A stretch of 62,291 nt of DNA, counting the filler, from Basidiobolus ranarum (lineage: Eukaryota): NCBI GenBank assembly GCA_040143965.1. It is 6 parts of 6 records of this genome, joined end to end, with 100 filler letters (N's around TTAATTAATTAA, not from the genome) between each part and the next. Parts side by side here need not be neighbours in the genome. Positions count along the whole stretch, not along the records: positions 1 to 10,308 come from JASJQH010000718.1; 5 more parts are not named here. One strand, written 5' to 3'. Below, piece by piece: positions 1 through 62,291 of this stretch. Under the pieces are notes generated by a model, which was not told where the DNA came from, searched no databases, and worked only from the letters and a program-made list of their open reading frames with translations. Each line of letters starts with the position of its first letter. The first letter of the stretch is position 1. The translations under genes were made by a program, and so were the position numbers.

Positions 1-120
1 TCACATCATCAAAATCACTGGCAGAATGCAAGCCAACAATATTGGGACGGTTCTCTGATGGTTTTGCTATTTTGAAGAATGGATCCAATCCGGATCAAAT
101 CGATTTTATTTTTGTTAGGG
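1..120 (+). repeat. Dispersed direct repeat, copy 1 (copy 2 at 9160-9279)
   Basis: Ungapped manual alignment gives 102/120 identical nucleotides. Confidence 0.95.
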
Positions 121-245
121 TATATTTTGGACTACAAATGGGTTATTCATAAATCAATTCTTGATGAAATATCTTTTATCAGATGCTTTCGGAATTCCTT
201 ACTCCTATGTAACAATCTTATCCCAAAAAAGTATATGAAAATTCT

Positions 246-602
246 ATGAACATAATAGCAAATAGGTGTATATCTATGATGTCAACATTAGATAACATCA
301 CAATAATTTACCAAAAATCATACTCTAATGCTTCGAAAACTGTTCTTTGTCTAAAAAATATTCCAAATGATATAAACCTTATAAATAGTTTTTTTCAACT
401 TTTCAAGGAATCTACTCATACAATATTTAGTAAAACACATACAAAAATATCAAATATAACTATTGTTGATAGTTTGTTAGATTATGTAAAAAATTTTTGC
501 AATTGTGGACTGATTACAGGAAATGTGTCAGAATTTAGATCTAAAGAAATACTCATTACAAAATATGGATATATGTCTAATTATATACATAATATTTTTT
601 AA
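246..602 (+). pseudogene. 3' part of an unknown, probably viral gene
   Basis: 118-aa ORF; the same frame runs back to the contig start through several stops. The stop codon lies in a T6A6 palindrome. No motif recognised. Confidence 0.4.
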
Positions 603-606
603 AAAA
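595..606. terminator. TTTTTTAAAAAA palindrome between convergent gene ends; putative viral terminator
   Basis: Perfect 12-bp palindrome overlapping the stop at 600-602 (+) and adjacent to the stop at 612-614 (-). Confidence 0.5.
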
Positions 607-611
607 CTTAT

Positions 612-1255
612 TTATATAAGATGCTTAATTATTGTAAATTTCATCTTTCTATCTCCTTTTAGGATATAGTATTGGTTGTTTGTTTCAGGTATTCCTAGGG
701 CAGTAGGGTCAAAAAGTTCTACTAAAAATTTATCAAGGAAAATTCCCATATCTTCTTTCAAGGAATATTCCTAAAAGTATGCATTTAAAATATTTCTAAC
801 ATCAGAAACACATGTATTTGATATTTGATCATATTTCAGATGATGGGTTTTCACATGTCTAACTTTATCAAATAATCTTATGATGTTTGATTTAATTGGA
901 GTTGACTTAGTAAAGTATGTTGACAAGGTATCTTTATCAGATGAACTTTTTCTACAACCTTTGGGTACAATTATTTTTGATTGTATATCTTTAAGAGGAT
1001 GTAAAAGATTTTTGTTTTTACATATTTTTGTAAAATCTTCCTGGCTCAATGAAAGTCTAGACATGGCATATTTGGTAATATTTTCATCTTGAAAAATATA
1101 TTCAAGAGCACTAATACTTCTCTGAAATCTAAAAATTCTTTCTTTGAAAATTTCAAACAAATTGCTACCCATTGAGGATTTGTGACCGTAAAAATATCTT
1201 GATTGTCTAATGATAGACCATCGAGACCATTTGTAAAATCACTAGAAAAATTCAT
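612..1255 (-). pseudogene. Unknown, probably viral protein (~210 aa), disrupted
   Basis: ATG at 1255 (MNFSSDF...) with a probable frameshift near 1175 into the 771-1172 ORF. After the TAG at 771-773 the frame stays open for 52 more codons (EYSLKEDMGIF...KFTIIKHLI*) to 612. Confidence 0.5.
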
Positions 1256-1301
1256 AGTATAATGTTATTATCATATTTTGTCTACATTGTAAAATTCTCT
1301 T

Positions 1302-2299
1302 TTAAGAGTCTTTGGTGTTCAGCAACTCAAAATTGTTATTTCCTGTTCCAAGAGGAATTTTTTTCCAACTATAATCAACAAATATACTGACGTAAGGTTA
1401 TCATGGTCATATTTAAATATATTTTGGATATTATCTCAAGCCCTTTCAAACAACATTGCTGCAAGTATATTTTGTTCTAAAAATATTGGATTATTTTTTA
1501 CAAATGGTGAGATTTTTCCATACCATGTCATAAAGTCTGATATCATATCAATATATTTTTTCTTGCCTTGATAAATATTAGAAATTTCCTGATGAATCAC
1601 ATTTCTAGCAGCCTTAATTCCAAAATTTTTGTATACATCATAAACATGATTTGAATATATTTCCAATACTATTTGGGTATCTAGTTTGCATATATCCCTA
1701 ATGTTTGATCCTTGTAAGATTGCCTTGTCTTCTAAATACTTTATATGAGTTATTGTAAATATATTATTTACCAGAATTTCTAGACATTTAATACACATTA
1801 CTAGATCTAATGTATCTTCCAAATATACATGAATAACCCCAACAAAAAACGGAGAATATGCCACCTGAAAATTTGGAAATATATGTTCAGATAACTCTTT
1901 AAGACAACTGAACCTTATTTGATGCAATTGGATGGTATCTAATACAATCCAGAGAACCATATTTTTGCTTAGATGAACTTTGTCAGAAAATAATCCCATC
2001 AATTGACCCACAATGTACCAATCATTAGGAACAGCATCTAATCCAGTTAATGTACTGGATATGGATTTTACAAAATCCTTTGGGCATATATGACTGATTT
2101 TGTGTTTTTTTATATACTTTTTTGGTAAATATGTCAGAGAATATTTTTGAGCTAATTTAGGATCAAGAATATTTTCTATGGACATGGTCACGGGACCATT
2201 AGACATTCTGACATGATGAAACAAGCTTAAGTTGCTTTGAGTTGCAACTCGTAAAATTTCCTGAGAAGATCTAATACCAATAGGAAAACCTGGTTCCAT
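1302..2299 (-). pseudogene. rpb1: RNA polymerase largest subunit (Rpb1/beta') C-terminal part, viral type
   Basis: EPGFPIGIRSSQEI..ATQSNLSLFHH matches PGEMVG..AAQSIGEPATQMTLNTFH. NHVYDVYKNFGIKAAR matches N..DI..VLGIEAGR, and AAMLFERA matches MRCSFEET. Past a TGA (1436-1438) and a frameshift in the A7 run (1358-1364) it reads GKKIPLGTG, the conserved G..AP.GTG C-terminal motif. Confidence 0.9.
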
Positions 2300-2369
2300 G
2301 ATTAAGTCTGGATTGAAAACTCATAGACGGCATACTAGTAAAAATAAACTTCAGATTTATAAAGAGAAA

Positions 2370-2861
2370 ATGGACAAAGATATGAAAAATAAGTTTGATG
2401 ATAGTCTACCTAAAGATGACATTGTTGATATTGCCCAGAAAGCTCTGAATGATATGATTTATACTGTTATATTTGATCTTAGTAGCAAGATGATCGCTAA
2501 CAGAATCGATCAAGATCAAGTCTTATCATGTGCAACTAGTTTTACATTAAAGTATATGTCAAGTGGTGTAAAAATTAGAAAAAAGCCTGCACCTTGGTCT
2601 AGAAAGACCAAAGGAAAAGTGGTAAAGTCTACTAAATTGTCTAAGGTAAAACAAGAATTAGAATGGGTAAAACATCCTTCTAATCCAAATTATCTTTTCT
2701 TGAAATTGTTTACATGTGAAGGAGCATATCCTTAGTTAGATATGTCTTCTAAACAAATTATTGCAATGATTGATGATACAAGTGTCAGAGAAATAAATTC
2801 TCAAGACAATGCAACACTCTTTTTAAATGGTATTTCTTTGGATCAGTCAAAAAATCTATAG
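2370..2861 (+). pseudogene. Basic viral protein; C-terminus recalls a domain conserved in irido/marseille/pithoviruses
   Basis: Lys-rich middle, then WVKHPSNPNY...GAYP*LDMSSKQIIAMIDDTSVREINSQD. The frame continues through the TAG at 2733-2735 to the TAG at 2859-2861. Start at ATG 2370 is assumed. Family resemblance is from memory only. Confidence 0.45.
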
Positions 2862-2875
2862 ATTTTTTAAAAAAT
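2862..2875. terminator. ATTTTTTAAAAAAT palindrome; putative viral terminator
   Basis: Perfect 14-bp palindrome starting at the base after the stop codon at 2859-2861. Confidence 0.5.
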
Positions 2876-2932
2876 TAGTTTTGAAAAAATAATTGGGTAA
2901 CATCCGTACATATATAATTTGTTTTACATCTC

Positions 2933-5083
2933 ATGGATACTTGTACAAATAATATTTAACGATTGATAGATGAGAATCCTACTCATCCAATTTTACAAAA
3001 TTTGGGTCCAATTCTTAGTGAGAATACATTAAGTAATATACTTGCAATAAGTATTCATCATATATATATTAAAGCACCGATTAAGCTTGAATATATCATG
3101 CTTGAAAATGTGTTTGATGTGGTATCTCCTGGCAAAAATCGCAATGGTATAACTGCAATTAGTTTGGAATTTGATGAATCAGATGATCATATACAAAAAG
3201 TTTGTAAGGGAGAAGTACCTATAAAACCAAGAAAATCTAAGACAGGAACTATTCTTAGATTCATATATAAAAATAATATAGCTAATATAACAAAAGATCA
3301 TGACAAAACTATATCAGCTATATGTCATAAAGGAAATGGTGATGAATTGATAAAAGACTTTTGTGAGATTATACAACATATTCCTTTATTAGATGCCGGT
3401 AGTCCAGATATAGTCAACGTGCATTATTTGATCACAACATCATGCCCAAGATTATTAGAAAAAAATATTATGTCTGATGTTGTTCTTACTGACAGAGATT
3501 TGCAACAATTTGTATCAACATTTGAGAATAAAAACTTACCAAGTGTCTCTCAGAGTGTTTCACTCTACATTCTTTCTCTAGATAAAGATAATTTGTATGT
3601 ATCATGCACAGCAAAAAATATTAATAAGCATATAGTTTTTCAATGTAAAATGGTACAAAATCTATCAGACATAGAATATACTGTGGTGTTAATTGTAAAA
3701 ATTATAACTGTTTACAATAAAAATTTTCCACATCTGTTAAAGATATCTTGTCCATTTTTGGATGAATCAACTGTATGTAATTCTCCCAAATTATCAGATA
3801 TGGATTTGGCAAAAATCAGTGGCGTAACCAATCTACAAAAAGAAGTTCCCAAATTGTTTATAGAAAATTACTCTAGAGAGTGTCCTATTTTACCAATTAT
3901 GGTCTCTTTATCAACCGCAAAAAGTTTGATTGCTCAAGGAATTTTGGTTATCCAATATCCATATCCTCCCAATAAGTATTCACAATACTATGTTGCCCCC
4001 AGGAAAAATTATGTGGGGCTCAAAAAAAATTGTCTGGGGAACCAAAATATATTTTCTCATCTTATAACTTGTTATACAACTAACCATATGTTACGGCCAA
4101 TGAGCAAAACTTATAAGTATTATCATGGAGAAACAACAATTAAATACAATAATCAAAACAGAATGGTAAAATCTTTGCGCCTATCAGATAGAAATAAAAA
4201 TGGTCCCATACCAACTATTGTATTAGGAAATTTAGGAATTACAAAAGAGTACATAAGAATGGGACTTTCTCAGAGTCCATCATCTTTTTTATCTGCAATA
4301 CTGTTTGCCATGGGGTATGACCTGGATGATCAAACTGTTAGTACAGTGAGAGAGCACCTAGATGACACATTTCTAAATGTTATATGCCAAGAACTAGATG
4401 GAGTTAATTTGGATTTGGCCAAGCAAACTTTTACAAATTCCACAGAATATCTTGATGGATTTATATATTACTGGTTTTTTGAAGAAACATATAAAGTAAA
4501 CATCCTGATTATAGAATTGGGTGGCCCTAATGGGTTTAATCTTGGAATTCCTAAAAATGGGAAATATTTGTGGCAAAATAGTTTTGATCAAGGTATTATC
4601 TTATTTAGAAATGCAGGTAGGTTATATCACGAAAAATATACAATTTATGAACTAATAACCGATGACAAAAATAATTTTAGATTTAACCTGGAAGATGAAC
4701 TCAATAGATCATTACTAAATTTTAAAGAGACATTGATTATGAAATATAGAATACTTGATGATAATCTAACTTGCATAAAAAATATAGTAGAAAGTATAAA
4801 GCTACAATACATAAATTATGATGGAATATGGACAGCAGTTGTGACATTGACCAGAAAAATATTTAAAACCTTCTGTAGCCCACTTTGGAAAGTATCTACT
4901 GTGGAAAAACTACCATGGGTGTATTTACAAAATCATGTTGAATATATTAACTGTATTTGATCTGAAAATAATTTACCCCAAATAAAATGGAGAACATCAA
5001 CCAATTCAGAAATATATTTACCAAACAGAGCTTCTGTTGAAAAATATCAAACATGGTTGTATGAAATTTATAAAAAATTTTGA
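2933..5083 (+). pseudogene. NCLDV early transcription factor large subunit (VETF-L)
   Basis: Motifs LFIENYSRECP.LPI, YVGLKKNCLGN..IFSHLITCY, EYIRMGLSQSPSSFLSAIL and YLDG..YYWFFEETYKVNILII are collinear with those I recall from irido/marseille/pithovirus VETF-L. In-frame ATG at 2933, premature TAA at 2957 and TGA at 4958, frame open to 5083. Confidence 0.75.
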
Positions 5084-5143
5084 AAAGTTGAGATTTGTTT
5101 TAATACTAATACAACACATTTTACTATTTGTAAATTATTTATA

Positions 5144-5764
5144 ATGGGTCAAGAATTGCCAATTATTCAAGAACTTTCCTGGGTGACTTTGGATGCATTT
5201 GATCCCAAAAAAATTATCATAGGAGATGCAGTTAAAACTGGAGGGGAATATTTCTAATCAAACATACTTTATATGTATGATAATAGCCATGAACCAAAAA
5301 ATTTATGTATTACAACTCCTCATAATTCAGAAAGTTACATAATTTGCAATAAAGTTGAGCGAGAAACATTTGGAAATGTTGAAACAAATCATACTAATGC
5401 GTCATTTGTGTTTAATGGAAAAAATAATAATCATGTCCAATTTTACGCATTCTTTGGAAAAATTCCAAAAAAGATTAAGCAACTTTCTGGAATATCAAAT
5501 ATTAGTTTACCTTTTGCCAACTATGATGAAAAATCTATTCTATATGCCAGATTAATAGAATCTAATAGTAGAATAATATATACTGCTGCATATGACAACA
5601 CCAACCAGGTGGATGTTCAAGAATTAAGACAGGTTCTAACTAGACCAGCCTTTATTTTTACCCTTACATATAAGGATAAAGCTCAAGCAAAAGTAAGAGT
5701 TCAGTTAGCTCAGATGTATGTTAATAAATATTTTAATGTCTTTCCATTAGCTAATCAAAATTAG
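5144..5764 (+). pseudogene. Viral ssDNA-binding-like protein (DUF2738 type, OB-fold)
   Basis: FDPKKIIIG..., LCITTP, ILYARLIES..IYTAAYD and KVRVQLAQMYV. ATG 5144 is in frame with the listed ORF through one premature TAA at 5255. Confidence 0.6.
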
Positions 5765-5779
5765 GCTGTATAAAAATGG

Positions 5780-5796
5780 AGATTTTTAAAAAATCT
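5780..5796. terminator. AGATTTTT-A-AAAAATCT palindrome; putative viral terminator
   Basis: 8-bp inverted arms between the SSB-like gene and rpb2. Confidence 0.45.
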
Positions 5797-5818
5797 TTTC
5801 TGTCGACTTTTGTTGAAT

Positions 5819-6208
5819 ATGTTTTGTAAAAATCTTCTCAAAAAATTCCTAGATGAATATGGATACACATATAATTCTGGACCTGATTATCAAAAAGTTG
5901 TTGGGTCATTCAAAAAAGAGTTAGAAAGCATGATAGGGAAACTAATCAAACTCAAAATAAAAACTATGCCTTCTGAATGCATAGCCAAAAAGAAGACATA
6001 TGAGTATACATTTTTAACAGATTCTTCTCATATATTATGTCATAACCCCACAATAACCAATAAAGGGTATTTTATTATCAATGGCATAGAAAAAACTTGC
6101 TTAAACCAAGAACATAAAAATAGTTATATTATATATTTATCTAAGGATGACCGGGGTATATTATGTGAAACCAGGTTTCCATTCAGTATCCTTCCTTTAA
6201 GGCTTTGA
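5819..6208 (+). pseudogene. rpb2: RNA polymerase second-largest subunit (Rpb2/beta) N-terminus, truncated
   Basis: PSECIAKKKTYE matches P.ECR.R.LTY and KGYFIINGIEKTCLNQE matches GGYFIINGSEKVLIAQE. Homology ends at ~6208, where composition changes. Confidence 0.85.
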
Positions 6209-6239
6209 CTTAAATCTTTGTTCCATATCGATTTGGATT

Positions 6240-7760
6240 TGTCAGCTGCATGCAATGAAATCTCAAAGGCAAGACAGAATGATCCATCAATATGGATATA
6301 TGGGAGTTATTGATAAACTTGACAGAAGCTGGGGAAGAGGGCATTAGAGAAAAGTGGAAGCAACTTTTGACTCTGCTTTGAGGAGAATACTATATCTTCA
6401 TGCCTTCAGAAGTCTGCAAGAAAATATACAATAAGACTCATGAGGATAGAAAGTGTGAATTGAGAAATAGGAATTTTGATTTTGAGTCTGCAAAGACACA
6501 ATTCCAATTGCATTTTTGCTTGTATGGACCAGAAGCAACCGTTGTGGCCTCAACTTTAGAGACAAAAGATGTTCTAAATAGATATCTACCACTGCTCAAT
6601 GAGACTTTGCAGCAACTGTTGATGGAGGTTGCAGAGTTCAAAACAACATTTCAAGACACTATGGCAAGAGTAATCAACAGAGATGTAAAGAGAAAAGCAA
6701 GAAAATTTATTGAATCAGAAGATATTCCCAAAGGCAAATTGGAGCAGTCTAGACTGTTGCCGAGACATATTAGATCACTCCAAATTGAAGAGACTCCTGA
6801 TAAGGTATCAATTTCACAAGAAGAATCTACACAACTCACTACTAGAATTGAGGTAACACCTCCAATACGGGCAAGAGCCCAAGAAGTTGGTTCATCAGCT
6901 AGTAGTACACATCAACAGCAATGCCAGCTTGGAAGAGTCCGTGATGTTTCTCCCGTTTTTGATGAAGAGCAAGCAGTCAATCAAGAACCAGAAAGAGGAT
7001 GGCCTGCATTTTCATGCATTGTAGCATGCAATTTACCTGATTCAACCAAACCAACCAGTGAGCTTTTTACATCTGGAGAAGAGTCAGCTCCAAGGAGCAT
7101 GCCACCAGAAAGAAATACCAGTTTAATGCGTACAACCACACAACAGCAACAAAGGCCAACTGCAAGAATTATTGAACCTTCCACTTTGTTGGATGAAGAT
7201 CTGACACCTGAGAGTAATCTACTAAGAGAGCAATCCACTACAACGCGTACCCCCACAAGACCAAGACAATGGGTGTTTGAGAGAGATAGTGAAGCTCTTA
7301 CTTTGTAGAAGAGACAAGAACTGCCTCACACAAACCACAAGCTAGACAACTTGCTCCAAAATGTGTTGCAATGTGACCGTCGTCATGGTCAGATGAAAGA
7401 GATGAAGATTGCACTGTGGTTGAAGAAGCAATAACAGTCAAGCATGAACCTCAAGTGAGACATTCCAGGTTGGCACGTAGAGCTGCATGCCAGCAGCAAT
7501 GGCTGGCTGACCTATTAAGTGAAGGCTCCACATCTGAAGAAGAGACTGTAGATAGAAACAAACCGCAAACTAGACTGGACAAACCAATGCCTACCACAGT
7601 GCCTCAGCCTCAAGCCACAACTCATGCTGGCTGAGGTAGAGGAACTTCAGCAGGATCAAACTGACCAACTCAGCCCAGAGGTTCAAGCAACCTTCCTTCT
7701 GTGGAAATATCAAGGAGACAACAAAAGTAACAGAAGCAAATCAGCCTGTACTGCTTCAGA
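6240..7760 (+). mobile_element. Degenerate TE-like ORF (302-aa core at 6400-7308), possibly the 3' end of a non-LTR retroelement
   Basis: Higher GC than the viral genes and CpG-poor. The frame extends upstream through TGA stops, and S/T/Q/E/P-rich ORF pieces follow downstream. It interrupts rpb2. No catalytic motif is visible. Confidence 0.3.
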
Positions 7761-9159
7761 CCTAGGCAACTGCTGAATACTCTTGTTAATATTTACATTA
7801 TCCTATCTTTACTGTTTAGTGCATCATGCAAAATTGATATGGATTGCAGTTAAATGTAGCATCAATTGCTTTAGTTGGATCACAATTGCTTATGTCTTTA
7901 TGAAACACTGACAGTGTGAAACCATCATATATCAAAAAAATCATTGAAAGCCTATTAATAAAAGCAATTTCACTACAATTCAATGAAAAATGTCTGTCAA
8001 TAAAAAGCCTGTGCAGCTGTATTGACTTGATATGGCTCAATCCATTAACATTCTCACCCAATTAGAAGCTTACATGATTGAATGAATAATTTGCTGATCT
8101 AAAAATGATGAATCAAGCAATCCTGATCACTACTCTCATACTGCAGATCAATTCATCATCAAGTACTGTGATTTGTCACTAGCATGCCAAAACTACTGGT
8201 GTTCTGTAATGCAGGAGCTGTTGGGCCCAATTGAAAATCAGGATACTATATTAGCAAGGGACGAATGATTGGCCTAAAAACATGTGAATGTCTTGGTTAT
8301 ACATTTGAATGGGTAAGTTACAGCATAAATTGTTTATTGTCACACATTCAGTAATTTGTAAGTTATAAACTAGGGAATGAACTTCACTTTGTCAGTTACC
8401 CAAAATCTTAATTTGGCAATACTAAATGGGGTAGCTTGGTATGGTCTGGCACAATATCTCCAATAAAATCATTGTGTCTGATTGTGGTGGGATAGTGCCA
8501 TATTGTTCTTTATAGTGCATGATTGAGTGTAATAGGACCCAGCCATGGTAATTTACAGATTACACCAGATGGTGTGCTAGCAGGCTGGATCAAGCAGCAC
8601 AATCTGACCTGGTCCAATGGAACAAGTCTAGTATTATTGTTTTAGCCATGGGGAAATCTATTCAAGCAATGACACATCTACTTGTGTCAGAACATTTGTT
8701 GACTGCAAGTCAGGGGTATATTGGCTGAATTCTTTACCAAAATTTGCCACAATAAAGTAGCTTATTCTCATTATGAATGGTTTCAAGAGTCTGCTATTTT
8801 CCAAGTGTCAGTGCTGTTTAATATTTCATATATTTAGCAATTTTCCAACATTAGTTTGCTGGTAAAGCCTATTGATGTTGTTGAGTTATGTCTGATCAGT
8901 CCATATGTGCATATGTAGAGACTAAACATAGCAAGATTCTTGTATTTTTTGATTCCCATGATGGCTGGAATACAAGCCAAAAATATCTAAACAAAGGCAT
9001 GCATATTAAGTCAAAATCATACAGCAGTAAACCCAGTGCTTTGCCATTTGAAAAATATATTTTTGAAAATATTGCCAGAAATTAATAACACTTGCCAAAT
9101 ATGATAATTAATATTTTAACATATATGAATACTATCAAAATACTGTCAAGAAACTGCTG

Positions 9160-9279
9160 TCACACCATCAAATTCCCTGGCAGAATGCAAGCCACCAATA
9201 TTTTGATGGTTCTCTAATGGTTTTGTGATTTAGAAGGGTGGATCCAATCTGGACCTAATCAATTTTATCTTTGTTAGGG
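9160..9279 (+). repeat. Dispersed direct repeat, copy 2 (second viral-like fragment)
   Basis: 85% identical to 1-120; all three CpGs of copy 1 are TpG/CpA here. Preceded by the AT-rich ORF 8888-9085. Confidence 0.9.
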
Positions 9280-10308
9280 ATTCTTTGAGCACAATAACCG
9301 CAACAAAACCCAATAAATGAACACAGAGTATCCTAACAGAAACTTGAGGATTGTTATTGTCAGAAAACCATCACATTTAATCTATTTGTGATTGACCAAT
9401 TACTTACCATAATAAAATTGTGAAGTTAGATTTGATTTTAATTGATTTTTTCAGTTGCAAGAGTGAAGTTTCAAGTTCTTGCAAAATGGTTGTGCATGAT
9501 TGGCTACAATTTAGAGAACTCCCTAACAAGAAAAAATTTAAATTTGCATTTCATACTTTTTTTGGATTGTTTTATAAAGGTATTATGCTGGTATTGCAAC
9601 AATTTTCTGATAGTTTCTCTAACAGTCTGCTTTTCCTTCTATTTTCACATGATTTTTCTACCACTATATTTGTGTTTTCTCTGGTTTTCCTCTGGTATTC
9701 ATTCCCTTATTTTCCATAGGGACTATGGATCAACACATGTGTGAGGAAAATAACCCAAATATTACACATTTACTACTTGAATGCTAATTTGTCACCTTTG
9801 AAATTGCCAGTTTCTTTGATATATTCTCCTGAATATTCTTTTAGAGTTTTTCATACCAAAGGTTTAGCTCATGTCCTACACAAGTTTGTACCCATATCTC
9901 CATCAGAGCCCACTATTGTATTAATGTTGCTGAATCAACATTCTTCCTGCTATTAGGCAGAGATCCTGCAATATTGTGCCACTCTGTATTAAGTTCTTCC
10001 CAGATATCTGCATGATCAACACCAGACTGAATGTCAAGTTGAAAATTCTTCATTAAAGCCACTTTCTGCATACTTACACTGTCTTTTTCCCTTCATACTT
10101 TGTAAATACTCCCCAAGCACTTTAACTGCTTTTATACATCCTTGTAGTGTAACACTAACAAGGGTGCTTTGCAGTGCTTATATGGCTTTGTGCTTGCCTT
10201 TAAGTTTGGGGCCAATTTCAACACTTTGAAAATTGAGAGTTGAGGTTGGAGAGTCATGAGTTTTATTTGCTGGTGTTTTGGCTTGTTGAGAGGTGCCAGG
10301 TGTTGGAT

Positions 10309-10408
10309 NNNNNNNNNNNNNNNNNNNNNNNNNNNNNNNNNNNNNNNNNNNNTTAATTAATTAANNNNNNNNNNNNNNNNNNNNNNNNNNNNNNNNNNNN
10401 NNNNNNNN
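10309..10408. other. Artificial contig spacer
   Basis: 100 nt of N containing TTAATTAATTAA (stops in all six frames). Confidence 0.99.
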
Positions 10409-11875
10409 GCAAGCAGGTTTGTCAGTATCACATCTTACTTTCATCCTGCGACAACAGTCGCAAGCTTGGGTAAGTCTTTTTCGTTTGTTTAGTATAGAAG
10501 CATGCATGTTCGTATATCATCAAATTCACAGTACAGAAGTCAGATTAACCGTCGAATACAGTGGAGAAATGAAAATCCAATCCAACCATAAATGGCCTTT
10601 ATATGTGCTATAAGCTTCGTCATTTTACTGGTTCTGCTCCACACTAACAACAGTGCGAGACATAGAGCTAGTGATTGGGCATCATCAGCGCCAAAATCCT
10701 TATTCTATCTTAACCGGATAATAGGTTCTTTTATGGCACTATGATTCGTATTGTAAAATTAAGCATGTGAACTGAGAACCGTGTGTGATACACTATGGTT
10801 TGTGCAGATCTCTCTTGGTCGTGTGATGTGATGATGTGAAGCGACCTTTCCTAGAACTCCACGTGTGTCTACTTTTCTCTGATAAACATTCCATAAAGGA
10901 TGGTTTTACGGAAAGCTCCACCAACGAACATTTCTCTTCGCCTTGGCAATAGGGTTGAGAGTTCTTGATAGTACCAATAGAAAGTGAATGGACCAACCAG
11001 GAGCTATAAAAGTAGCATATGAAGCATTGTGACCAAAATATACCTAGCATGCCCTTAGAACGCGTGATGACACGTTTAGAGCACTGGATAGTCGTAAATG
11101 CATGAGAGTGGATTCCCCATTTACATTAAATATGCTAGAGTGAACCAATGGAGTGAAAAATACAAGCCAATGACAGTGAGCCATTCGAGGAAACGTCAAT
11201 GGAATTTTGTGACTAACTCAATCAATGATCGGGACCGAATGAGGTGGTAAGCCATTGGTAGCTGACAAAGAAACGTCAAGGAAAGGAAATAGAATCAGAG
11301 TTGGAAAGTTAACTCTTTACTTGCCACTTGATGGTTAGAAGGAATATTGCGAGTCCGTAGTGGAAAATCCATCAACATCACTAGTCACATTGACATAGAT
11401 TATCGAATCATAATCAAAGAAAATCACTTCATTCATATCTCAGATTATGCATAGGACTGCCTAGTGGACTATTGTTGCAATGGGTGTTTACTTTTTCCAA
11501 TCTAACTCAGTAGTAATCATGAAATGGCGAATTAATCAACTAGTTATAATATCTGAGTTAATATCGTAGGTCATGTGAATTCTTATCGTTTCGTGTTTCA
11601 AATGGAATGAAGTGTTGTTCTTATTAATGGATTGTATTCATTTTTTCTCTCATATCTTCTATTAACCTTGGTGGTGTACGAAGTTTGAATACATCAACTT
11701 CAACCTCTTCCAATCTGTTCAGTAAATAGTTCATATAGAAGATATTTTGCCTTAAATTACTGTAAGTCGCGATATTTTCAAGTGGAGTAAGAATATATTC
11801 TACTTTTCTTTACTAGATTTCCTATATGAACCACGTATTAATTTATTCCCATTTCGTAGCTTAAATAATACAGGC

Positions 11876-14800
11876 ATGATAGATCGCAAACGAAGAAAGA
11901 GCGGGGATTTAGATCTTGAAGATGTTACCTCATCTCCTCATAAACGACAAAACAACGACCTAAATGAAAATGAGAGTTCTAGTAAAGGCCGAGATGACGA
12001 TCCAGCCACTCAAGCTGAGGTGATACTCCACGCAATAATTCCTCTATTATCGTTTTAAAGTGCTAAATTTCAACCATTTACATAGGAACATATACTCAAT
12101 TTCCAAAAAGAAGCCATATGGAGACAAATGCAGAAATATAAAAGAAAAGCTCAACGTGCTGAAGAAAATATTGCCAGGCTAAAAAAAAAACAAGATACTT
12201 ACGAATCACGCTTTCTCATGATCGCTCGGTTTTGGGATAAAGTAAAGAAACAATTTACTATTCTTTAGCTCTCAATTTCTTATACTTTACTAAAGATCTG
12301 CATTTTTTAGCTCATAGATGACTTGAAGTTGGTAACCACTCGATTAGGCGAAACCGAGCCCGAATTTAAACCAGAAAAAAGTACTTAAATCTCATTATTT
12401 TCCCATTCTGATAGCAATCTAAAACGTCTGACACTATATAGACTTCCTATCATTTCTATTGACTGAGAGTGATGAAAGCGGAGAATTATTAGAATTCGTG
12501 AGAAACAAGGCAGACTTTAGTAAAGAGATTCTGAACCAAGTCGTTACCAAGCTAGTAATTATCGAGGAGAAACGCGAATCGACAAATGCTGACTTACGAA
12601 AACTTGCTGAACGTTAGTTATACCCCATTCAACATGAATTTGTTCTTTATATTAGTGAGCACAAGTCTAACGTCCCATTATAGTGAATTCTTCGGATTCT
12701 AGTGAATTAGTTTCCCTTTTAAAAAGAGAGAACAAGGAGCTTAAGGAGCTTTATGATCAACAAAATACATCAATGAGTGATCTTCAACATCGCTACCGAA
12801 CTCTCTCTTGTAAAGTGAGTCCTCTACTCATTTAATTTTTAAAAATTTACCCAAAGACTAATATCTACTGAAATCTAGTCAGTGGGCCTAGAGCAAGAGC
12901 TCCAGCGTGCTCAGCTGATAATTCAAGATTCTAACAAACAAGTGGATGATACTAAAGCCGAACTTAAGAAAATCGAGAAAACTATCGATAGATCTAATTG
13001 CTCTACTACCTGTGATCAAGTGAAGACGGAGATCCCAGATTCTCGAGAAGAGAACAACGGAATCCAGGAGAATCTTTTGAAGCAGGTTTGTCTTTCAATA
13101 CTTTTCGTTAATGTCACTTGGTTTCTGATAATTTCGAGTACAGGAGGATGCCACAGATCCCGCATTCGAAGGGCAACTCGTTCACTTTGCCTCTTTAGCC
13201 GAGAATCGTCTTAAGGAACTTGAGGAGATGAAAAACGAAAGAATTAAACTCAGAGAGACCGTTGATCAGCTTCATATGCAAATTAGTGGAGTATCAGAAG
13301 AATTGTTACTGGAATCACCTACATTCAAGCACATTCAAACGCAATGCAATCGCTATCGAGGTGATGCACTCAGGTTGGGGGAAGCAGTCGAAAAACTGAA
13401 CAGAGAATTGGATGATCTTCGAGTAACTCAGCGGATAAATTTAGAAAAAGTGGAGGTTAGAGAATCCCTGCTTCTGGTTATCCAAGAATATACTAATCGG
13501 TTATTTATAGCAAGAGGAGATAGGCCGTCGGAATGTCTTAGAAGCACAGATTCGGAAATTACAAGAAGAACTGGCCACAGCAAAGAAAAACCGAGATCAT
13601 TTTAAGCGCGAACTTGACTTGAGAAACTCTAAAGATAATGCGGAGTTGATACAAAATCAACAAATCAAAATCATTGCTAATTCACGAAAAGTATGAAAAC
13701 GATATATCTCGGAAGTGTAGTTTACAGCACTAATTGTCTTTGATTAGGATCAAATTACATCGCTTATGTTGGAGGTTCGAAGGCTTAAGATGCGCATAGC
13801 TGCTGATGCTGGAGACAAAGAGGCACTGGAGTATCTTAGTAAAACACCTCAAAACCAAGATGATTCGGTTGAAGATTCTCTCAGAAAAGATCTCAAGTAA
13901 GTACCGAGCTCTCATTTTTGTTTGTATCCTTACGTTCGCAGTTGTTGAGTTATTTATTTAAAGGAAAGCCGAATCTACCATCCAAGAGCTTACCACCCAG
14001 ATCAAGGTTTATCGTCAGGCATCCGAGGAGAATGTACATTTACAAGATGTAAGTATATTCTTGTTGAAATTGAAATATATTTCAGTTAGTGACCTTTCTT
14101 TAGGTTATGTTATCGGAGGAAAAGCTCAAAGAACGAGTGGACCAACTACAACAAGATGTCACAGAGCAGCAAAACAAGATACGTATCCTAGAGTCTGGGA
14201 ATAGCGGTATTGTTTCTCTTACTGAAAAAGTGGTAGCAACTGAAGAAAGAATTAAAGAGCTTCTACTCAAGTGTGAGTTTCATGAAAAGGTAATTACTTT
14301 CGAACATTCCGTAATATGTGCATAAAGCATCATCTAACATTCCTAACGTTGTAAAATAGACTGAGTCTCAACTTATGAGTGAGATTGAGAATGTTGGCAA
14401 AGCTTGGGTTCAGCTCGAAGAACAAAATTCGCGCAAGGTGTTAGACTTGGCACAAAAGGAAGATAGGATAGTAGAGCTTTTAGCTGAGGTAAGTGGCATT
14501 CCTTGTCAAGTTCCGTATGTTCGTTGGCTGATGATGATGTACTTGTGTATAGAAAACCAAATCCGAGCAAAAATGTGCTATTTTGGCCAAACAAAAAGAT
14601 AATTATACTGCTTTAAGCTTGTCATTAAAACGTCAATCTGAGAAGCAAATGGAGCAAATCCGCAAATTAGAAGAGAAAGAAAGAGCTTCCTCTCAGCAAT
14701 TTGTATGTATATTTTTATATATAACCCGTATCCTGTAAATACTAATATTTCTATATCAGACAAACATGGAGAGAGAGTTAGCTTCAGCAAACTCTGGATT

Positions 14801-15353
14801 GAAAGCGTGCAAAGATAAGCTTGTTGATATTATGTACCAGCTCGATGAAGCCAAGGAAAAATTGGCAAAATCCGAATATAAAATCACAGATGTAGATATC
14901 TAGATTCTAGTAACCATTGTCATGCCATTTTATTTAACAAAATCTTCTTTTATACAGATGCAGCACATTCTGAAAGAGCGAACTCACACCTTCGAGCATG
15001 ACTTGCACCACGGAAAACGCCTTGAGGAAGAATGCACTTCGCTAAAGAAAAAGGTTGCCTCTCTGACCTCAAATCAGGGCGAGAGTGAGCTAGCTCAAAT
15101 GTGTGATGAGTATAAGGTAATCCTGAAGCGTACTTGGCATCACCTATATCTTTTGCTTATCTATTTTATGTATTTGTAGGCTTTGTTGAAGTGCAACTCT
15201 TGTAACATTCGGTTTAAATCGCATGTTTTAATGCGGTGTATGCATGTGTTTTGTCGGGAGTGTATTGACTCTCGTATCGAAACTCGACAACGTAAATGCC
15301 CTAATTGTGGAGAAGGCTTTGGTGCCAATGATGTCAAGCAAATATATCTATAA
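11876..15353 (+). CDS. BRE1: E3 ubiquitin ligase BRE1 (H2B ubiquitination), multi-exon
   Basis: N-terminal FQKEAIWRQM, long coiled coil and EIENVGKAW..LEEQNSRKV. C-terminal RING: LLKCNSC...CMHVFCRECIDSRIETRQRKCPNC. GT-AG introns of ~60 nt. Confidence 0.93.
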
Positions 15354-15488
15354 TTGTAATTCTCTATTTATAGCATCATTTAATATTCCCTTTGATTCTT
15401 CCTTTACTTCTATCAACCTCATCAGCCTATTTATTGCCTTGTTTCCTATAGCTATCTTGATGTTTTCTCTCAAACCTTTATAGACGTA

Positions 15489-15560
15489 GATCAGTTTAGC
15501 ATCATTGAATCTATACTGACTTTTGATCTGTTTAGTACCATTGACTCTATACTGACTTTT
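15489..15560 (+). repeat. Tandem duplication, 2 x 36 bp
   Basis: gatcagtttagcatcattgaatctatactgactttt followed by gatctgtttagtaccattgactctatactgactttt. Confidence 0.85.
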
Positions 15561-16492
15561 GATATTGGCTCAAGTTCTTCTGTAGAATATGTATTTACTT
15601 GTATTTATTTATGGCTTCTTTTATTTTCATTCCTCGAGTTGTTTTTGCAGTTATCAGAAGAAAAAGTCAACCTATGGGCAGCATTAAGAATAAATATTTC
15701 CATCGTTCATTTCCCGTGAGATCCCCTGTCACTAGTAACATTAATACGCAGACATACAACACTTAATCTATGTTGGTAAGGATGTGGCTGATTTAAGCCA
15801 ACCATTTGTGCTTAGATCGTAAGTATCATAACTTTAAACAAAAACTGGGTAAATCTCTTCTCCGCATCAACATCCATCCATGAACATTGATTATAATACG
15901 TATGTGGTCGGCCATTCTGGTAGCATTCTCCTATTTTTCCCTTGTACTACCATTTTCAGCATTAGCCTGGGAAAATCTAAAGGTTGGTACCAATTATTGC
16001 TTAGTAGATACCATCAGTTTAAGAGCCGTTCTTCACTAGTGTACACAATTCTACCGTGCCATTGCTCAGAATTCGTAGTAAAGGCTAATCATGGTTTCCC
16101 ACTATCATTGACATTCTCTCCCATAGCTCATAACCCATGGCTCCCATGATAGAGCTCCTGTGACTCTATTTTCGCGTCTCTTGTATGTTAGGACTGTTGG
16201 AAATACGAGCAATCATCATTGAATCCTATGACCATCGAATAAACTATCTGACATCAATTCCGGCTCTATTAGGTGAAGCATCGTGATACAAGAACTTCCC
16301 ATAAAGCCCAACTTTCCCACAGTATGCCCAATGAGATTGGATCTAATATTTTATGAACAACCCTTCTTATTGAGGGATCCGGAGTGTTTCAATTACTACC
16401 CACGGCTTCTGAGCTACTACGTTTGAGGTCCTTATTAACAGGAGTTATCCGCGGTTCTTTCTTTTAGCTCCCTCCTTTGGTCTGGATACTTA

Positions 16493-18735
16493 ATGCTTCC
16501 TAATATTATCAAACAACTCCGCTCACCAAGAGTAGGCTCCCACCTGAGTCAGCAACTAAAACAACGCTGTCTTCAGGCCCCTGCCAATTCTTGCTTGAAG
16601 TTGCGACAATATCATTCTCAACACGAAGAGCAAGCTTCAATCTTACCTAACAACATAGAAACTTCGTCCGCAGAATTCAAGGTATATATGTGTATTTGTT
16701 CTTTTGCTATAAACCATTTTTTTAACCATTTGTTCTCAGGAAAATGCCGCTCGTATGAAAAAACTCACAGAAGACCTTGAAACCAACGTTGCTAAAATCA
16801 AACTTGGTATGTCCAACATCTTTCATAAGAAATCTCTCTTCTTGACTGATTGACTCTTTGTGTAGGTGGAGGTGAAGAAGCTAGAAAGAGACACTTATCA
16901 AGAGGAAAGTTACTCCCTCGTGACAGGTTTGTCCATTTTCACTAGAGTTGTTCGTTATTTTTCTGACTAAAAAGTTACTTTTAGACTGGAGAGATTACTA
17001 GATAATGGGTATGAGCATACACTAGAGCATTGTTGACGTATTTATTGTAAATCTCATTTTTCTCTCGAATAGTTCACCTTTTTTGGAACTATCTCAATTT
17101 GCAGGTCATGAATTATACGATGACTACGTTCCTGGTGGTGGTATTATTACCGGTGTTGGTCGGGTTAATGGGTAAATTTGGAGTTATTCAATTGATGATG
17201 TGTGTTGGATGCTAAGTATATTGTTTGAATAGAGTCGAATGTATGGTTGTTGTCAACGATCCTACAGTCAAGGTATGAATGCGTCAACCCCTTTCTAGCA
17301 CCTCGCTTCATGCTGAAAATTCTTGACTTCTTTAGGGCGGAACCTACTATCCAATTACTGTCAGAAAGCATCTCAGAGCTCAAGAAGTTGCTCGTGAAAA
17401 CAATTTGCCTTGTATCTACCTTGGTAATTTAACTAGACTGCTTTTGAAACATGAAACTTCGCATGATCTAATACTCTTTTTGTTTTCTAGTCGATTCTGG
17501 AGGTGCCAATTTGCCTCGCCAGGCCGATGTCTTCCCTGACAAAGAGCATTTTGGAAGAATCTTCTACAATCAGGTATATATGTTTATATTCCCCAATTCG
17601 AAGTTACAAATGACTAATGGTTTTTTTTTGAAAATAGGCCACTATGTCCGGTGAAGGTATACCTCAAATCGCTATTGTAATGGGTTCCTGTACTGCTGGT
17701 GGTGCCTATGTCCCAGCTATGGCCGATGAAAGTGTAATCGTGAAGAAACAAGGTACCATTTTCCTTGGTGGCCCACCCTTGGTACGTGCAGCTACTGGTG
17801 AAGTAGTAACTGCTGAAGACCTTGGCGGTGCCGACTTGCATTGTAGAACCTCTGGCGTTACCGATCATTACGCTCATGACGATGAGCATGCTTTGATGAT
17901 TGGTAGAAGAATCGTTGGTACTCTTAATAAGAGCAAACCTAAACAGTTGGAGACCAGAGTCCCAGAAGAGCCTCTCTACTCTGCTGCTGAACTTGGTGGC
18001 ATTGTTGGTGACAACCTCAGAAAGCCATTCGACATTAAAAATGTTATCTCTAGAATTGTAGATGGCAGTAGATTTAGCGAGTTCAAGGAATTCTATGGAT
18101 CTACCTTGGTAACTGGCTTTGCTCACATACATGGATATCCAGTGGGTATTGTCGCCAATAACGGAATTTTGTTTTCCGAGTCTGCATTGAAGGGAGCTCA
18201 CTTTATTCAACTTTGCAGTCAGCGCGGTATTCCTCTTGTTTTCCTTCAAAACATTACTGGCTTCATGGTTGGTTCATCTGCCGAGGCTGGCGGTATTGCT
18301 AAAAACGGTGCCAAAATGGTAACCGCTGTATCCTGTGCTAAAGTACCCAAATTCACTGTCATTGTGGGTGGTAGTTTCGGTGCTGGTAATTACGGTATGT
18401 GTGGCAGAGCTTACAGTCCTCGTTTCTTGTGGATGTGGCCTAACGCACGTATCTCTGTCATGGGTGGAGAACAAGCTGCCGGAGTGTTAGCCCAAGTTAC
18501 AAGAGATTCTAAAACCAAGAAGGGACAGTCTTGGAGCGAACAAGCTGAGGCAGAATTCAAAGAGCCCATTGTAGAGCGTTACGAAGCTGAAGGTCACCCA
18601 TACTTCTCCTCTGCTAGACTTTGGGATGATGGTGTTATTAAGCCCGAAGATACTCGCTCAGTATTAGGCTTAGGTCTTTCTGCTGCACTAAACAAACCTA
18701 TTGAAAAATCCCAATTCGGTATCTTCAGAATGTAA
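16493..18735 (+). CDS. MCCC2: 3-methylcrotonyl-CoA carboxylase beta subunit, mitochondrial
   Basis: Presequence-like N-terminus; [35 protein letters not shown] and C-terminal FGIFRM. 5' half is multi-exon. Confidence 0.96.
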
Positions 18736-19287
18736 AACTATCTCACCCGCCCATACAAGCATATAAAAAAGACCATTTCTCTTTTCACTACATATCATAT
18801 TTTATTTACCGCAATAAATAAAAATCAATTATTATGACAAATCCAAGTTGAATAATTATAACCTTAAACTTCATATTTTACGTAGTTGAATTTGAGCTTT
18901 AATATCCGTTTATTGGTGAGAGTTGAGTTTGCGCATGTGGGGTAACCGGATTTATGTAAGGATATCGAAATACTATGCGAGACTCAGCCTAGCCAGCGAA
19001 TTCTAAAAACATCGGTAACCTAATCCATTTTCCATTTACTGAACTAATTGATTATGCCACACCTGGGTAGTGATGATTGGTAGACGCTTTAAACGGAGGG
19101 CCAATTTTATATCATCACACTATTCCATACTGTCTGGTGGGATCTGAGCAAATGATATTGTGTTGCTAGTCAGACTAATTTCCCTAGATTGTACACTTCT
19201 ATATTTTAGAGACTCAGAACTCTTGAAAGTAGCACTGCTTGTATCCCATTTAATACCACTTTTTATTTACTTTATTGAAACCTTAAT

Positions 19288-20254
<967 letters not shown>

Positions 20255-20713
20255 ATTCCCATTATTTTCAAAGCAAAACATCTGTATAACATATACACAA
20301 GTACACATGCGGGTTTAAAATTACTTCCCCTCTCCTCTCTCTCTCTCTTATCTTTACCTCAATATACTTTCAATTTCTTTCATGGTTACGACGACCGGGA
20401 AAGCGATATGCTTAACATTCTAATATTTTCCAACCTTTTTTCTTTAGCAGTTATTTATGTAGCTAGATTGCAAATGTATTGATGACTTGGGAATATAGAT
20501 TCCCATTGACTAAGCAGCCACCTCCCCAGACGATGAATAAAGCTGAGAGGTGGATTGTTATCAGTTTTATTTGGAAAATAAATTATATAAAGATTCCTAT
20601 TGAATAGCAAATAGTGTATGCATCGAACACACCTAACGACTGCTCATTTGTTCCCTAATTTAAGCCATTTGGGAAGCTTCGTTTTCTTGGTGTTATCTTT
20701 CTTTTCATGTTCG

Positions 20714-20813
20714 NNNNNNNNNNNNNNNNNNNNNNNNNNNNNNNNNNNNNNNNNNNNTTAATTAATTAANNNNNNNNNNNNNNNNNNNNNNNNNNNNNNN
20801 NNNNNNNNNNNNN
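20714..20813. other. Artificial contig spacer
   Basis: Same N/TTAATTAATTAA linker. Confidence 0.99.
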
Positions 20814-21514
<701 letters not shown>

Positions 21515-22080
21515 ATATAGATTTCATTCAGCCTTAATGGCATTGTTTATTCTTAAATGAAATAAAAATAGATTTAGAATGATTTGAAGACTCTTTACTT
21601 TTATTGAAAGTTATTTGTGTACAACTTTATCGGTGTGTAATCCCAAAGAACAGTTTGGATTCAAATGGATATGTATTGAAATTCCCTCGGATGTGTATTG
21701 AAACCTTGAACATGCTACTTATGGTTCCATGTTGACGTGTATGATAAGCGTGGTAAGAGGATTAAGGACAGATTACCCGGCGTAGTGTGAAGATGCAAGG
21801 AGGTATTATTTTCAACCATCTGGCTGTGTATCCGCCTATCCAGACCCTTGGTCGATGTTTATTGGATAAGGGGAAACGAATTACGAAAATTAAGAGCTAC
21901 CTAGATCCAGGCCATATGGAGATGGGTTAATTCTCAAAAGTTCATGGAATGTACAAAATGGGAACAACCTCATGTTTCGATCCGATATCGATCAGATATC
22001 AACTCAGAGTCAAAGTATAAATGTACCCATTCTGTCGGTGGTAATGACCAGTTCTCATCAACTGAAATCCTAACTTAAAA

Positions 22081-23391
22081 ATGGCTATTACTAAGATTCA
22101 CGCTCGTCAAATCTTCGATTCCCGTGGTAACCCTACCGTCGAGGTCGAACTTACTACTGAGAAGGGTACTTTCCGTGCTGCCGTACCTTCCGGTGCCTCC
22201 ACTGGTATCCACGAGGCTTTGGAACTTCGTGATGAAGACAAGGCCAACTACCTTGGCAAGTCTGTCTTCCAAGCCGTCGATAATGTTAAGAACATCATTG
22301 CCCCCGCTCTTATCAAGGCTAACATCTGTGTTACTGATCAAGTAGCTATTGATGAGTTCATGATCAAATTGGATGGTACCAAGAACAAGTCCAAGCTCGG
22401 TGCTAACGCCATCCTCGGTGTTTCTCTTGCTGCCGCTGTTGCTGGTGCTGCCCAAAAGGGAGTTCCCCTTTATCAACACATTGCTGAGCTCTCCGGATCC
22501 AAGCAACCCTACGTTCTTCCCGTTCCTTCTTTCAATGTCTTGAACGGTGGTTCCCACGCTGGTAACAAGTTGGCTATGCAAGAATTCATGATCCTCCCCA
22601 CCGGAGCCAAGTCTTTCACTGAAGCCATGAAGATGGGTTCTGAGGTCTACCACGCTCTCAAGTCTGTCATCAAGTCCAAGTATGGACAAGATGCCACTAA
22701 CGTTGGTGATGAGGGTGGTTTCGCCCCTAACATTCAAGATAACAAGGAAGGTCTTGAACTTTTGACCACCGCCATTGCCAAGGCCGGTTACACCGGTAAG
22801 GTCAAGATCGGTATGGATGTCGCTGCTTCCGAATTCTACAAGGAGGGTAAATATGACTTGGACTTCAAGAACCCTAACTCCGACAAGAGCCAATGGCTCT
22901 CTGGAGAGAAATTGGCCGAACTCTACAGACAATTCGCTGAAGAGTACGGAGTTGTCTCCATCGAAGATCCCTTCGATCAAGATGATTGGAGCGCCTGGAG
23001 TGCTCTCACCAAGCAAGTTGGCAAGAACACTCAAATCGTTGCTGATGATTTGACTGTCACCAACCCCGAGCGTATTCAAACTGCCATTGAGAAGAAGGCC
23101 TCCAACGCCCTTCTTTTGAAGGTCAACCAAATCGGTTCCGTTACTGAATCCATCCGTGCCGCCAACCTCGCTCGTGAGGATGGTTGGGGTGTTATGGTTT
23201 CTCACCGTTCCGGTGAAACCGAAGATACCTTCATTGCCGATCTTGTTGTCGGTCTTCGTACTGGTCAAATTAAGACTGGTGCTCCTTGCCGTTCTGAGCG
23301 TCTTGCCAAATATAACCAAATCCTCCGTATTGAAGAAGAACTTGGTGACAAGGCTGTCTACGCTGGTGAGAACTTCCGTCATCCCCTTTAA
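22081..23391 (+). CDS. ENO1: Enolase (intronless)
   Basis: [36 protein letters not shown]; 436 aa. Confidence 0.99.
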
Positions 23392-24032
23392 ACTGTTAAA
23401 TAAGACTAGATATCATTAGAATTCAGAAATAAAAATACTTTTACAAGTAACTCTTTTGACCTATTCGGGTAAATTTGACCCGGTGTTATTTTGTTTTCTA
23501 GATTAAGTAGACAATGGTTGGATTGGATATTGTTGGATAATGATATAAATGGGTAGACTCTTACCCTTTATGATATGAGGGCAAAAAGGAAATTTATATG
23601 TGATTGGTGTTTCAATTCTTCTGTCTTTTCGATCGTTGTTTCAATTTGTTCCTTGTAGCTTGTCAAGGCATATATAGCCCAGCTTATACGTTGAGTTTAG
23701 AATACGTATAGTAACGAATAATAATAGTCTCTTCTAAAGGCAGTATGGGGATTACCTACGTATCCTAGCTCATGAACTGATTCATTCAAAGAGTCGAGTT
23801 TATTATTGTTCTTATGTATTGTGGATAAAAAGTATTGCTACAGGTAAAAAGTGGGCTATTATTGTAAGTCAAACCTGTACATTGTTGGATTAATGCGTTA
23901 TATGAACAAGGTAATACCAGTCTCACGATAGCAATTACATGAAAGATATGATGAGAAAGAGGACATATGCATGTATCCGATGACATGCTGTCCCATTAGT
24001 ATAAACCATTTTAGTAGTTTGTATAAGATCTT

Positions 24033-25720
24033 CTAAAACATATCACCGTTAGGTCCTCGGCATAATGCGATTACTACAGCAGTGAATAGAAGAAATAGAA
24101 ACCGGCACCATCTCCACATATAACTTACCGCCCCTTTAATTGAATTGACAATCCATCTGAACCACCCTAATGGTTCCTCTGAATCCTCACCTTCATCATC
24201 AGAAACCTGGTCATCTTGAACCTCCGAGTCATAGGGTATGTCGGAAGAACAGTTGGATACAAGCCTGCTCTTTTCTTCATATTTAAATATGTCCCGGAGA
24301 TAACTAGTACTAATACTAGAATTGTTTGGTGACGTAATAGAGTGAAGACTAGCAGGTGAATTAAAATTACTACTAGTCACTGAAAATACACTCACGCCTC
24401 TAGGTGTTGAAGAAACAAATCCATTCACGGAATTTGGGGATTTGATACTACCGGTGGGTGTACGTCCAGTAACGTTGCGGTACCATTCAGACTCTAGCTC
24501 ACTCAGAAGCGTTCGACGCTTACGCATTGATACTTGTGAAGTTCCAGCAGGTGAATTGCAGGCACTGTAAGCGGTACCAAAAAGTGCAGAACTCAGATCC
24601 ATTTTAGGTGAGGTTAAACTGGTTTGAAAATTGAATGTACCAGGTACGGAACGCGGCGAGTGTTGACTAAAAACTCCCTGAATCCACGACCTTTGCTCTT
24701 CCACTGATTGTGATAGTTCAGCAACATGCATAGATTGCCGCTCAAACGCAACTTGAAGCTCATTGTATTCATTTTGGGTTTCTTCCAGCTCTTCTATGCG
24801 AAATCGAGCCTCTTCCAGACCTTCGAGAACGCCATTCAAACGTTCTTCTATGTCAGATTTTTGTGTTTCCAAAGAGGCGTTTAATTCTTCAAGTTGACTG
24901 ACTTTATCAATCAATTGATCAATAAATTGTTCATCGCTAGCATCATGCTGTCGTACATGATTTTCAATTAATTTTCTTTGTCGAAGTTGATAATTTTTAT
25001 CTTCCAACTGACTGAGTGTTTGTGTCGCCATTTCAAGTTCTGTACGAAGGCCACGTATATCGGCTTCTAAACTTCGAACTTTGCGTTCGTTTTTTTTTCT
25101 ATGCTGGGCATTATCCTGAATAGCAACTTCAAGTCGACTTTGCAACTCAGCATTAATCATCTCTAGTTCGGTTAAACTTTCATCTTCAAATCGTGTACTC
25201 TGTCGACGTGATAGTGGACGAATTGGATGTATAGTATTGACTGGAGTATTTTGCAATTGTGTGGGCTCCATGATTTCCACGTGATCCGAATTGTCAGGTT
25301 CAGCCACAAAAAAGCCATGTTCACTCAAGTAATCGATTATTTCTTCATATTTTGACTTTAGAATTTCATTTTCTTCTAGAACTCTACTACGAAGTTTTGC
25401 AGCAAAGGTGATTTCTATTGAATTGCGTCAAAGTAAATTTCATGTATATAATCATACTTGCCTTGCAAGGTCAATAAATAAATTTTGGAAGAGGGTAATG
25501 TACCTTTATCTTTCTCAGTGATAATGCTATAAGCCTCACGAAGTAAACGTTGAACTTCCGACCTGGTGAATCTACTTAAAGTCGCACGAGCGTTTTTAGT
25601 GGTAGGCGAGGTGGTAGCTGACTCGACTGATAAGCTGTCAGCGCACTCAACTGGAAGTGCTACTAAAGCGTCGACGGACTGTGTTGGAGCAGAATTCGAA
25701 AGAGGGAGTTGGTCAAGCAT
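24033..25720 (-). CDS. Coiled-coil, tail-anchored membrane protein (2 exons)
   Basis: An intron at ~25416-25503 joins EKDK to EITFAAKLRSRVLEENEILK. Long heptad region, RRTLLSELE, a C-terminal TM helix and a short GPNGDMF tail. Confidence 0.75.
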
Positions 25721-26613
25721 GTTTTAGGATAATACTTGTTAGAGGTAGTGTGGGTGAGTTTAAGAGCAAACTGCTCAAGTTAGAGAAAAAGGTTAAGGAG
25801 AAGGTTAGAAAAAGGGTTATAAAGGGATATATAGAGCTCAATCGTATATAACCAAGTAGTTTTAAGTGTTTGTGGGGAGTGTTTGAGTGTGGAACCAAAG
25901 AAAAATATCTGGTTTAGGGAGAGAGGATTGGGAAAAATATTGGCGTCAGAATGAGGGTAAAGGGAGACACCAAATCATCACACGAAACACAATGATGTCC
26001 AGCATCTTAATAAGCTTTCAATGGGGTGGGTTTCTTTGCATGTAAGCGGAATGCACAGCCAAAAAGCATTGAAATGTAATAGCAATTAATGAGAACTTTT
26101 AAGTGCGTAAACCAGTTTGCACTCGAAGTAATTTAGTTGATGAGCGCATTTAGTGACGCACATGAAGAATCAAATTGGTTGGCCTGGGTTTGAACTCCAC
26201 TTGGCTAATGTAATGTGGCTAAGCAAAACACTGCTTTCAACCGTCCGATCCTGCCCAACAATGACTAAGCTAAAGATTGTCATGTGCAGTGCAACGCTCA
26301 TGTATTAGTGGTTTTTAAACCTGTAGTTGAATATATGCGCCTATCACATATTTCAAATACAACCAAACCTCAAGCCCGACTCTTACTTGTACGGTATAAA
26401 TTGACTTTCCTACCAAATATCTTGAATGTGCATATCTTTATTATAAGACATCATCAACAATATTTCTGGAAAACTTTGATCTTTTTGGCATTGACGAAAC
26501 TTTAGTCAGTTTAGATTACCAATGTCCATTTTTGTCCAAATTTTAAGAATTTTGCTAATCAACCAAAAAATTCACTTATGTGGGCTCGCTGTGGGTAGAG
26601 TCCTGTAACTAGC

Positions 26614-30521
<3,908 letters not shown>

Positions 30522-30764
30522 ATTTAATAAAATGCATTTTGAGAAGGAAAACGTACCAACTGTTTTATTATAACCTAGATAAATCTGTATATATTATATT
30601 ATATGTTATGTTAAAAACTCATCGTTTAGTAACACAGTTTTACGTATGAGATACATTGAAAAAAATTAAATGAAGCTTGAATATGTTATTATGGTTGTTT
30701 TATTTCATTTCATGGTGATTTTGATATGAAAACTGAGTTGTATTAAGCTAACAAGTTAATGAAT

Positions 30765-31116
30765 TTATTTTTGCTCAACGGAGACAACCTTACCAAGCAT
30801 GACAGCGGTGTTACCATCAAGGAAAGCGATACGGGAAAGACCCTCGCAGTTCTTGAAGCTATCAACGATGAGAGGTTGGATAGGAGCGAAGACAACCTCA
30901 GCGGCTTCAGCAGCCTTGAGGGAGTGAGGAGACTCGAGCTTCTTACGGCCAGTTTCCTTACCAATCTTCCACTTGAGCTCAACGATCTTGCAAGCGGCAC
31001 GACCGCAACGGACGAAACCGATGGGGGAGTATCCGGGCTTGACTTCTCCTGGGATATCAAGAGTTTGGATTTGAGCAGTGAAGTTCTTGACAGGACGGAG
31101 GGTGGTATCGTTCTTG
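30765..31116 (-). CDS. EFL: Elongation factor-like GTPase (EFL), C-terminal part
   Basis: Manual translation (absent from the ORF track): KNDTTLRPVKNFTAQIQTLDIPGEVKPGYSPIGFVRCGRAACKIVELKWKIGKETGRKKLESPHSLK...DSFKNCEGLSRIAFLDGNTAVMLGKV. These are EFL signatures rather than EF-1alpha. Confidence 0.92.
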
Positions 31117-31216
31117 NNNNNNNNNNNNNNNNNNNNNNNNNNNNNNNNNNNNNNNNNNNNTTAATTAATTAANNNNNNNNNNNNNNNNNNNNNNNNNNNN
31201 NNNNNNNNNNNNNNNN
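31117..31216. other. Artificial contig spacer
   Basis: Same linker. Confidence 0.99.
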
Positions 31217-32060
31217 GTGCCGTTAGAAAATTGGTAGGAGAAGGCAACGCATTAATCCTAGGTGCAGGAGACTTGGTCCCGTCTGAGCTCTCGCAGAGGC
31301 TGGCGTGTTTCTTGTGAAAGCTATCAAACCCATCTAAATAGAAAAATATCAGAAGTTAATGAGTGCATAACAGAGAATCGAAGATAAAAGATATACCTTT
31401 CATCCAACCAACGTTCACAGTCCCGCTAGCCATTTGAAACTTCTTTATCAAGTAGTATATGGGCGACGTATCTAACACTACGTCTGATTCTGTTCCATAA
31501 ATCACAATATATGAGAAAGTGGACCAACGACGCCACGTATCCCGGTCTTTTTCAGCCAGAGAGCTGCTGATCTTATCAAGATTGAAAGAATCTCTTTTCA
31601 ATAAGGTGTTCGGTATGCATACGTTTATAGCGCCCTTAATGCGACCACGACTGTATTGGGCGAAGGAACGGACGTCTATCAACAACATCGAATCTTTACT
31701 CGGGCCATCTTTTAAGTTGGAAGATAGTACATCGACTATAAAGTCAGTGGAGAAAGACTTCAAAGAAAGGTTATTTACAGAAGTTTGGCCATTGGCGGTG
31801 GGCTTTCGAGTAGTAGGAGGTGGTTTGAGATTACTTCCTTGGATGGGCATTTTGAAAGTAAAGCTACTAGGAGTGAAAGTTACCCCAGTGTTATTAAGGG
31901 CTCCAATAGAGGAACCGTTGGGTGAATTGGGCTGGGAGCCATTGAGAGCGCCAGCATTATTATTTCTTTGAGTGGAAGAGTGATTCATAGGAGAGTCATT
32001 TGGTAAAGAAAAATAACCGTTAGGCTCTGGAAGGGATTTCATCGAAAATTTCGAGGTCAT
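31217..32060 (-). CDS. Rhodanese-domain protein phosphatase (Pyp/Ptp3- or MKP-like), 5' part only
   Basis: LLIDVRSFAQYSRGRIKGAINVCIPNTLLKR; after an intron, GFDSF. The catalytic domain lies beyond the contig edge. Confidence 0.75.
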
Positions 32061-33051
32061 TTCGAAGACTCTTTGTTATTGTGAATATACTTGAATCGTG
32101 ACGCTTCCCTCGTGAAAACAGGATGAAACAGTTTGAAGCTTGGAAATATTATATAATTGGAGTTTAGAAAAAAATGGCCGAAAAACGAAATCTAGAAGAA
32201 GGAAGATATCTTTGAGAGGATATATACGATAAAATTAGAAATAGAAATAAAATACGAGCTCAAGTTAAGGTGAGGAACGAGTCGCTTTACAACAAAATAT
32301 ATCACAAGCGAAACGGAAAGACACAGAACAATAGTCAAACAATTTGATTAAAAGGATATGGCCGTGGGGTAGCAAAGATAAGATTGGACCAAATCCCAAT
32401 AAGTCACATATAAGAATTCCGAGAGTTTATTCAGACTTCTGCGTATTTCTATTAAAAAAAAGACAGAAAAGTAGCAACACCAAAAAAAAAATGTAGGGGA
32501 GATGCATCCCTCATTTTCCATCTTCATACATATATATATATATATAAGCTATACTTTAGATATGTTTCGCACAAGTCAGTTTTTTTATAACTAGCTGAAT
32601 GACACCATGTCTCACTAGTTTTTTGCCATGTACGAGGTTAAATTATATTCTAGAACAAACACCTATCATCAGGGATAATCTATCTTAGATCCAGCTGAAC
32701 CAGAAATTCATATGGTTTCATGATCTTCTCTCGCGATCAATTAATCGTACTTGGCTGAGCATTCAGATTAGTATTCAGATTCAATGGTAATTCAATGCTA
32801 GTTGTAACCAAAGCTTCGCCTGATTGGTATGGAATATGCAATGTGGCATTTGGTTAGACAAACATCTGAAACGCAAGCATTGAGTGAGTTTGACTTACGC
32901 GTGTTGTACGTGCAGCTACGACATTTTGTTGATGTAAGTAAATATTGTATTCGGATTATTCAGGAAGGTGAAGAGCATTCAGAGTGAATAAGATGTATGT
33001 TCATATCAGTTTCCCAACTTAATTTTCTCATTTGACCCAATAGCTACTTGT

Positions 33052-33795
33052 AGTTTAGTTTGCGGAGTTACGAGCTCATGGTGGATCTTCCTTCAACAGT
33101 TTTAAAGAGATATTGATGCTAACTCAGGTAAACGATTTTAATCATGCCAACTAGCTACGACAGTTACAATATATTGCGTTGAATAATATGGCTTTATGCT
33201 ACTTTCTAATCGATGTTGTTAGCCTACTTTGATCAATACTCGAGGTATTGAGAAGGGTTCCGAGCCAATAGAGGTTTTACATATGCCGGAAACTCAAAGA
33301 ATCATTAAACTATCAGATTCTTTGACTCTTACCGTAGGTGAGATATTGAGCAACCGTTCAAAAGTGGGCTCTTTGATATTCAATAACCGAGATTCTACGT
33401 GTTGTCTTTTAAAAATCCATGATCAACATGATAAACAACAAACCTTCTGGATTCACGAGTTTTTACTTACTTCCGAAAGCTTACTGATGTCGCATATATT
33501 TCGTAAGTCTATATTTTCCACACACCCTCTAACTGCTGATGAGATCATTTGTAAGGATATTGTGCCTGTAAAGATGGTCGATGGTGATGGTAAGGAGTAT
33601 GAGGAAATACACCTGGAAATCCCTTGTGTGGAGACATTTGAGCCTTTGTTGCGTTGGTTATATAGCCGCAATGATGACGATTGGATCAAAACCTTCACTG
33701 AGGAGAATTTTGATCAAGTTCTCGCAAACGTAGCGTTTATGCGTTTGAGTTTCGAAGCTTATGATGTATGTGCTCGATTCTATGAAGATCTGTAG
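33052..33795 (+). CDS. BTB/POZ-like domain protein; 5' exons uncertain
   Basis: FWIHEFLLTSES and IHLEIPCVETFEPLLRWLY. An upstream exon (…KEILMLTQ|gt) splices in frame. Confidence 0.6.
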
Positions 33796-34303
33796 ACTAC
33801 TCCCAATAATACCAATGTATACGGTATATAATAATTCCAAAACACCTCTATGATACGATACAATTGAAAAGAAGTATGAAATGCACATTGACTTCCTCGC
33901 CTTCAACTTGTACTCTAACCAATTAGTTTACTGTATGGATTCTGGGAATTTCATCGTCCAGACTACTTGAATATAATTCTCTCACAAACATACCTAAGGA
34001 TATCCATCTCTTATCGGTAGTGTTCATACTTTCAAATACTTTTATTACATCTTTAAATTTGTATATCTCTATACCAAGCACTTTAATCATACGAATTTAT
34101 CAATATTAAATAATTAATTGAGCATTGGAGTATTTTTTCTAAATTGTTAATCAAGTTCTAAAGAATTTGATTTCAGTATGGAACATAAAGTTTGGTAAGA
34201 AAAAAATCCATTTCATGATTAAAAATCGTTGAAATTTCCAGATATTTATTTTATATTACAAGAATGGATCCTAAATCCATGAATCTTATAGATACTTTTG
34301 TAA

Positions 34304-36139
<1,836 letters not shown>

Positions 36140-36430
36140 CTCGTTTGGCTTGGTAGCTTCACTCATTCCATTCATCAAGAGGAATTTACAGGTTTTTACT
36201 TTTCAACGTGTTCTTATTTCCTTTTTTATTTCAACTATATTGTAAAAGGGTACGACATGGATGACCACAATGAAATTATCTTGGATAAAATAAATTGTTT
36301 GTATGGTATTGTATCATAAAAATCTTGTATAAAATTCTTCCTTAGGCGATACGCTCAATAAAACTCATTTAAGAAAAGCTACTTTCGTATGATTACAACT
36401 TCGATATGCGGTATGTGTTATGTGGTGTAT

Positions 36431-38355
36431 CTAGTGTTTAGTTTCATCATCAAAGGAGTTCTCCGGTGTGGTAACTTTGGTTTTAGAGAAGTTGTCTGCA
36501 ATGGAAGATATTTGATCCGCTGAGGTTGCTGATCCAGGTAACCAGGGGTTAGTAGTATCTAGACTATCTTTGCTTGAAGCTTGATCAAAGATAGCTGACT
36601 CAGAGACAGCGGGTGCGGCTTTGGAGGAAATATCGAAAGCGTTACTACTCTCTTGAGACAAGGTTGGAGCTGTTGAGGTAGAAAGTGCTGGATTTTCCAA
36701 AATACTAGCATCTGATTCTGGATTTGTGGCACCACTAAATGAGATAGGTGCACTGGTACTGTCATCTTCTTTAGCAATTGTGGGGATGGTTGGAGGAACA
36801 ATAGTTGAAGCTTCAGGTGAACCAAACGATGTCACTGTTTCTGTGGTAGTGGGAAATGAAATAGGAGCACTAGTGCTATTATCTTCATCAGCGAGGGTGG
36901 GCATAGTGGGTGCAGCAATAGTTGAGGCCTCAGGGGCACTAAAAGATGTCACAGGCTCTGAGGCAGTAGTGTGGCTAGGGATGGCAGTCTCCTCATCTTC
37001 TTTAGCTAAGATAGGAATAGTTGGTGCAACAACAGCTGAGGTTTCAGGTGCACTAAAAGAGGGTACTGGCTCTGCAGCAGAATAAAGAGAAACAGGGTCA
37101 CTAGAAGTGCTAAAATTTGTAGTGGGAATAGGTTCAGCAGTAATGTTTGTGTTCTTAGTAGGGTATGAATGGATGGATTCCTTTGGCTCACTAGGCACTA
37201 TTCCCTCGGTTGATACGGATACGAAGCCAGTGTTGTCCGGTGTAGTACGAGGAGGCATACGTGGAGGCGCAGAATCTTAAAAGAGATGTTAAGAACATAT
37301 TCATGAAATAAATGCGAAGGAATATTGTGGATTGCCGAAACATACTTTGAAATGGTGTGTTAATGATAGACGCGGATCTCATATCATCAGGATCATCCAG
37401 GAAATCAGAGTTATTGTATCGAGCTATAAACATAGATGCAAAAAGTGAGTAGTCAGCTGAGCATCAGTAATATGCTGCCATATTTACATGATTCATTGTA
37501 GGTTCGCGCAGGGTTCTGTCCTGGGCCACTGGTTTGATTGTAGCCTGTATTTTGGCTTTAAAGAGATCGAGTTAGTCCAAATACTAGCTTATACTCATAA
37601 ATGCTATCATATTTACCCGTTTTGCCCTTGGTGAGGCATTTGTTGTCCATACAAATCATCGTCTTCAGGGGTTATGAGACGGTTGTACATTTCTTTGATC
37701 TTTTTCACAGTAGCTTAAATTAATGGGATATTAGTATTACACTAAGGTACACCTCTGTAAATAAAGTGAACTTACTATCAGTGAAGACATTGAATTTATC
37801 CTTGATTTCTTGGAGCGTAGGATCCACTATATAGACATACATTAAAAAAGAGGAGAGTTAATAATTAGAACGTCACAATCAGGTCCATTTATATGAACTT
37901 ACAGTCGTTTGAACCGGAATTACGCGTAGGCAAAGGTGGACGAGTGGGAGGTTGCGCTTGCGCTTGTGCTTGTGCTGCTTGTCTCTCCTCTTCGGCCATC
38001 AATGCTCGAGCTAAATCTTCGTCTGCCCTCAACTGCTGCTCAGAAGTAGAAGTTATCACTGAGGTTAACTAATAAAGCAAGATGTTATTGACAGGTCAAG
38101 TTAAAATGAGACAGGTGGGTAACTTACATCTTCAGCTGGAAGTTGTTGTTCAGGCTGAGGGGCAGGGTTGTCAGCCTGGAGGGGGATTTCCTCTGGAATG
38201 TAATTCGGGTCAGTAATGGAAAGCATAGCGTTGATACTGGCCTCCAAGTTTCCGTTATGAGATTGAAATACAGCTTGACAAACTTCTTCATCAGCTTCTG
38301 GAAAAAGTTCACATAATTGTTTAAGTTGCTCGGAGATGGGAGTATTTGTGGTCAT
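36431..38355 (-). CDS. CUE-domain ubiquitin-binding protein (Cue5-like), multi-exon, long S/T/P/A-rich tail
   Basis: QLCELFPEADEEVCQAV...NLEASINAML (CUE domain), followed in the next exon by QLRADEDLARAL. Confidence 0.75.
36725..37072 (-). repeat. Three ~38-39-aa coding tandem repeats in the CUE protein tail
   Basis: EPVPSFSAPETSAVVAPTIPILAKED / EPVTSFSAPEASTIAAPTMPTLADED / ETVTSFGSPEASTIVPPTIPTIAKED. Confidence 0.9.
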
Positions 38356-39759
38356 ATTATGTTAAGGACTAGAGTGTATCTTGTCAACCTTGTTTATGGA
38401 TCGCTTTATATAACGTGATTTTTCAGATATGCTCTTGGCAATATTCAAGATTGCGTGAGTTGTGATATCCCTCCCATTCCTTGATGTGAAATGATTATAA
38501 GCAGTATTGGAATGCGTGTTTATGATTTGATCACGATTACTTCATCCAATCAATCCTGTTTACATTTTAGTAAGGTGGGACCAAGTAATGAGTGATGTAA
38601 TCAGAGGGTCTTGGCTAACTAACTAAAGCCTAATTGAACTAAGACTATTGACCATCAATACATTCAGTACCTTGATTTGGGAATAAAAGTCAAGGTTTGG
38701 CATTCAGAAGCAGCGAGATAACATAATAAATGCCATTAATACTTTTGTTGAAAGCAATTATTACTTCTTTATGGTTTTAACACATGGCGCTTGGCATTAA
38801 CCACAGATTCTTAGAGCTGGTGAAAGGGTATAGCAATACCACCTGGATAGTAAACAAAGAACATCTTTATTGGCAGAAATCGAAACATCTAGGAAACGTA
38901 GAGAGGACATAATATTCAAAGGCTGCTCTTCAAGCCGTTTCCTTCAACCTCTGAACATACTTGGAAGTGTACATGACATTGTATCAGAATATCTACTCCC
39001 TCTTCAATAATCAATTCCTGTATTATAGTGCTATATGTCAAATCAACCCATTTTAAGCCGATTTGTGATTAAATAACCAACTTTGCTTAACTAAGTGTAT
39101 AATGATGGATAAAAAGAAGGCACAGTTATTGATTCAGAATTGAATATGGATAAAGTGGCTGCGGCTAATTTAGCTACATATATGATTCAATTGTAGGGGA
39201 GTAAGTGGGGTTAAATCGATTAATTTCTCCAAGGAAAATCAGGAGATCATTCATCACCTTATAAAATATAACCATCTTACCCTCAACACTAGGCTAAACG
39301 TGGGAATCAACGTCATTTCTTAGTTCAAATGGTACGTTCGGCACTTTGATGATCATCAGACATTCTGCAGTCGATTGGTAAGGTGGTTTTAACCGAGGAG
39401 CCGGTCTTGTTACTATCACAGGATTTTTTTATAATGGCCCGAATGGCCAATAGTAGAATTCTACTCTTGTAATCAGTAATTACTGGTTTAGAGTAATGAA
39501 TTTAGCAAAGAATTTACCCTTTACCCTGGAATATGTCAAAGAATATCTCCTGCACTGGCCGTATTTTAACTCATTGGAGAGATCGAGGATCACTGTAATG
39601 ATTCGCTATTCTTTTCTCTTATATGGGAATTTCGGATAAATTACTCCTCAATCATTGGCTTTCAAGTGACAGCTTAGGTAACAGTAAATGTTACCCCAGC
39701 GGGGTATATAAACCATGGAATACACAGTCCAATATTCATTCATCTTTCTCTCATCTAAC

Positions 39760-41320
39760 ATGTATTCAACAGCACGATTACCCTACGAAATCTTAGAAAA
39801 CATATTTACTTTACTGGCTGACGACCCACATTCTTCTTTGTATCATTGCGCTCTTGTATGTAGAGATTGGAAGGACACGGCTAATAGTGTACTGTGGAAG
39901 AAGCCTGTAGTGGGTACTAAAGAGTCTAAAGAGTTATGCTTAGCCATGGCTAAGCAGAGTCCATTGCGTACGTATTCTCACTACCTCCTTGATATATAGT
40001 CAGCCATCTCATTTTGATTTGCCAATTTTAGTCGCATCTTATATACAAGAATGGTCACATGAAAGTAAATCACTCAACGCTGAATTGCTACCATTTCTTC
40101 CAAACCTCCGTAACATTAGCTATATATTGGCACGTACATTAAAACTTGAGGCCTTCTCGAGACCTTGGGGTTTACGCCGTATTGATCATCTAGATTACTG
40201 CGCTACTGATGGGCCAAGGGTATTTCAAGATCTTGTGGACCATTGTCCTCAACTAGAGAGGTTGACAATCCGCATAAACACTTTAAACGAGGTGGCCAGT
40301 TTTGAGGACTGGAGTAGCATTCGAAAAGTTCACTCCCTCAAGCATCTAAAGATCATTAATTCGGAGTATGGAGTTGGCAAAAACCAACCTTCCTTCATTC
40401 AAAGTTTTACCTCAAGGTTACCCAACTTGAAGAGCTTAGAAATCGAGAGTTTTTCATTTAATGGACACGAAATTGATGGCTTGTCAAAGAATTGCCATAA
40501 ATTGGATGACCTAAGTCTTATCACCACTATATTAGGTCAATATCAGGTTGATTGTCTTGCTGATGAGCTGAGTAACGGTATCGGAGAGCGAGTCAAAACA
40601 CTGCAGTTGAGTGTTTCGCGTATCTCTAAGGAGGAGCTTAATCTGGCCAAGATCTTTTCCGCACTATCATCAGTGTCAGAGCTATCGTTACATCGTTTCG
40701 AGCTAGACGATGAGTCGCTACAGGCCTTAGTAGGTTGCACTCAAGGATCGCTAACTAAGCTGAAACTTGGATTCATCAGTCCTTCGTCGAATGGATTCTT
40801 CTATTATCACACAAGCGCCCAACTCTGGGACCAATTCTTCGCTGGTGTCCGCAATTCTCTAGTGGACGTTACCTTCAACGAGAGCTTTGGGAACTTCAGA
40901 GATATGATTTCATCGGGTGTTGCCAAGCACTGCTGCAAACTTCAAAAGCTAACTATCAAGCATCATGACGACAGCTTTGTTTGTCCCATCATTCGAGGAT
41001 GTGGTAGAAGTTTGAGACACCTTGAATACTCTGAATGCTTTGTCACTGAGAATACATTGGCAACCATATTCGACTATACCTTCAATTTGGAGAGTTTAGT
41101 CATTAAGGAGCATAAGCATAACACCTACAGGCCCAAGGTAAATCCTCAGCAATTCTGTGGCTTTTTGAACCGCTCCGTAAGTCTACATCATTTGACCATG
41201 GTAGGGGTGGAGGTTGACGATGGCACGATGGCAGATATTGTCAAGCACAAGTTGACCTCTGTGAGCCTGGGTAAAGCCAGCCCCAATCGTGATGTAAAGC
41301 CAGCAGACAGTACACATTAA
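39760..41320 (+). CDS. F-box/LRR (RNI-like) protein
   Basis: RLPYEILENIF...CALVCRDW (F-box) plus LRR-like repeats. A 64-nt GT-AG intron at 39968-40031 joins the two ORFs in frame. Confidence 0.85.
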
Positions 41321-41515
41321 GTTGGCACATAAATAAGCCATATCAATTGTAATCTAATACTTGCACCCCACTGTATATATCTTCATTTAAATAACACTTG
41401 AATAAATCCAATATATTGCTACATCCTGTCAGTTGAACTCCGGTTTCATAATGGGTGTTCATTATTCTGCGCTCATTCCACGCTCATTCCACGATGTAAA
41501 GTGAATTCTGAGATA

Positions 41516-41615
41516 NNNNNNNNNNNNNNNNNNNNNNNNNNNNNNNNNNNNNNNNNNNNTTAATTAATTAANNNNNNNNNNNNNNNNNNNNNNNNNNNNN
41601 NNNNNNNNNNNNNNN
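41516..41615. other. Artificial contig spacer
   Basis: Same linker. Confidence 0.99.
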
Positions 41616-42412
41616 TTCCACCAAAATGTATAAATACTATATTTCTGGACAATAAATAATTATCTCACAAAGCTATTCATAACTCCACTTTTCTAAAGTT
41701 CCTCCAAACTTCCCATATTTTCCCAATAAAAGAAGGTCTCTGGAACATGTGTGCAAAGTTTGGGGCTTCTAGCATAGTTTTGAAAAATCCATATATCTGA
41801 GAACTTCTAAGTTGGTAAAAATATTCCCAGTAAATTCCAATTGAGAACAATGGGTACAATCACACAAATTCTTCTAGTTCTCCAAACCACTTCCAACCAA
41901 TTCCTAAAATACTTTGACACAAGGTAGAGTTTTATAATGCTAGCTAATGTAGTAGATGCAATGAAAAAATTAGTTAATGTTGGAAAGAAGATTGTAGAGT
42001 GAGAACAAAAAGCTACTGCTAATTTCATTAGGTATTACTTACAGCCTCATTACCGGTGATATAGATGTATTGGGCTATATGCTAGCGGCAGTCGGGGCTA
42101 TTGGAGATCTAGTTGACCTGTATAGGTTAGATAAGAGCTTTAAAGAAATAGGTATCACCGCTCGTGGACTGAAAAAAGGAACTACTGTTAAATGGTTTCA
42201 ACATCTAAATGCTAATGATATTAAACTTAAGGCTGATAGGTGTATGAGATAATCACATTGATATAATGAGTGGGACAAATGATTAAATAATTGAACCTGT
42301 TTATTGGGACAAAAGTGAAGATATTCAAATTCTTGAGAATCATTGGGCTCTTGGGAAAGGCTTTTGAAGGCAAAGGTTGAAGTATGCTATCTAATTTGGA
42401 TGATTGATATCA

Positions 42413-43670
42413 CTAAGCGTCACTAGGTGGTGAAGGCCAAGAATAATTTCTATGAGGTTTCAACAATTCAAGGATGCTTTCCAAGGCCTTAGATTCCGCC
42501 TCAGGTTTTAGTATATTGTGATTTATACGTCTTTGAACTTCCGTGAATTGTTCATAAGCACGTTGAATCTCTTCCGGTTTACAACATCCGATAACGGTAC
42601 TGGTTAATCCTTGATATTCGAAAGAATATTTCGATGCGATATCCGAAATACATACACCGTGAGTGTGACAAATTTCTTTGGCCTTGTTGACTGCTTCTTT
42701 CATCTCTTGTGAACCTGGATGCCATTCTGGTGTCACTCCATCTCGAAATAAGCCCATACTTAATGGGGAAGCATCGATTAAATGACCGACACCGGCCTTG
42801 ATAAACTCCGGTTGGTAATCACGATACAATGTATTTTGAAGGGTATTATGACAGTAGGATAGAACCACATCTAACGGTTGATTACGCTCTGACTGTATAC
42901 GAGCGATATTCAAAAGAGTATCCAGTGGATAACCTGCAATAAAGAATCTATTAATGCACCATTCAACATTGATTTCAATATTTTTAGGTACCTGATATTC
43001 CTACCCAGCGAATCTTTCCCTCTTTCTAAAATTTTCAATATTAATTCCAAGTAAATATTCATATCTTAAAGGGGATTATATCTACCTTTAGTTGGAATAG
43101 TTGTGGTAAAGTCTCCTGGATAATTTGATCTATGTTGACGAATTCTACGTCGTGACAAAATACAATATCCAAATAATCCGTGTTTAAACGTCTCATACTC
43201 TCCTTGACACTATCCACCACTCGTTGTCCCGAATAATCAAAGTCTTTCTTGAAATAACCGTAGCGACCAATCTTGGTAGAAATATAATAAGTAGAACGTG
43301 GGTACTTCTTCTGAACTTTCTTCAACCCTTCTCCCAGTACCACTTCACTATCACCATAGTAAGGTGAAGTGTCAAAATAGTTGATCCCTATTAAATATAC
43401 ACCCCTCTAGCCATTAAAACTCAACTTTCTATTGAAAATATTTCCTGTCTAATTCACACTAACCGAGGTCTAAAGAACGCTCAACTGCCGCATGACATTC
43501 TTCTTCAGATATGGCGTGGTAAGCTCCACCGAAAGGACCTGCACCAAATCCAAGTTTTGGTAAATTTATCTCCCCAAAAGACTGAAAAATGAAGAAATTA
43601 GTTAACTAGTGAGGTAAATGGATATACACACTGAATACCCACCCTATCTGCACCATTGGATGTTGTCATG
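42413..43670 (-). CDS. Aldo-keto reductase, D-arabinose/L-galactose dehydrogenase type (ARA2-like)
   Basis: LGFGAG, INYFDTSPYYG, ISTKIGRYG, YLDIVFCHDVEF, GISGYPL, ASPLSMGL; multi-exon. Confidence 0.88.
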
Positions 43671-44159
43671 GATTCGGTGGGTGGTGTTGGAAAGGATGAG
43701 TCAAAATTTGCTTCGACAATGGCATCGAATGTTGCTCGTTATATATACTATTTGTAATGGCATTATTCTCTTGCATCATTTATTAAAATTATCGAGAATT
43801 GACAATGATCGATGATTTCACGTGGAAAATAGAGCAGGTTCTGTTTGTTTAATAATAGTGGTTATGTAATCAAACAATACAAGTGCAATCAAAAGAAGTT
43901 AAAAAATACAGATGCAGTGGACGATTATTACTATACATGACAGAGAAAGAGAGAAGGGGGGAAAGGACTAACAATTAAATACACAAAATAAGTGAAGGAA
44001 ATCGAGTGATCTAAATCAAAGGCCCTCGATTAAGGAGAATATATATATATATAAGTGAGGTCTAGTAAAACTTCAGGTGTAGTGATGTTGGCCGCTAATC
44101 CGATTTTTGTTCTTTCGAGGTAATAGTAGTGGTGACAGTTATAAAAAATTAAAGCCGAT

Positions 44160-45422
44160 TCAGTTGACTAATTGGCAACCTTTCTCAAGGTGACGAACTA
44201 GAGCATCCCGCCTTGAGAACTCTTTCTCGCATTCGTCACAATGGTACAATGACGTAGCCTTATGAACAGCCGCTAAATGACGAGTCAAGTCATGCTTACG
44301 TCCAAAGGCTTTAGGGCATTCGGTGCATTTGAATGGGCGTGCAAGATCTGGGAAATGACTCCTTAGATGAACATTAAGATTGAATTTCCGAGCAAAGCCT
44401 TTGTCGCACCCCTGATAGCTACATACATATTTCTTGTTCTTTATAGCTGCTAACCGAGATTTGGAAGACTCTTGTGGCGCTGGTACTGTAAAGATGTCCT
44501 TATCTGGTGTGGTTGATGTTGAAGCAGGACATTCGGAGTTTTGATGTGAGTCAGCGATTTCCTCAAGAGGAGCAAACAATGAAAACGCGGTAGAATATTT
44601 CTCCTTTTCGTTATTGCAAAGCTCATTGTAAATATCTGCCTCGTTTCCAAATTGAAGAAAGTTCATATTCCTGATTGAATCAGCAGCTGATGGATCAACA
44701 GGTGTCCCAGGAGTCGAGAAGCTATCACACTCGAAATCGGTAGCAGGTGTGAGGAAAGGAGTCAAGTCAATACCCTCGGGAAATATATTAGGGGTGCCAT
44801 GGAGCATGGCGGGAGAGAAGATATCTGCAGCGGTATGAAGTGGGGTGTTGGCAAGAGAATTGAAATCAAAACTATTCTCAGGTTGGACGAAAGGAGTATC
44901 CATTGAGATCGGCATGATAAATCCAGATGTATCAACATCCGATACAAGTTGTTGGGTGTTAAAGTCCTCCAAACTCAGTGTAAGAGGAGTATCTATTACC
45001 CCCGACGAGTCTGATATTGGTATGTCAAAATCATTCGATGTAGGGATAAACGGTGTGTTGAAGAGTGGCATGGAGCCTTCGTAACCTATGCTTGGACTAA
45101 ACGGCATCAACATATCATTGAAGCAATCAACAACAGGTGTGAAAGGTGTGGACATTAATGGAACAGGATCGAATGTATCGATTGAAGGAGTATATGGAGT
45201 AGTGAAAGCATTATCAAGAGTAGCGAAAGCGTCAACAGAGAGGTTGGGCTGGCTGTCCGCAAACTGATAATCATTCAAAACACCAGATTGAAGTGGATAA
45301 TGGTCATCAACACCTTCATCATTATCGTAAAGCTGGAAATCGTTGACTAAGAAGGCATCACTGTGCTCCGCAGTGATTGCAGAATCAGAATGATGAAAGT
45401 CAGCAGTTGCTAGTAAAGACAT
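44160..45422 (-). CDS. C2H2 zinc-finger transcription factor
   Basis: Acidic Pro/Thr-rich N-terminus and three C-terminal fingers (CSYQGC..H..SH, CTEC..H..VH, CDEC..H..C). First ATG at 45422. Confidence 0.9.
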   Translation of the reverse strand: MSLLATADFHHSDSAITAEHSDAFLVNDFQLYDNDEGVDDHYPLQSGVLNDYQFADSQPNLSVDAFATLDNAFTTPYTPSIDTFDPVPLMSTPFTPVVDCFNDMLMPFSPSIGYEGSMPLFNTPFIPTSNDFDIPISDSSGVIDTPLTLSLEDFNTQQLVSDVDTSGFIMPISMDTPFVQPENSFDFNSLANTPLHTAADIFSPAMLHGTPNIFPEGIDLTPFLTPATDFECDSFSTPGTPVDPSAADSIRNMNFLQFGNEADIYNELCNNEKEKYSTAFSLFAPLEEIADSHQNSECPASTSTTPDKDIFTVPAPQESSKSRLAAIKNKKYVCSYQGCDKGFARKFNLNVHLRSHFPDLARPFKCTECPKAFGRKHDLTRHLAAVHKATSLYHCDECEKEFSRRDALVRHLEKGCQLVN

Positions 45423-46460
45423 TAAAAATTGCGGCGAAAGTTGGGTAAATGGGGGAAAGTAAACCAATGCGAATGATTGTTGAGAAGGATCTATTTGGGG
45501 GATTGTGGCTAGCTAAGGGTGGTCGCTTGATAAAGAACTAGGTACCCGCAACTGGCGTTAAGCACTCTTCAATGAAAGAGGACAAAAAGAAAAGGGCTGG
45601 TGGGGGAGGTTCGGAGGAGGCGAAACTTTTTATCATAAAATTACACTAATAAATCATGGGTAGCTTAGGCTGGCCTTGAAATAACTAGATGATCCGTTTT
45701 TCCTGTTTTTCCTATTCCACCAATCATTTTGCACTATGGTATCTTTGTCTTTAACCTGTTATAGCTCCTAATTGAGCGAGCCATCCTGATTTGTTTAATG
45801 AAATTTTCTCACACTACGACCTGCGAAACACCTGGGTTGAGTTAGTGCCTCTGTTCCGGAATAATGTTGCATTCCCAGAAGCTCTATGCATAGACAGATG
45901 TATGAGCGGAATTCTCAGGAAGCTGCGGTAAAGCGCCAAGTGATACCATGCTGCGGTGCTCCTGATCTTGATAGATTGAGGGGTAAGTTGGGATTGCTCA
46001 GGTTTTGTATTGATTGGATTACTCGGCACGCATAGATTAGTAATGTCGATTAGTCATCAATGCTCATTCGAGTTACAAATAGCTATGACGATAAATTTAG
46101 ATTGTGGCCAATAAGGAGGTATGTTGTCGCCACATCCACTGCGGAAAACCACTCCGATTATTCTAGATGATCGCCCAATTGCTATCCCTAGAATTGAGGC
46201 TCAGATCACGAATGAAATCACATTGTGAAGCGTATAACAAAGCTTCTCTCTATATAGGGTTAGCGTGCAAAACGTAACAGTCAAAACAGTGAAAGGTACA
46301 TGGCCATTGATTCCAAACAAACCGAAGTTGCTACAAATGTTCTGATACCGATCAACTGAGAACAAATGGAACAATATGATGATTGTATTTATAGATGATA
46401 TATATGGCTAATCTCCATCCGAGTTTCTCTAACAAAAACATATAGAACTTTAATTAACAA

Positions 46461-47338
46461 ATGTTGCTTTTCGACATGCGTAACCTAAACTGTGAGCTCA
46501 TGGATGGATTTGCAGTTTTCATACAGTCGCTATTGGCCCTGATGGCAGTATCGTCACTGTTGATAAAAAGGCAGCAAGAGAAACCCCGAAGACCCGGGTG
46601 GGTATGGTAAGTTATGTCTGCTGATCTGATCGCTAAGGAGCCTGACTAATTGTGAAAATGTAACAGGGCTTTTGATGTCAGTAAGCAAAGCGCTGGTGCG
46701 GCTTTGGTACACATGTTGAACTTGTGTATCTCTTACATGTCCAGTTCAGACTCCCCAGTAGACAACCCGTGTGTATGGTAATTTTTCTGGCCAGTTTTTC
46801 TTCACACACCTTGACAGTTGTCTAACACCAGATCCACCCAAGGTATTTGCTAAACCTTCTTCTAGATACAACCGTTGGTGTCGTGATTCTGTATTTTGTT
46901 TTGAGAATGTTTCATCACATTCTCGCTCTTCTCAATGTGAAAGAGATGGAGTGTGGCAATTATGGCTGTCCACCCCAATACCGTATATGGTTGAAGCAGT
47001 CATTGGTATTTCTTCTGGCACTTTGTACCACTAAATTGATCATCTTCATTGGGATAAATATGTTTCCGGCCTTAGTGGCATTAGGACAATGGATACTGGA
47101 CCCGTTTACACAAGTTGGGAATGCACATGTTCAAGTGATAGTGGTAATGCTTATTGCTCCACTGTTCATGAACGTCATACAGTTTTGGTTGGTGGATAAT
47201 CTGATTCGTCATAGAGTGAAGTCCGATATGGGGACAACTAGTGATCTTGAGTGTCAGAAAGCATGTCTCATATCTTCTGTCGCATCAATACAGAGATATC
47301 ACGCCACCACAGATAACCGCCCCACATTACTTTTCTAA
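46461..47338 (+). CDS. STIMATE/TMEM110 (YPL162C-like) membrane protein
   Basis: KRQQEKPRRP.WVW.FDVSKQ, NPCVWYLLNLLLDTTVG and P.FMNVIQFWLVD; 2 introns. Confidence 0.88.
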
Positions 47339-47540
47339 TTACTAATCCGTTGTATTCGATTGCTTCATTATTACCAACCTATAGAGCAACTAATAATCTA
47401 CTCCTTACATCAATAAAAACAGCCAACGTACATATTATTTATAGTAAGAGAAAACGAAGGGAACTTCCGTGTATTTGTCTAAAAGAATATCTTACGAAAG
47501 ATTTCGTGAATTTACATAATTGAGATCCAAAGCAACAACT

Positions 47541-49576
47541 CTAGGCAGGTATAATAGCTATCACTGCTCCTTCAGGTGTTTGAATTGTAACGCTTAGAGA
47601 ATCAACGATTCCAGCTGCCCATAAGAATTTCTCCCATGTATATGCATTACTTGGAAACAGACTGGGTTTAATCGTTGACATGTATGGAAATAGAGCGTTG
47701 TACATCTCCTGTAGATTGAGCATGTCTTCTTCTGCTTCTAAGGATAAACTACTTACGCTAGGTTAAGGAAAGATATAAAAGAGTCAGAAAATTGGAGAGC
47801 TTGAGAGACTACAGATTCAATACATACTCTGTGGAATAGTAGGGGTCGGAGAAGTGCTGATATTTGGACAAAGAGGCATACCAACGACTATTCACGTCAG
47901 TACTGCAACGAATGACAAATAGAGCAAGAATGGTTTCTTCGTCCAATCCATCAATGGTGCTGCTAATTACTTCATAGAACTCACTATCGGCAATTACTTT
48001 TTCCATAGTTATTGCAGAGTTCAAGAAGTGCTTGAGGGAAGTTAGTAAGTCCAATTGGCTTTCATTAGTGCCAGTAGTATTGTTGGATATTATATCGGCG
48101 GCGTCGATGAACACTTTGCTGAGTCTGATAGAGACCTGGGAAAGATTTTGTTGGAGGATTTCGAGCTGACCTATAGGTTGATAAAGTTAGCGAAGAGGCT
48201 CAACGGGGCAGAGAGCATGTAAATAGTCAACAACCATCTCGATAAATCTTTCCAGTTTTGTAAGCATAGGTTGGGTTTTCAGGAACTGGATTTTGATGGA
48301 TTGCTGTATTTAGTACGTTTAGACGCTGTGCGAGTAATTGACGATACATTTGAAGCATCGAGATCTCGTTACGATAGTTGAGAAATTCGATTTTCTCCGA
48401 TGTAAGATCTTGTCCAGAAGTTAATTCATAGCGGTTCATCGTCAATACTCGAATCTGTTTAGCTAGATTCTCGGGAATACTTCCTTCACGTCGAAGAAAG
48501 TGCTTAAAATCGGTAATATTCAGTCGCTGTAATAGCAACTCCCTCAAATCAACAGTAGAAGTAGCGCGGAAGTTGATTTTTAACGCAAAGTAATCCACCT
48601 CATTGTTTTCGATACAGAAGCCATAGCCTTGTAACACTGACAGTCGTTAAGTTAGATTATTGGTCTTTGTCTGAAGGCTTTTAATAACATCGTAAGCTTA
48701 CATTCTTCATTGGATTTTGCACCATAATTGTTGAATACTTCTTCACCAGCGTGTACTTTACGATTGCATATGAACGACACCTGCCCTTCATTGTTGCTCC
48801 AAGTGATGGGCTGGCGAAGCCTGTGGTTTAGCATATCTAACATGGGAAGCATAATTTGTTGATCTTCTTCATCAGTGGCATTGGGGTCCAGTTTACTCGA
48901 GAAGGCGCGAGAAGATACAACGGTAGTGGCCCAATAATACATCTCACTATGATCAAAACCATCAAAATCCAGTGTGCTAATACACAAGCAGTGTTGCAAT
49001 CTTACCTTGTCAATGGGTGTCCATTAGCGAACGTAGTATTAATGGTATTCTGGACCAACTCAAACTCCTTATCAATCTTTTGTCTGTATTCTTCTGCAGC
49101 AAACTCCAAGTTGGTTCCTTTGAGAACCTTAAATTCATCTGGGCTAAACCAGAGAGGTGTCGAAAACGTCTTTGGTAAAGCGGCAAGGTAAGGATACCAA
49201 AAAGAATTAACTCCCTGAAGTCTCTCATGAATTAGATAAACCTTTAATAGTATATGACCGGGTAAACTAGAATATTCACTCAGAGCATTTCTGGCTGTCT
49301 CCTGACTGATAACCAAAGTACCGGGGATAGACCCGATTCTCTCCTCTTCTTGAATGTCCCGTTTAGCATAAACAGCACGAAATCCTTCTTCATCTGTTAA
49401 CAAAAAGTAGGTGTTAAACTAAAACTATCAACAACAATAATAAAATAATCTTTTATAGAACACTCACTAAGGCGGATTTCTAATGGATCCAAATAACTAT
49501 TATGCTTTGTCGCCCATTGCCACAAACGTTCAACGGCATCTCCTGAAGAGTCTACGAGATTGCTAGGTGCTTCCAT
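47541..49576 (-). CDS. SET-domain lysine methyltransferase (Rkm/SETD3/LSMT type) with a partial second SET domain
   Basis: SFWYPYLAALP, WATTVVSSRAF, LPMLDMLNH and FNNYGAKSNEELLQGYGF. The second unit has SRWYASL...YTWEKFLWA and then stops. Confidence 0.85.
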
Positions 49577-49862
49577 GTCGAAATCTTGAGTTCTAACAAT
49601 AAAAGTATATGAACCTAAGCTCGGTATTTTTTTCAAGACTGCACCACAAATCCAACATTGAATGATTAATCTACTGTGATCGACACGATAAAACCAATCA
49701 TCGACTAATGTGAAATAATTTATTATCAAAGCTCATAAATGCTATGGACATTAAAGCTCATAAATATTAAATGCTATGTGAGGGAGTAATAAAGCGACTC
49801 AAAGGGAACATTCACGAAAAGGAAAAATGGAACAGAAGAAATATTAAAAAAGTGCACTTATT

Positions 49863-51814
49863 CTAAGCCTCAACAGCTGCAAAGCCCATATCCCCGATAT
49901 CTTGATTGATATCGTTCAGTAGTTGACGAGCCTGCTCTGAAAGGTTGCCCAAGTTCTTACGAGCTTGATCATTTCGAAGACGTTCCGCAGGAGTCATCCG
50001 GCGAGCATCTTGTTTCATTTTACCATAGTCATTGCACTTACGTAGGGAGTCCATAAGGTGGTCTAAACCACCCTTATCTTCGTCAACAGCCTCCTGAATC
50101 TCAGGATTTTGAACCTTGTCTAGTTTAGGCTTTCTTCTAGCTGCAGCTCTTTCTTTTTTCTCTTGCTCCGCCTTGGCCTTCTTCTCAGCGGCAATCATCT
50201 TTCTTCTTTCAGCTTCGATTTCTTTGCGGACTCGCTCGATATCAGTCAAGAAATGTTTGAAAATCTGGAAGAATTCGTCTGGTCTGAGAGCAGGATTTTC
50301 ACCAAAGTGTCTAACACAATCGGCATACATGACTTCAGTTGCATCCCAGTATACTTTGAGATCCTCAAAGCTTTGCTTAGCAGTGATTAAGAATTCTTTC
50401 ACCTGGGTAGCAAATGGATCATTCTCATACTCAGGGTCATTGAAATATTCCTGGATTTCCTTTTCGGTAAAAAGTAAATCCTTTCTTACTCCTTCAAAGT
50501 CTTCCTTTACATCTGGCATAGATACACGACAGGCTTCATGAACATTCTTGAGTTCTTCTACGATCTTGAGTAAGTCGGGTAATTTATTCTCCGTCACATC
50601 AACCAAGAAGTGAAGTAGAGTGGATTTGTTATCAGTGGTCTTGGTATCAGCCAGTTTGTTAACACTGCTGACTTTAAATCCAGAAGCATTTCCTCGAAAG
50701 CCGGTATTCATGAAGTTACCAACCGTCAAAATCATCTACAAATTTAATTCGGTCAATCAAGACATCATGGCTCTACCTAAATGTGTATACAGTACCTCTA
50801 AGAACTTAGGGACAAGCTTGCTATGCCTGAGAGTGTTGGAGGTCTCATAGATCGTTTTGCAAGCCTAATGGAAAGGGTGAATATGAGTAGCTTAGGATCG
50901 GTCTCATAGACTGGTATACCTGTTGTATTCCGTCGTATTTCTCTTTGTATGTTTGCTTAAAGTACATGATGTGAAGCCTTTGATTATACCTCTCAACTGA
51001 CATAACCTAAGTGAAAAGTAAAAATTTGAACATCTAGTCACCAGAAGTCACCAGAAATTTGTAACCAACCTCAACGAAGAACTGCTCCGCTCGACTTAAT
51101 TTACTGCTGTCTTCTTGGAAGGGTTGAAGAAGGAGAACCTAGAGAAATTCATGGATTGGTGAGATCAAGTTTAGCTTGGAATAGTTGGTATCTTAATTTA
51201 CCTCATCATCGGTTGGAACGAATTTCTTCAACTGATCGAGTAAGTCTGCAGTCATCACGAACTCGTTCATATCGAGAATCGCCTCTTTAATTTGGGCAGG
51301 ACTCATACTCTTGCACTTAGAAAGGGCAATATCTGAAGTATAGAATGTTAAAGGGTATACTGACAGCAATCATTTGACCATGGTCACGACTTACTAATAT
51401 TTTGAATTCTCTTGGGATCCAAAACCATGATCTCTTCTGAACTTTGCTTTTCAACCTCACCTAAACATAATGTATTAGTTTTACCCTGATATTGGATTTC
51501 CCTTTTTTTGCATTTTTTTGACTATGAGTACCCTTGATCTTCATCACAGCTGGCTTGGATGGGAACTTCTCCTCTATGGCAACGAATATTCCCTCGCCAT
51601 CGAACTTCTTTGCTAACTCTTCTTCATGCTTAAATACCTGCTCTTTATCTTGCCAGACAGTACCAGGGAGCTCATGTGCATGTAGTTTGGTCCAATTCAA
51701 TTGTCTGAGCTTCTGCTTAGTAACCCACTGCCGACCGGCTTGGTGTGCAAAATGAACTGTCGCCACCGAAGAAAGTGGAAGATGGGATGAAGGGGTTGAA
51801 CACTCCAGTGGCAT
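49863..51814 (-). CDS. Formin, FH2 domain plus DAD-like tail; 5' end uncertain near contig edge
   Basis: KLRQLNWTKL, LDPKRIQN, ILTVGNFMN.GFRGNASGFKV..KLADTK, TLLHFL, PDEFFQIF and GGLDHLMDSLR. Confidence 0.9.
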
Positions 51815-51913
51815 GCAACCTTAGTTATTTATTAATGTCAAGTAACTCACCTTGGTAACCATGATTGGATACCATGGATACCTAGAAGTGAGCACTCGGT
51901 CAACTTTGAATTA

Positions 51914-52013
51914 NNNNNNNNNNNNNNNNNNNNNNNNNNNNNNNNNNNNNNNNNNNNTTAATTAATTAANNNNNNNNNNNNNNNNNNNNNNNNNNNNNNN
52001 NNNNNNNNNNNNN
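51914..52013. other. Artificial contig spacer
   Basis: Same linker. Confidence 0.99.
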
Positions 52014-52776
52014 GATTAGACAAGAAGCTTAGAGAATTCCGTTTCAAATGCTTTTTATGGTAGATGCAACTCCCCACACAAGACCATCACTCTAGACAAT
52101 TGAGTATTTACGATATACATTAGTCATCAGAATCTATCGTAACGCAAAAATTACTCTACGTCCTAACCTAACAATTACTCTACTTTCAGCACAGCGCTAC
52201 AGGAGATTATTATCCATATACTCAACATGGTAGGTGATATTCTCCTGGGCGAACCGTATATTTACAGTACAATCAGTGGACCATACCAAGTATATTCAGG
52301 AGCGTGCTAAATACATCTTACTCCAGTTTGTATTAGGATCCGAATGCCTTTATGAATGTAGACCGTTCTACCTAAAGACTATATCTGTTGGTTCTCATCA
52401 CCTCCCTCAGAATTTTCTCCTGACATCGGGAATGCGCTCTCAAGCTCCTTGCGTTATTTGTATGGGAGAGAACTTCCTTTGGCGGAGTTACCGCAGCATT
52501 ATTCTCCGTGCCCTAAGTAAAGAAAGGTGAAAATTAAATAACAGTCAGTGATGGAAATTGTTGCTCCATTGCTACAAAGCCCTAGGCTGAACTAAGAATG
52601 AACCAACAACAACTATTTTAGACGTGGTAGCGTTCTTTTCTTTTAGTATTCAGTATTAATGTAATTTGATGGTACAATTGTATTTTAATAAAGTAGGAAA
52701 TTTACCAAATCAATATGTAACTACTACTGCGGTAAATGTACGAATGATGCATGGAATATCCCATATCCAAGGCTAA

Positions 52777-53786
52777 TCAATGATGGCCATATGATGGAGG
52801 TGGAGAACTCCGTGTGACTTCTTCATCCACAGGCCGGCTAGAAATATGATATGATGGAGGTGATTCAACTACGCTATAAAAGGGAAGTTGCTCAAACTCC
52901 AATGTGCTGACTGCCGCAACCATAATGATTGGAACATATAGTGTGATGACGTCTTTTTCGCCATTGTCGTTTCTCAGGTCAATATGAACAACCACTTTAT
53001 GAGTAACTTCAACCATTGAATGGACGCGGTTTGAAGCGGTGTATTTGGGTATAGTGATAAGAAATGTGCGGATATTGGCATCCGCAGTGAATGGAGTAGA
53101 TGAAACACCGAAAGTTTTCATAAACTCAGCAACAGACAAACGATTTGGATCGCTCTTTGATGGAATACGAAAGTGTGTGTATTCCTTGAGGCTACAGGTC
53201 ACGTTCGTTACATTTACTGTCGGATCGAGCGCTATTACTAATACTTCCATGACAAACATATCACTAGGGCTGTATACATCCGTAGATAAAGTGATTTTGC
53301 AAGCAACCTTGTTGGGAAGGGTCTGTTCGAGTGTGTACGCTGCTGAGAGTTCCTCTAAAGCGTCGTGGTAATGATGAATGTACACAGGCACTTTTGATTT
53401 CAAATTTGCAAGAAGAAATGTAGTTTCAGCCACTGCCTTTAAAGTATATGTGATCTTTCCAAAGTCACTCTGGAATGATTTGGGTAGATTGTTTGGAATC
53501 AAGATTTCAAAAGGGAAACTTGTTGGCCAGAAACTGAGGTGACCTTGAGAGGTTTAAGTGTATAGATCAGGCCGATAATATTATGATGGGTTTTTCTGAT
53601 GGCCGCAGGGAAGAGCGTAGACAATTCCCCCCTGAACTTGAGATATAGCCTTTTGATCGTTAGTGATACGCTCGAGTCCAATGTAACAACACCTCTCAAG
53701 CTCATATGCTGAGTGTCAAAGGCCATACAAGGACTTGCGTAGAGAATGCTATTTTGAAGAATAATTTTCAGTGAAGATGAAAACAT
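52777..53786 (-). pseudogene. Alpha-arrestin (ART) with a 1-nt frameshift
   Basis: LRGVVTL, LKFRG, FPFEILIPNNLPKSF..GKITYTLKA and two PPSY motifs. Adding one T at 53516-53518 fuses the two ORFs. Confidence 0.8.
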
Positions 53787-55650
53787 CTTAATTATTAACC
53801 TTGTGAGTTGGGTATGAAGAACACAACACTGCACGTAGCACTTATAAATCAAGTGCTGTGTCACAGAAAGTGGTTGACATTTGGCGATCTGTCGAATTTA
53901 ATATCATCTAATTTCGTTACTATATCCCATTACTCTATAGGACTTATAATGGAGGAATTATTTAGCTCCCCACGTATTACTCATTGTGTGGAGGATTTGC
54001 TCAGTGTGCCAAATCTATAAATATCAAAGAATAGTGAAACTACGAACTAGTTAAACGAATCTATATTCGGTAGCTATGGCAACGATGCAAGAATAGAATA
54101 AGGTTTTTGATGCGCCCTAGTAACTTACTCCCTCTGTATCTTGCGGTAAATATATAGATATAAACTATCGAGTAATGCTTAGTATAGGTGAACTGACCAA
54201 TCAGGATGGCCACAGTAGTAAATTCACAAGTATACTTCATAAGAACGTTCGATCAAGCTATACATCTCATGATTAGGATCCATAAATAACAAAATGTCAA
54301 GTCAGTCATTTCTATTTTTAACAGCATTACAAATACACAGAAATTTGGCAGCAGAATTTGTGCCATCTTTATATTAATGATATGTTGCTTTTGCATAATG
54401 CCAGCAATTCTCTCGAGTTTGAAATTCGCTCCTGAGTTGTGCTATTTACTAAATTTTATGCTGTAGATACACCAAGAATGTTATATTCTCCATAATGCTT
54501 CTTTTTTGATACTACCTTAGTGGCTCTCTTCAGGTCCTGTTACAGCCCTCTTTCTACCTTGTCATAACATAACAAGGAAACTTCGATTAAAGTGGCTGCG
54601 GCTAATTATCATTAATTTTCATATCTTACTCTCTATAACTAGTAATCAGGCTTATTCTGTTGGCAAATTCTCAATCAAGTTTTCCTACATTTTTCACTCC
54701 TGGATCAGTGCTAGCATTGTTTGTAAGTATATTCAGTCAAGCATTATACAGACATTGAAAACTCTGGCCACAGGATATATTGGTGAGGAAACTAAAGATG
54801 CTAGGCATTCCTGTGTCAAGTCAATACTTCATGGCTGTCACCCTTAAGCCATTTTTGATCTGAAAGCAGTGAGGAACCAAGTGCCTAATGAGAAATGAGG
54901 CAAGTACTGAACTGATGGTACTTATACCATAGTTTGAGGTCTCTATTATCATTATCATATTTGTTATTGCCATCTTGAGACACCCAACTATTTCATATCA
55001 TTTCTGGGCTGGTTGACATTATTTCGTCCAATATCATTTACTAAAAGCTGGAATGTATATTGAGGATACATATGAAATATTCAAAAATTAGCAATGTTGA
55101 ACTTGAAATATCAAGTGATCCAAAGCTCAATTGACTCCCACAAATGAACTGAGCATAATCCCATATTTCACTTCTATATTTTCTTCAAGGTACTTCTGTC
55201 TATCAGTAAAAATTACTCAAACTCATAATCACTTCATATCGTAAAACTCTTCACACAAACCTCGAATTCACTTATTATTAAAATTGTCTGACAGATTATA
55301 GGGCAGAGGACATGAGATAAACACAACAGATAATATACCAAGTGTGACAATTGTGTTGAATATTTTTAAACTTTTTCTGCGTTCTACGAAGAGAGATTCT
55401 TCATCAGATACGCTTTGCTTTCTTGACCCAAGAATATCAACATCATAACCTTTTTGTAACGGATTGCACTAGAAGCGAGATGGCAGTCTATCAATATACG
55501 TATTGGCTGTCCTTAACCAAATGTATTCATAGTTTATTTACTAACACTCATAAATAAATAGGATTATATATGGTAATTGAGATGGCGAATGAACTAGCAG
55601 GGTATCAATAACAGCAAATATTTGTACACTAGCTGTAACGCTGGATTGAG

Positions 55651-58600
55651 CTATCTGACAACCTCACCAGACTTAGCTTTTGCTACCTCGTATAAGCTAT
55701 CAAACTCTCCAGATTTTTGGCACATGCTGTGGAACATACTCTTCTGATCTTGGATAAGATTGTAAGGAGTGTCGTACTCAATAAGCTTACCATGGTCTAT
55801 ATAAGAAGAGCAACATTACGTTAGTCACTATATTGCAAAGACATTGAAGGCGGGTTAAACATTACCCATTACTATGATTTTATCATAGTCAATGATTGTT
55901 CGAAGTCTATGTGCTATACAGAGCACCGTAGAATCTACGAGCTCATTCTGGATTGTGGCTTGGATCTTCGTATCTGTTTCGAAATCCACCGATGCAGTGG
56001 CTACATTAAGAGGAAAATGATCAGTGGTTGTTTCATCTTGGGTACTCTATTACAAATCACATACCCTCATCAAGAATGATCAACTTGGATCTTTTAAGAA
56101 GGGCCCTTCCTAAAGCTAATAGCTGGCGTTGACCTTGGCTGAAGTTGTTTCCATTTTCGCTGACCAGGGAGTTCAGACTAAATGCTTCTGGTTTGCCGTT
56201 TCTTCCCCCACTGGGTTCCACAAGATGGACTCTTTTCAGTACAGTCCATAATTCATCGTCAGTACACCAATTGAAGGGATCGAGATTACTACGGATGGTA
56301 CCCGTGAACAGCACTGGATCCTGTGGAATGATGGTTAGATTAGACCGAAGATCTTGAACTCCCAATTGACAAATATCCACTCCGTCAATCTCTATGGTAC
56401 CCGAAGTTGGTTCAAGAAATCGAAAGAATCCCAAAGCTAAGGTCGATTTACCCGCACCAGTACGTCCTACAATGCCTACTTTGGCTGTAGGGTTGACATC
56501 AAAGCTTATATCTCTTATCACTGGTGATTGCTCGGGGGAATATTGCAACACCAGATTTCGAACGCTTATCTCTCCTCTGGTTGGCCAGTTCTGGGGTGGA
56601 CGCATATTTTCAATGATATCTGGAGGCTCTTGTTCTATGGCCATATATTCCTGCACTCGCTCAACGGAGTTCATGTTGACTTCGGTGGTCGAATAAAAAC
56701 GAACGCACCAGAGAACATGATCAGTGAAACTCAGTGCATAGTTTAGCGATAGACCAGCCAGATTCGGGTTGATTTTTCCTTGTAAAAGGAACAATCCAGC
56801 AAAGAATGCCACAAATCCACCAGCAATATCAATTCGAGTAGATAGCCATCGATTAGCTGCCCAGAGATAGATAAACGGACGCAGGTGGGAATCAATCTTG
56901 GAATAATTCCCCTCAATAAACTTCTTTTCTTCTCCAAAGGCGCGGATGGTTGAGATACCGGTCAAAGTTTCCCCGAATTGAGTGTAGATTGGGGACCTAC
57001 TGATTGATTCCAATCTCTTGAGCTCTCGAGAGGTACTCAAATACAATATCGCAATCGCGTAGTATATCAGCAGAATAACTACCACTGCATATAGGAATTG
57101 TGGCGTGACGACGGATATGACAGCAAGTACAGTCAGGGTGGCGAGGACATCGATGAGAAAGATACTGGCACTTGTGGATACCTCTGTGTCAACCACTTCT
57201 ATGTCCTTACTGAAGCGATTCATAATCCTCCCAATCGGAGTGGTATCAAAGAACCTCATTGGCGCGTGGAGGATCTTCAATAATAATTTTGAGTGAATTG
57301 AAGATGAAGCTCTAAGTGATCCGTAGAATTGAGAAGTAAAACGAAGCAACACCGATAATGTTGATATCGAAATCAGAAGTAGATAGACTTTTACGTAGTA
57401 CATTGTGTCCGTTTCCTGGGTCACTACACTAGTGGGGGTGCTAAGATTAGAGTCGCATACGGTTGTATTGAAATACAAGGGCAGCCCGAAATGGCCACTA
57501 CTTAGTCTCCAGTAGCTGGAGATATCCCCGACGCTGAAGGTAACTATATTACTGGGACTTGGGGTTAATCCAGCAGTATCATAGGCCCCCACCCAAACAC
57601 GGATCCAATAATCTTGAGCCACTGAAAAGACCTGACACAATCCAGCCAAGCCAAACAGGAAAGACCAGTACCAAAGACTGCCACATGCTCGAAAATAGAA
57701 GCTGTAAATGCTTAATTTTATCGAGCCTCTGGATCCCATTTCCTCCGAGACAAGCTTACCCGAATTAACCATAGTCTTTCCTCCTTTCAATAACTCTTTA
57801 GGCAATTTCTTTTCGCCCTCTGCTACTTTATCTTGGTCTTTGAGCTTCTTCTCAATTTCATTCTCGAGTAATAATTCTTGCTCCAAAAGCCCTTGACTCA
57901 ATAGGTCGCTGGGTTTCCCTTGAGCAGCAATGGTCCCGTTTCCGAGTAGAACGATTAAAGAGGCTTCTTTCAAGCATAGACTTACCGAGTGAGTGACCAA
58001 GATTCGGGTACGCCCTCTCATCAATCTACCCATAATGCACCATCGATACAAATGCTTGAGTGTATGTACGCCTACTGCTGATAGACAGTCATCCATCAAA
58101 ATATGCAAAGCTCTGCTATAGACAGCACGGGCAAGTGAAATCCGTTGTTTTTGACCCGCAGATAGCGTGATACCTTTCTCACCGATTTCAGTCTCATCCC
58201 CTGCGTCCAAAATTTGAAGATCTTTTTCGAGAGCACATGCTTTAATCACTTCATGATAGCGTTCTTCGTCAAATGGTGATCCAAATAGAATATTATTTCT
58301 AATGGTATCATTTTGAAGCCAGGGTTGTTGAGAGACATACGCCACTCCCGAATGATATCCTACATTAATCTTTGTTCTACTCCAACGGCTTGGTAGATAA
58401 ATCGAACCATGCTCCAGATTCGTTTCACCAAGCAGTCCCATTAGTAGGGAAGTTTTTCCAGAACCCGTTGGGCCGGCGATAATAGATAATTGGCCAACTG
58501 GGAATACTATGTTCACATTTTGGAGGGAGAAACCACGCTCTTTACTCACGTCAGAATTACTCCACCATGATAGAGTGGCATTTTTGAAGCCTATTGTTGG

Positions 58601-60901
58601 ATCACCAGGTCTGTTAGGCATCGATTGAATTCCGTATTTCCTACTCTCAGGTTCGTTCAGGAACTTTTCGACCCGATCAGTGGATACTTTAGCCTGTATC
58701 ATACTACCGATCATGTCAGGCAATAAATCCAACGGGTTTTGCAGAGCCTTAAACAAAGCAAGAGAAGCGAATGCAATGGATGCGGTCAGGCTTTTGTTGG
58801 CAACATTGGTATATGTGTAGAAAGTGATGGCTGTCACGATCGCTGGGAAGATGAACCACAGAGTTCCACCATAGAGCCAAAGACGAAAACGTTGTTTGAG
58901 TACTGACAATTCTTTAGCCCTTGATTCATCCACTCTAGATTTGAATCGATGCTCCCAAGCGAAGAATTTAATGATTCGAATCCCCTGTAATACCTAATAA
59001 ACCGTATGAATGAGCTTAGAAATTTGCCAGCGAATAGTAGGGCGCTTCAGTTGGTTCAACTTACCTCATTGATAATGGAGATTCTCTTATCAGTGGCGGA
59101 CATTAGCTTTCTCTCCATCTTGGACCATTTAAATACTAAATAATAATTCAATGGTAGTGTTAAAGCTATTGTGAGAGAACCAGCAATAGCGCTCCATCCT
59201 AGCACTTGAAATAGATACAACACTGTAAGGATAATCTGCATTGGTAGGATGTACAAGTAATTTAGATATGCGCATATCTCGGCGATTTTGTGAGCATCTA
59301 CTGCCATAAGATTGGTGATCTTTCCTAGACTAGAGACGACATCCACTTCGGCATTTTCTTCGGTGGCGATGGCGACATCCTGTCTACGAAGACTTTTCGA
59401 ATAGACTTCACCGATGATGAGTGCTTTAAGGCCAATCCCTATTTTACGACCAATCCACAAACCCTGTGAACTGACGATGGATAGCGTAACATAGCCCCCC
59501 AACAGGCCAAACACATAGACATAGGCCATTTCACGTGAGTAAGATTCCGGATGTTCCAAATATCTTAAGATTCTTTGTAAGAAGAAAGGTCCGGAGAAAG
59601 TGAATAATATAACGAAATTAGAGTATACGAATTGAGTGAACAGGGGTTTTCGAAAAAAGTAGATTAATTTAAAAGTAAGTGATCGATGAGGAAATAGAGT
59701 ACTACATCATATGGGATAGGGATAATCCATGGAATTCAATTTGGAAAATTTAGTATGTTAATGCTAGGTTATAGTTGGTGTGAATTACTTTTACCTTTCC
59801 TCTTCGAATTTCTTACAGATATACTCGGATTTCTCTTGCTCTTGCAGGTCGTAGATATCATCGAATTCAATGCTCTTACGATACCCAGTGTAGATCATAG
59901 AGTTCATCCACGAGAACGTAGCTAGCGATAGAACGGATGCCCCCATCTCAGGAGAAGCTTTAAGGCCCTAATGCAATCTGATGTTAATAACAAGCTGACA
60001 GAGCAATGGTTACATAAATGGTGACTACTTTGACTGACGATGTAGAAGATGATTTGATAGGGTCGTACAAGGAAATGGAAGTAAGGAATAAACCAATTAA
60101 ACTTATTAGATGAAAGAATAGCAAAAGATCTTCTGGGTTGTGAAAGCTAAAATCGTCGGTCACTAAGCTTAGTCGAATTCTTAACCCTATAGAAATGATG
60201 TCAACAAAGTAAAACCCATTTAAATAGGTGTGAACTGATAGTCCGGGAAGGTTCACTTTAACATAACTTAAAATAGATAGTACTACTACATAAAGCTTAA
60301 TAGACAAAAGCTGGGTTAGCCATTTTTTTGACAAATACAGTGGGTGGCTTGAATTATTTACCCATGTTGTGAAGCTGACAATTGGACTTAGGAGAGCGGA
60401 CCAGGGATGTTTGTTGCCGTTGGTATGCTCCAACCATTTGATGGAGAATAAAATAGCAAAGACCCCTAATTGTATTAGTGAAAGTGACATTTGCAATATT
60501 TGTAGCTTGTGGCTACTCCTAGAGGCAGTTATTCCCAGTAAACTTTCTGTTTCATTGTTTTGACTATTGGTACTGAGTGAGTGTTCAGAGTCTCCGTCTC
60601 CTATTGTAGTATAAGCAAACCGTTTACGGAAAGCAACCAAGAATGTGAGAATTAGAGCTATGGAGAGCACTCCATAGAAGGCAGGGATTATGGATTCAAA
60701 AAGACTAAAAGTATACAGTAAATGAGTATGGCTGTACGTGAACCGAGTAAATAGAAGCTATCTACCTCTTTGGATGGCATTCTAGCAGATATTGAATGAG
60801 ACCTGAAGGCTACAAAAGAGTTAAATCTCACGAAGAATATAAAGCATGTTGCTATTATCTGTACATACATGAACGCCGTCCTGACAGTGTACGGAGCTCA
60901 T
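55651..60901 (-). CDS. ABCC/MRP transporter (Ybt1/Bpt1-like), multi-exon
   Basis: TMD-NBD-TMD-NBD layout; [70 protein letters not shown]. Start at 60901 is from my own exon reconstruction. Confidence 0.93.
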
Positions 60902-61879
60902 ATTGCCAACTTGAAATCCTATTGATAGCAGCGGCTTGCGAAAGAAGAGTGTTCTTAAATATATTTATTAGATTCGCATGTTGAAGGGAGGGGATAGCCA
61001 CAGTGTGGAGTTTTAGTTGCTACAATTCAGTACCCCCTAGATGTTCATGCTTTGTGATATATGTGAATCAATGTGATGGTTCAGTGCACGCAAGCTGGGT
61101 CTAATCAAATAGTATTAATTACGGAATTGGAATTGTTGGTTACCGAATAATTTCTATAGCACACATGGAATTTTAATTTAGGTGAGAAATGATGTGATTG
61201 TCACTTTAGTTGAGTATTCGAGGAAACATGATTGGATCACAAACTATATGGATATGGGTGGCAAAGCAAGTCATGGACTGATCAGACTTTCAAAAAGCGG
61301 ATATCTAGCCAAATGAGTATTTGCAGGATCCAAAGATTGTCAAGGAAATGCTTAGACTGTGTGGCTCTCGAACCTTTGTACCTCCTAAATGATTACCTAT
61401 CTTTGCACTTGGGTTTAATGTAGTAGTAACAAGTAGGAAAATGGTCGGTTGCTACGATCGAAAAGAATGCCCTGGTAGTACAGGGAGGACAGTCACAACA
61501 CAAAAGCCACATTTATCAGACATTCAAATAGACACGATATCTTACGACTGGTTAACTATTGATGCTTTTGTACGAAGCGACTCCACTGAATCTACACATA
61601 ATTGATTGTCTCTGGATGTCTCCTACCCTATGACATCTTATTCCCAAGCTTCGGAACACTTTCTCCCATGGTTCACTCGTTGATTTACTATAGTTGTGCA
61701 ATTAGAGGATCTTATTTAATACGATGGTATTCATCTTTGTTTCAACAAGCTTTTAAAAGGTTGTAGAGAAGGAGGAAGTGGTGATACTGGATAGCATGTA
61801 GACGACGTTCGATTTGGCGCATAGAGATAATTTAATTACTGGGTTTCTTATTTAATTGGCTTTACATTGGTGTTGCTCA

Positions 61880-62291
61880 AGGATTTTAAATACTTCCGAG
61901 TAGACAAGCTCTTTGGCATCTCTGGCCCACAGGAAATCTTCGATTCGTTGAATGCATTAGAATGGGATGAGGTAAAGTGAGTTAGTGAACGAAATGAAAT
62001 CCTTACCTAGATGTTCAAAGTGCTTAATTTCATGGCAGTGCTGCAGCTCAGGGAGTTGTGATTTTAGATTTTCTATATCACACAGGGAATCACTTCCACC
62101 GTAGAACATGGCAATCGGGGTGGTGATCTGGTTGGTTGTAAACCGGTGACAGATGTGTCCGTTCGTAGGTTTAGCAGAAGGGAAGATCGTGGGGGATTCA
62201 TCAAAGAACCTGAAAGATCCAGAGTTGATGATCTGAAACCAATGCTATATGATAATAGATTTGTTCGTTGGTATGAAAAACTATCAATAGA
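61880..62291 (+). CDS. Possible exons of an unidentified gene running off the window
   Basis: Open frames flanked by ag/gt splice-like sites (DFKYFRVDKLFG...WDE; GITSTVEHG...). No motif recognised. Confidence 0.25.

What the first reader, a model, noticed from the sequence alone, without database searches (positions are those of the whole stretch)
1302..2369. Rpb1 apparently split: C-terminal part as a stand-alone gene, reminiscent of archaeal A''
Seen: the ORF starts M-EPG just before the trigger-loop motif, and a divergent gene occupies the upstream DNA, so there is no room for the catalytic N-terminal part. Known: many archaea split this subunit into A' and A'' near this point, whereas most NCLDV keep it whole. 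Inference: the split is a native feature of this virus and could serve as a lineage marker. The trigger-loop motif is also unusually divergent (TQSNLSLFHH versus TQMTLNTFH).
Basis: partly seen in the sequence, partly recalled or inferred. Interest (0 to 1): 0.75.

Follow-up and report, generated by a model that had tools for sequence, protein, structure and literature searches.

The report
Split giant-virus RNA polymerase gene relic
This is a broken copy, lodged among fungal repeats, of a giant-virus-type gene that encodes only the rear half of the largest RNA polymerase subunit; the split is real and inherited from the virus, but it was already reported for this virus lineage in a moss and in early-diverging fungi.

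Summary
Confirmed, with corrections. Window 2299→1436 (−) encodes the C-terminal (trigger-loop) half of Rpb1, starting MEPG, with in-frame stops and a divergent gene upstream. It is a decayed copy: a premature stop, a frame change, CpG o/e 0.15, and host repeats on both sides. The split is native. An intact paralogue in the same assembly (38% identical) has the same start and both neighbours. NADFDGD-family halves on other contigs end in their own stop plus a T/A palindrome. Two environmental contigs carry both halves as separate genes. It is not new: Maumus 2014 described this RP1n/RP1c fission, its archaeal analogy and its value as a lineage signature, and Gong 2020 listed the lineage ('fundsalphaviruses') in Basidiobolus. 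Other NCLDVs are split too, so a split alone is a weak marker. A narrower feature I did not find in print: one well-supported clade (100/100) lacks most of the foot domain, replaces the G-E-P start of the trigger helix with L/M-x-x, has Ser at yeast N1082 (58 of 58), and has an altered bridge helix, while Q, L, F and H are kept. This scan already noted the lineage on other contigs of this genome.

The parts
1436..2299 (-). Viral Rpb1 C-terminal-half gene (RP1c): open part, MEPG start to premature TGA, 287 aa
   Evidence: PF04998 positions 69-254; 80% to intact P0111; 39% to intact paralogue L002
1302..1435 (-). Broken 3' remainder of the same gene: beyond the premature stop, frame change near 1358-1364, last stop TAA at 1302-1304
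   Evidence: similarity to relatives continues to about 1349-1358
2216..2242 (-). Trigger-loop motif TQSNLSLFH (residues 20-28), preceded by LRVA where cellular enzymes have GEPA
2370..2861 (+). Divergent neighbour gene of unknown function, interrupted by TAG at 2733-2735; homologues lie head to head with RP1c in L002, L030 and L033
   Evidence: only weak fold hits (E 0.04-0.25) to ranavirus/cedratvirus/marseillevirus/pithovirus 'orf58-like' or uncharacterised proteins
2863..2874 (.). T6A6 palindrome just after the divergent gene's stop; likely transcription end signal (inferred)
   Evidence: 3 T5+A5+ sites in 140-6210 against 0.23 expected, 1 of 500 simulations as high
771..1172 (-). Downstream gene of unknown function; its homologue lies downstream of the L002 paralogue as well
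   Evidence: E 1e-5 to L002:1483-1926; also L030, L136
246..606 (+). Small ORF (246-602) ending in a T6A6 palindrome (595-606)
   Evidence: no family hit above threshold
3098..5053 (+). DUF5757 gene (NCLDV-type); open to 4960, similarity continues past the stop
   Evidence: (E 4.5e-16); found in 4 of the 6 related loci scanned
5143..5793 (+).
   Evidence: E 4e-13
5819..6226 (+). First ~130 codons of a viral Rpb2 gene, cut off at the right end of the viral segment
1..141 (.). High-copy host repeat on the left flank
   Evidence: 39 other contigs among 40 scored candidates; 1599 first-look candidates
6293..7800 (.). High-copy host repeat on the right flank
   Evidence: 39 other contigs at 83-94% among 40 scored; 419 first-look candidates

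Best explanation
A 6-kb fragment of a Pithovirus-related 'fundsalphavirus'-type element has integrated among repeats of a Basidiobolus genome and is decaying. In this virus lineage the largest RNA polymerase subunit is natively made as two proteins from two unlinked genes. RP1n (about 550-670 aa) carries the clamp, the NADFDGD site and the bridge helix and stops about 35 aa after the TGY motif. RP1c (about 300-360 aa) starts 17-25 aa before the trigger loop and carries the jaw and C-terminal switch region. Shown: gene layout, separate stops, conserved start, decay of this copy. Inferred: in the live virus the halves assemble non-covalently, as archaeal A'/A'' and yeast-plasmid ORF6/ORF7 do, with a short Rpb2 and Rpb5, into a cytoplasmic Pol II-like enzyme. 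The trigger loop still selects NTPs through the kept Q, L, F and H. The stretch between the two halves (the foot) has mostly been dropped. This window's copy makes no full product.
For: Intact paralogue L002 (358 aa) has the same MEPG start and the same up- and downstream neighbours at only 38-39% identity, so the layout is older than either insertion. Catalytic halves in the same assembly end 37-38 aa after the TGY motif in their own stop plus T5A5 or T7A4 (L022, L021); the 5' part with its own start is on L024. Of 7 metagenome loci, all 7 have a stand-alone C-half and 2 (L032, L033) also carry the N-half as a separate, opposite-strand gene 3-8 kb away. Of 150 best profile hits, 58 have the clade's trigger-helix form; none of these 58 has NADFDGD or a bridge-helix motif before the loop. 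Of the 36 top N-half hits after the self hit (P0025-P0060), 33 had a bridge helix my pattern could find, and all 33 end 31-48 aa after it. Host Pol I, II and III are whole across this region, with 181-246 aa between the two motifs. Decay: CpG o/e 0.15 against 0.82 in L002's ORF; 20 of 58 differences from P0111 fit one C>T or G>A change towards the window, against 10 the other way; end branch 0.19 against 0.06; repeats on both flanks. Literature. Complex prediction for the L033 pair: weak support, score 0.59 against best control 0.00, runs agree in at least 84% of contacts, partner pLDDT at least 70. That mark was reached by 51 of 78 solved complexes and 2 of 108 mismatched pairs, but at 0.60 or under by only 5 of the 78 and by all 4 mismatches that passed; archaeal A'/A'' is solved, so the pass may be from memory.
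Against: No N-half could be tied to this exact insertion: the N-halves sit on other short contigs with less CpG loss (0.63-0.86) and may belong to the L002-type copy. Pairing of the two protein families on one DNA rests on 2 contigs. Family membership by Gong's own criterion (DNA polymerase tree) was not tested. In the tree without motif columns, the join of this clade with moss-type RP1c sequences has only 83/74 support (38 rows), or 97/83 with one more row. No read or RNA data could be laid on the locus. P0111's called start lies 13 codons upstream of MEPG, so the exact start codon is inferred from the family.
Confidence: 0.93

Rival explanations
1. A whole viral Rpb1 gene was broken by rearrangement after integration; the C-terminal piece only looks like a gene.
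For: This copy is a pseudogene among repeats, and the neighbouring Rpb2 really is cut off by the integration edge.
Against: The same start and neighbours recur in a 38%-identical paralogue and in environmental contigs. None of 58 clade members is fused to a catalytic half. N-halves have their own stops. Maumus reports dN/dS below 1 for both halves in the moss copies.
Confidence: 0.02
2. The halves are rejoined at RNA or protein level (intron, trans-splicing, split intein), as with the group I intron in Marseillevirus RPB1.
For: Noumeavirus RPB1 looked like two ORFs and proved to hold a self-splicing intron.
Against: Here the halves lie on opposite strands with several genes between them. Each ends near a T/A palindrome. 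The C-half has no N-terminal extension that could hold an intein part in most members (median trigger-loop position 24). I ran no Rfam or intein search.
Confidence: 0.03
3. The C-half is an archaeal A'' acquired by transfer, so the split is inherited from archaea rather than convergent.
For: The best PDB sequence matches are archaeal A'' chains (E 2e-30); the split lies in the same region.
Against: Scores of 41-88 bits against a cut-off of 421 for TIGR02389. Matches start at A'' residue 63-66, so the archaeal lead is absent. The clade nests inside viral sequences (97/95) away from the single archaeal row. A'' also scores best because it lacks the long eukaryotic insertions (inference).
Confidence: 0.02
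4. The source is not a virion-forming virus but a capsid-less cytoplasmic DNA element derived from NCLDVs (a larger analogue of yeast linear plasmids). The split-gene reading is unchanged.
For: No capsid family among 64 ORFs from 6 related loci; none found in the own genome or G001. G001 is a 17-kb record with 145-nt inverted ends. L034 carries a protein-primed-type DNA polymerase (PF03175). Maumus also found no capsid or packaging ATPase.
Against: The capsid search rang in no control and missed a 91%-complete giant-virus bin too, so it is uninformative. The loci are partial. G001's end repeat also occurs internally and G001 lacks RP1c and Rpb2, so it looks like a fragment. Gong reports some fungal capsid and A32 hits.
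Confidence: 0.3

Closest known systems
RP1n/RP1c split of the Physcomitrella patens NCLDV-like regions (Maumus et al. 2014, PMC4083422; passages and parts 1, 3, 4 of the RP1c alignment seen)
   Same: Two separate ORFs for the largest subunit, compared there with archaea and proposed as a lineage signature; same gene module (DNA pol B, D5, SNF2 helicase, capping enzyme, UDG, FLAP, RPB2, RPB5, TFIIS); no capsid seen; Ser at the N1082 position.
   Different: Moss RP1c keeps the glycine/proline start of the trigger helix (SIGQPTTQIALSSFH). The window's clade replaces it (L/M-x-x-A-TQSNLS) and forms its own branch.
Fundsalphaviruses of early-diverging fungi (Gong, Zhang, Han 2020, PMC7017919; main text parts 1-2 of 3 and supplement parts 1-2 of 7 seen)
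   Same: Endogenous Pithovirus-related elements in Basidiobolus meristosporus and B. heterosporus, with RP1n and RP1c listed as separate shared genes, often parted by other genes, and with stops and frameshifts. A 76%-identical homologue of the paralogue is labelled B. meristosporus.
   Different: B. ranarum is not in their table. They give no split point, foot or trigger-loop analysis in what I read. Membership by their DNA-polymerase tree was not tested here.
Split Rpb1 of other NCLDVs (BFVD entries: Diadromus pulchellus ascovirus 4a 423 aa, Pithovirus sibericum 764 aa, Orpheovirus 791 aa; IIV-6 176R/343L)
   Same: Break between bridge helix and trigger loop. 176R/343L is listed as one core gene in PMC5923455; that these are the two halves is recalled.
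   Different: Those forms keep about 70 aa after the bridge-helix motif and about 70 aa of lead before the PG motif (median trigger-loop position 89), and keep G at the hinge.
Archaeal Rpo1N/Rpo1C (A'/A''; PDB 2PMZ, 3HKZ, 2WAQ, 7OK0)
   Same: Works alike: trigger loop on a second chain, break in the same region.
   Different: A'' has a ~60-aa lead and GEPG-TQMTLRTFH; scores are far below the family cut-off; most likely convergent.
Yeast linear-plasmid RNA polymerase K2ORF6p/K2ORF7p (Sykora et al. 2018, PMC6211774; passages and section 10 seen)
   Same: Beta-prime divided at the archaeal-like position, reduced enzyme, halves shown to associate in vivo.
   Different: There beta is fused to the front of beta-prime and most of the clamp is lost; here Rpb2 (874 aa) and RP1n are separate genes and RP1c is over twice as long.

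Membership tests
Fundsalphavirus / moss NCLDV-like lineage | RP1n and RP1c encoded as separate ORFs | tested here: met
Fundsalphavirus / moss NCLDV-like lineage | Shared module: DNA pol B, D5, SNF2 helicase, capping methyltransferase, RPB2, RPB5 | tested here: met
   Met across related loci L030, L032-L035; the window piece itself holds only RP1c, DUF5757, an Rpb2 fragment and unknowns
Fundsalphavirus / moss NCLDV-like lineage | DNA polymerase groups with fundsalphaviruses next to Pithovirus (Gong's criterion) | not tested
   No DNA polymerase in the window piece; no named reference sequences available as tool inputs
Fundsalphavirus / moss NCLDV-like lineage | RP1c groups with moss-type RP1c | tested here: inconclusive
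   99 SH-aLRT with motif columns; 83/74 (38 rows) or 97/83 (39 rows) without them. P0166 is taken as moss-type by eye.
Fundsalphavirus / moss NCLDV-like lineage | Integrated in host DNA, with stops and frameshifts | tested here: met
   (assembly evidence only)
Fundsalphavirus / moss NCLDV-like lineage | No capsid or packaging ATPase in the module (Maumus) | tested here: inconclusive
   controls silent; partial loci
Archaeal Rpo1C (A'') | Break between bridge helix and trigger loop | tested here: met
Archaeal Rpo1C (A'') | TIGR02389 score over 420.65 bits | tested here: not met
   40.9 (window), 87.6 (P0001), 73.9 (P0111), 58.1 (L033)
Archaeal Rpo1C (A'') | About 60-aa lead before the PG motif and GEPG before TQ | tested here: not met
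Rpb1 of multisubunit RNA polymerases (works like) | NADFDGD and bridge helix in the partner half; Q, L, F, H of the trigger loop | tested here: met
   Q, L, F and H were required by my search pattern, so their 58 of 58 is by construction; 19 of 150 hits lacked the strict pattern, several being 5'-partial. In the 12-row alignment all four are invariant without that filter.
Rpb1 of multisubunit RNA polymerases (works like) | RNA synthesis by the assembled enzyme | not testable with these tools
   Only a weak complex prediction
Yeast linear-plasmid (VLE) RNA polymerase | Beta fused to the N-terminal part of beta-prime | tested here: not met
   Separate 874-aa Rpb2 and 547-aa RP1n on L032
Host Pol I/II/III largest subunit | Contiguous bridge helix to trigger loop, GEP-TQMTL(N/K)TFH | tested here: not met
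   Three host genes found apart and whole; 25-32% identity to the query for two of them

The most novel reading that the evidence does not exclude
The clade holding this gene (at least 58 clusters at 50% identity, from fungal genomes and metagenomes) runs a stripped Pol II-like enzyme not yet described. The foot is mostly gone: about 50-60 aa lie between the bridge-helix and trigger-loop motifs across both halves, against 181-246 in host Pol I-III. The glycine that opens the G-E-P start of the trigger helix is L, M, I or V in 57 of 58, and N1082 is Ser in 58 of 58. The facing bridge helix is changed in step: against host Pol II's DTAVKTAETGYIQ, A>G in 33 of 33, D>S in 25 of 33, K>S in 23 of 33, Q>N in 30 of 33. 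If these changes compensate each other, this is a natural redesign of the most conserved moving part of multisubunit RNA polymerases, and a sharper lineage marker than the split.
Probability: 0.45. Interest if true: 0.55.

Novelty: new member of a known kind. Interest (0 to 1): 0.27.

Why it matters
The locus itself is a dead fragment of a lineage known since 2014 and 2020, and the idea it prompted is in print. Its value is corrective. A split Rpb1 recurs in several NCLDV groups, archaea and yeast linear plasmids at about the same place, so marker-gene pipelines should expect two genes and should not treat a split alone as diagnostic. The clade's altered trigger helix and bridge helix and its missing foot offer a ready natural variant for testing how the polymerase active site tolerates change, for example by transplant into yeast Pol II.

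Tried and rejected
Divergent neighbour as a displaced foot domain or polymerase subunit: no support. The profile comparison with the host Pol II region gave probability 0.1%, there were no Pfam hits over cut-off and no ESM Atlas hit at 0.9 or more. The model is modest (pLDDT 62), PDB matches are generic helical hairpins with Z at most 6.5, and viral hits are weak (best E 0.04). A profile of the ~70-aa lead of other viral C-halves found no match at E below 0.1 in the window piece, in the related loci or in the long leads of clade members; the same profile also misses host Pol II (E 0.27) and archaeal A'' (E 0.6), so this is a weak negative. The AlphaFold model of the intact C-half has pLDDT under 50 for residues 1-47, so its continuous helix 9-33 is not evidence about the hinge. 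IMG/VR scan with the C-half alignment: 43 pattern hits, none confirmed. Phage collection: nothing. Capsid searches were uninformative; 3 of 5 requested records were not held. About 30 of the 80 loci carry TQL(V/I)LR(T/V)FH in whole ~890-aa chains; I set these aside as probably phage enzymes (my reading, untested). For about 20 my bridge-helix pattern found nothing, so they are unclassified. Mycodnaviridae: the abstract places them with Imitervirales/Algavirales and the text has no hit for RNA polymerase or split. Passages of PMC6031395, PMC9546926 and PMC10881513 said nothing on this split. Searches for a description of the foot loss or hinge change listed none by title or abstract start. I did not read most listed papers, the library lacks most subscription journals, and unread supplement parts (Gong parts 3-7, Maumus PDF and RP1n alignment) may bear on it.

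Full report
Setting. The window is six contig pieces joined by N linkers. Only 1-10308 matters; it is the whole of contig G000:C718 in a 65-Mb assembly of 13,754 contigs. A paralogue of the gene carries the source label Basidiobolus ranarum, and a 76%-identical homologue is labelled B. meristosporus. I take the host to be Basidiobolus on that basis.

The observation. A 287-aa frame runs from ATG 2299 to TGA 1436-1438 on the minus strand and begins MEPGFPIGIRSSQEILRVATQSNLSLFHH. It matches Pfam RNA_pol_Rpb1_5 from profile position 69 onward (E 4.8e-9). A family profile aligns to archaeal A'' from residue 63-66 onward (E 2e-30). Three in-frame stops lie within 20 codons upstream, and a divergent gene starts at 2370. 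What was missed is that the copy is broken: similarity continues past the TGA, the frame changes near 1358-1364, and the last stop is at 1302-1304.

The copy is an integrated relic. The viral stretch, about 246-6226, has 29% G+C and holds RP1c, a DUF5757 gene, the first 130 codons of Rpb2 and four genes of unknown or guessed function. The divergent gene, the DUF5757 gene and the gene before Rpb2 are also interrupted by stops. High-copy host repeats flank it on both sides. CpG observed/expected is 0.15 in the ORF, against 0.82 in the intact paralogue and 0.71-0.85 in two host polymerase loci. Against the 80%-identical intact relative P0111, 20 of 58 residue differences fit a single C>T or G>A change towards the window, 10 fit the reverse, 19 a transversion and 9 need several changes. 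The window's end branch is three times P0111's (0.19 against 0.06). Methylation-driven decay is the inference. No reads could be laid on the junctions.

The split is native. (a) L002 (contig C4071) holds an intact 358-aa RP1c, 38-39% identical, with a stop two codons before the same MEPG start and homologues of both neighbours in the same orientation. (b) PF00623 and PF04998 searches of the assembly found three whole host subunits and separate viral pieces. L022 carries NADFDGD and the bridge helix and stops 37 aa after the TGY motif, followed by T5A5. L021 stops 38 aa after it, followed by T7A4 and an Rpb5-like gene. L024 holds the 5' part. (c) All 7 metagenome loci have a stand-alone C-half of 314-329 aa. 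L033 and L032 also carry the N-half (673 and 547 aa) on the opposite strand, 3 and 8 kb away; L030 and L033 keep the divergent neighbour head to head. (d) Of the 150 best hits of the family profile, 3 contain NADFDGD, and all 3 are of the ordinary G-E type; none of the 58 clade-type proteins has it. (e) T/A palindromes are enriched in the viral stretch (3 against 0.23 expected, 1 of 500 simulations as high) and in five related loci 34 of 47 lie within 64 bases of a gene's 3' end. A role in transcript ending is inferred.

How it most likely works. RP1n supplies the clamp, metal site and bridge helix; RP1c supplies the trigger loop, jaw and C-terminal region. They should assemble non-covalently as in archaea. 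In the yeast linear plasmid pGKL2 the large subunit is divided at the same place and the two proteins associate in vivo (PMC6211774). A prediction for the L033 pair gave weak support: 0.59 against a best control of 0.00, runs agreeing in at least 84% of contacts, partner pLDDT at least 70. The mark was reached by 51 of 78 solved complexes and 2 of 108 mismatches, but at 0.60 or under by only 5 of the 78 and by all 4 mismatches that passed, and a like complex is solved. Related loci carry DNA polymerase B, D5, SNF2 helicase, capping enzyme, UDG, an XPG/FLAP nuclease, an 874-aa Rpb2 and a 142-170-aa Rpb5, with no Rpb3, 6, 10 or 11 hit among 64 ORFs of six partial loci. That fits a compact cytoplasmic transcription set.

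The trigger loop. The motif is divergent, but catalytic positions are kept. In the 12-row family alignment T, Q, S, N, L, S, F and H are invariant. In yeast, substitutions at Q1078, L1081 and H1085 are mostly lethal, N1082A is lethal, and N1082S is viable in several double mutants (PMC3325174, Table 1 passages), so Ser here is a tolerated change. Among 131 hits with a strict motif, 73 keep a G/S-E/Q-x or x-x-P start of the trigger helix and 58 do not; the latter have L, M, I or V at the glycine position in 57 of 58 and Ser at N1082 in 58 of 58. In a tree built without the motif columns (58 rows picked by me from about 160), the 30 hinge-less rows form one branch at 100/100, against about 20 changes for shuffled labels. 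The hits came from a profile of that clade, which favours its coherence. The top N-half hits show a changed bridge helix (A>G 33 of 33, D>S 25 of 33, K>S 23 of 33, Q>N 30 of 33 against host Pol II) and end 31-48 aa after TGY. With the loop at residue 17-25, about 50-60 aa span what is 181-246 aa in host Pol I-III. Calling the missing part the foot, and the yeast residue numbers outside the loop, rest on my recall. Compensation between the two helices is inference; the model is unreliable there. In 22 of 58 clade members the loop lies beyond residue 35, and their leads did not match a profile of the lead of other viral C-halves, a weak test.

Comparison with what is known. Maumus et al. [quoted passage not shown] Gong et al. 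2020 (PMC7017919) place the moss elements within Pithovirus-related 'fundsalphaviruses' of 14 fungi, including two Basidiobolus species, and list RP1n and RP1c among shared genes; their gene maps often show other genes between the two. The moss RP1c keeps SIGQPTTQIALSSFH, and this assembly holds a fragment of that type too (L020), so at least two sub-lineages entered this genome. Other NCLDVs are split as well: 19 of 80 IMG/VR loci end 66-79 aa after the bridge-helix motif, three loci (two distinct proteins) show the separate C-half nearby, and BFVD lists C-half-length polymerase entries for an ascovirus, pithoviruses and Orpheovirus (judged by length, so intron-split pieces are not excluded). 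'Most NCLDV keep it whole' therefore overstates the rarity.

Earlier notes. Reports on other contigs of this genome reached the same lineage. I had found the Gong paper before opening them, and I do not count them as support.

Verdict. Real, native and already described: a new, dead member of a known kind. Interest 0.27. What remains open is the clade's foot-less, hinge-altered active site, for which six literature searches listed no description, and whether these elements have capsids at all.

Noticed in passing
L022:1-1150 (G000:C3482): Downstream of the N-half lies a 1.1-kb array of 85-127-bp repeats rich in T/A palindromes, recalling (from memory) the palindromic repeat arrays of pithoviruses.
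   Followed up: partly
L002, L021, L022, L024 (G000:C4071, C13352, C3482, C9327): Short contigs with only viral genes, open frames and little CpG loss (0.63-0.89), unlike the window copy, L003 and L020 (0.11-0.24): young inserts or free viral DNA.
   Followed up: partly
L020:664-966 (G000:C6744): Fragment of a second kind of stand-alone C-half with the moss-type motif SIGQPTTQIALSSFH, so two sub-lineages are present in this genome; L130 (C8248) is a heavily broken N-half.
   Followed up: partly
L136 (G001, 17,169 bp) and L035: Record with 145-nt inverted ends that also recur inside; encodes DNA pol B, capping enzyme, helicase, RP1n, UDG, a TFIIS-like ORF and a 1138-aa apparently secreted protein (lectin domain hit on the L035 counterpart), but no RP1c or Rpb2.
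   Followed up: partly
L034:12858-15689: A protein-primed-type DNA polymerase (PF03175) two genes from a clade RP1c, where other loci have an ordinary family B polymerase.
   Followed up: no
P0061; P0067: P0061 is a clade N-half fused to a TFIIS zinc ribbon. P0067 is a whole 767-aa subunit of another virus in which bridge helix and trigger loop are joined with almost no foot, so foot loss also occurs without a split.
   Followed up: no
window:2370-2861 and homologues: The divergent neighbour's weak fold hits cluster in ranavirus orf58-like / FV3 049L, cedratvirus, marseillevirus and pithovirus proteins (E 0.04-0.25); a lead to a shared small viral family.
   Followed up: partly
window:6293-7800 and 9160-9290: High-copy, strongly CpG-poor repeat with a 302-aa ORF of no known family; a second copy of the left-flank repeat lies near 9160-9290.
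   Followed up: no
L025 (G000:C7912): A further intron-bearing eukaryotic largest-subunit gene start, Pol III-like by eye, besides the three whole host genes; possibly a duplicate or second haplotype.
   Followed up: no
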